From an uncultured Eubacteriales bacterium (GTDB lineage Bacteria > Bacillota > Sulfobacillia > Fermentithermobacillales > Fermentithermobacillaceae): 43,377 nt of DNA. The DNA lies in contig CAYPVF010000001.1 of NCBI GenBank assembly GCA_964414105.1, positions 1 through 43,377 on the forward strand, in the 5' to 3' direction. The notes beneath the pieces were generated by a model that made no database searches, had not been told where the DNA came from, and worked only from the letters and a program-made list of their open reading frames with translations. The translations under genes and the position numbers were made by a program. Shown piece after piece: positions 1 to 43,377 of this stretch (position 1 is the stretch's first letter; every line of letters starts with the position of its first letter).

Positions 1-1
1 C

Positions 2-754
2 TTGGAAGGGGACATAAGTGTTCCCGCAGGCCGGTCGCCCCTGATTCTGACTTTCGACGACTCAACTTCAGGACAACTAAAGACCACAGACCAAGACGGA
101 GTCGTAGTTGCGGATCCGGATTGCGCCGTCGGTATGCTTTTGGAGTTTTCCCAAAGGCACCCCGAATTTGGTCACGCGGCGACGTTCTACATAAACTTTC
201 CCGCTCCTTTTAGAGATTCAGCCCGGGTCAAACAAAACTTGGGTTTCCTTTTGGAAAACGGAATGGAAATAGGTAACCATACATACAACCACAAAAACTT
301 TGACGGCGCGTCCCCCGATGTTGTTGCAAAAGAAATCGGTAGTTTGGCAAATGAGGTTAGAAAACTGTGCAATTACGACACCAAAACCTTGGCCTTACCT
401 TACGGAGGTTATCCCAAGTCCAAGGAAAACTTGGGTTTTGGTGAGTGGGAGGGGCAACAGTACGTCAATTTGGGAGTATTGCTAGTGGGGGCGGAACCCG
501 CGGCGTCACCTTTTTCCACGAATCTTAACCCCATGGCCATCCCCAGGATTCGCGGTTCACAGGAAGAGCTCGACAAGTGGCTTGGTTACTTTGAACGTTA
601 CCCCGAAAGGCGGTTTGTATCGGATGGCAACGAGAGCGTCATAACCATTACAGGCGATCCTGAAGCTTATCAGAATCCGGAACTAAACCCCGATAAGGTT
701 GGGGAAAGACAGATAGTCATCTACCAATTGCCGGAGTTGTCCAAGACAGACTAA
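2..754 (+). CDS. Polysaccharide deacetylase (NodB-homology) family protein; frame open to the window edge, probably 5'-truncated
   Basis: ORF track 2..754. Translation has LTFDDS (NodB motif-1-like) and GNHTYNH (His metal motif). No upstream stop inside the window. Confidence 0.6.
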   Translation: MEGDISVPAGRSPLILTFDDSTSGQLKTTDQDGVVVADPDCAVGMLLEFSQRHPEFGHAATFYINFPAPFRDSARVKQNLGFLLENGMEIGNHTYNHKNFDGASPDVVAKEIGSLANEVRKLCNYDTKTLALPYGGYPKSKENLGFGEWEGQQYVNLGVLLVGAEPAASPFSTNLNPMAIPRIRGSQEELDKWLGYFERYPERRFVSDGNESVITITGDPEAYQNPELNPDKVGERQIVIYQLPELSKTD

Positions 755-764
755 GTCCGCTCAG

Positions 765-1478
765 TTACCGGCCAAGCACTTCTTGAGCCAGTTGAGTTTG
801 AAGCAGTACCGTGCCGTCTTTTACTACACGCATGCTGTCGCCTGACACTTCATCTATTATCATCACTTGGCCATCCACTTTGCCGAATTCATATTTAATA
901 TCAACGAGTTCCAAATCTTTTTCCGCCAAATGGTGTTTCAGTATCTCGGTGGCCTTACGAGCCGCGTTCTTCATGTAGTCGATTTCATCCTGACTTGCTA
1001 TCCTAAGCGCTACTAGGGCCTCTTGGCTTATGGGCGGGTCGCCTCTTTCGTCATCTTTTATCGTAAATTCAACTAGAGAGGGCAGAGCGGCCCCTTGGGA
1101 TATGTACTTGCCAAAACGACGCACAAAACTCCCCCAAGCTTTTTCCCTACAGATAACTTCCAGATCGAAAGAATCCGCACGCTTCACCAACAAGGTGTTG
1201 GGCTCAGGTCCTTCTTTTACAAAGTGGGTAGGCAATCCGGCTTTGGAAAGGAGATTGAAGAAATGAACAGTAAGGCGCAAAGAAGCATTGCCTTTACCGC
1301 TGACCTCGCCGATAACGGTGTTGGCGCCCGAATCTACAACCGTTCCTGTTCCTGTTACCGTGTTCTTGAACTTGAGTAAAACTAGGCCGTCATCCCGCAA
1401 GAAAACATCCTTAGTTTTTCCGCTGTAGATTTTAATCAAATTAATGCCTCCCCGATTTGATCCACGCAAAACATCCAT
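765..1478 (-). CDS. purC: Phosphoribosylaminoimidazole-succinocarboxamide (SAICAR) synthase
   Basis: 237 aa. IYSGKTKDVF, LEVICREKAWGSFVRR and LVDIKYEFG...DEVSGDSMRV follow the conserved PurC block pattern, and the length is typical. Confidence 0.9.
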   Translation of the reverse strand: MDVLRGSNRGGINLIKIYSGKTKDVFLRDDGLVLLKFKNTVTGTGTVVDSGANTVIGEVSGKGNASLRLTVHFFNLLSKAGLPTHFVKEGPEPNTLLVKRADSFDLEVICREKAWGSFVRRFGKYISQGAALPSLVEFTIKDDERGDPPISQEALVALRIASQDEIDYMKNAARKATEILKHHLAEKDLELVDIKYEFGKVDGQVMIIDEVSGDSMRVVKDGTVLLQTQLAQEVLGR

Positions 1479-1588
1479 AGTGGTTATTATATTAGTTTCT
1501 TCCCATAAGGAGGAACCCCAAATGCTCGCAGGGAACTGTTTTTGGGCATGAAATTTGCGAACTAAAGAACCGAAAAGGGGTTATTGCC

Positions 1589-2857
1589 TTGCCTAGACTA
1601 GCCATGGATCCTAAAAAAGCTATGGATTTTCTGAGAAAGATCGCTTTTACTCGCCTTGGCGGGTCGCCGGAGGAGGAAAAGGCGGCACAAATAATAAGCC
1701 AAGAACTCGAAAGCATGGGCCTGAAACCGGAGATCCAAGAATTCGAAATGTGGACTTATGATAACGCTGAAGCCAAGGTTCAAGTGCTGGAGCCGTACAG
1801 GGCCGAATATGTGGCGTCTGCTGTAGGGCTTTCGGGCTCGACGCCAAAAGACGGCATAGAAGCCACCCTAAAATATGTGGAAACAGGGCAACCCGAATTC
1901 CTTCACGGTATAGACGGCGCCATTACATTGGCCACAGGTAACGGCGGCGCCAAAGGGTACGAAAGGGCCAAGAAAAAAGGGGTAGTGGGAAGGCTCATTA
2001 TAGGAGGGGCAGGTAGGCAGCTGATCAACATTGCGACGAATTCTTTCCAGTTTGAAAGGTTCGGCAAGCTTCCCACGGCTTATGTAGAATACGAAGATGC
2101 CTTAGAAATGTTAACACGCAAAGCGACAAAGGTGCGTATGTTTTTGTCCCAAGACGAGTTTAAGGCAAATTCCAGAAACGTAGTGGTAGATATTCCGGGA
2201 ACGGAAGACCCGGAGGACATTATCCTTGTTGGCGCCCATTTCGACAGCGTCATAAAGAATCAAGGCGCCCATGATAATGGGGCGGGCTCAGTCACCATTA
2301 TGGAAATGGCCAGGTATTTCAGCCAGCGGCCTGCCAAAAGAACCCTTCGTTTTGTATGGTTTGGCAGCGAGGAGTTTGGGCTCAAGGGCTCTTGGGCGTA
2401 TATCGAAAGGTACAAAGATCAATTGGATCGCCACTTGTTTATGGTTAACGTTGATGTGGCAGGAGGGATTGTAGGCCAAAACGGTGCTTCAGTTATGGGT
2501 TCTGATAAGCTGCTCAACTACCTTGAGATCATGGGTAAGGAATTTGGCGTCGGCCTAACCCCACGCCAATCAATATACTCGGGCGACTGCATCCCTTTGG
2601 GGCACAAAGGCGTGCCTTCGGTGACCTTCATGAGATCAGGTGGGGGCAGCACCTATATCCACTCGCCTGGGGACACCATCGAACATATAGACGGGGAGCA
2701 TTTGGCAATGCTCGGGGATTTGGTGCTATCGTTCACCAGTAGGATCGCGAACGCGGGGCAATTCCCCTTCGGTAAAGATATTCCCGAGAGTATCAAAAAG
2801 TCTACACGGGACTACATTGAGAATTCAGGGAAAGAGATAAGCGGCAGCAACAAGTAG
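1589..2857 (+). CDS. M28 family metallo-aminopeptidase
   Basis: 422 aa. VGAHFDSV...HDNGAGS...FVWFGSEEFGLKGS...VNVDVAGG are the M28 zinc-ligand blocks. TTG start at 1589 lies about 7 nt after AAAAGGGG; an alternative ATG is at 1604. Confidence 0.8.
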   Translation: MPRLAMDPKKAMDFLRKIAFTRLGGSPEEEKAAQIISQELESMGLKPEIQEFEMWTYDNAEAKVQVLEPYRAEYVASAVGLSGSTPKDGIEATLKYVETGQPEFLHGIDGAITLATGNGGAKGYERAKKKGVVGRLIIGGAGRQLINIATNSFQFERFGKLPTAYVEYEDALEMLTRKATKVRMFLSQDEFKANSRNVVVDIPGTEDPEDIILVGAHFDSVIKNQGAHDNGAGSVTIMEMARYFSQRPAKRTLRFVWFGSEEFGLKGSWAYIERYKDQLDRHLFMVNVDVAGGIVGQNGASVMGSDKLLNYLEIMGKEFGVGLTPRQSIYSGDCIPLGHKGVPSVTFMRSGGGSTYIHSPGDTIEHIDGEHLAMLGDLVLSFTSRIANAGQFPFGKDIPESIKKSTRDYIENSGKEISGSNK

Positions 2858-2866
2858 CCTAAAACG

Positions 2867-2908
2867 TATCGAATACCGCAGAACTGTATGTATCTGCGGT
2901 ATTCGATA
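2867..2908. terminator. Strong hairpin between convergent genes (M28 peptidase / pmbA)
   Basis: Perfect 16-bp stem tatcgaataccgcaga / tctgcggtattcgata with a 10-nt loop. A TTTT run follows it on the minus-strand transcript (acgtttt); only a weak T tract follows on plus. Confidence 0.55.
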
Positions 2909-2936
2909 TTATCCTTAGCGTACCCATGATGGGAAG

Positions 2937-4238
2937 CTATTTCCCGGAAATTGTAATGCCTGGAACCGAAATCCAAGGCAAAACTGCCATGCCGAAATTC
3001 ACGCGCTCTTTAGATACGGAAGTTATATTACGCAGCATTTCGGCCAAATTCCCGGATATCATGGCCTCACTTACGGGATGTTTTATCTCTCCATCTTGAA
3101 TAAGGTAGCTGTTTTTGGCAACCCCCGAGAAATCCCCGCTGTCGCTGGGCATTCCCCCGGAAAACCTGGTCACCAGAAGTCCTTTTTTAACAGAGCGGAC
3201 CATCTCCCGATAATCGGTTTCTCCGGGTTCTACAACAATTGCGCCTCCTGCGTTAACCGCTTTGGGCCTGCCTGTTTTTTTGGACCCGTAGAGGCCCAAG
3301 AGCAGCCCTTTTAATTCGCCTTTTTCGACTATGGTGCTGTTTTGAGCGGCGTAGCCGTCGGGGGTTACGAAATATCCGGCTGAAATCTCGGGGGAGACGG
3401 GCATGGAACGGAGAGTTAGAAGCGGGCTTGCTATGGCTTGGCCTACTTTGTCTTTGTACAGGCTTGTCTCGGAAATCACTGAGCGATCACCCAGGGAGTC
3501 CAACAAAAACCCGAGCATCAAGTCAGAACACAGTGGCGTGATAATCACATGGCCCACGAATTTTCCCTGGAATGGATTTGTGTATATCTGCTCACTCGAC
3601 TGCTCCAACAATGTGTCAAGAGAACCATATTCCATCAGGTTTCTGTCAAGGTCCCTGGTGGAAAACCCCGTATAGTTGAAAGATGAAACCTGCTCGCCCT
3701 CTTTGGAGGAGAACACTGCCATGCAGTTATATGCGCCGGAACGCGTGGTAAAATCCACACCGTTGGAGTTAAGGAAGTACCCTGTTGTATGACCAAAATC
3801 TAATACTACTTGGCGCAAGACTGCCTTTGGATATTTAGTTGATGTTTCTCCCAGAAGCTCCTTCAACCGAAAATGCATTTTGGTAAGGTCGGGAGATTCG
3901 CTGCCGACAGTAAATGTCTCCGGGGGCTGATACTCTGAAATGTCGTTTGCCGGGTCAGGCTGTGACGAGACTGCAATATTTACGGCCTCCCGTGCCGCGT
4001 TTTCAAGCGAAGCCGTATCCGATTTGTTGGTAACAGTGCTTCCTTTTCTGCCGCCTTTTATGGCCGTAAGCCCGCACCAAGTATCAAAAGTGGTTCTTAA
4101 AAGGCTCAGCTCTCCTTGGTCTACGTTCATTTCGTGCTTGTCGGTAAAACTGACACTCACCTGGGCCTTGTCTGCGCCTGCTTCCAACAGGGCCAGAAGC
4201 CCTTGTAAGGCCACATGTTTCATATCTTTCATAATCAT
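2937..4238 (-). CDS. pmbA: TldE/PmbA family metalloprotease subunit
   Basis: 433 aa with typical PmbA length and C-terminal TldD/PmbA-fold blocks (GGMPSDSGDFSG, AKNSYLIQDGE). The start overlaps the tldD stop by 4 nt (ATGA coupling). Confidence 0.8.
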   Translation of the reverse strand: MIMKDMKHVALQGLLALLEAGADKAQVSVSFTDKHEMNVDQGELSLLRTTFDTWCGLTAIKGGRKGSTVTNKSDTASLENAAREAVNIAVSSQPDPANDISEYQPPETFTVGSESPDLTKMHFRLKELLGETSTKYPKAVLRQVVLDFGHTTGYFLNSNGVDFTTRSGAYNCMAVFSSKEGEQVSSFNYTGFSTRDLDRNLMEYGSLDTLLEQSSEQIYTNPFQGKFVGHVIITPLCSDLMLGFLLDSLGDRSVISETSLYKDKVGQAIASPLLTLRSMPVSPEISAGYFVTPDGYAAQNSTIVEKGELKGLLLGLYGSKKTGRPKAVNAGGAIVVEPGETDYREMVRSVKKGLLVTRFSGGMPSDSGDFSGVAKNSYLIQDGEIKHPVSEAMISGNLAEMLRNITSVSKERVNFGMAVLPWISVPGITISGK

Positions 4239-5614
4239 CTGCCCCCTATACTAACGACGCACTTAATGGCCGGTCCGCCCATTCCCACCGGAATTGCTTG
4301 CTTTTTGCCGCACATCCCCGCGGAAAGCCACTTCATATCTTTTGAAACCATTGTGACTGTTTTCAAGACGTCGAAGGCTACTCCTGAAATGGTAGTGTCC
4401 TTTATGGCTTTGCCAAGTTTTCCGTTTTTGATTTCGTAGCCGAGTGTTATGCCGAACATAAACTCGCTTGTGGAGTCGGCCTGGCCGTTGCCGGGTTTTA
4501 TCAGATAGTAACCGTCTTCTACCGAGGCGATCATTTCCTCAATGCTATGCTCGCCGGGTAAAATGGCAGTGTTCCTCATACGAATAAGGGGTTCATCGGA
4601 AAACGCGAATGCCCGGGCGTTGCCTTTTGGCGTTACCCCAAAGTGGGCTGCGGTTTCTTTGTTGTGCATGAAAGATTTTAGCACGCCTTCTTCAATAACC
4701 ACGACATCTTGAGCTTTTACACCCTCGTCGTCAACGTAAACGGGGACGGGGCACGGTGAGCCCAAACAAGTGTTGGCGTAATCACAAAGGGTAACCAGGG
4801 GGCTGGCGCATTCTTTACCCAACAGTGGACCCGCCACAGAATCTCCCATGACCAGGTCCGCCTCAGTGGTGTGGCCTATGGCTTCATGTGCCAAAATGCC
4901 CGCCAGTTCCGCATCTAAAACGCAGGTGTGAACGCCGGCATTGGCGTGAACTCCTCGGGCCTTTTCCATCAAATGGCGATATTGTTGCTCGATTCTCTCA
5001 AACAGCTCTTCCGGGGCCATAATGGCGTCCTCAAAATGACCCAACCCGCCATAGGATTGATAAACATCCACAGGCTGCCCTTGTGTTTCGGTGTTTAGAG
5101 AGATCGACACAAAAGACCTGGGTATGAGCGAATGGGAGTACGAGCCGTCTGATGTGATTAAGGCCTTTTCCATGTCTAAACAACTTAGACTCACGGTGCG
5201 ACTAGACAAGCCATGATAGGTTTTTGCTATGTGGTCGTCGATGTTTTTGGTAAAATCCATGAGATGGTTTTGGGACAACCGGGGTTTTTTGGTCCCAAGG
5301 TTATTTCGAGATGACACCTCATCGCCGGTTAACGGGGTTTTACCTTTGGATTCCCTGGCATCCAAAAAGGATGCGTTTTCTGCGGCCGCGGTTATGACTG
5401 ACTTTATGGCTTCATCAGTGGGCTCGGGGTTTGACGCAAATCCCCAGGAGCCTCCGGCGTACGCTCTTGACGATACGCCTCCCACCGTAGCCTTTCGGTT
5501 GGCTGTGTTGTTTCCTTTTACGAAACTTATCTGGACTGTTCTGTTTTCCTGCGCCCTTAATTCCGAATAAGGCGTAAGAAACTTCAGGTATTTGCCAAGA
5601 TCCATAAGAACCAT
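4235..5614 (-). CDS. tldD: TldD family metalloprotease
   Basis: HEAIGHTTEADL (HExxxH zinc motif of TldD) and GNGQADSTSEF. I moved the start to ATG 5614 (MVLMDLGKY), which lies 8 nt after AAGGGAG. The ORF-track TTG at 5692 adds a basic 26-aa extension with no SD. Confidence 0.85.
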   Translation of the reverse strand: MVLMDLGKYLKFLTPYSELRAQENRTVQISFVKGNNTANRKATVGGVSSRAYAGGSWGFASNPEPTDEAIKSVITAAAENASFLDARESKGKTPLTGDEVSSRNNLGTKKPRLSQNHLMDFTKNIDDHIAKTYHGLSSRTVSLSCLDMEKALITSDGSYSHSLIPRSFVSISLNTETQGQPVDVYQSYGGLGHFEDAIMAPEELFERIEQQYRHLMEKARGVHANAGVHTCVLDAELAGILAHEAIGHTTEADLVMGDSVAGPLLGKECASPLVTLCDYANTCLGSPCPVPVYVDDEGVKAQDVVVIEEGVLKSFMHNKETAAHFGVTPKGNARAFAFSDEPLIRMRNTAILPGEHSIEEMIASVEDGYYLIKPGNGQADSTSEFMFGITLGYEIKNGKLGKAIKDTTISGVAFDVLKTVTMVSKDMKWLSAGMCGKKQAIPVGMGGPAIKCVVSIGGR

Positions 5615-5706
5615 GCCTGCCACTCCCTTGCGTTTCCTGTTCCGTTCAATTCGTCGAATGTCTTGCGGGTTCCTTTTTGGGCGTGGCGGCAAAAGGCGGG
5701 GTGGGG

Positions 5707-6222
5707 CTATCGGTTCGCCCTTTTTAGAGCAAGCTCCACAGCCTCTTTAGGGGTGGAAGCGTAATCAATTTTCACTGTCCGACGCTCATCCAAAAACATA
5801 CCCTCGAACGCGAAGGGCCGAATTCTAGCGGCCAAACCCCCGGAAGGCTCCATCACAACGATAGGTTTATTGTTTAGATAGGCAGCAGAAAGCTCGCCCA
5901 AGGTTCCATTTCCGCCGGCTATCACAATAATCGCGTCAGACGAATGAACAAGTATGAGGCTTCTGTAATCAAAAGAAAGACCTGTGTTTATCGGTATGTC
6001 GATGTATGGGTTGCCCATATCCAAAGTATCCCCGGGCAGGATCCCTACTACAATACTCCCGCCTTCCTGCGCGCCCTTAGAGGCGCGTTCCATGATTCCG
6101 TCGGTGCCTCCGCTAAGAAGAATGGCCCCTTTTGCGGCGATTTCTTTACCCACATCTTCTGCCAATTGCCCGAGTTGGGCGTCTACTTTACCTGATTGGC
6201 CAATTATGCCCAGTCGTATCAA
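5707..6222 (-). CDS. LOG / TIGR00725-like Rossmann-fold protein (lysine-decarboxylase-like family)
   Basis: 171 aa. SGGTDGIMERASKGA and AGGNGTLGEL (PGGxGTxxE-like LOG motif). TTG start 6 nt after GGAGGG. Confidence 0.7.
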   Translation of the reverse strand: MIRLGIIGQSGKVDAQLGQLAEDVGKEIAAKGAILLSGGTDGIMERASKGAQEGGSIVVGILPGDTLDMGNPYIDIPINTGLSFDYRSLILVHSSDAIIVIAGGNGTLGELSAAYLNNKPIVVMEPSGGLAARIRPFAFEGMFLDERRTVKIDYASTPKEAVELALKRANR

Positions 6223-6280
6223 CCATATCCCTCCAACATTTTTGTTTGTTTATATTACTACGAAGTGCATAATTGTGTTT

Positions 6281-6940
6281 CTACGGTTTATTCTTGTGCC
6301 CGTACGCGCCGGTCCTTATAATTTCGGCTTCGGCATTAGGGATAGTGGAATAATCACCCGCAAGTTTTGCCAAATACGCAATTTGCGCCCCTTCTTCTAG
6401 ATAAATAGCGCACGTCAGCGCTTCTTCCACTGTTTGGCCCAAGCAAAGGGCGCCGTGGTTTTGCAGCAACAGTGCCATTTTTGAAGAACCCAGAAATGTC
6501 ACCGCATCGCTGCCAAGTTTCGGGCTTCCGGGCAAACTGAAAGGGACAACGGGAACAGGCCCGTATATAGCCAAGGGTACGGTGATTACGGGAATTTCTT
6601 GGACCAAGGCTGAAAGAACAGTTGCGTAAACCGCATGAGTATGAATTAAGCCGTTAACATCGGGCCTGGCGCGGTATACGGCGGTATGTAATGGTGATTC
6701 CGATGAAGGTTCATGGTCTTTAGCACTGTAAACAACTTTGCCGTCAACATCTATAACCGGCAATTGTCCCGGATGCAGAGTTTCACACGGAACCCCGGTA
6801 GGCGTGATGACTATGAGACCGGTTTTTTGGTCACGAGCTGAAATGTTGCCCGATGTGGCTCTAATTAGGCCCGCACGGGCAGCTTTTTTTGCGGTTTCAA
6901 TGACCCTAACTTTAAGATCAGCGATGCATGGCGATTCCAA
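6281..6940 (-). CDS. Class II aldolase/adducin-family protein (fuculose-1-P aldolase / ribulose-5-P 4-epimerase-like)
   Basis: 219 aa. TSGNISARD and LIHTHAVYAT (His metal ligands) are typical of the family. TTG start. Confidence 0.8.
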   Translation of the reverse strand: MESPCIADLKVRVIETAKKAARAGLIRATSGNISARDQKTGLIVITPTGVPCETLHPGQLPVIDVDGKVVYSAKDHEPSSESPLHTAVYRARPDVNGLIHTHAVYATVLSALVQEIPVITVPLAIYGPVPVVPFSLPGSPKLGSDAVTFLGSSKMALLLQNHGALCLGQTVEEALTCAIYLEEGAQIAYLAKLAGDYSTIPNAEAEIIRTGAYGHKNKP

Positions 6941-6960
6941 GATCTCCGCACCTTCTTACG

Positions 6961-7776
6961 CTACGATTCCAACTTCGACATCAACACGTCCGCTACAGTT
7001 TTTATGGAATCAGTTTTATATTCCTCAATTTCACCTTTATCTCCCAGTGAACTGATTTCTGGGTCAAGGGGCAAAGCGCCAAGAAGGCTGATTCCCATGG
7101 ATTCGGCTATTTGGTGTGCCCTACTTGGGCCAAAAGGTTCGATTCTCTCTTGGCAGTTGGGACATTGCACCCATCCCATGTTTTCCACTAGCCCAAAAAT
7201 GGGTACGTTCATCATCTTGGCCATGTTGACTGCTTTCTTCACTACCATCTCGGCCAATTCCTGAGGGGTGGATACGATGACAACGCCGTCAAGTGGCAAA
7301 GATTGAAGCACGGTGAGGGGCACATCGCCTGTACCCGGGGGGAGGTCCACAAAAAGAAAATCCAGCTCTCCCCAAATCACATCACTCCAGAACTGTTTTA
7401 CGACGCCCGACACCAAAGGCCCGCGCCATATCACGGGGTCGTCTTCGTTGTCTAGAAGTAGATTCAAAGACATAATCTTGACACCGGTTTTGCTAGTTTG
7501 AGGAATCATTTTATCGCCTATGGCTTCCGGCAAGTTTTCTACACCGAAAAGCTTAGGTATGCTGGGTCCGGTGATGTCCGCATCCATTAGGCCTACTTTG
7601 TAGCCTTTTCTGACGAACTCGGATGCCAAAAGCGCGGAGACTGAGGATTTGCCCACTCCGCCTTTTCCGCTCATGATAGCTATTACTTTGCCAATGTTGC
7701 TGTCTTGGGGCTGCTTAAGCTTGGGTATACTCTCATTGCCGTTATTGCCGGATTGTGCATTGGGCAATTCATTCAT
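6961..7776 (-). CDS. Mrp/NBP35 family Fe-S cluster carrier ATPase
   Basis: Deviant Walker A SGKGGVGKSS, DLPPGTGD, and the C-terminal CPNCQERIEPFG motif. Confidence 0.85.
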   Translation of the reverse strand: MNELPNAQSGNNGNESIPKLKQPQDSNIGKVIAIMSGKGGVGKSSVSALLASEFVRKGYKVGLMDADITGPSIPKLFGVENLPEAIGDKMIPQTSKTGVKIMSLNLLLDNEDDPVIWRGPLVSGVVKQFWSDVIWGELDFLFVDLPPGTGDVPLTVLQSLPLDGVVIVSTPQELAEMVVKKAVNMAKMMNVPIFGLVENMGWVQCPNCQERIEPFGPSRAHQIAESMGISLLGALPLDPEISSLGDKGEIEEYKTDSIKTVADVLMSKLES

Positions 7777-7789
7777 CTCCTAAAGCGGA

Positions 7790-8314
7790 TTATGGTGGAG
7801 AACCTCGTCGCGGGCCGCCTTGACGGCCGCCCCCTCCGCGGCCGCGGCGCCCTTGGCCTCCCATGCCCCTTCGGGCAGGGCCGTAGGGCGGCTCCAAAGG
7901 AACTTTGCGAAATACGTCTACGGTTTGGTTTCCACAAACAGGGCAGGTTGGGGACAAATCATCAGCCGCAGAATCTTGGCTTTCCCATTCGTGACGGCAG
8001 TGCCGGCACACGAAACCTCTTGGCGAAACCACGTAATTGCCGCCTTCTATTCGGATGGCATTACCTTGGACCAAGGCCGACGCCACTTTCGACCTGGCTT
8101 GTGCCAGTATCCTTTGAAAAGTGCTTTGCGCCAGATTCATCCTTACGGCACATTCTTCTTGCTCCAAACCCACAGAATCTTTTAGCCGCAGGGCTTCAAA
8201 CTCGTCAACTCCCAAACTGATTTCCTCCAGATCGGACATGGGAGACCCGGCCGGCTTAAAATATGTGACATTGGGGTAAAACTCAATCCATCTTGGCTTC
8301 GTGGGCCTAACCAT
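7790..8314 (-). CDS. DUF134 (UPF0251) putative DNA-binding protein with C-terminal zinc-ribbon and Arg/Gly-rich tail
   Basis: MVRPTKPRWIEFYPNVTYFKPAG is the DUF134 N-terminus. An HTH-like LEQEECAVRMNLAQSTFQRIL follows, then CRHC...CPVC, then RRGMGGQGRRGRGGGGRQGGPRRG. ATG 5 nt after GAGGTG. Confidence 0.8.
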   Translation of the reverse strand: MVRPTKPRWIEFYPNVTYFKPAGSPMSDLEEISLGVDEFEALRLKDSVGLEQEECAVRMNLAQSTFQRILAQARSKVASALVQGNAIRIEGGNYVVSPRGFVCRHCRHEWESQDSAADDLSPTCPVCGNQTVDVFRKVPLEPPYGPARRGMGGQGRRGRGGGGRQGGPRRGSPP

Positions 8315-8408
8315 AACGTCACCTCACAAAACCAGTGGAGCCGCCCGCAAAACCACCTTGATTTCGCGTTCAGCGGCGTCCACTGCTGTGCTCATACCTT
8401 ATCATAGC

Positions 8409-8780
8409 TTACTTTTCTTGGTCGTCGCCTTTTTTGTTCTTCTTTTCCTGAACTTTTTCAAGGGTATCCGACAATTCTTCAAGGCGTTCTTGAATGGCCG
8501 ACAACTGCGCTTTTAGGTAGTTGGATTCCTCTTCCAGTATTATCTCTTCGTCTTCAGGTTCTTGGTACCAATAGCCTGGCCCCGGGCCGTATCCATAACC
8601 CGCGCGGTATCCTAAACCCCGGCCGTACCGTCCCCTGCGTCCGATACCGGCGCCGTAACCGCCGCCAAACCGCCTGCTCCTAAGACCCCTTGAACCATAT
8701 CCACGTGGGGCGCAATAGCCCATTCCCCTTCCCGTGAGCGGCCCTTCTCCGTAGGGGCCTGATCCGTCTCTAAGTGGCAT
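8409..8780 (-). CDS. DUF5320 family protein (Gly/Arg/Tyr-rich N-terminal half, acidic coiled-coil C-terminal half)
   Basis: MPLRDGSGPYGEGPLTGRGMGYC matches the DUF5320 N-terminal signature as I recall it. Its position next to DUF134 and Mrp is the usual context for this family. Confidence 0.7.
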   Translation of the reverse strand: MPLRDGSGPYGEGPLTGRGMGYCAPRGYGSRGLRSRRFGGGYGAGIGRRGRYGRGLGYRAGYGYGPGPGYWYQEPEDEEIILEEESNYLKAQLSAIQERLEELSDTLEKVQEKKNKKGDDQEK

Positions 8781-8856
8781 TCATAATCCTCCCTTCCTTT
8801 ACATCGCGTTCCATGGTTTCATACCCATAAACCGGTTCTGGCATGCTAAGAAAACT

Positions 8857-8884
8857 TTGACACACCGATGTCGTCATTTAGTAT
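8857..8884 (+). promoter_or_regulatory. Candidate sigma-70-type promoter for pepF
   Basis: TTGACA (8857-8862), 16-nt spacer, TAGTAT (8879-8884), about 150 nt upstream of the pepF GTG. Confidence 0.35.
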
Positions 8885-9036
8885 GCGCAGCGGGTTATGG
8901 GTCTATACCCATATCTAATTGTATCGGGTTTTGAAGCAATGTCAACTACCTGCCGCAGTCTTTTGTGGAGGAATTTCCAAACCGTATACGAAATATTCCT
9001 GAAGGCTACAATTATGTCTGTTAGGAGGTCACACGC

Positions 9037-10836
9037 GTGCAAGAACGTTTGACACGATCACAGGTTCCCGTGGACAGAACTTGGAATTTGGATCATATTT
9101 TCGCCGATGAAACGCAGTGGGAAGAAGAACTGGCCGCAATCCCCGGGGATTTGGAGTCGGTTACCAAGTACAAAGGAAAGCTCGGTCAAGGCGCTAAACT
9201 ATTCCTGGAATGCCTTGTGGCGGCTGAAGCCATACAGACAAGGTTTCACAGGGTTATGTCTTATGTTTCCATGAAGCTTTCTACCGACGGTACCGATCCC
9301 AAAAACCAAGCAAATGTAGGCCGCGCCGGTTCGCTGGGGGCGGCTATGGGTGCAGAGCTCTCTTTTATAAACTCGGAAGCCTTGGCTCTTCCCCAAGGAA
9401 CCTTAGAACGTTATCTTTTGGATGAACCGGGCTTGAAATCCTTCGGGCGGACAGTAGAAGCTTTGATTAGGAATAAACCATACCAGCTCAGCCCCGAAAC
9501 GGAAAAGGTTTTGGCATCTTTTAGGGAAGTTCTAGCCGCGCCTTCCATGATTTACGGGCGCTCAAGAACTTCAGATTTGAAATTTGATCCTATAGAAGAT
9601 AGTGAAGGTAACACCTTGCCCATGTCTTTCCCTTTATACGAAGACTCGTATGAGCGTTCGGGCGATACCGTGCTGCGCCGAAACGCTTTTCGTTCGTTTA
9701 CCAAAGGGTTAGGAGCGTACCAGAACACTTACGGCGCAACCTGGGGCACCGACGTTAAACGCCAAGTAATCGAGGCGAAACTGAGGGGGTTCCCCTCAGC
9801 GACGCACATGATCCTGCATAACCAAGAAGTGCCTTTGGAAGTGTACAACAACGTACACGATGTTATTTTGAAAGAACTGGCGCCCCACATGCGCAAATAT
9901 GCTCAGCTTCGGAAAAGGGTATTGGGTTTGGATAAGCTTTTATACTGCGACATCGAGGCGCCCCTTGACCCGGATTATGGACCCAAAACTACCTTTGAAG
10001 AAGGCGCCAAGATAATCTTGGAAGGAATCTCAGTCTTAGGCCCTGAATACACCGAGTTTATAGACGAGGGGCTCAAGAATCGGTGGATAGACTTGGCCGA
10101 AAACATAGGAAAAGACAGCGGTGCTTTCTGTAACCCTGTTCCGGGAGTGCATCCCTACGTGTTTTGCACTTGGGCAGACACCATGAGAAGTGTCCTGCTT
10201 CTAAGCCACGAGCTGGGGCACGCGGGGCACGGTGTTTTGTCTCAGCGTTATCAGCGCCCTTCAAACGCGCTGTCGGGGGCTTTCTTTGTAGAGGCGCCTT
10301 CAACCATTAATGAGCTTCTGGTCGGTAACAATATTTTGTCGAAAACCACAGACCAACGAATGCGCCGATGGATAATCATGCAGTTTTTGACCACATATCA
10401 CCATAACTTTGTGCGGCACTTGATAGAGGGCGAGCTGCAGCGGCGAACGTGGGCCATGGCAGAGGCCGGGCAGCCTATTACCGCTTCTGTGCTGAACAAA
10501 GTGCAGGGCGAAATCTTGGAGGAGTTCTGGGGCGGGGAAGTAGAGATAGACGAAGGAGCCAGGCTCACTTGGATGCGCCAGCAGCACTACTACATGGGGC
10601 TTTACTCCTATTCGTATTCGGCGGGACTTACCGTGGGAACCGCGGTTGCCAAAGCCATATTGGAACAAGGCACTCCGGCCGTAAAACGCTGGATTGAGGT
10701 TCTAAAAGCGGGTTCTACCAAGCCGCCTTTGGAGTTGGCTAAGATGGCGGGAGTCGATATGTATACGCCTGACGCGCTTCATCAGGCCGTATCGTATGTG
10801 GGAGAACTTGTGGACGAAGTGGTCCGGAGCTTCTAG
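9037..10836 (+). CDS. pepF: Oligoendopeptidase F (M3B family)
   Basis: 599 aa. HELGHAGH zinc motif and typical PepF length. GTG start 8 nt after AGGAGG (9023-9028). Confidence 0.9.
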   Translation: MQERLTRSQVPVDRTWNLDHIFADETQWEEELAAIPGDLESVTKYKGKLGQGAKLFLECLVAAEAIQTRFHRVMSYVSMKLSTDGTDPKNQANVGRAGSLGAAMGAELSFINSEALALPQGTLERYLLDEPGLKSFGRTVEALIRNKPYQLSPETEKVLASFREVLAAPSMIYGRSRTSDLKFDPIEDSEGNTLPMSFPLYEDSYERSGDTVLRRNAFRSFTKGLGAYQNTYGATWGTDVKRQVIEAKLRGFPSATHMILHNQEVPLEVYNNVHDVILKELAPHMRKYAQLRKRVLGLDKLLYCDIEAPLDPDYGPKTTFEEGAKIILEGISVLGPEYTEFIDEGLKNRWIDLAENIGKDSGAFCNPVPGVHPYVFCTWADTMRSVLLLSHELGHAGHGVLSQRYQRPSNALSGAFFVEAPSTINELLVGNNILSKTTDQRMRRWIIMQFLTTYHHNFVRHLIEGELQRRTWAMAEAGQPITASVLNKVQGEILEEFWGGEVEIDEGARLTWMRQQHYYMGLYSYSYSAGLTVGTAVAKAILEQGTPAVKRWIEVLKAGSTKPPLELAKMAGVDMYTPDALHQAVSYVGELVDEVVRSF

Positions 10837-10853
10837 GGAAAAGTAGCGAGAAG

Positions 10854-10912
10854 ACAACCCCTGCCCCGGAACGCTCAAATAAGGGCGTCTCGGGCCAGGG
10901 GTTTGTGCTATG
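10854..10912 (+). terminator. Possible terminator after pepF (long imperfect hairpin)
   Basis: acaacccctgcccc (10854-10867) pairs with gggccaggggtttgt (10892-10906) with two bulges. A T-rich gtgctatgtgtt follows. Confidence 0.35.
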
Positions 10913-11088
10913 TGTTGGCAGTATTTCATATCTTGCGCGGACTTCATTCCACAATGCCTTCCCGGGCAATGTGGATATAAACATGAAGATCATCGAAGGA
11001 ATTCAAACCTACTGCCAAGAAGTTGTAAATCGCCTAGCTTCTAACATATCAATTCGTTTAATACGCGATCTTTTTTGGGGGGTCCGCC

Positions 11089-12756
11089 GTGGTCAATACA
11101 ACAAGCGTGTTGCTAAATGCAAAAATTTATCCTGGGGGTGGTGCGGCCGATTGTGAGGCACTGTTTATAGAGGGCCAGCATGTTCGCGCTTTGGGCACAA
11201 ACGCAAAAATCACAGCTATGTCTCGGCCTGATACAATTTTTATCGATTTGGGCGGACGTAGGGTTATCCCGGGTTTCGTGGATTCCCATAACCATGTCCT
11301 GTCGGGAGCAACTATCCTTTCGGGGGTGAACTGCTTCGGCATGACAAGCATTGATGAATTGAAGGAAGCGGTCTCCAAAAAGGCAGCGCAAGTAGGGCCC
11401 GGGCAATGGATCGTAGGTGCGGGTTGGATCGAAAGCCAATTCCAGGAGGGACGCATGCCCGTAAAGCAAGATCTTGACGAGGCAGCGCCAAAAAATCCTG
11501 TCATGTTGAGCAGACTGTTTGCTTCGGTGTGTGTCAATTCAATGGCGCTGAAACTAGCAGGAATAGGAAAAGGGTTTGTACCCCCGCAAGGCAGAGTTGA
11601 TTTTGACCAGTATGGCGAACCAACGGGCATATTGCGGGAGGGCGCTCAGGGGCTAGTTCGAAGGCTCGCTCAAAAGGAAGAGTCACAATATGACACCGAA
11701 AGTATGCTCAAACTTGCCATGATCGAGTATTTGAAATACGGCATAACCTCGGTATTGGATCCGGGCGTGAATTTTGAACTGATGCACGCCTACAGCTGCC
11801 TTTGGGCGAAAAAAGAGTTGCCTTTGCGGGTTACGGCGATGCCCGCTTGGCACGGTATATCTGTTATCTCCGGGGATTACGCTGTTTTGCCTGCAGTGGA
11901 GGCGGGGCTACAGCCGGGCTTGGGCGACCAAATGTTTCGTGTTGGAAACCTGAAAATGGCTATTGACGGTGGCCTGGGCAGCAAAACCGCAATGATGCAC
12001 CAACCGTTCAAAGATTTCACAAGGTCCACAGTCCCGGCAAGGCTTGACCTGAACAAGCTGGGAAACTACATACAGGAAGCTAACGATGCCGGGTGGGGGA
12101 TAGGTATTCACTGTTGCGGCGATCTTGCCCAAGACTTGGCGGTATCCCACTTAGTAGACGCTTGCGCAAAAAAGGCGCCCCTGCCGCACCAACGTCACAA
12201 CATAATCCATGGCTATTTTCCTACAGAGTACGCGCTTCGGGCTATGGCAGAAAACGACATTGCAGTGTCTGTTCAGCCCGATTTCATATACGTTGAAGGC
12301 GATATCTACCCGTCTGTCATAGAGGGCCACAAACTGCACGGTTTTAAACCCCTCCGTACTTATCTTCGCAGGGGTATCAAAGTGGCCATCAATTCTGACG
12401 TTTCATCCGGTCCTTATGATCCATTCGTAGGGCTATACGGCGCCTGTGCCAGAAAAACCGTTAAAGGCCTTTATTTTGGAATAGAAGAGGCACTTACAGT
12501 ACGCGAAGCCGTCGACTTGTATTGCCGTGGCGGCGCATATCTTGCGTATAGGGATGATGAGTGCGGTGTTTTGGAAACCGGCAAGTTGGCTGATTTGACG
12601 GTGTTGGACAGGGATATTTTGGATAGTCCCCCGGAAGAGCTCTTGAAATGCAAGGTGGATGCCACTTATTTGGGCGGTCAAATGGTGTATGTGCGGGATG
12701 GGGCGGCGCCACAAGTCGGCGGCCGTCCGGCTCCATATACCGGAGAAAACGGGTAA
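11089..12756 (+). CDS. Amidohydrolase-3 / YtcJ-like metal-dependent hydrolase
   Basis: 555 aa. PGFVDSHNHV (HxH metal motif), a late HGY block and NSDVSSGP. GTG start 6 nt after GGGGGG. Confidence 0.8.
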   Translation: MVNTTSVLLNAKIYPGGGAADCEALFIEGQHVRALGTNAKITAMSRPDTIFIDLGGRRVIPGFVDSHNHVLSGATILSGVNCFGMTSIDELKEAVSKKAAQVGPGQWIVGAGWIESQFQEGRMPVKQDLDEAAPKNPVMLSRLFASVCVNSMALKLAGIGKGFVPPQGRVDFDQYGEPTGILREGAQGLVRRLAQKEESQYDTESMLKLAMIEYLKYGITSVLDPGVNFELMHAYSCLWAKKELPLRVTAMPAWHGISVISGDYAVLPAVEAGLQPGLGDQMFRVGNLKMAIDGGLGSKTAMMHQPFKDFTRSTVPARLDLNKLGNYIQEANDAGWGIGIHCCGDLAQDLAVSHLVDACAKKAPLPHQRHNIIHGYFPTEYALRAMAENDIAVSVQPDFIYVEGDIYPSVIEGHKLHGFKPLRTYLRRGIKVAINSDVSSGPYDPFVGLYGACARKTVKGLYFGIEEALTVREAVDLYCRGGAYLAYRDDECGVLETGKLADLTVLDRDILDSPPEELLKCKVDATYLGGQMVYVRDGAAPQVGGRPAPYTGENG

Positions 12757-12988
12757 GTCCAAAAGCATGGATTGAGATTATTTGGGGCGTAATTTGCAGG
12801 CAGGCAGGATTTGTGATCTTGAGGCAGAATACATTGGTTCAACAGCACTAACGTGATTCGCAAAAGTCATATGTTCTGTTTTTCAATGCCGAAGCCGGGG
12901 GGTGGGGATAAGAGGCATCTCGTATAAAGTTGTTTTAGGCAGATGTCGTCTTTGTTTGGCTTTCAAGAAGAGAAAAGGAGGAACCATT

Positions 12989-14929
12989 GTGAGAAGGTTT
13001 AGGAAGGCGTTTGCGATTCTTCTTCCCTTGCTTTTGGTGGCCGGCATAGTGTCGGGCTGTACGCCCAAAACGCCGCCGCCAGGGCCTGATACGGGGGAGA
13101 AAACCGGCGAAATAACCGATTATATTACTTGGCAAGCCGTAGCCTCAGAGATGGAGACATTTACTTTCCAGTACACTCAAAACGCGAAAGAGATTGACGT
13201 TTTGAGCAACTGTTTTGACGGGCTTACCAGTAACGACGAATATGGCAGCCTCATTCCGGGCATAGCCAAGGACTGGAACACCCCGGATGGCGGGAAGACC
13301 TGGGTCTTCAACCTCCGTGAAGGTGTCGCGTGGGTTGATTATAACGGCGAAAAAGTAGGAGACGTTGTCGCCGAAGACTTCCTGTGGGGTTTGGAATGGG
13401 TCCTGAACTACGCTAAGAATGACGCCAATAACACTTCCATGCCGAAACAGCTGCTTAAGGGCGCGGAAGAATACTATGAGTACACCAAAGAGTTGGGCGA
13501 CGAGGCAAAAGACCTGGATCTCACCGTGTTCAAAGAAATGGTTGGAGCCGATGCACCCGATGACCATACAGTCACTTTCGAGTGTCTTGACGCGTTCCCC
13601 TATTTCCAGACTGTAACCGTTTATAACTGTTTATCTCCTATATCCGGCGAGCTTTTGGCCGAATTGGGTGTAGATGGCTATAGAGGCGTGACTAACGAGA
13701 CGCTTTGGTATAATGGCCCATACACCATTACCACCTATGTGCAGGGGAACGAAAAAGTGTTGACCAAGAACCCCCTGTATTGGGATACATCAGTCAAACT
13801 TTTCAACAGCGTAACCATCAAAATGGTTGAGTCGTCCGACAAAGCTTTCCAAATGTTCCAAGCCGGAGAGATACACAGCATAGTGCCCACCGAGTCTAAC
13901 ATTCAGACCATTCACCGCGATGAAGACCACCAGTTCCACAACAATCTCGTTGAAGCTCGCCCGACCAAGTATTCCTATCAGGTGCATATGCAATTTGATA
14001 AGAAACACAAAGACGGCAGCCCGGATGAGAACTGGAACAAGGCAATCGCCAACGAGGCTTTCCGCCTCACCTTGTACTATGGAATTGACTGTACAGACTA
14101 TTTGGCCAGGGTAAACGCGATTACACCCTTGAAGTGCACCAACCTTACTTATACTGCCGCTAACCTTGTGACTACTTCAGATGGTAGGGACTATACCGAC
14201 CTTGTTATGGACCGGTTGGGTATGCGTCCAAGCCTCGAAAAGTATGTAAGGTATGATGAGGAAAAGGCAGCGGGACTCAAAGAACAGGCTATGGAAGAGC
14301 TCGCCGCGAAGGGCGTAACTTTCCCAGTAGAGCTCGATTACTACATCGCCGCAGACAACCAGACGTCTTTGGATTCGGCCAAAGTTTTGAGAGACGTTAT
14401 TACCCAATGCCTTGGTGAGGATTACATCAAGTTCAATATCAAGACATATATTTCCTCATTGGCGCAGGAAGTGCGCGATCCCCAATTGTGGTCTTTGCTT
14501 ATAAGCGGCTGGGGCGCTGACTTTGGTGACCCCGTCAACTTCTTAGGCCAGGATATCGTGGACGACGATAACGCTTACTACACCATGTACTATTCCAAAG
14601 CTAACAACGTTACCGATCCCGACTGCAAGGCCACTTTCAAGGAGTTTACAAGACTTGTAAACGTGGCCAACGCTATAACAGACGATCAGGATCGTCGTTT
14701 TGAAGCATTTGCGGATGCCGAAGCTTACATGCTGGAGCACGGGCTTAGCATACCTATTTATTTGAACATTCCGTGGCAGCTTACGCGCGTAAACGACTAC
14801 AGCAAGATTTATTGCGCTTACGGAAACCAAAGCGCTAGGTACGTTAACTGGGAAACCAGCGAAGAGCTTTACACATACGAACAGTATGAGGAGTTTGCCG
14901 CCGCGTACGAGGCCGGCAAGACTAAGTAA
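12989..14929 (+). CDS. Peptide/nickel (family 5) ABC transporter substrate-binding lipoprotein
   Basis: I moved the start to GTG 12989, after AAAAGGAGG. The signal peptide VRRFRKAFAILLPLLLVAGIVSGC carries a lipobox Cys. The body resembles OppA/DppA-type SBPs. Confidence 0.85.
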   Translation: MRRFRKAFAILLPLLLVAGIVSGCTPKTPPPGPDTGEKTGEITDYITWQAVASEMETFTFQYTQNAKEIDVLSNCFDGLTSNDEYGSLIPGIAKDWNTPDGGKTWVFNLREGVAWVDYNGEKVGDVVAEDFLWGLEWVLNYAKNDANNTSMPKQLLKGAEEYYEYTKELGDEAKDLDLTVFKEMVGADAPDDHTVTFECLDAFPYFQTVTVYNCLSPISGELLAELGVDGYRGVTNETLWYNGPYTITTYVQGNEKVLTKNPLYWDTSVKLFNSVTIKMVESSDKAFQMFQAGEIHSIVPTESNIQTIHRDEDHQFHNNLVEARPTKYSYQVHMQFDKKHKDGSPDENWNKAIANEAFRLTLYYGIDCTDYLARVNAITPLKCTNLTYTAANLVTTSDGRDYTDLVMDRLGMRPSLEKYVRYDEEKAAGLKEQAMEELAAKGVTFPVELDYYIAADNQTSLDSAKVLRDVITQCLGEDYIKFNIKTYISSLAQEVRDPQLWSLLISGWGADFGDPVNFLGQDIVDDDNAYYTMYYSKANNVTDPDCKATFKEFTRLVNVANAITDDQDRRFEAFADAEAYMLEHGLSIPIYLNIPWQLTRVNDYSKIYCAYGNQSARYVNWETSEELYTYEQYEEFAAAYEAGKTK

Positions 14930-14970
14930 CGCGTAAGTCGTAGAAGCATTTTGCGGTAAATGGTAAATCT

Positions 14971-15000
14971 GGCACAGCCCGCTATTTTTTGGGCTGTGCC
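14971..15000 (+). other. Intercistronic stem-loop between the SBP gene and the permease genes
   Basis: Perfect 10-bp stem ggcacagccc / gggctgtgcc with a 10-nt loop. No T-run follows the stem, so it looks more like an mRNA-stabilising or attenuating hairpin than a full terminator. Confidence 0.5.
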
Positions 15001-15068
15001 AGGCTAAACCCACAACCTTGGCAGACGAAATATAAACATCCAGGAATCAAAAAAGGCGGGAATTCAAA

Positions 15069-16019
15069 ATGTTGCTATACACGATTAAAAGACTTATGCA
15101 GTCATGCATTACCGTTTTAATCGTGGTCACCATAGTGTTTCTTCTTTTGCGTATGTTGCCCACAGACTATTATTTTACCGAAGAGCAGCTTATGAAACTG
15201 AGCAAACAAGATTTGGATGACCAGCTTAGGGCAGCGGGGCTTTTGGATTCGCCTTTGACTCAACTGGGGCGCTTTTATAAGCAACTTGCCCGTTTCGATT
15301 TGGGCACATCCCGAAGAATACAAAACAGCGTGCCTGTGACGAAAGTAATTGGGGGCAAATTTGCCATATCCATGCGGCTGGGTTGGATTTCGCTGGCTAT
15401 TTCTATTGTAGTGGGGATGTCGTATGGGATCGTTCAAACAATGTCAAAAGATAAATTCTTTGAACACGTTGGCACCGCGTACACGGTTTTTGTAAGGGCG
15501 GTACCCGCGTTAGTGTCGTACTCCCTTATACTTGTTTTTGGCGCGCGTGTGCTTCATTACCCTTCCATGTATTCAACCCGGGATGTTGCGCGATCTAGCG
15601 TGTTGCCCATCGCTTGTTTGAGCTTGGGCAATATTGCCGGTTACATGATATGGACCAGGCGGTATATGGTGGACGAGTTGAACAAAGATTATATAAAACT
15701 GGCAAAGATTAAGGGTCTATCTACCAGACAAGTTATGTACAAGCACGTTTTCAAAAACGCCTTCGTACCCTTGGCACAGTACCTTCCCCAATCTATATTG
15801 TTGGTCACCGGCGGTTCTCTTTTGGCAGAGCGGTTTTTTTCTGTGCCCGGGCTTGGACCGCTTTTGACTGACGCTATACATAGGTACGATTTGAACGTGG
15901 TTCAGGTGCTGGTGATGATGTATGCGTCCATGGGCATCATAGGGTTATTTTTTGGCGACATATTCATGACTCTTTTGGACCCTCGAATTAGACTAACCGG
16001 CAAGGAGAGTACGCGATGA
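15069..16019 (+). CDS. ABC transporter permease, OppB/DppB-like
   Basis: 316 aa and multi-TM. EAA-loop region KLAKIKGLSTRQVMYKHVFKNA. Confidence 0.9.
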   Translation: MLLYTIKRLMQSCITVLIVVTIVFLLLRMLPTDYYFTEEQLMKLSKQDLDDQLRAAGLLDSPLTQLGRFYKQLARFDLGTSRRIQNSVPVTKVIGGKFAISMRLGWISLAISIVVGMSYGIVQTMSKDKFFEHVGTAYTVFVRAVPALVSYSLILVFGARVLHYPSMYSTRDVARSSVLPIACLSLGNIAGYMIWTRRYMVDELNKDYIKLAKIKGLSTRQVMYKHVFKNAFVPLAQYLPQSILLVTGGSLLAERFFSVPGLGPLLTDAIHRYDLNVVQVLVMMYASMGIIGLFFGDIFMTLLDPRIRLTGKESTR

Positions 16020-16984
16020 CCAGTGGGAGCTTGCCAGACGCTGTTTCCAAGGCACCAGGAGCAGGTAGTGATGAAGAAAAACAATTGTTTTCGTTTGTCG
16101 AATACAAGCCGGAAATTGCCGAAGAAGTCGCTTATTCCGAGTACTCTTATTGGCGGTCTGTGTGGCAGAATTTCTTAAAGAAGAAAACCACTGTTGTTAT
16201 GAGCTGCATATTCATTACATTATTTCTATTCACATTCATTGCCGGGCCCATTGGTCATTATGATTATGCTCAGATACGGCCTGACAAAGAAAAAATTTTC
16301 ACAAAACCTAATTCCGAATATTGGTTTGGTACGGACAACCTTGGCAGTGATTACTGGTGCCAAGTGTGGTACGCAACTCAAACTTCTATCAAATTATCTA
16401 TTCTGGTAGCCACAGGTGAAATAGTTCTCGGCGTGACCATTGGGTTGGTTTGGGGTTACGTCCGTAAACTGGATCGTTTCTTCACCGAGTTTTACAGCGT
16501 CCTGGTAAATGTCCCAACCATCGTTTACATGACGTTGGTCGCGCTGATGATAGGTCAAAGCTTCGTTATCCTTACGACCACCCTGATATTGTTCGGATGG
16601 ATGGGGGTGGCACGGCATATGCGCAACCTGGTGTTCATCTACAGGGATAGGGAATATAATCTGGCTTCCAGATGTTTGGGCACACCCATGAAAAGAATTC
16701 TATTTCGAAACATTTTACCCTACCTTACCAGCGTAATCATTCTGAACCTTGCCTTGAGCATCCCCAACGCAATCGGGCTAGAGACAACCCTTTCATATTT
16801 GGGGTTAGGCCTGGGAGTTGACACGCCTTCTTTGGGGATTTTGCTGCGGAACGCCCGTACTTATTTCTTGGACTTTCCTTATTTGCTGTTTTTCCCGGCG
16901 GCAATTGTGTCGCTAATCACAGTAACCTTTTACTTGGTAGGCAATACCTTTGCGGATGCCTGTGACCCAAGAAACCACGTTTAG
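16016..16984 (+). CDS. ABC transporter permease, OppC/DppC-like
   Basis: 322 aa. The start overlaps the upstream stop (ATGA). [25 protein letters not shown]-loop. Confidence 0.9.
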
Positions 16985-16997
16985 GAGGCGGGGAGCG

Positions 16998-18995
16998 GTG
17001 GAAAACAAAGAACCCATTCTTTCCGCCAGGGATGTAGAAGTTCAATTCACCTTGCGGGGGCAGAAACTGACGGCTATTCGGAAAGCATCGTTGGATGTTT
17101 ATCCTCAGGAGACCTTGGCTATTGTGGGTGAATCCGGCTGCGGTAAATCGGTTTTCACCAAATGTTTTGTGGGCATGCTGGACAACAACGGAAGCATTAC
17201 CAACGGTTCCATAATGTTTGAGGGCAAAGATCTTACCAAGTTTTCCACTGAAAAGCAGTGGCTCACCATAAGAGGCAAAAAAATCGCCATGGTGATGCAA
17301 GATCCGTTGACGTCTTTGAACCCCTTAAAAAGTGTGGGGAGCCAGATTCGTGAGGCTATAGAGCTTCACCAAGGCTTGCGCGGTAACCAAGCCAGGGAGG
17401 AAGCCATGCGCATGCTGGAAACGGTGGGCATCCCGGACGCTCTAACAAGATATAGTCAGTATCCCCACGAATTTTCCGGAGGTATGCGCCAGCGCGTGGT
17501 TATAGCTATGGCAGTTGCCTGCAGGCCCAGGATTCTTATTTGCGACGAACCTACCACCGCTTTAGATGTGACAATCCAGGCTCAAATCCTGGATTTGATC
17601 AGAAGATTGCAAAGCGAGTTTAACATGACCATAATCTATATAACCCACGACTTGGGCGTAGTAGCTAACGTTGCGGATAGGGTTGCTGTTATGTACGCAG
17701 GCCAGATCATAGAAATTGGCACTGCCCAGGATGTGTTCTACGACGCATGGCACCCATATACCTGGGCGCTCTTGGGGGCCCTACCCCAGCTTGGGATAAA
17801 AGGGGAGAAGCTTCCCGCAATTGACGGCACTCCGCCGAACTTGTTCATGAAGATTTCGGGTGACGCGTTTGCGCCGAGAAACAAGAAAGCATTGGCCATT
17901 GATTTTGTTGAGGAACCGCCGTTTTTCCAGATTTCTAATACCCACAAAGCCAAGACTTGGTATCTCGACCCCAGGGCGCCCGAGATCCAAAAACCTGAAT
18001 CCGTAAGACGGTTGGTGCAGCGGGCGAGCGCGCAAAATGGTGTCGTGCCCGCGGAACCCAATAACAATGTCCGCCGCGAGGTTATTGTTGAAGCCAAGGA
18101 TCTCCAAGTAACTTTCGGACAGGGCCGAAAGGCCTTCGTGGCTGTCGATCGGGTTAACTTTGAGATATATAAGGGCGAGACTTTTGCTTTAGTAGGGGAG
18201 AGCGGTTCCGGCAAAACCACCATTGGCCGGGCACTTCTCCGTATAAACCCGGTGTCCTCGGGAGAGGTGCTTTTTAAGGGCAAAAGAATCGATGGCAAGA
18301 TTCCCAAAGAATTGGATCTCGAAGTTATACGTAACTGTCAGATGATATTCCAGGACCCCATGGATTCACTGAATGAACGCGCCAAAGTCGACTACATCGT
18401 GGGAGAAGGGCTTCTTAACCATAAGATGCACGCCGACGCAAAAGATAGGCAGAGAAAAGTGCAGCAAGCCCTCAGGGAAGTGGGTCTGCTTCCCGAATTT
18501 GCTTCACGTTTCCCCCACGAATTTTCTGGAGGGCAGAGGCAACGCATTGGTATTGCGAGGGCCCTTATAATGGAGCCTCAGTTTATAGTGGCCGATGAGC
18601 CTATTTCTGCCTTGGATGTGTCTATCCGGGCCCAAGTGCTGAATTTGCTCAACGAGCTCAAACAGAAACGCGGATTAACGTATATGTTCATTTCCCACGA
18701 TCTGTCTGTTGTTCGTTTTATTTCAGATCGCATCGCTGTGATTCACGCGGGGCATATCGTGGAACTCGCGGAAACCGAGGAGCTTTTCAGCAGGCCGATT
18801 CATCCGTATACGCAAGCGCTTTTATCGGCAGTTCCCTATCCTGACCCGGAATTGGAACGCGAAAAAACACTGGTTGTTTACGATCCTTCAAAGCACGAGC
18901 GCCCGGAAGAGGAGCATTTGTGGGAAGAAATATACCCGGGGCATTTCGTTCGAGGCACAAAAGACCAAATAGCGGGATATCAGGCCGGTTTTTAG
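16998..18995 (+). CDS. Fused double ATP-binding protein of the peptide ABC transporter (OppD/DppD-like plus OppF/DppF-like)
   Basis: Two complete cassettes. The first has GESGCGKS / FSGGMRQRV / [12 protein letters not shown] / [10 protein letters not shown]. The second has GESGSGKTT / [15 protein letters not shown] / [12 protein letters not shown] / [13 protein letters not shown] 16998 follows AGGAGG. Confidence 0.9.
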
Positions 18996-19002
18996 AATGT
19001 CG

Positions 19003-19422
19003 TCAAAAGAACATGATGAGAAGCAGGGTGCCGCCGCACACCACGTTGGCTACCAGGTTACATATGGTTTTATCTCGTTCTGTCAACTGTTCGTCGGCCA
19101 CGGTGTGGGGGCTATCAATGTGGTCTGACATGTCTCTAAAAGCGTTGGCGGCCTTTTTGTGCCTGCCTTGAGGTAATGTCGGCATTTTTGGTAACCGGAC
19201 CCCATCCAAACTCAAATAATTGAACCACGCAAATCCGAGAAATAGAAACCCCAGCGCGCAAAAAACGTGTCCCATGCCAATGGGAGTGGTTATGCTGTTG
19301 ACAACTACAAACCTGTTCCACAGCAAGGCTATGGCTGTAGCGGCAAGAAACCGCGTGAGAAGGCGATAGAAAGTGGGACGGAAAAGGCGGCGTTTGTTGT
19401 GTTCCTGTGGATTGTACCTCAC
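19003..19422 (-). CDS. Hypothetical small membrane protein (about 3 TM segments)
   Basis: 139-aa ORF with a GTG start 15 nt downstream of the DUF1538 stop. Hydrophobic stretches AATAIALLW, VFCALGFLFLGFAWF, VANVVCGGTLLLIMFF. No family recognised. Confidence 0.45.
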   Translation of the reverse strand: MRYNPQEHNKRRLFRPTFYRLLTRFLAATAIALLWNRFVVVNSITTPIGMGHVFCALGFLFLGFAWFNYLSLDGVRLPKMPTLPQGRHKKAANAFRDMSDHIDSPHTVADEQLTERDKTICNLVANVVCGGTLLLIMFF

Positions 19423-19437
19423 CCTCTTGAGCCCCCA

Positions 19438-21258
19438 TCAAGTCTTAATCATAGCGTCAGTCGGCGAAATGTACACCGAGATATTGCCGTCCTGACTAAG
19501 TTGTGTGTTGTCCAGTAAGCTATCTGCTATTCTATCGCTTATGTCCGCGTTGGTTATAAGCAAAATAATCTCTTTTTCGGGTTGCAGTTCCACTTTGAGA
19601 ACAGGGAGCATCACTTTTCCCCGCTCGTCGGTGCCGCGTCCGTGAATAATCGTAGCCCCTGTGGCGCCTGATTGTCGGGCAAGCTCTACCGCTTTATTGG
19701 CAAAGCCGCGGTTTACGAGCACAAGCATACAGTCGTGATGCAAACTTGTCTGTTCCGCACCGGCCAAGGCAGGTGTAAGCACGGTTGAAGCGGCGGGATA
19801 CTCCACTTTTTTGTGGCGAAAAGCCGTTCCCAGGATCATAAGGGAAAGTACGGGGGACATAGCGACCATGGCGATAACGCCAAACCCATCCACCAATACG
19901 TTTGCCGTGTCTATAACAGTGGCCGCGCCCTGGGCGAAAGCCAGAACAAAAGTGGCAGTCATTGGGCCGGATGCAACCCCTCCCGCGTCATATGCGATGC
20001 CCACAAAAACAGGATCTGATTTGAATGAAAGCAAGATGGCGATGGCAAAACCCGGGAAAAGGAAGTACCATATTTTAACCGCAGGCACCAAAATTCTTAC
20101 CATGGACAAAGCGATAGCTATTGCCACTCCCGCTGACAGAGTGAGGCGGATGAGGTTCACAGGTATATGTCCGCCGCTGACCTCTTCGATTTGCCCGCTA
20201 AGGACGTGAACGGCAGGTTCGGCCAAAACCACTATAAGACCCAGGAAGAAACCAGTGCCGATTAGAAACCACTTGTTGAGCTGGGCGATTTCCATACCAA
20301 TGATTCTTCCCATATCCATAAATCCCGAATTCACGGCGGCCAAAAATAACACGAAGCCAACCAAAGTCCAAATGAGGCCCCTTATGATCTCCATGAGTTC
20401 GTCCTTTGGTATTTTGAACTTCACGAAATTGTAGGCGAAGAATAGGCTTGAAATAGGCAAAAGCGCTGCCAGTGACTCCTTAATGGCAGCCGGGAAAGAT
20501 TTCAGTATGGGGCCGATTATCCCTTGAGCGATCACAAATTCGGCCGCTTCACCTTGTATATGTTTCTGCCCCGATATGATGGACATAAGAATCACTGCCA
20601 GTATGGGGCCCGCGCTCATAACCCCCACAAGGCCGAAGGCGTTTTCTTCTGACTTGTCGCCGCCCTTAACTTGAGAAAGACCAAGCGACAACGCCAAGAT
20701 GAACGGTGTGGTAAACGAGCCGGTAGTTGCACCCGAAGCGTCGAACGAAATGGCTAGAAACTCCTCAGACACAAAGAGAGCCAAAACGAAAATTATGCCA
20801 TAAGTAATGCCCATGAATCTGTTAAACGGTTTATCTCGAAGAAGCCTAAAGACGCCCAAGGAAATTAGGACGCCGACGCCCACCGATACCATATATACGA
20901 TTACGAAAGAGCCCAGCGTTCCGCCTGACGCGGAATTTACCTGGGCGCCTAAAATCAGTAAATCTGGTTCCGCTACGGTAATCAGGAACCCCATGAGAAA
21001 GCTTAGGATTGCTATTTTAACGGGGGTTTTTGAGGTGGCCACCTCCCGTGACATATGACCCCCTATGGGGTTCATAGCCAAATCTACTCCCCACAGAAAA
21101 ATGGAAAGTCCAACGAGCAGCATGAGGCTGGCCACAAAGAATCGTAAAATGATGTCTTTTTCAATATCGATTGCCGTAAAGCAGATAACCATGACCAGCA
21201 CTACGACTAAAAGTAAGGTTCGGGCGACTTCCTTAGTTTTGTCGAAAAGAAGATTCAT
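19438..21258 (-). CDS. Membrane protein with two DUF1538 repeats fused to a C-terminal P-II-like (GlnB-fold) domain
   Basis: 606 aa. Repeated AEP motifs (ITVAEPDLLILGAQV; VVLAEPAVHVLSGQIEEVSGG) sit in a polytopic body. The tail LVLVNRGFANKAVELARQSGATGATIIHGRGT is P-II-like. ATG follows AGGAGG and overlaps the upstream gene by 26 nt. Confidence 0.75.
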   Translation of the reverse strand: MNLLFDKTKEVARTLLLVVVLVMVICFTAIDIEKDIILRFFVASLMLLVGLSIFLWGVDLAMNPIGGHMSREVATSKTPVKIAILSFLMGFLITVAEPDLLILGAQVNSASGGTLGSFVIVYMVSVGVGVLISLGVFRLLRDKPFNRFMGITYGIIFVLALFVSEEFLAISFDASGATTGSFTTPFILALSLGLSQVKGGDKSEENAFGLVGVMSAGPILAVILMSIISGQKHIQGEAAEFVIAQGIIGPILKSFPAAIKESLAALLPISSLFFAYNFVKFKIPKDELMEIIRGLIWTLVGFVLFLAAVNSGFMDMGRIIGMEIAQLNKWFLIGTGFFLGLIVVLAEPAVHVLSGQIEEVSGGHIPVNLIRLTLSAGVAIAIALSMVRILVPAVKIWYFLFPGFAIAILLSFKSDPVFVGIAYDAGGVASGPMTATFVLAFAQGAATVIDTANVLVDGFGVIAMVAMSPVLSLMILGTAFRHKKVEYPAASTVLTPALAGAEQTSLHHDCMLVLVNRGFANKAVELARQSGATGATIIHGRGTDERGKVMLPVLKVELQPEKEIILLITNADISDRIADSLLDNTQLSQDGNISVYISPTDAMIKT

Positions 21259-21949
21259 GAACCTGGCCCTCCTGTTTGCCTAAGTCGTGGTGAATGCCGC
21301 TGGTCTTTATGACAGGCAGAACAAAAATGATACCGTTTCCCGCTTGTTCAAGGTTTAACTCGCGGAAGATTCTATCTTTTATGGGCTCTACCTTGTCCTT
21401 TGTAGTGACGATCATAACGATGTCTTTCCCGGGTTCTATAACTAACGGGAAATAGAAATCTGTGGGCACACCGGCTCCCCTGCCGCGAAATAACGTGGCG
21501 CCCCTGGCGCCTGCGGCTCTGGCAGCCCTTATACAGTCTTTGCTTCGGCCCTTGTCAACAATTGTCATTATGCAGTACTCGTCAAAATCTTGCATTGCGG
21601 GATATTTACGGGCGGCTTCCGCAGTTTGGGGGTGTTTACGTTGGAAGGGAACCGAGAACGCAATTCCCCTATTCTTCTTTGAGAAGACGAAGGTCTCACT
21701 TATCACATTATGCAAGTTTTCGCATTGGCTACCCGAACACGACACGACCAAGATTTCTTTTTGGGTTTTTGCCAACCCCAGTTTCTCAAACAACTTGGAT
21801 TGCACTGTGCCTTCTCCCAGAAAGATGGTACCCCCGGCTGCGCCGCATTCTTGCGCTTTACGAAGTACCGCGTTTGCTTTTCCTCTGTTAACTATGACGA
21901 AAAACAAAACGTCCAGTACCGCCACCCCCAAGTCTTCTGTTTTTCCCAT
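21233..21949 (-). CDS. Tandem (two-domain) P-II-like protein
   Basis: 238 aa with two P-II-like halves: FVIVNRGKANAVLRKAQECGAAGGTIFLGEGT and MTIVDKGRSKDCIRAARAAGARGATLFRGRGAG. Confidence 0.7.
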   Translation of the reverse strand: MGKTEDLGVAVLDVLFFVIVNRGKANAVLRKAQECGAAGGTIFLGEGTVQSKLFEKLGLAKTQKEILVVSCSGSQCENLHNVISETFVFSKKNRGIAFSVPFQRKHPQTAEAARKYPAMQDFDEYCIMTIVDKGRSKDCIRAARAAGARGATLFRGRGAGVPTDFYFPLVIEPGKDIVMIVTTKDKVEPIKDRIFRELNLEQAGNGIIFVLPVIKTSGIHHDLGKQEGQVHESSFRQN

Positions 21950-22120
21950 ATATAAAGGTTTTCAAGGCTCGCAGGTAAAATAAAGTGTTAGCTTAATCCA
22001 AAGATCAAACAATTCTATCATGAAATCTTCCCACTTTCAGGCTAAGTGTACGTGATTAGGGCTGCAGCCGCATTTTTCGTAGGACGGTTTGGGGAAATTA
22101 AGCCAAAAGGGAGTGAGTAG

Positions 22121-22771
22121 ATGTGCTTTAAAATGAAAGAACCCGTGAATTCTTGGACCCACCTGGTAACTCTAGTTGCCGCTTTCGTCTCCTTGCCTTT
22201 TCTCATAATTCAAGTGGGGCGAAATCCCACCGAGATACTCGTGGTCACAGTCTACGGTTTGAGCATGGTGGCGCTTTATGGCGCCAGCACTCTATATCAC
22301 TGGAAGATTACCACACCCAAAAGGGAACTACTGCTGAGAAGGCTTGACCATGGAAGCATCAATCTGTTAATCGCAGGCAGCGCGACCCCGATTTTTTACT
22401 ACGGCCTATCCGGGCTTTGGCGCACGGTGATGTTATCGGTCATGTGGGGGCTGGCGCTATTTAGCGGTGTTTTTCAGGTTCTTTTTATAAAAGCGCCAAG
22501 GTGGCTCAAAACCGGGTTGTACATGCTTTTGGGCTGGGTTGCCGTCATTCCCTTCCCTCAGCTTGTCAAAGGGTTACCCCAGTCTGCCATTTGGCTTATG
22601 GCTATGGGCGGCGCTTCATACACTGTGGGCGCGCTGGTTTATGCCAGCAAACGCCTGAATTGGCGGCCCGGGAAATTCGGGTTCCATGAAATATTCCATT
22701 TGTTCGTTTCTGCCGGAACTGTTCTGCATTTTGCCGCGGTGTTGCTTTGTATACGTTTCACCACCCCATAG
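22121..22771 (+). CDS. trhA: Hemolysin III / PAQR family membrane protein
   Basis: 216 aa and 7 TM-like segments. SWTHL at the N-terminus, STLYH, LDHGSI and the HEIFHLFV motif are typical of the Hly-III family. Confidence 0.85.
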   Translation: MCFKMKEPVNSWTHLVTLVAAFVSLPFLIIQVGRNPTEILVVTVYGLSMVALYGASTLYHWKITTPKRELLLRRLDHGSINLLIAGSATPIFYYGLSGLWRTVMLSVMWGLALFSGVFQVLFIKAPRWLKTGLYMLLGWVAVIPFPQLVKGLPQSAIWLMAMGGASYTVGALVYASKRLNWRPGKFGFHEIFHLFVSAGTVLHFAAVLLCIRFTTP

Positions 22772-22810
22772 TTAACCGTGCCTAAACTGTTTGAACAAGG
22801 AGGGATAGCG

Positions 22811-23398
22811 GTGGATAATAGCGCCCTAATAGTGGTCGATGTGCAAAACGATTTTTGCCCCGGCGGGGCGTTGGGCGTTTTCGAGGGAGATAGAATAATA
22901 CCCGTGCTCAACAAATGGATTGGTTTATTTGCGAAGCGGGGCATGCCTGTTGTCTACACAAAGGATTGGCACCCGGGAAACCATTGTTCGTTTATAGAAC
23001 AAGGGGGTGTTTGGCCCGCTCACTGTGTGCAAGGTACAGATGGGGCAGCCTTTCACCAGGACCTGGACGAGTTGGGCACACACAATGTGAAAGCCGTTTT
23101 TCTCAAAGGGTTTTTGCCTTCTGTAGAGGCTTATTCCGGGTTTGACGGAAGGCTGCGCGAGGATAAAAATGGCTTGACGTTGGCTCAGTGGCTTAAATCC
23201 AAAAACGTCGTCAAGCTCTATGTGGGTGGCCTTGCCACGGATTACTGTGTAAAAGCCACGGCCCTTGATGGGCTGGCAAACGGATTTTCTGTGAAGCTTA
23301 TAGCCGATGGCATACGCGCGGTCAATGTTAACCCTGAAGACGGAAAGCGTGCTATAGACGAAATGCTGCGTCAAGGCGTCGAAATTGCGCCTCAATAG
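22811..23398 (+). CDS. pncA: Nicotinamidase/pyrazinamidase (isochorismatase family)
   Basis: VVDVQNDFCPGGAL, WPAHCV and GGLATDYCVKAT (catalytic Cys). I moved the start to GTG 22811, after AAGGAGGG. Confidence 0.85.
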   Translation: MDNSALIVVDVQNDFCPGGALGVFEGDRIIPVLNKWIGLFAKRGMPVVYTKDWHPGNHCSFIEQGGVWPAHCVQGTDGAAFHQDLDELGTHNVKAVFLKGFLPSVEAYSGFDGRLREDKNGLTLAQWLKSKNVVKLYVGGLATDYCVKATALDGLANGFSVKLIADGIRAVNVNPEDGKRAIDEMLRQGVEIAPQ

Positions 23399-23534
23399 CT
23401 ATAAGTCTCAAAATTTTCGCGGATCTTTCGGCAGGAGTTACTAGGATTCTTGTGGAAGTTCAATAATTGGTTTTAAACCGATTGTGTCGTATGGTTTTGT
23501 TACGGTATGGCAATCAAATAAGGGGGCCTTGGAA

Positions 23535-24719
23535 GTGGAAAGCAAACAGTTCAAGGGGTTGGTATTTGGAATTCCCAAAGAGATCATGGCCGGAGAAAAA
23601 CGTGTCGCCGCTGTTCCTGACACCGTGAAGAAACTGGTCGCGGCCGGCGCAAAAGTACTGGTTGAAAAAGGCGCAGGCCAGGGTTATTTCGCTTTGGATG
23701 AGGATTACAAACAATCCGGGGCAGAAGTTCTGGATGATCCCAAAGAAATATTTGCCCAAGCTGATGTCATTTTGAAAGTCAAAGAGCCTCAATTTAACTC
23801 CGCCCACAACATCCATGAAGTAGATATGATGCATGCGGGTCAGATTCTTATTACGTTCTTGCACCCTGCCGCACCCATAAACCACGAAATGGTAAAGAAT
23901 CTTGCGGCAAAAGGGGTCACAGGGTTAACTTTAGACGGCATTCCTCGAATTTCAAGGGCCCAGTCTATGGATGCACTTACTTCTATGAGCACTGTCGCGG
24001 GTTATAAAAGCGTTATCATGGCTACGGACAGGCTTGCCAAATTTGTCCCAATGATTGGCACCGCGGTGGGGATGATTCAGCCTTCCAACGTGTTGGTAAT
24101 AGGGGCGGGTGTCGCCGGGCTGCAGGCCATCGCGACGGCTAAACGGTTGGGCGCCGTGGTGTATGCGGCAGACATTAGGCCTGACGCGGCGGAATATGTG
24201 AAAAGCTTGGGCGCCAGAGTGGTGGACACGGGCGTACCCCAAGACGTAGCCGTTGGGGAAGGCGGTTACGCCAACAGGCTTTCTGACCAGTGGCTGGAAA
24301 AAGAACGCGAGGCCATAAGAGATACAGTAATTAAATCCGACATTGTCATTTTGACGGCCTTAGTGCCTGGCAAAGTGGCGCCGGTTCTGGTAACAGAAGA
24401 AATGGTCAAAAATATGAAACACGGCTCGGCGATTGTAGACGTCGCCATAGACCAAGGTGGTAACTGCGAATTGACGGTGGGCGGCGAAGTAGTCCTAAGA
24501 CACGGCGTAAGCATCGACGGCACCAAAAACATCCCCGGTATGATGCCTGTGAGTTCCACTTGGATGTTTGCGAACAATATCTACAATTTGGTCTCAGCGT
24601 TCTGTAAAGATGGGGAATTCGTTGTTGACCTTACAGATGAGATAATGGCTTCCATTATTGTCACCCAAGACGGAAAACTTGTTCACGCCGGCGCCCGGGA
24701 GGCTATGGGGCTCGAATAA
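23535..24719 (+). CDS. pntAA: NAD(P) transhydrogenase subunit alpha part 1 (dI, NAD(H)-binding)
   Basis: IPKEIMAGEKRVA, LVIGAGVAGLQAIATAKRLGAVV (Rossmann) and the AlaDH/PNT family layout. I moved the start to GTG 23535, after AAGGGGG. Confidence 0.9.
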   Translation: MESKQFKGLVFGIPKEIMAGEKRVAAVPDTVKKLVAAGAKVLVEKGAGQGYFALDEDYKQSGAEVLDDPKEIFAQADVILKVKEPQFNSAHNIHEVDMMHAGQILITFLHPAAPINHEMVKNLAAKGVTGLTLDGIPRISRAQSMDALTSMSTVAGYKSVIMATDRLAKFVPMIGTAVGMIQPSNVLVIGAGVAGLQAIATAKRLGAVVYAADIRPDAAEYVKSLGARVVDTGVPQDVAVGEGGYANRLSDQWLEKEREAIRDTVIKSDIVILTALVPGKVAPVLVTEEMVKNMKHGSAIVDVAIDQGGNCELTVGGEVVLRHGVSIDGTKNIPGMMPVSSTWMFANNIYNLVSAFCKDGEFVVDLTDEIMASIIVTQDGKLVHAGAREAMGLE

Positions 24720-24739
24720 CATCGGTTAGGAGTGCCAAT

Positions 24740-25015
24740 ATGGATATCATTTGGCAGTTAATAATTTTCGCCGTAGCCAGTTGGTTAGGCTATAAGGTTA
24801 TAAGCGAGGTTCCCTCGCTTCTTCACACACCTCTTATGTCCGGGTCCAACGCGATTTCCGGGGTGACTATTTTGGGGTCTTTGGTATCCACCGCATTGGC
24901 CAAAACCACCGGAAATAAAACCCTTGGCTTTGTGGCAATAGTCTTAGCCACAGTGAACTTGGTAGGTGGTTTTGTGGTTACAGACAAAATGCTAAGGATG
25001 TTCAACAAGAACTGA
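24740..25015 (+). CDS. pntAB: NAD(P) transhydrogenase subunit alpha part 2 (membrane)
   Basis: 91 aa. LHTPLMSGSNAISG motif and three TM-like segments. Confidence 0.85.
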   Translation: MDIIWQLIIFAVASWLGYKVISEVPSLLHTPLMSGSNAISGVTILGSLVSTALAKTTGNKTLGFVAIVLATVNLVGGFVVTDKMLRMFNKN

Positions 25016-25032
25016 ATGGGCGGGGTGCAGGC

Positions 25033-27534
25033 ATGGATACGTACAAAATAGTCTCTATTCTTTTGGCTGCTCTCGTTTTGGGTGGCCTCAAACTTATGAG
25101 CTCGCCCAAAACTGCCGTGAAAGGTAACCGCCTGGGTGCCTTAAGCATGCTGGCTTCTGTAGCGCTGGTACTTTGGACCAATAATATCCTTACTGTACCG
25201 CTTTTGTGGGCGGCTATATTGGTGGGTTCTTCAATTGGGGTCATAATGGGTCAAAAAGTGGCAATGATTCAAATGCCCCAAATGGTTGCTTTGCTAAATG
25301 GATTAGGCGGCGGCGCGTCGGCATTGGTTGCTTTGGTGGAAATCTTGGGAAAGCCCCAGGCTATGGATTGGTTCAGTAAACTCACGGGTGAGCTTGCACT
25401 AATAGTGGGCGCCGTAACTTTGACAGGCAGTCTCATAGCTGCCGGCAAACTGGACAGGCGTCTCAATCAAAAACCTGTTGTGCTACCCAACCATTCTGTT
25501 TACTCCACAGGTAGCCTTGTCTTGATGGGCGCACTTTCTTTGGCCGCAATACCGGCGGCTAGTTCCGCCTTTGTAAGCATCAGTTTTGTGGTGCTATTTT
25601 TGGGGCTGGGGTATGGAATCTTGTTCGCCATACGGGTAGGCGGCGCCGATATGCCGGTCACAATTTCTTTGCTGAACTCTTTTTCCGGTTTGGCGGGTTC
25701 AATATGCGGTTTTACCATAGGCGAACCCCTGCTTGTGGCGGTGGGTGCTATAGTGGGCGCATCTGGCTTGATTCTTACCCAGATAATGTGCAGGGCTATG
25801 AACAGATCCTTAGGGGATGTGCTCAGCGGGTCAGCTTCCAAGGGCAAAAAAGCGGACAAGCCGGGAACAGCCGTGCCTAAGCCTGAGGTTGCGCCCGGTG
25901 CTGCGGCGGAAAAGATGCCCTCGGATGAAGAGTCGATAGCCGAGATTATGTCGGGAGCCAAAACCGTGGTCATAGTGCCCGGTTATGGGATGGCTATTGC
26001 CCAGGCCCAATCCCAGGTTAAAGCCTTAATGGATGCTTTTGTGGCCAAAGGGGCAGACGTGAAATTCGCCATACACCCGGTGGCAGGCAGGATGCCGGGA
26101 CATATGAACGTTTTGTTGGCAGAGGTTGACGTTCCCTACGAGTTGATGTTGGAAATGGATGATATAAATCCTCAGTTTGAGGATACAGATCTGGGCATCG
26201 TCGTGGGTGCTTGTGATGTGGTAAATCCCGCGGCGGGTACAGCCGAAGGCACGCCAATATACGGGATGCCGGTTTTGGAGATTGAGCGGTGCAAACATGT
26301 TATCGTGTGTAACCTTGACACTAAGCCGGGCTATTCAGGCGTGGACAATACCTTGTACGGTATGGAACATGTCCGGTTGGTTTTGGGTGATGCCGCTGAA
26401 ACAGTAAAAGGGCTTGCTGACAGTTTGAGGGGGACGCCCGAAAAGGCGCTCCAAGAGGCGCAGCCCGAGCCGCGACACGACTCTTTGCAGCACGTTATCA
26501 AAGCGGCCAAAAGTGTCGTTATCGTGCCCGGTTACGGTATGGCCATAGCCCAGGCCCAATCCCAGGTGAAAGCTTTGATGGATGCTTTTGTGGCCAACGG
26601 GGCAGACGTGAAGTTTGCCATCCATCCTGTAGCGGGTAGAATGCCTGGCCATATGAACGTGCTATTGGCAGAGGTTGATGTTCCCTACGAGTTGATGTTG
26701 GAAATGGATGACATAAATCCTCAGTTTAAGGATACAGATCTGGGCATCGTCGTGGGGGCCTGTGATGTGGTAAATCCCGCGGCGGGTACAGCCGAAGGCA
26801 CGCCAATATACGGGATGCCGGTTCTCACTGTGGAGCAGTGTAAGCAGGTTATCGTGTGTAATCTGGATACCAAGCCGGGCTATTCCGGCGTGGATAATAC
26901 CTTATACGATATGGATCACGTCCGGTTAGTTTTGGGTGATGCCGCCGAAACAGTCAGACAGCTTACTGACAGTTTGAAGGGGGCGCCCGAAAAGATGCCC
27001 CAAGAGGCTCAACTTAAGCCCAAGCACGAGCCTTTGGACGGCATCCTTAAAGCCGCGAAAAGTGTTGTAATCGTGCCAGGTTACGGTATGGCTATAGCTC
27101 AGGCTCAATCCCAGGTCAAAGCTCTAATGGATTCTTTTGTGTCAAAAGGGGCGGATGTGAAATTCGCCATACATCCTGTGGCAGGCAGAATGCCGGGGCA
27201 TATGAACGTTTTGCTGGCGGAGGTTGATGTTCCCTACGAATTGATGTTGGAGATGGATGACATAAATCCTCAGTTTAGGGACACAGATCTTGGAATTATT
27301 GTAGGTGCTTGTGACGTGGTGAATCCCGCGGCGGGCACCGCTGAAGGCACGCCAATATACGGGATGCCCATTTTGACAGTGGAGCAGTGCAAGCATGTTA
27401 TCGTGTGCAACCTGGATACCAACCCGGGCTATTCCGGAGTAGATAACACCTTGTATGATATGCCCCATGTGCTTTTGGTTTTGGGCGACGCCGCGGACAC
27501 AGTCAAAGGGCTTGTAGACCAACTAAACAGTTGA
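25033..27534 (+). CDS. pntB: NAD(P) transhydrogenase subunit beta with triplicated C-terminal NADP(H)-binding (dIII) domain
   Basis: 833 aa, uninterrupted. The dII membrane part contains GGADMPVTISLLNS and IMCRAMNRS. Three tandem linker+dIII modules follow, each with VIVPGYGMAIAQAQ, HPVAGRMPGHMNVLLAE, GACDVVNPAA and PGYSGVDN. Confidence 0.9.
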   Translation: MDTYKIVSILLAALVLGGLKLMSSPKTAVKGNRLGALSMLASVALVLWTNNILTVPLLWAAILVGSSIGVIMGQKVAMIQMPQMVALLNGLGGGASALVALVEILGKPQAMDWFSKLTGELALIVGAVTLTGSLIAAGKLDRRLNQKPVVLPNHSVYSTGSLVLMGALSLAAIPAASSAFVSISFVVLFLGLGYGILFAIRVGGADMPVTISLLNSFSGLAGSICGFTIGEPLLVAVGAIVGASGLILTQIMCRAMNRSLGDVLSGSASKGKKADKPGTAVPKPEVAPGAAAEKMPSDEESIAEIMSGAKTVVIVPGYGMAIAQAQSQVKALMDAFVAKGADVKFAIHPVAGRMPGHMNVLLAEVDVPYELMLEMDDINPQFEDTDLGIVVGACDVVNPAAGTAEGTPIYGMPVLEIERCKHVIVCNLDTKPGYSGVDNTLYGMEHVRLVLGDAAETVKGLADSLRGTPEKALQEAQPEPRHDSLQHVIKAAKSVVIVPGYGMAIAQAQSQVKALMDAFVANGADVKFAIHPVAGRMPGHMNVLLAEVDVPYELMLEMDDINPQFKDTDLGIVVGACDVVNPAAGTAEGTPIYGMPVLTVEQCKQVIVCNLDTKPGYSGVDNTLYDMDHVRLVLGDAAETVRQLTDSLKGAPEKMPQEAQLKPKHEPLDGILKAAKSVVIVPGYGMAIAQAQSQVKALMDSFVSKGADVKFAIHPVAGRMPGHMNVLLAEVDVPYELMLEMDDINPQFRDTDLGIIVGACDVVNPAAGTAEGTPIYGMPILTVEQCKHVIVCNLDTNPGYSGVDNTLYDMPHVLLVLGDAADTVKGLVDQLNS
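25903..27531 (+). repeat. Three in-frame tandem coding repeats (531, 549, 549 nt) inside pntB
   Basis: Unit boundaries are 25903, 26434 and 26983. The AK(T/S)VVIVPGYG codons recur at 25957, 26506 and 27055, an exact 549-nt period. Confidence 0.9.
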
Positions 27535-27560
27535 TGGTCAACTGGCGAAATAGCTATACC

Positions 27561-27595
27561 AAGACGCTTTCCCGTTGGGAGGGCGTCTTTTTTTG
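27561..27595 (+). terminator. Rho-independent terminator after pntB
   Basis: aagacgc...gcgtctt stem with an inner ccc/ggg pair, followed by a T-run (tttttt). Confidence 0.7.
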
Positions 27596-27745
27596 GGAGG
27601 GAGCATCACGAAGAAAGAATATTGTCAGAGACTAAAACGGGCAAGAAACGCAATGCTTGAAATTGATTTGGATTGTCTGTTGGTGTGCGACCCCCATGAA
27701 CGCAATACCTCACGGGTTATGGCGGCGCCCGGTTGGAGCGTGTAG
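27593..27745 (+). pseudogene. Possible remnant of the N-terminus of an M24/creatinase-type peptidase gene (50 codons, then stop)
   Basis: The translation KKEYCQRLKRARNAMLEIDLDCLLVCDPHE resembles the creatinase/prolidase N-terminal domain. Compare the in-window paralog AQEYKRRTDLVLDSMRQNNLDVFIFWNP. Similarity is lost after about 27700. Confidence 0.25.
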
Positions 27746-27810
27746 GATTATAATTGTGTATCGCAGAATTATCCTAGTGAATACTCGTTTTGGTTGGGAG
27801 AGTGGAATGT

Positions 27811-28950
27811 TTGCAGTATAGAAAATTCGGTCGGCACGATGTGCAGGTTTCCGCGTTGGGTTTCGGGATGATGCGCCTGCCAATCCTGGATGGCGACACG
27901 TCTAGAATAGATGAGGCGAAGACCCAGGAAATGATCGAGTACGCCATTGGTCAGGGTGTGAACTACTTCGACACCGCATATCCGTATCACCGCGAGCAAA
28001 GTGAAGTGATAACCGGCAAAGTCTTGAAAAACGGTTACCGTGACCGCGTGTATTTGGCTACAAAATGTCCAAGCTGGCTTATACAAACACATGACGATTA
28101 CGACAAATATTTGGACATACAGTTTCGCCGGCTTCAAACCGATTGTATCGACATGTACCTCATGCACAGTCTTGATAAAGACCGCTGGGATGGGTTGGTA
28201 AAGACAGATGTGTTCGGGTTCATGGATAAAGCCAAAGCCGACGGCAGGATAAGGTTCGCCGGGTTTTCTTTCCACGATGACATCGATACGTTCAAGAAAA
28301 TCGTAGACGCCTACGACTGGGATTTTTGCCAAATACAATACAACTATATGGATGAACAGTTTCAAGCGGGGACTGAGGGGCTGAAATACGCCCATGCTAA
28401 AGATATGGCTGTGATAGTGATGGAACCTTTGAGAGGCGGGACTTTGGCTCGAAGTGGTTTGCCCCAAGTCCAGGCAGTGTGGGACAAAGAAAATCCATCA
28501 AGAAAACCCGCGGAATGGGGCTTGCGCTGGGTATGGAATCATCCCGAGGTAAGCCTTCTTCTTAGCGGAATGGGAGAGATGTATCAGGTTGTGGAGAACG
28601 TGAACACAGCCAAGGACGCTTATCCTAACGCTCTTAGCCCAAAGGAGTTGGATATTTACGAGAGGGTAAAAGCCGTTTACCGCAGCCGCGTAAAAGTGGA
28701 TTGCACAGCCTGCGACTACTGCCAACCCTGCCCTCAAGGTATACGGATTCCTAACTGGTTCCAATCTTACAACACAGCAAGTATGTTCGATACTTTGGCT
28801 ACCTTTGGCCAATCCTACGAAAGGTTAAAAGGCGAATTGGGCAACCCGGCCATTTGCGCCGAGTGTGGACAGTGCGAAGCCGTATGCCCGCAGAGTCTGC
28901 AAATCATTGACCATCTGAAGGAGATAGTCAGAGCTCTTCGGGAAAACTAG
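27811..28950 (+). CDS. Aldo/keto reductase fused to a C-terminal 4Fe-4S ferredoxin-type domain
   Basis: LQYRKFG..., GVNYFDTAYPY and AKR blocks. C-terminal CTACDYCQPCP and CAECGQCEAVCP. The start is uncertain: TTG 27811 lies 9 nt after GGGAGAG, and the ORF-track start is 27790. Confidence 0.8.
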   Translation: MQYRKFGRHDVQVSALGFGMMRLPILDGDTSRIDEAKTQEMIEYAIGQGVNYFDTAYPYHREQSEVITGKVLKNGYRDRVYLATKCPSWLIQTHDDYDKYLDIQFRRLQTDCIDMYLMHSLDKDRWDGLVKTDVFGFMDKAKADGRIRFAGFSFHDDIDTFKKIVDAYDWDFCQIQYNYMDEQFQAGTEGLKYAHAKDMAVIVMEPLRGGTLARSGLPQVQAVWDKENPSRKPAEWGLRWVWNHPEVSLLLSGMGEMYQVVENVNTAKDAYPNALSPKELDIYERVKAVYRSRVKVDCTACDYCQPCPQGIRIPNWFQSYNTASMFDTLATFGQSYERLKGELGNPAICAECGQCEAVCPQSLQIIDHLKEIVRALREN

Positions 28951-29002
28951 AAGCACACGCACCTATTTTCGCGGACAGATGACACTGGGCGGAGGCTTAC
29001 AA

Positions 29003-29902
29003 ATGGAGAAGATACGGGTTTGTGTCGTAGGTTATGGAAACGTGGGAAAAGAAGCGGCAGTATGCGTCCGCCAGGCGCCCGACATGGAACTGGGTGGCGT
29101 AATTCATAGCCACCCCATACATCAAGATATCGGTTGCCCGGTGGGGTCTAAAATCACAGATCTGAAATCATTTGGCAAAGTGGATGCCGCGGTTTTGGCT
29201 GTTCCGTCTCGTATTGTACCCATTTTGGCCCCTTCCTATCTGGAACAAGGTATAAACACTGTGGATTGCTTTGATATCCACGGCGACGGGGTGCTGGGGC
29301 TCAGGACGAAATTAGGGAATTGTGCCGAGGCCAATAAAAGCGTTTCCATAATCTCGGCAGGCTGGGATCCCGGCACGGATTCTGTGATACGAATACTTTT
29401 CCAGGCCATGACCCCGCGGGGCTTAACCTACACGGACTACGGGCCGGGCATGAGCATGGGGCACACAGTGGCCGCCAAAGCCATACCCGGGGTAAAAGCC
29501 GCCCTTTCCATGACAATACCTAAAGGTTCCGGTCATCATCGCAGGGATGTTTACGTTGAGCTTGACGAGACCGCCGTTTTTTGCGATGTTTCCGAAGCAA
29601 TAAAAAGCGACCCGTATTTCGTCAACGATGAAACACACGTGACCCAGGTTCCGGATATTTCGGAGGTACGCTCCATGGGTCATGGCGTGTTTCTTTCGAG
29701 GCGCGGCAGTTCCGGTACAGCGCAAAATCAAAGGCTTGAGCTAAAGCTGAGTGTTGCGAACCCTTCTGTTACGGCCCAAATTATGGTCTCAGCCGTCAGG
29801 GCTTCGTTTAAGCTTTCGCCGGGGGCCTATACGCTTCCGGAGGTTCCGCCTATATACCTATTGCCCGGGGATGAGGACGATCTTATAAGGCGGCTGGTAT
29901 AA
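29003..29902 (+). CDS. ddh: meso-Diaminopimelate D-dehydrogenase
   Basis: IRVCVVGYGNVGK, SAGWDPGTDS, GPGMSMGHT and the C-terminal DDLIRRLV match the Ddh pattern. ATG 29003 lies 7 nt after GGCGGAGG. Confidence 0.85.
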   Translation: MEKIRVCVVGYGNVGKEAAVCVRQAPDMELGGVIHSHPIHQDIGCPVGSKITDLKSFGKVDAAVLAVPSRIVPILAPSYLEQGINTVDCFDIHGDGVLGLRTKLGNCAEANKSVSIISAGWDPGTDSVIRILFQAMTPRGLTYTDYGPGMSMGHTVAAKAIPGVKAALSMTIPKGSGHHRRDVYVELDETAVFCDVSEAIKSDPYFVNDETHVTQVPDISEVRSMGHGVFLSRRGSSGTAQNQRLELKLSVANPSVTAQIMVSAVRASFKLSPGAYTLPEVPPIYLLPGDEDDLIRRLV

Positions 29903-29914
29903 ACACCAGCTCGT

Positions 29915-30544
29915 CTAGCGGATTATGACTTTGGTTTCGGCCGGTATGTTGTCGTATATCCACTTTGCGTCTTCAACAGGAAGCCGGACACAACCGTGCG
30001 AAGCCGGGGTGCCAAGTTTGGCTTCCTCTTCGGGGATAATCTCTTGATTTTCATCCATAGCCACCGAATGGAAAAGGTAAATTCCCCAATCCCTGAAAGA
30101 AACCCAGTATTTTGCGCCTTGCTTGTAATTGTTGTTGAAAAACCATGTGCCCCTGTTTTGAATCTGAAACTCACCCAAGGGCGTTTCTTTTCCTTCAATT
30201 CCGGTGGAACAAATCATTTCTTTGAACGCTTCGCCGTCCTTAGATATTCTGACCAATTGCGAAGATATGTCTACTTCTATAAGGTAGGTGTCTTTTGAAA
30301 CAGAATCCTTCGGGTTTTCCTCAGTTTCTTCTGGGGGTTCTGTGATTTCGTTCGTGTCCGGCTGCAAATCTTGTTCCGGTTCTTCTTCCTCCAAGTTCTC
30401 ATCCAATATGTCGTCTTTTTCTGTCGGCGGGGTCTTGCGGAATGCCTCAAGGGATACGCCGAAAAAGTTCTCTCCCGTGCAAGCCACAAAAGTACCGCTT
30501 AGAATCAACAGAACCAAAGCTACTGCCATCGGTTTTCGCAACAT
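29915..30544 (-). CDS. L,D-transpeptidase (YkuD) family lipoprotein
   Basis: Signal/lipobox LILSGTFVAC, an acidic low-complexity linker, and the catalytic SHGCVRL motif. Confidence 0.85.
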   Translation of the reverse strand: MLRKPMAVALVLLILSGTFVACTGENFFGVSLEAFRKTPPTEKDDILDENLEEEEPEQDLQPDTNEITEPPEETEENPKDSVSKDTYLIEVDISSQLVRISKDGEAFKEMICSTGIEGKETPLGEFQIQNRGTWFFNNNYKQGAKYWVSFRDWGIYLFHSVAMDENQEIIPEEEAKLGTPASHGCVRLPVEDAKWIYDNIPAETKVIIR

Positions 30545-30610
30545 GGTGTACCCCCGGGGGTTATGTTAGGTTCAAGCTCCATTTTAGTGCATTTGCAGGA
30601 ACTTTGGAAC

Positions 30611-31099
30611 CTAATGCGGCCTTCCCGGCGGGCATTCAGACAAGAATCTTGCAAGCCAGGTGGGGTTTTCTTTGGCAAACTCAACAAAAATGGCAATTCT
30701 CTCTATAAACTCATGGCTGACTATGTGTTCTATCCGTTCTGTGTCTTTCAAGATATTTTCACGGATACCAAAGTACCTCATAAAAGTTTCCAGAAGCTTA
30801 TGTCTTTCCATAAGCTGGCCACCGACTTCAAGCCCCAGTTGTGTCAATTGAAGCACACCGTATTTTTCGTACAACACGTAGCCATCCTGGGCCAAACGTT
30901 GCGCCATCTTGGTGACAGAGGGCGGTTGCACATTTAAAGAAATCGCGAGGTCAACAAGCCTCACATAGGGCCTTTCCGCGCTTAGGCGAAAAATCATCTC
31001 CAGGTAATCTTCCATGCTAGGCGTCAACACTTGTCCGCCATTTGCCAAACTGTAACCCCTAAAAGTGCGGAACTCGCCTGGATCATTCAAGGTTATCAC
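30611..31099 (-). CDS. mntR: DtxR/MntR family metal-dependent transcriptional regulator
   Basis: PSMEDYLEMIFRL, SVTKMAQRLAQDGYVLYEKY, RHKLLETFM and IEHIVSHEF resemble MntR. The ORF has about 26 extra N-terminal residues, so the true start may be internal. Confidence 0.8.
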   Translation of the reverse strand: MITLNDPGEFRTFRGYSLANGGQVLTPSMEDYLEMIFRLSAERPYVRLVDLAISLNVQPPSVTKMAQRLAQDGYVLYEKYGVLQLTQLGLEVGGQLMERHKLLETFMRYFGIRENILKDTERIEHIVSHEFIERIAIFVEFAKENPTWLARFLSECPPGRPH

Positions 31100-31215
31100 C
31101 CCTGTTCTATCAGTAATCTATGCGTTTACAGCGGGAAATTGTCCTGGTTTCCCCATCACCCCGTCTTCGTGGTAGTATAAAGCTTAATCAGCGGGGTTTA
31201 AGGGGGAACAAAGCC

Positions 31216-33630
31216 ATGGGGAAGGAGTACAATCCTAAGGAAATTGAAAGTAAGTGGCAGCGTATCTGGGAAGAGCAAGGTGCTTTTCACGCGTCGCTGG
31301 ATAAAAGCAAGCCCAAATATTATGCGCTTATAGAATTTCCTTACCCTTCCGGTGACGGGTTGCACGTTGGACATCCAAGGAGCAATACCGCCATGGATAT
31401 TATAGCCAGGAAAAGGCGCCTGGAAGGTTATAACGTGTTGTACCCCATAGGATACGACGCCTTTGGGCTTCCCACCGAAAACTTCGCGATCAAAAACAAA
31501 ATTCATCCCAAAACGGTTACAGAAACAAATGTGGAACGCTTCAGAAACCAGCTTAAGTCTTTGGGGTTTTCTTTTGACTGGTCAAGGGAAATAAACACCA
31601 CCGACCCGGATTACTACAAGTGGACACAATGGATATTCTTAAAATTATACGAAAATGGCTTGGCGTATAAGGCTGAGATTCCTATTAACTGGTGCACTTC
31701 TTGCCGAATCGGTCTGGCTAATGAAGAAGTGGTTGGCGGCGTGTGCGAGCGCTGCGGGGGAACCGTGGTCCGCAAAGTCAAAAGCCAATGGATGCTCAAG
31801 ATAACTCAGTATGCTCAAAGACTTTTGGATGATCTGGACACCGTGGATTATGTGGAAAAAATCAAGGCTCAGCAAAGAAACTGGATTGGTAGATCTGAAG
31901 GCGCCGAGGTCGATTTCACCGTGACCGGGACAACCCACAATCTAAGGATTTTTACCACTAGGCCTGATACGCTTTTTGGAGCGACCTATATGGTTCTATC
32001 CCCCGAACATCCTATCTTGGATGAGATGAAAGGCAGCATCAGAAACTGGGGCGAGGTTATGGAATACCGGTGTGCGGCAGAGAAAAAATCCGATTTCGAG
32101 CGAACTGAGGAATTGAAAGAAAAGACAGGTGTGCCTGTTGTGGGTCTTTCGGCCACAAATCCCGCGACAGGAAAGGAAATTCCTGTGTGGATATCCGATT
32201 ACGTGCTCATGTCTTACGGTACCGGGGCGATAATGGCAGTTCCCGGCCACGACCAAAGAGACTGGGAATTTGCCGACACTTTTGGGTTGCCGATTGTGGA
32301 AGTGGTGGAGGGCGGGGACATAAAGAAAGAGGCCTACACCGATATAGGCTGTGGGATCATGGTGAACTCGGGGTTTCTAAACGGGCTTACTGTGTCAGAA
32401 GCTATAGAAACCATGATGACTTGGTTAGAACAAAACGGTCTCGGGGAGAGAAAAGTTAACTACAAGCTAAGGGACTGGGTGTTTTCCAGGCAGCGTTATT
32501 GGGGCGAACCTATCCCCATGGTAAAATGCTCCCATTGCGGTTGGGTTCCCGTTCCGGAGAAAGACCTGCCTGTAACACTTCCTGATGTAAAAGATTATGT
32601 GCCCAATGAACAAGGCGAGTCGCCTCTTGCTAACATAACCCAATGGGTAAACACCACTTGCCCAAGATGCGGGGGGCCCGCCAGAAGAGAAACTGATACC
32701 ATGCCCAACTGGGCGGGTTCATCGTGGTACTTCTTGCGATACGTTGACCCCCATAACGACACTAAACTGGCGTCTTTTGAGGACATCAAGTATTGGATGC
32801 CCGTGGACTGGTACAACGGCGGTATGGAACACACTACTTTGCACCTTTTGTACTCCAGGTTTTGGCACAAGTTTCTCTACGACATAGGCGCCGTCACTAC
32901 TTCGGAGCCGTATGTTAAAAGGACATCCCACGGTATGATTTTGGCTGAAAACGGCGAAAAGATGTCGAAATCCAGGGGTAATGTGGTAAATCCCGACGAT
33001 ATGGTGAGGGAGTTCGGCGCCGATAGTGTCCGACTGTATGAAATGTTCATAGGCGCTTTCGATCAAGCGATTCCCTGGTCTCAGCAGGGGCTCAAAGGAT
33101 GCAGGCGGTTTTTGGACAAAGTGTGGCGCCTACAAGATTTCACAGTGGAAGGCTGGCCCTATTCCAAACAATTTGAAGTCGCAATGCATTACACTGTGAA
33201 AAAAGTGTCGCAGGACTATGAGAGGATGAAGTTTAACACGGCTGTGTCAGCCATGATGGTTCTTGTTAACGAGCTTTCTTCGGCGGGAAGGGTCACCAAA
33301 GGCGAGCTGGGTACGTTGCTTTTGCTGTTGTACCCTGTGGCCCCCCATATAGCCCAAGAGATGTGGGAAAATGCCGGGCTTCCCGGTTTTTTGCACAAGC
33401 AAAGCTGGCCTGTGTGGGATGAGGACAAGACTGTGGAGGATATCGTGGAAATTGCGGTGCAGATAAACGGTAAACTCAGAGGCGTGGTTAAGGTACCCAA
33501 GGGCGCCGACGAAGAAACTGCCGCCGCCGCTGCCATGGAACATCAAGGGGTCGCCCGTTATCTTTTGGGTAAAAACATTGTAAAACACATTTATATAGCG
33601 GACCGCATGTACAGCATCGTGGCCAAATAA
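31216..33630 (+). CDS. leuS: Leucine--tRNA ligase
   Basis: HVGHP (HIGH) and KMSKS motifs with bacterial LeuS architecture. I moved the start to ATG 31216 ([15 protein letters not shown]), after AAGGGGGAA. Confidence 0.95.
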
Positions 33631-33701
33631 CCGATGTTGAAGTAGTACTCGGGGCTACTTCGGCAGGAACACGGTTTACGTGTGTCAAATACAAGTCTAA
33701 T

Positions 33702-33720
33702 ATAAGTATTGTATACTTAT
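33702..33720. promoter_or_regulatory. Perfect palindrome upstream of the GRE operon, a candidate operator
   Basis: ATAAGTAT-tgt-ATACTTAT (8-bp arms, 3-nt spacer), 27 nt upstream of the activase start. It overlaps the AT-rich -10-like hexamers TATAAG and TATACT. Confidence 0.3.
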
Positions 33721-33746
33721 CATGACACATGTTGGAGCGATGACCA

Positions 33747-34661
33747 TTGACGGTACCAACTATTACCGGAATGATTCTCAACATTCAAAAGTATTCTCTT
33801 CACGATGGTCCCGGCATCCGCACCACGGTCTTTCTTAAGGGGTGCCCCCTAAGCTGTTGGTGGTGCCACAACCCGGAAAGCCAGGCCACAGGCCCTGAAA
33901 TCATGTGCCTGCCATCTAGATGTTTAGGGTGCGGCACTTGTCAAACTGTCTGTCCCGAGGATGCTATATCCATGGTGGACGGCAAGGCCGTTATTGACCG
34001 TTCAAGATGTACAGTGTGCGGCGAGTGCGCCAGGGTATGCGGGGCGCAAGCCAAGGAAATTGTAGGCAAGGAACACTCTGTGGAAGAAGTTATGGCTGAA
34101 GTCATGAAAGATCGGATTTTCTACGACCAATCCAAGGGCGGTGTGACCTTTTCCGGGGGAGAGCCTTTGATGCAGCCCAGGTTCCTAAAAGAACTCTTGG
34201 TGCAAAGTAAAGACGAAGGTCTTGAAACCGTAGTGGATACTTCCGGTTTCGCTCCGTGGAAAGTTTTTGAGGATATTATCCCTTACACCGACCTGTTTTT
34301 GTACGACGTGAAAGTAATGGACGATGCTAAACATCAAAAGTATGTAGGGGCGTCCAACAAGCTGGTTCTGGCTAACCTTGAAAAGTTGGCAGCCGCCGGC
34401 AGTAAGATTCGGGCCAGAATTCCCATAATACCGGGAGTAAACGACGATACGCGCAATTTGCTCGAAACGGGTAAGTTCTTGGTCAAACATGGCATAAAGG
34501 ATGTCAACGTTTTGCCGTACCACAATATGGGAGCAGACAAATACACTAGGTTAGGCAAGGAGTATTTGCTCCCAGATCTCAAAGCTCCAACAGAAGAAAT
34601 GATGGAGAAAGTAGTCGAAACATTGGCTTCCCTGGGGCTTAACGTAAAAACGGGAGGGTGA
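33747..34661 (+). CDS. Glycyl-radical enzyme activating protein (radical SAM, with extra ferredoxin-like clusters)
   Basis: QKYSLHDGPGIRTTVFLKGCPLSCWWCHNPE (CxxxCxxC), plus CLGCGTCQTVCP and CTVCGECARVC. TTG 33747 lies 9 nt after GGAG; an alternative ATG is at 33771. Confidence 0.9.
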   Translation: MTVPTITGMILNIQKYSLHDGPGIRTTVFLKGCPLSCWWCHNPESQATGPEIMCLPSRCLGCGTCQTVCPEDAISMVDGKAVIDRSRCTVCGECARVCGAQAKEIVGKEHSVEEVMAEVMKDRIFYDQSKGGVTFSGGEPLMQPRFLKELLVQSKDEGLETVVDTSGFAPWKVFEDIIPYTDLFLYDVKVMDDAKHQKYVGASNKLVLANLEKLAAAGSKIRARIPIIPGVNDDTRNLLETGKFLVKHGIKDVNVLPYHNMGADKYTRLGKEYLLPDLKAPTEEMMEKVVETLASLGLNVKTGG

Positions 34662-34668
34662 GAATGAA

Positions 34669-37029
34669 TTGAGAGAAAGAATAGAAAAACTTCGAACTCT
34701 GAGTCTTGAAACTGTGCCGACTTTGTCAGTAGAGCGTGGAAGGCTTGTAACAGAAGCCTACAAGAAGTATGAAGGAACGGTTTCCACCCCTGTACTAAGA
34801 GCGCTCACATTTAAGCATCTCATGGAGCAAAAGACCATTTATATAGGCCCCGGTGAGTTAATTGTCGGTGAGAGAGGGCCCGGCCCAAAAGCGACCCCTA
34901 CCTATCCGGAGCTATGTTGCCACACGGTGGAGGACTTTGATGTTATCGACAAGCGGGAAAAAACATTTTTCAAGGTAAGCGATGAAGCAAAGAAAATTCA
35001 AGGCGACGAAATCATTCCTTACTGGGAACATAGGGCCATTCGAACCAAGCTGTTGGAGCATATGACAAAGGAATGGACCGATTGCTACGAGGCAGGAATT
35101 TTCACTGAGTTTATGGAGCAACGTGCGCCCGGCCATACTGTGGCCGACGACAAAGTGTACCATAATGGGTTTTTGGGCTTTAAAAAGGAAATCCAAAAAT
35201 CCATAGAATCTTTGGATTTTCATAGCGACAAAAGCGCTTTCGACAAAAAGGAACAGCTGAAAGCTATGTCCATATGTTGTGACGGAATAATAAGTTTCGG
35301 CAAGCGTCACGCCGAAAAGGCACTGCAATTGGCTGAAGAAACCACCGACCCTGTGCGAAAAGCTGAACTCTTGGAGATAGCGGAGGTCTGCAATCATGTT
35401 CCCGCTAATGCCCCCAGGAATTTCAGGGAAGCACTGCAGATGTATTGGTTCTTGCACTTGGGGGTTATAACCGAGCTCAACACTTGGGACTCTTTCAACC
35501 CGGGAAGGCTTGATCAGCATCTTTACCCGTTTTACAAAAAGGGTTTGGAAGACGGTACTTTAACCAAAGACGACGCTAAGGAATTGCTCCACGCTTTTTG
35601 GGTAAAGTTCAACAACCAACCTGCCCCCCCTAAGGTGGGGATTACTTTGGCTGAAAGCGGCACATACACAGATTTTGCCAACATTAACAGCGGCGGCCTG
35701 AAGAAAGACGGCTCTGACGGCGTTAACGACGTCACTTATTTGGTTTTGGAAGTTATCGACGAAATGCAGATTTTGCAGCCGAGTTCAAACATTCAGGTTA
35801 GCAAGAAGAATCCCGACAAGTTTGTACGAAAAGCTTGCGAGATAATTCGGCGCGGTTGGGGACAGCCGTCGGTGTTTAACGCGGATGCTGTCATAGAAGA
35901 AATGCTGTTGGCAGGTAAATCTGTGGAAGACGCGCGTATGGGCGGGACTAGCGGATGCGTAGAAACCGGCGCTTTTGGGAAAGAAAGCTATATCCTTACG
36001 GGGTATTTCAATCTTCCTAAAGTTCTGGAAATCACCATGCACAATGGTTACGACCCAAGGGTAGGGAAGCAGCTGGGTCTGAAGACTGGGGAAGTGACCA
36101 CGTTTACTTCTTTTGATGAGCTCATGGAAGCTTTCAAAAAGCAGCTTAAGCATTTTGTGGACATTAAGGTTAGAGGGAACAATGTAATAGAGAACTTGTA
36201 CGCCAAATACATGCCTTGTCCTTTCCTTTCTATTACTGTCAGTGACTGCATAAAAGACGGCACCGATTACAACGCGGGGGGCGCGCGGTACCATACCCGT
36301 TACATCCAAGGTGTGGGCATCGGGTCTATTACAGACAGTTTGGCGGCCCTAAAGCAGTACGTATACGAAGAAAAGTCCATTTCTATGGATAAATTTCTGA
36401 AAATCTTGGATGACGATTTCCAAGGCCATGAAGTGATTCGGCAGATGATGATGAATAAGGCTCACAAGTATGGAAACGATGACGACTACGCCGACGATAT
36501 CATGCGAGAAGTTTTCGACCTGTTCCACGACGAAGTTACCGGTAGAGAAACGCCCACTGGCGGCACTTACCGCATTGACATGTTGCCAACTACCTGCCAT
36601 GTGTACTTCGGTTCGGTGATTGGCGCTACTCCCGACGGCCGCAACGCGGGTGAACCGTTATCTGAGGGAATTTCACCTGTTCAGGGTAGGGATAGGTTTG
36701 GCCCGACTGCTGTTGTCAAATCGGCTTCGAAAATGGATCACACCAAAACCGGCGGTACCTTATTAAACCAGAAGTTTACTCCCAAACTTCTGGAAGGGCC
36801 TGAAGGTTTGGATGCTTTGGTGAACCTCATAAGAGGCTATTTCAAGCTAGGCGGCCACCATATTCAGTTTAACGTGGTAAGCGCCGATACTTTGCGAGAT
36901 GCTCAGGCGCATCCGGATAAGTACAGAGACCTCATCGTTAGAGTAGCGGGTTATTCCGATTATTTCTGTGACCTAACCCAGGCTCTTCAGGATGAGATCA
37001 TCGCGAGAACCGAACACCAATCGTTCTAG
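34669..37029 (+). CDS. hypD: Glycyl-radical enzyme, most likely trans-4-hydroxy-L-proline dehydratase
   Basis: 786 aa. Gly-radical motif RVAGYSDYF and Cys loop GGTSGCVETG. The N-terminal blocks (EAYKKYEG, VLRAL.FKH, FTEFMEQRAPGHTV, KFNNQPAPPKVGITL.ES.TYTDFANIN) match my recollection of Clostridioides difficile HypD, and the gene context is proline/hydroxyproline metabolism. TTG start 10 nt after GGGAGGG. Confidence 0.75.
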   Translation: MRERIEKLRTLSLETVPTLSVERGRLVTEAYKKYEGTVSTPVLRALTFKHLMEQKTIYIGPGELIVGERGPGPKATPTYPELCCHTVEDFDVIDKREKTFFKVSDEAKKIQGDEIIPYWEHRAIRTKLLEHMTKEWTDCYEAGIFTEFMEQRAPGHTVADDKVYHNGFLGFKKEIQKSIESLDFHSDKSAFDKKEQLKAMSICCDGIISFGKRHAEKALQLAEETTDPVRKAELLEIAEVCNHVPANAPRNFREALQMYWFLHLGVITELNTWDSFNPGRLDQHLYPFYKKGLEDGTLTKDDAKELLHAFWVKFNNQPAPPKVGITLAESGTYTDFANINSGGLKKDGSDGVNDVTYLVLEVIDEMQILQPSSNIQVSKKNPDKFVRKACEIIRRGWGQPSVFNADAVIEEMLLAGKSVEDARMGGTSGCVETGAFGKESYILTGYFNLPKVLEITMHNGYDPRVGKQLGLKTGEVTTFTSFDELMEAFKKQLKHFVDIKVRGNNVIENLYAKYMPCPFLSITVSDCIKDGTDYNAGGARYHTRYIQGVGIGSITDSLAALKQYVYEEKSISMDKFLKILDDDFQGHEVIRQMMMNKAHKYGNDDDYADDIMREVFDLFHDEVTGRETPTGGTYRIDMLPTTCHVYFGSVIGATPDGRNAGEPLSEGISPVQGRDRFGPTAVVKSASKMDHTKTGGTLLNQKFTPKLLEGPEGLDALVNLIRGYFKLGGHHIQFNVVSADTLRDAQAHPDKYRDLIVRVAGYSDYFCDLTQALQDEIIARTEHQSF

Positions 37030-37042
37030 AGTAGCCGTATCT

Positions 37043-37077
37043 AAAAGGCCGCGGGCAACACGCCCGCGGCCTTTTTT
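37043..37077. terminator. Bidirectional rho-independent terminator (hypD / ppnP convergent)
   Basis: aaaa-ggccgcgggc-aacac-gcccgcggcc-tttttt: a perfect 10-bp GC stem flanked by an A-run and a T-run. Confidence 0.85.
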
Positions 37078-37096
37078 GGGTTACCGATAATCGTTT

Positions 37097-37375
37097 TTAC
37101 TTGTAATAGCAGAGGTACACTACATCGTTGTCCAGTTCCAGGTCAAAAGACTTGTTCGGGGCCACTACGAATTTCTCGCCTTTACCGTAAACTTTCCAAG
37201 CATCCTCGCCGGGCAGTTTCACTTTCATAGAGCCTACTACAACGTTCATATGTTCCTCGGACGAGGTGGGAAACGTGTACTTTCCCGGTTCCATAACTCC
37301 TACAGTGGCGAAGCCTTCGTCGGTGTTTACTCCAAGACTTTGGACCTTTCCATCAAAATAAACACTGTGTTTCAT
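37097..37375 (-). CDS. ppnP: Pyrimidine/purine nucleoside phosphorylase PpnP (DUF1255 cupin)
   Basis: 92 aa. YFDGKVQSLG...GVMEPGKYTF.T...E.M.VV.G...V.LPG...W..Y..GE.F.V...SF.L.......YLC.Y parallels E. coli PpnP. Confidence 0.8.
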   Translation of the reverse strand: MKHSVYFDGKVQSLGVNTDEGFATVGVMEPGKYTFPTSSEEHMNVVVGSMKVKLPGEDAWKVYGKGEKFVVAPNKSFDLELDNDVVYLCYYK

Positions 37376-37416
37376 GATGAACCCTCCAGTCTCGCCGGTA
37401 ACCCGGCATTGTGTTG

Positions 37417-38439
37417 TTAACCGCCTATGAGCCTGAAACCCGCCGGAATGGGATCTTCGGGGTCAAGCACCAGTTGGTTAAAACCGGTGATAAACGCCCT
37501 TCCGGATACTTCAGGAACCACAGCCGAAATTCCTGCAACTTGGGTATGATTTATGATCCTGCCCGTCATTTTGGTGTCGATGATAGACAGGTTTTCCAAG
37601 GTGTCATTATCGCCCATAATCCCTTTTCGGCTACAAAGTGCTACCCTTCCCCCTGTTCCTGTGCCGGTGGGGGATCTGTCGATCTGCCCTTCGGCAAATA
37701 TGCAAATGTTTTTGCTTTTTAGTACATTACCGTGTCTTGCAACAGGGTCCGTAATTATGGTTCCGTAAATACCGTTTAAGCCGGGTTCCAGGGGGTGGAC
37801 TATTTCCATGTTCTCCATGACCTTGTACTTTATCTCCATACCTTTTTTGACCAATTCCTCTACGTTTTCGGTTCGAAGCGCGACGCCTATCTTTTGGGCA
37901 TCCACATAAACGTAGAAAGCACCGCAAAAACCCACATCGCACAAAACGGGTCCGATTCCATCCACGTCTACGACTATATCTTCCTTAAGGACAAATGAAG
38001 GAACATTTGCAAAGCGAACATTTTCAACTTTTCCGTCCTTAACGCTCGCATAGGCGGTAATGCGTCCGGCGGGAGAGTCGATTTTGAGTACGTTCTCACC
38101 GGGATGGCTCTCCACCATGCCCGTCTGAAAGACTACAGTGGTAATGCCGATGGTGGCATGCCCGCACATAGTACTGAGCCCCTCATTATGGGTGAACAAC
38201 ACCCCAATATCCCCGTCGTCGGTAACGGGCGGGACGATTATACATCCGTACATCCCCGCGTGTCCCCGGGGCTCAAACATGAGCATTGTTCGGATGTGAT
38301 CGTAATGCTTCAGCACATATTCGCGCTTTTCTAGAATTGTGTTACCGGGAATCGGGGGGAAGCCCGAGGTAACAATTCTCGTAGGCTCTCCGCCTGTGTG
38401 AGAATCGATGCAGGTGATCATTCTTTCAAAAGTCATCAA
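37417..38439 (-). CDS. Proline racemase superfamily enzyme with Cys/Thr catalytic pair, probably trans-3-hydroxy-L-proline dehydratase
   Basis: 340 aa. DSHTGGEPTR, STMCGH (Cys92) and DRSPTGTGT (Thr258, codon ACC at 37666-37668) in place of the DRSPCGTG seen in racemases and epimerases. Confidence 0.7.
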   Translation of the reverse strand: MMTFERMITCIDSHTGGEPTRIVTSGFPPIPGNTILEKREYVLKHYDHIRTMLMFEPRGHAGMYGCIIVPPVTDDGDIGVLFTHNEGLSTMCGHATIGITTVVFQTGMVESHPGENVLKIDSPAGRITAYASVKDGKVENVRFANVPSFVLKEDIVVDVDGIGPVLCDVGFCGAFYVYVDAQKIGVALRTENVEELVKKGMEIKYKVMENMEIVHPLEPGLNGIYGTIITDPVARHGNVLKSKNICIFAEGQIDRSPTGTGTGGRVALCSRKGIMGDNDTLENLSIIDTKMTGRIINHTQVAGISAVVPEVSGRAFITGFNQLVLDPEDPIPAGFRLIGG

Positions 38440-38478
38440 GCCAGTCTACCTTCCCTTCGTAAAATAAAGAATGAAAGC

Positions 38479-39456
38479 TTATATCGAGACTTCTTGCCCT
38501 AAGCCTTTGGCCAAAGCATTTTTGTATATCAGTTGCGACACGACCAGGTCGAAAATGGCCATGCCAACAGATTTAACAAAAGTAGTGTTTCCGTCTTTTT
38601 GTACCTGTCCGGAATTTTGGAGTAACATATGTCCAAAACTCTTCACTTGCTCCTGCCGCAAAAGCCCCTTGGAGAGGGGATAAACAAGGTCTCCCGTTTC
38701 TTCTTTGGCGTGCATGGTATCAACATATACTGTATCCACAAGGCCGAATAGGGCGTCGGGGTATTCCCGCATGGAAGGTTTGTAGGAGCCTATCCCCACG
38801 AAATGTCTCCCTCTTAATAAACAAGCGTCATCGGGTAAAACAGGCTGGTTGGAAGTGGTCGCGGTCACAATGATTTGTGATTCCATCAGCAGCTGTTCTA
38901 CGGACGCGGCTTCCCCTATTTCCACGTTTTCCAGCTGTTTTTCTAGAGCCGCGACAAAGGCAGGAAGTTTTTGTCGGTGCATATCGAAAACCAGAACTTT
39001 TCGCACAGGCCGCGCTTGGCAAGCAAACACAGCTTGGTAGTAACCTTGTGTGCCCGCACCCACTATTCCTAGGGAGGACGCGGCTTTTGGGGCGGTGTGC
39101 CGAACTGCCACACCGCCTACGGCGCCTGTGCGCATGGCGGTGAGGGATTTGCCATCGATTAAAGCGATTGGTTTCCCTGTTTCGAGATCGTTCAATAACA
39201 TTACCCCGTCGATAGCAGGAAGCCCTTTCTTGGTATTTTCAGGGAAAACGGTTAAGATTTTGGTCCCAAAAAGGTCTTGTACAAAACAGGGCATGTATAG
39301 AAGGGTTTTTTGGCCATGGTCCACATGTATGCGGGGGGGCATAAATACGGCTTTTCTCTCGTATACACGATATGCTTCTTCAATATAGTCCATGGCTTCT
39401 TCATACGACACCGCTTTTTCTACCGCGCTGCTATTCAATATGAGCAATGGCATCAT
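38479..39456 (-). CDS. Ornithine cyclodeaminase/mu-crystallin family protein, probably Delta1-pyrroline-2-carboxylate reductase
   Basis: 325 aa with the OCD/mu-crystallin layout (GIVGAGTQG Rossmann motif). It lies immediately upstream of, and co-oriented with, the Cys/Thr proline-racemase-family gene. Confidence 0.65.
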   Translation of the reverse strand: MMPLLILNSSAVEKAVSYEEAMDYIEEAYRVYERKAVFMPPRIHVDHGQKTLLYMPCFVQDLFGTKILTVFPENTKKGLPAIDGVMLLNDLETGKPIALIDGKSLTAMRTGAVGGVAVRHTAPKAASSLGIVGAGTQGYYQAVFACQARPVRKVLVFDMHRQKLPAFVAALEKQLENVEIGEAASVEQLLMESQIIVTATTSNQPVLPDDACLLRGRHFVGIGSYKPSMREYPDALFGLVDTVYVDTMHAKEETGDLVYPLSKGLLRQEQVKSFGHMLLQNSGQVQKDGNTTFVKSVGMAIFDLVVSQLIYKNALAKGLGQEVSI

Positions 39457-39682
39457 CCCTCTTTGTCTTGTAAAAAGCGACGTTTCATCAACCGGAATGT
39501 CTATGGATTCCTATTTGACGTTTGGGAATGCATTACCTTCTTACGGTATTTGCCTAGCTTTTGGGCCGCCTTCAGACAGTCTTTGGGATTTCACCCCTTA
39601 TCAGCAGGATACTGATATAGTTATGTTGAAGTCATATGATTAGATATTGTTCGATGTTCGATAATTTCGGGGGTGGAGATGT

Positions 39683-40963
39683 ATGGCTGTTCAAAACGTA
39701 GTTGACGAATTAGCGCGTGTTATAGGGCGACCGATCACTGTTGAAGACGCGGAAGGACGCCTAATTGCATATTCGATTCATGACGAACCGGTGGATACGG
39801 TCAGAATGGAAACCTTACTTCGAAAAGGGGCGTCTTCTGCCACGATTGAAGCTTTGAAAAAAAGGGGCGTGTACCGCAACATCAATTCGGCGCCCGGCAT
39901 TGTAAGGGTTCCTGCTATACCTGAGATAGGTTTTACCTCACGTATTTGCGCCGCCATTAGGGGCGGGGCGCGGGTTTTGGGATACCTGTGGGTTGTTGAC
40001 GAAAGCCCGACGGTTCCTACGTATATAGAAGAAAGCCTGAGACAGACTTGTAAGATTTTGGCTTCGGAGCTTTTGGATAAAGGGTCTGTAGCCAAAGAAA
40101 AACAACAGTTTGAATTCGTAAAAGACGTGATTGAAGGCACAGAAAGCGATCAAAGCGCTCTGTATCTTCGCGCCAAGGCGTTGGGCTGGTACCCGGAGTT
40201 GCCTTTCCAAACCATCATAGTTCGGGTAAGAAGCATGGCAAAACCCGATACTAGAGGACTTCTTACCAAAGAAATAGAATCTTATCTTCGTAAGTCTGGA
40301 GCTTTCTGGCTAAAAAGTTCTGATAAGGACGAAGACGTCATCATATTAGGCGGGGCGTGGATAGGCCCGGCATCGTCTTTGGCCAAGCACCTAGAGGAGA
40401 AAGTGCAAGATTACGCCAACGGCGCCGTAGGCGTGGGTACTTGCGGTGATGTCCTTTCGCATCTTAGGAAAAGCTATGAGGAAGCTTCGGCTGCTATAGG
40501 ATTGGGGGCTCGTTTGAACCTTAGAGGCCCGTGTCATGATTACAGTTCCCTTGCCCCGTATGAGCTTGTATCGTGTATGGCGCACTGCAAAAAGGTTGGA
40601 GATTTCGGTCGTAATTTAGTGGAAAAAGTCATCGCATACGATGCTCTTCGAGACGGCGACCTGTTCGTCACGTTAGAAGCGTATTTGGATTTGTACGGCA
40701 AAAGAAAAGCTGCCGCGAAAAAACTTAACATCCATCCAAATACTCTTGACTACAGAGTTAAAAGACTGAAAGAGATTACACGGGTGGATTTCGATGATCC
40801 AAGCGTAAGGCTTGTGATGCATGTCTGGGTAAAGGCGCTTAGAGCCGCCAAGGTATCCCAAGATATTACCAAAATGGAGGTGGGCTATAGAGACACAAAT
40901 CCTGCGTCGGAGGGTGTGACAGCCTCGTTTGTCAGTGGCAGGGACAGAATGTGGAAGGAGTGA
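39683..40963 (+). CDS. PucR family transcriptional regulator
   Basis: 426 aa. C-terminal PucR-type HTH AAAKKLNIHPNTLDYRVKRLKEIT. Divergent from the Hyp genes. ATG follows GGTGGAG. Confidence 0.8.
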   Translation: MAVQNVVDELARVIGRPITVEDAEGRLIAYSIHDEPVDTVRMETLLRKGASSATIEALKKRGVYRNINSAPGIVRVPAIPEIGFTSRICAAIRGGARVLGYLWVVDESPTVPTYIEESLRQTCKILASELLDKGSVAKEKQQFEFVKDVIEGTESDQSALYLRAKALGWYPELPFQTIIVRVRSMAKPDTRGLLTKEIESYLRKSGAFWLKSSDKDEDVIILGGAWIGPASSLAKHLEEKVQDYANGAVGVGTCGDVLSHLRKSYEEASAAIGLGARLNLRGPCHDYSSLAPYELVSCMAHCKKVGDFGRNLVEKVIAYDALRDGDLFVTLEAYLDLYGKRKAAAKKLNIHPNTLDYRVKRLKEITRVDFDDPSVRLVMHVWVKALRAAKVSQDITKMEVGYRDTNPASEGVTASFVSGRDRMWKE

Positions 40964-40968
40964 AAACG

Positions 40969-42153
40969 GTGGAGTATCGAATTTCTGCACAAGAGTATAA
41001 AAGACGGACCGATTTGGTACTGGATTCCATGAGACAAAACAATCTGGACGTTTTTATCTTCTGGAACCCAACAAGCGTTTTGTACCTGACCGGATTTGCG
41101 TTCATCGCTACGGAAAGACCTATCGGGCTCATTCTGGGTAAAGACGGCAAGAAAACGATGTACGTTCCCAGGCTTGAAGTGGAACATGTGGGCGGGTTAG
41201 CTGAAGTCTCTGATGTCAAGCATTATGACGAATATATCGGCCCAAAACATCCCATGCTTATTTTGGCGGAGCTTCTTGAAGAAATGGGGCTTTCCAAGGC
41301 CAGGATTGGTTCAGACGCGGCCGGGTACGGTTCTTCTTGGGGTTACGCCGGTCCCAGTTTATCTCAAGTGCTGCCTCACGCCACGATTGTTGTGGACGCA
41401 GAGTTGGTACCCACGCTTAGGGTTGTAAAGTCCGAAGAAGAAATCAGGCTTATAAGGCAAAGCGCCACGTGGGGAAACCTTGCCCACGCGCTTTTGCAGG
41501 AATACTCGTTGCCGGGTTGTACCGAGAACGAAATTTCCATGAGAGCATCCATGGAAGCCACTTTGGCTATGATTAAAACCTTGGGCAGCACTTACTCGCC
41601 CTTGGGCGGTGCAGGCGCCTCGGCAGGTTTCCGCGGGCAAATCGGCGCTAACTCGGCGCTGCCTCACGCCATTACTATCAATGCTGTGCTTCGTCCCGGC
41701 GACGTACTAGTTACAGGCGCCGGCGCTTCGGTAGCAGGTTACGACAGCGAACTGGAACGCACCATGTTTGTGGGCGAGCCTAGTTCCGAACAGAAGCGGT
41801 ATTTCAACCACATGATGGCGCTTATGGAAATAGCATTCGAGCACATGAAACCGGGCAACAAATGCAGCGATGTGGACAACGCCTGCAGGGCTTACTACGA
41901 GAAGAATAATCTTTGGGAGCACTGGCGGCACCATACCGGGCACTGCCTTGGTATGTTAGGCCACGAAGCGCCTTTTCTTGATTCGGGCGACCATTCATTG
42001 CTTCGTCCGGGCATGGTGTTTAGTATCGAACCAGGAATATACGTCCCCGGTTTCGGAGGGTTTAGGCACTCTGACACCGTACTTATAACCGAAACAGGCA
42101 TGGATTTCATTACCTACTATCCAAGAGAGATAAACGATCTTATTTGCGGATAG
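40969..42153 (+). CDS. M24 family Xaa-Pro dipeptidase (prolidase/creatinase fold)
   Basis: Creatinase-N-like N-terminus. The pita-bread metal ligands lie in the GYDSELERT, HHTGHCLGMLGHE, SIEPGIY and DTVLITETG regions. GTG 40969 lies 8 nt after GGAAGGAG; the ORF-track start is 40951. Confidence 0.8.
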   Translation: MEYRISAQEYKRRTDLVLDSMRQNNLDVFIFWNPTSVLYLTGFAFIATERPIGLILGKDGKKTMYVPRLEVEHVGGLAEVSDVKHYDEYIGPKHPMLILAELLEEMGLSKARIGSDAAGYGSSWGYAGPSLSQVLPHATIVVDAELVPTLRVVKSEEEIRLIRQSATWGNLAHALLQEYSLPGCTENEISMRASMEATLAMIKTLGSTYSPLGGAGASAGFRGQIGANSALPHAITINAVLRPGDVLVTGAGASVAGYDSELERTMFVGEPSSEQKRYFNHMMALMEIAFEHMKPGNKCSDVDNACRAYYEKNNLWEHWRHHTGHCLGMLGHEAPFLDSGDHSLLRPGMVFSIEPGIYVPGFGGFRHSDTVLITETGMDFITYYPREINDLICG

Positions 42154-42172
42154 GAAAGGGGCGGCTACAATA

Positions 42173-43377
42173 TTGACAGCACAAAACGATCTAAACAACA
42201 CTTACAGACAACTAGACGCAAGAATTGCTGACGAAATATTCAAACAGTCTTCCGGTCAAGGTTACGAAACAGTGGCAGTAGTACCTTCGGTGGAATCAAA
42301 AGAACAGTCAAGAACTGTTTTCCAGAATCTACTGAAGGAAGCCAATGCTTTGGAGGCTCCGGACGCTGTATTCTCACTTGTTAAAGGCCATATGGTTGAG
42401 TTTTTGCAGGGGCGTCTTTCGGGCATAGATTCATCATATCTGCATCTGAACAGGTTCGTAGGATCTCAAACCCGTTTGGTGGACTTTCTGACCCGCACTG
42501 ATTCAAGACCGGCAGGCGAAAGGCTCAAAGTTCTGGAGGCCAGGTTCGGCCAAATGGACGATGTTTGGGGCGGCGTCAAGAAGCTTTTGGGTGGCGTGCC
42601 CGCTGACAAAGTCAAAGAAGTCGCCAAGGCGTGCGAAGTGTTGGATACTGTGTCAACTTCGGCCATAGCCAACATAGACGAAGGCTACAAAGAGCTCAGC
42701 GCCTCGGATAAGGAAAAGCTCTCCAAAGGGCTTTCTGATCTGGTTTCCAAATCGCGCCAGTGGAAGGCCGAGGCTGAGAAGGAAGCGGCGTCTCGAGGCG
42801 AGGTATCTTCGGCTCCCGAAGCGCCCGCCGAGTCTTTGGAAGACCAAAGGAAGCGTTATGAGCAAATACTTAAGGAAGAGTGCGGCGTAAGCCTGGATGA
42901 ACTTCTCAAGTGGCACGAAGAAGAGATGGCAAAGACAAGAGCAGAACTCGTTGAAACCGCCGTAAAAACGGGTTTGCAGCCTGTCAAATCTCAAAACGAC
43001 GCTTTCGAGATTCTTAACAAATATGGCGGGCCCTATGACACTGTAGAAGAAATGTTTAGTCACATGGAAGATTATGTAGCCGTCGCAAGGGCAGCCACCA
43101 GAGATGGGTATGTCGATCTTCCTGAAGAAAGCTGTCTGGTCATTCCCACCGCGGAACAAACGAAAGACGACTTTCCGTGGGGAGGTTACGGCGGCGGCGA
43201 CGCGAAGCAAAGGCCAATGGTTGGCCACGTTTTCCTAAACGACAGCAACTATACAGCAGTGACAGACGGCTGGCTTAAAATGATGGCTATTCACGAGTGC
43301 TATCCGGGCCATCACGCTCAATGGGTCAGAAGCACTTTGGACACACTTCCCGAGACTGTTAAACTTGGTTCCAGGGG
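42173..43377 (+). CDS. DUF885 family protein (putative metallopeptidase-like), 3'-truncated by the window edge
   Basis: Not in the supplied ORF track because it has no stop in the window. I translated 42173 to the end by hand: about 401 codons with no stop, ending ...MMAIHECYPGHHAQWVRS, which matches the DUF885 HExxPGHH signature. TTG follows AAGGGGCGG. Confidence 0.7.
   Translation, partial: MTAQNDLNNTYRQLDARIADEIFKQSSGQGYETVAVVPSVESKEQSRTVFQNLLKEANALEAPDAVFSLVKGHMVEFLQGRLSGIDSSYLHLNRFVGSQTRLVDFLTRTDSRPAGERLKVLEARFGQMDDVWGGVKKLLGGVPADKVKEVAKACEVLDTVSTSAIANIDEGYKELSASDKEKLSKGLSDLVSKSRQWKAEAEKEAASRGEVSSAPEAPAESLEDQRKRYEQILKEECGVSLDELLKWHEEEMAKTRAELVETAVKTGLQPVKSQNDAFEILNKYGGPYDTVEEMFSHMEDYVAVARAATRDGYVDLPEESCLVIPTAEQTKDDFPWGGYGGGDAKQRPMVGHVFLNDSNYTAVTDGWLKMMAIHECYPGHHAQWVRSTLDTLPETVKLGSR

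Follow-up and report, generated by a model that had tools for sequence, protein, structure and literature searches.

The window (the whole stretch of DNA analysed, 43,377 nucleotides) encodes a transhydrogenase beta subunit, PntB, in which three dIII units, repeating every 549 nt, come after one dII membrane domain. This protein belongs to a large clade of anaerobes, with members in Bacillota, Bacteroidales, Treponema and Desulfovibrio, in which the number of dIII ranges from 1 to 5. The pntB gene (25033-27534, forward strand) is an uninterrupted ORF of 833 aa, and its product, of about 88 kDa, is identical to a protein deposited at NCBI and ENA (P0002). The preliminary description of this DNA had reported an 833-aa ORF with no internal stop, one dII followed by three linker+dIII modules at aa 291-467, 468-650 and 651-833, the same quoted motifs in every copy, and normal single-copy pntAA and pntAB genes upstream; all of this was reproduced.

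The pnt operon and its tandem dIII units

The features of the operon are as follows.

23484..24719, + strand: pntAA, soluble NAD(H)-binding dI subunit, single copy (AlaDh_PNT_N 155 bits, AlaDh_PNT_C 209 bits)
24740..25015, + strand: pntAB, small membrane subunit (alpha part of dII), single copy (PNTB_4TM 114 bits, full length)
25033..27534, + strand: pntB, dII plus three tandem dIII (ORF; PNTB three times; identical to P0002)
25033..25836, + strand: dII membrane domain, aa 1-268 (collinear with T. thermophilus PntB dII; Foldseek)
25837..25935, + strand: flexible dII-dIII linker, aa 269-301, Lys/Pro/Ala/Glu-rich (AF2 pLDDT <50 at aa 269-298)
25936..26433, + strand: dIII unit 1, aa 302-467 (secondary-structure pattern as in units 2 and 3; aa identity)
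26311..26319, + strand: Asn-Leu-Asp at the KRS position, unit 1 (alignment to T. thermophilus dIII)
26434..26484, + strand: inter-unit linker 1, TPEKALQEAQPEPRHDS (AF2 pLDDT <50 at aa 475-482)
26485..26982, + strand: dIII unit 2, aa 485-650 (phmmer E 1e-49 to T. thermophilus dIII)
26860..26868, + strand: Asn-Leu-Asp at the KRS position, unit 2 (same alignment)
26983..27033, + strand: inter-unit linker 2, APEKMPQEAQLKPKHEP (AF2 pLDDT <50 at aa 652-664)
27034..27531, + strand: dIII unit 3, aa 668-833, C-terminal (repeat alignment, AF2)
27409..27417, + strand: Asn-Leu-Asp at the KRS position, unit 3 (same motif)
27561..27589, + strand: intrinsic-terminator-like hairpin, 13-bp stem then T run, closing the pnt operon

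PntB matches the Pfam family PNTB (PF02233) in three stretches totalling 1011.7 bits (cut-off 31.7), the first of which (aa 6-462) spans profile positions 3-454 of 456, that is, the whole profile. The score against NCBIfam NF006974 is 698.9 bits, and the cut-off of 689 is passed only because the three dIII matches sum. Repeat search and alignment revealed three direct copies whose starts are twice 549 nt apart; against a 300-nt reference segment of the repeat, the other two copies show 89% and 85% identity. Tandem Repeats Finder, run on the window, did not return the pntB dIII repeat because its longest period (500) is shorter than the 549-nt unit.

The gene order is pntAA-pntAB-pntB, with both alpha genes directly upstream of pntB and the terminator after it. 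Regarding the upstream genes, one carries AlaDh_PNT_N/_C and one PNTB_4TM; dI is a separate soluble protein in this operon. The pntAA product was matched to the NCBIfam PntA alpha model over residues 3-368 of 510, and the real start codon of the gene may lie downstream of 23484; pntAB has an AGGAG-like ribosome-binding site upstream. Scanning the window for Rfam families and tRNA genes gave no hits. An in-frame ATG is present in pntB at 26994, with a distant GAAGGGGG upstream, and a promoter scan inside the gene gave 8 sites against 6.1 +/- 2.5 in shuffled sequence, which is no excess. Internal initiation of a free dIII was rejected as a main explanation, the signal at ATG 26994 being too weak and the promoter scan null.

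The operon order and the split alpha subunit are those of the canonical PntAA/PntAB/PntB enzymes (T. thermophilus 4O9U; R. rubrum). The dII of the window PntB is collinear with that of T. thermophilus (E 5e-37) and reaches Foldseek TM values of 0.90-0.92 against dII crystal structures. It also keeps the hinge salt-bridge residues shared with the canonical enzyme, the Asp of GGADMP and the Arg of MNRS, which correspond to the hinge Asp (GGxDMP) and Arg (MNRS) named in PMC5742237. Judged from sequence and model, the window dII looks functional. The dIII fold is also common to both, with equivalents of GYGMA, H345, R350, D392 and Y431 in each. In contrast, the canonical beta subunit has one dIII with KRS or KRG, whereas the window beta has three with Asn-Leu-Asp, and the solved beta chains (440-462 aa) have one dIII each, none with more than one per chain.

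The AF2 model of PntB (pTM 0.50) contains three domains of one fold, with a predicted secondary-structure pattern common to units 1, 2 and 3 and pLDDT below 50 only in the linkers; Foldseek TM values of the window dIII against solved dIII structures are 0.81-0.85. The two inter-unit linkers are unlike in length and sequence. Linkers of about 24 aa had been proposed; they do exist, but in the model the flexible part is only about 8-17 aa of each, and the remainder of each quoted 23-aa segment is the N-terminal helix of the next dIII.

Divergence, selection and distribution of the units

In pairwise comparison the dIII units share 83-87% of their DNA sequence and 91-93% of their protein sequence; unit 1 has 93% and 91% aa identity with units 2 and 3, respectively, at a dN/dS of 0.05-0.07. 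Between 63 and 89 of 480 core nucleotides differ, mostly at synonymous sites and with the reading frame intact. Since dS between units is 0.6-1.05 with a dN/dS of 0.045-0.07 (dN 0.04-0.05), the units are old copies maintained by purifying selection. Blocks of 23, 43 and 23 aa, containing GYGMA, HPVAGRMPGHMNVLLAE, GACDVVNPAA and IYGMP, are identical in all three; the units differ from one another chiefly in the C-terminal helix and in the linkers. The longest identical run is a 63-nt segment of unit 1 (26212..26274, + strand) that recurs at 26761-26823 in unit 2 (p = 0.003, codon-position-preserving permutation). Gene conversion between these two units probably produced this tract; no comparable identical run was found between unit 3 and either of the others.

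Among the best database homologues of the window PntB, all 120 of 120 have 3-5 dIII units, and pntAA-pntAB-pntB loci with 2, 3 or 4 units were found in at least 80 species-representative genomes. At each of the 80 species loci pntAA is a separate single gene, and the gene order is the same except on three contigs that lack the upstream genes. The best matches among GTDB species representatives are Bacillota MAGs (71% identical). Five units are present in Bacteroides coprosuis DSM 18011 (WP_006745617.1, 1194 aa, on a 2.99-Mb contig), and four in isolates of Porphyromonas and Dysgonomonas, among them Porphyromonas circumdentaria (WP_078736163.1, 1028 aa), and in a Bacillota MAG (NLN83417.1, 1010 aa). 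These three proteins resemble that of the window in having a dII followed by tandem Asn-x-Asp dIII with a period of ~180 aa, in the same operon and with 51-66% identity, and differ from it in having 4-5 units instead of 3. The cultured carriers of multi-dIII forms include B. coprosuis DSM 18011, Porphyromonas endodontalis ATCC 35406 and Dysgonomonas massiliensis. Of 436 spacings between units, all except three fall within 175-196 aa, and the linkers of multi-dIII proteins are rich in Ala, Glu, Thr, Ser, Lys and Pro. All of the multi-dIII proteins found are annotated as ordinary PntB. The suggestion that a multi-dIII transhydrogenase was undescribed stands in part: a full-text literature search, whose coverage excludes most subscription journals, returned no description of a tandem-dIII PntB, but the form is common in the databases, with 2-5 units, and occurs in type strains.

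The number of units is labile. One cluster at 90% identity holds both 865-aa and 672-aa members, and P. endodontalis assemblies have 3 or 4 units. Full positional orthology of the units was found in only 15 of 4025 protein pairs, and the units are therefore mostly homogenised within a protein. Where positional orthologues exist, the identities are 0.887, 0.909 and 0.884 for the three positions of 3-unit pairs, which is the same rate at every position, and about 0.70 for each unit of 4-unit pairs; the units look equivalent by this comparison. At larger evolutionary distances the units cluster by protein. Those of the window form their own cluster, and therefore arose or were homogenised within its lineage. 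Within the clade, the arrays vary through unequal recombination together with gene conversion.

Nearest relatives by dII were identified by local BLAST across all fetched proteins. In a ranking by dII identity, proteins with one dIII and proteins with several are intermingled. A homologue search with dII alone gave single-dIII proteins exclusively, but its list omitted P0002 and the other homologues described above and is no guide to the nearest relatives. Among the single-dIII Asn-x-Asp proteins, that of Tepidanaerobacter acetatoxydans Re1 (464 aa) is an example: in this type the dII is 64-69% identical to that of the window, with the CNLD motif and a long linker between dII and dIII shared as well, but there is only one dIII.

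Asn-x-Asp at the NADP(H) site

PMC9529548 counts the KRS motif (K424-R425-S426 in E. coli) among the elements of the NADPH site. In all three units of the window Asn-Leu-Asp stands at this position, and the alignment around it is free of gaps (unit 2 against T. thermophilus dIII, phmmer). The equivalents of Y315, H345, R350, D392 and Y431 (E. coli numbering) are kept in every unit at a constant offset. The preliminary view that all three units look competent for NADP(H) binding thus goes too far: with Asn-Leu-Asp for KRS in each of them, such competence is not established.

Units of this N type make up 587 of the 588 in proteins with 2-5 dIII. Asn424 defines the N type and is therefore invariant in the 419 unique units of this type, 417 of which also have Asp426; no conserved compensating basic residue was found. 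Single-dIII members of the clade (Tepidanaerobacter and others) also have Asn-x-Asp, so the motif is a clade trait common to the single-dIII relatives, and nearly all tandem dIII arrays fall within this clade. Neither the solved structures nor the literature searched yielded a member of the clade. The sole KRS-type protein with two dIII that we found, P0292 (664 aa), likewise has an extra dIII fused C-terminally, but with KRS in dIII-1 and KRG in dIII-2 where the window units have Asn-Leu-Asp, and its second dIII has diverged strongly (GYGAGRA, HPLAGHMPG). P0292 stands alone: each of its 80 best relatives in metagenomes has one dIII only.

Possible roles of several dIII per dII

As the preliminary description stated, the accepted model of one dIII per beta does not account for three, and the present case is not covered by it. 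The reading we favour, with slightly less than even confidence, is that the dIII units are several tethered mobile carriers shuttling between dII and a free soluble dI dimer. In the canonical cycle, the mobile dIII docks on dII in a face-down orientation, the state in which nucleotides exchange and protons are gated, and then detaches and meets dI for hydride transfer. According to PMC13635403, the canonical dIII detaches from dII with increased orientational dynamics, and the canonical enzyme has a flexible dII-dIII linker (PMC5742237). Several equivalent dIII tethered to one dII could take turns: while one unit occupies the dII site, others, already loaded, would meet free dI dimers, and the channel and dI would be kept busier, giving more throughput or robustness per membrane complex.

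The working logic would be that of the lipoyl domains of E. coli PDH E2 or the ACPs of PUFA synthases. E. coli PDH E2p has three tandem lipoyl domains and PUFA synthases have 5-9 tandem ACPs, near-identical small shuttling domains joined by short flexible Ala/Pro/charged linkers, with a copy number that varies by species. The window dIII are similar in being near-identical tandem domains (91-93% aa) on flexible linkers (pLDDT <50). The folds and chemistry are unrelated, so the likeness concerns a possible working mode and not family membership; unlike these carriers, dIII binds its dinucleotide non-covalently and gates a proton channel by docking.

The tethered-carrier reading is supported by the selected and equivalent units, the beads-on-a-string AF2 model, free dI, dIII mobility, the functional-looking dII and wide maintenance. 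With pntAA separate, dI is free to meet any unit; a split pntAA is also the rule in the single-dIII relatives, and this evidence is therefore permissive only. On the other side, the dIII slot of solved holoenzymes lies between dI and dII, so that extra units may be sterically excluded from cycling. Equal constraint on all units also fits a scaffold or buffer role, with KRS lost it is uncertain which nucleotide is bound and how tightly, and the labile copy number (2-5, differing between near-identical proteins) argues against a strict stoichiometric requirement.

Alternatively, only the membrane-proximal dIII might run the proton-coupled cycle, the distal units concentrating PntAA dimers at the membrane as docking sites, or binding NADP(H) tightly as stores or sensors. 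We consider this rather unlikely. In its favour, dI is a separate soluble protein at every multi-dIII locus, one isolated dIII is bound to a dimer of dI in solved asymmetric complexes (1hzz, 1xlt, 2oor, 4j16), and the holoenzymes 4o9u, 6qti and 9l76 have only one slot per protomer between dI and dII. However, distal units are neither relaxed nor specialised, given the equal rates by position and the identical motif blocks in the window. Furthermore, a dI-dIII pair that never visits dII would perform only uncoupled or cyclic hydride transfer, which would tend to dissipate the gradient-driven NADPH/NADP+ ratio.

Changed chemistry is a less probable explanation still. The Asn-x-Asp dIII would clamp the 2'-phosphate much more weakly, or prefer another dinucleotide, and the arrays would be an adaptation to this, for example through avidity that makes up for the weak binding. 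The gap-free replacement of a motif belonging to the NADPH site, the near-invariant Asp426 with no conserved compensating basic residue, the almost exclusive N type of the tandem units and the single-dIII relatives of P0292 are consistent with it. However, single-dIII clade members also carry Asn-x-Asp, and therefore the motif alone does not require arrays; the equivalents of Y315, H345, R350, D392 and Y431 are retained. The window dI presumably keeps the NAD-type Asp after its second beta strand, and an NAD/NAD enzyme would perform no net chemistry.

It is very unlikely that the arrays are a tolerated repeat expansion with no functional gain, in which unequal crossing-over adds a harmless dIII and gene conversion keeps the copies similar. 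The labile copy number, the tract shared by units 1 and 2 and the clustering of units by protein fit this view, but gene conversion affects synonymous and non-synonymous sites alike, whereas a high dS was seen with a dN of only 0.04-0.05, so that purifying selection on each unit is required. Arrays of two or more units also persist in at least 80 species of several phyla, and positional orthologues are conserved between species. Finally, expansion of a single dIII through read mis-assembly, feared at the outset and with the probably metagenomic source of the window in its favour, has a negligible probability, being excluded by the mostly synonymous, frame-preserving divergence between units, the dissimilar linkers and the same architecture in isolate genomes, including the 2.99-Mb B. 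coprosuis contig.

Tentatively, and with more doubt than for the carrier mechanism itself, these anaerobes may have a distinct mechanistic class of transhydrogenase, with KRS-less (Asn-x-Asp) dIII, altered nucleotide handling and 2-5 interchangeable swinging carriers per proton channel. If true, the alternating two-site model with one dIII per protomer would not be general; one dIII per dII is assumed by every current coupling model (binding-change, dIII flipping and anti-phase dimer). The natural, selectively maintained series of 1 to 5 dIII per channel is a ready-made experiment, which can show if dIII docking or flipping limits turnover and if dI must sit above dII. Regarding genome analysis, assemblies of MAGs can collapse the dIII copy number or frameshift pntB, a point for quality control. 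The loss of KRS across the clade also questions the ligand of enzymes now annotated as NAD(P) transhydrogenase, and metabolic reconstructions of gut, oral and digester anaerobes are therefore affected.

Tandem dIII units in the window PntB

The pntB gene of the window encodes one membrane domain (dII) followed by three tandem copies of dIII, the NADP(H)-binding domain of canonical enzymes, as the preliminary description had proposed.

Features of the pnt operon and its surroundings
19438-21949, minus strand: DUF1538 membrane protein (399 bits, two repeats) and 238-aa protein with a P-II-like domain, overlapping by 26 nt
22778-23398, plus strand: PncA-type nicotinamidase/pyrazinamidase (NCBIfam NF008623, 190.5 bits, cut-off 174)
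23484-24719: pntAA, single copy
24740-25015: pntAB, single copy
25033-27534, plus strand: pntB, single open 833-aa frame without interruption
aa 291-467, 468-650 and 651-833 of PntB, plus strand: dIII units 1, 2 and 3
26311-26319, 26860-26868 and 27409-27417: Asn-Leu-Asp at the KRS position of units 1, 2 and 3
27561-27589: strong hairpin, then T run, closing the operon
27790-28950, plus strand: aldo/keto reductase fused to a 4Fe-4S dicluster domain, downstream of the operon
28979-29902, plus strand: protein with a diaminopimelate dehydrogenase C-terminal domain, downstream of the operon
34669-37029, plus strand: PFL-like glycyl-radical enzyme (781 bits, plus Gly_radical domain)

The arrangement is borne out by the open frame, by three matching stretches of the Pfam PNTB profile (1011.7 bits in sum), the first of which (aa 6-462) spans the entire profile, dII and one dIII, and by a repeat search, which found three direct repeats spaced by 549 and 549 nt. 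The unit limits proposed earlier were correct, pntAA and pntAB are indeed single copies, and the motifs then quoted are present in all three units, whose alignment has a mean column identity of 89%. The protein (25033-27531) passes the PntB equivalog NF006974 marginally (698.9 bits, cut-off 689), and only because the three dIII matches sum.

Regarding divergence, 150 aligned core codons were compared. The units share 83-87% DNA and 91-93% protein identity, with pairwise Nei-Gojobori dS of 0.60, 0.95 and 1.05, dN of 0.042-0.051 and dN/dS of 0.045-0.069. Variation is confined to 23 of 160 core positions, most of them in the C-terminal helix or the linkers, and blocks of 23, 43 and 23 aa, which hold GYGMA, HPVAGRMPGHMNVLLAE, GACDVVNPAA and IYGMP, are identical in all three. 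The units are not decaying, since copies without selection would lose such protein-level conservation; a neutral expansion is thus disfavoured by the low dN/dS. The assembly expansion of one dIII feared earlier is excluded by this synonymous divergence, because mis-assembly cannot yield dozens of in-frame, mostly synonymous differences. Units 1 and 2, otherwise about 13% diverged, share an identical run of 63 nt (26212-26274 and 26761-26823; p = 0.003, codon-position-preserving permutation), which is likely a gene-conversion tract.

An AF2 model drawing on 50 homologues (mean pLDDT 80, pTM 0.50) has a helical dII and three domains, all with one alternating strand-helix pattern. Foldseek matched it to the E. 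coli (9L76), T. thermophilus (4O9U) and ovine (6QTI) enzymes, with TM of 0.90-0.92 for dII and 0.81-0.85 for dIII; no solved transhydrogenase structure in this comparison has more than one dIII per chain. dII retains the Asp of GGADMP and the Arg of MNRS, hinge residues named in PMC5742237. Linkers join the units as proposed, but they are not flexible over the suggested length of about 24 aa: low confidence (pLDDT <50) is limited to aa 269-298, 475-482 and 652-664 and to five residues within unit 2, so the true inter-unit linkers are predicted to be about 8-17 aa, the remainder of the 23-aa segment being modelled as the first helix of the following dIII. An in-frame ATG (26994) lies in the linker before unit 3, with GAAGGGGG about 11-18 nt upstream (26975-26996), a weak signal for a free dIII made by internal initiation.

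The PncA-type gene is directly upstream, so a NAD-salvage gene adjoins the transhydrogenase. The products of the two genes downstream may be NAD(P)H-dependent, and the glycyl-radical enzyme fits a strict anaerobe as host. The DUF1538/P-II-like pair looks conserved and is without known function.

Distribution and evolution of the arrays

PntB with several dIII is common in the databases, which removes any claim to rarity. Each of the top 120 homologues of the full-length protein has 3, 4 or 5 units, with lengths of about 830-866, 980-1068 and 1168-1234 aa, respectively, except for one 971-aa protein with five motif matches. Named carriers include Bacteroides coprosuis DSM 18011 (1194 aa, five units, gene on a 2.99-Mb contig), Porphyromonas circumdentaria, P. 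uenonis, P. bennonis, P. gingivicanis, Dysgonomonas massiliensis and one Desulfovibrio sp. Among contigs of one genome per species there are at least 80 such loci; the best 80 listed, from Bacillota, Bacteroidales, Treponema and others, each encode one dII with two (29 loci), three (42, two of them frameshifted) or four (9) dIII. Single pntAA and pntAB genes lie upstream in all except three, whose fetched contigs are without them. At least two dIII stretches occur in about 22 of the 4,021 dIII-containing representatives of a library with 50%-identity clusters. A frameshift breaks a multi-dIII pntB into two ORFs in L050 (3965-6609) and L051 (3989-6575), both Bacillota MAGs of anaerobic membrane bioreactor origin; the break is either an assembly error in the repeats or a genuine pseudogene.

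In a neighbour-joining tree of dIII units, P. circumdentaria and P. gingivicanis show unit-by-unit orthology from unit 1 through 4, and in some Bacillota the first, middle and last units form separate clades. At larger distances the units group by protein. The window units group together, apart from those of the nearest relatives (2-3 units each). Full positional orthology holds in only 15 of 4,025 protein pairs, and in these the evolutionary rate is equal at all positions. Copy number is labile: two Porphyromonas endodontalis assemblies (L079, L029) have three and four units, and a database cluster at ≥90% identity (represented by P0110) holds members of 865 aa (three units) and of 672 and 671 aa (two), reflecting either real polymorphism or short-read repeat collapse. 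Ranked by dII identity, proteins with one and with several dIII are intermingled at 64-69%. Together, the unit tree, the rates, the labile copy number and this intermingling show that the arrays evolve by birth-and-death of units plus concerted evolution, without any hint of specialised positions.

The nucleotide site

The KRS motif contacts the 2'-phosphate. In E. coli PntB it comprises K424, R425 and S426, lies where loop E begins and belongs to the NADPH site (PMC9529548). In gap-free HMMER alignment blocks, CNLD of the window aligns with IKRG of T. thermophilus and IKRS of R. rubrum. Asn-x-Asp is essentially invariant across a PntB clade of anaerobes, including single-dIII members such as Tepidanaerobacter acetatoxydans, and occurs in 587 of 588 units of proteins with 2-5 dIII. 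Single-dIII members of this clade may score below the NF006974 cut-off. We compared 419 unique N-type with 71 K-type units, the classes being defined by position 424 (N or K). Position 425 is hydrophobic or aromatic in N-type and R in K-type; 417 of the 419 N-type units have D at 426, where K-type units have S or G; no compensating basic residue is conserved. One database protein (P0292, 664 aa, representative library) is a PntB of KRS type that carries an additional dIII of strongly diverged sequence (GYGAGRA, HPLAGHMPG, KRG); all 80 of its best relatives are single-dIII, and it represents an independent duplication outside the clade that seems to be rare.

All solved dIII structures are of KRS or KRG type and the window has N-L-D in all three units; thus the earlier view that every unit looks competent for NADP(H) binding goes beyond the evidence. 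Judged by its residues, the site is non-canonical.

Several dIII per channel

Canonical enzymes have a flexible linker between dII and dIII, and those with three subunits have dI as a polypeptide of its own (PMC5742237). A 2026 E. coli cryo-EM study (PMC13635403) describes canonical dIII leaving dII and gaining orientational dynamics on nucleotide binding. The window PntB would supply extra copies of this mobile dIII on flexible tethers, and interchangeable units would act as several carriers per channel. We infer these steps, and consider this reading the most economical because of the flexible tethers, the equal constraint on units and the soluble dI. Competing readings would give the distal dIII units a scaffold or buffer role, or tie altered nucleotide handling to the N-x-D motif.

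As the preliminary description suspected, we found no account of tandem or multiple dIII in full-text literature with few subscription journals, including reviews of structure (PMC5742237) and of NADPH systems (PMC4518329), an isoform survey (PMC7614955) and the 2026 E. coli cryo-EM study; this is absence of evidence only. All multi-dIII proteins found are annotated plainly as "NAD(P)+ transhydrogenase subunit beta". The preliminary interpretation holds in part. With three units where solved chains have one, the form is real and, as proposed, outside the textbook one-dIII model; the window PntB belongs to a large family that has passed without remark.
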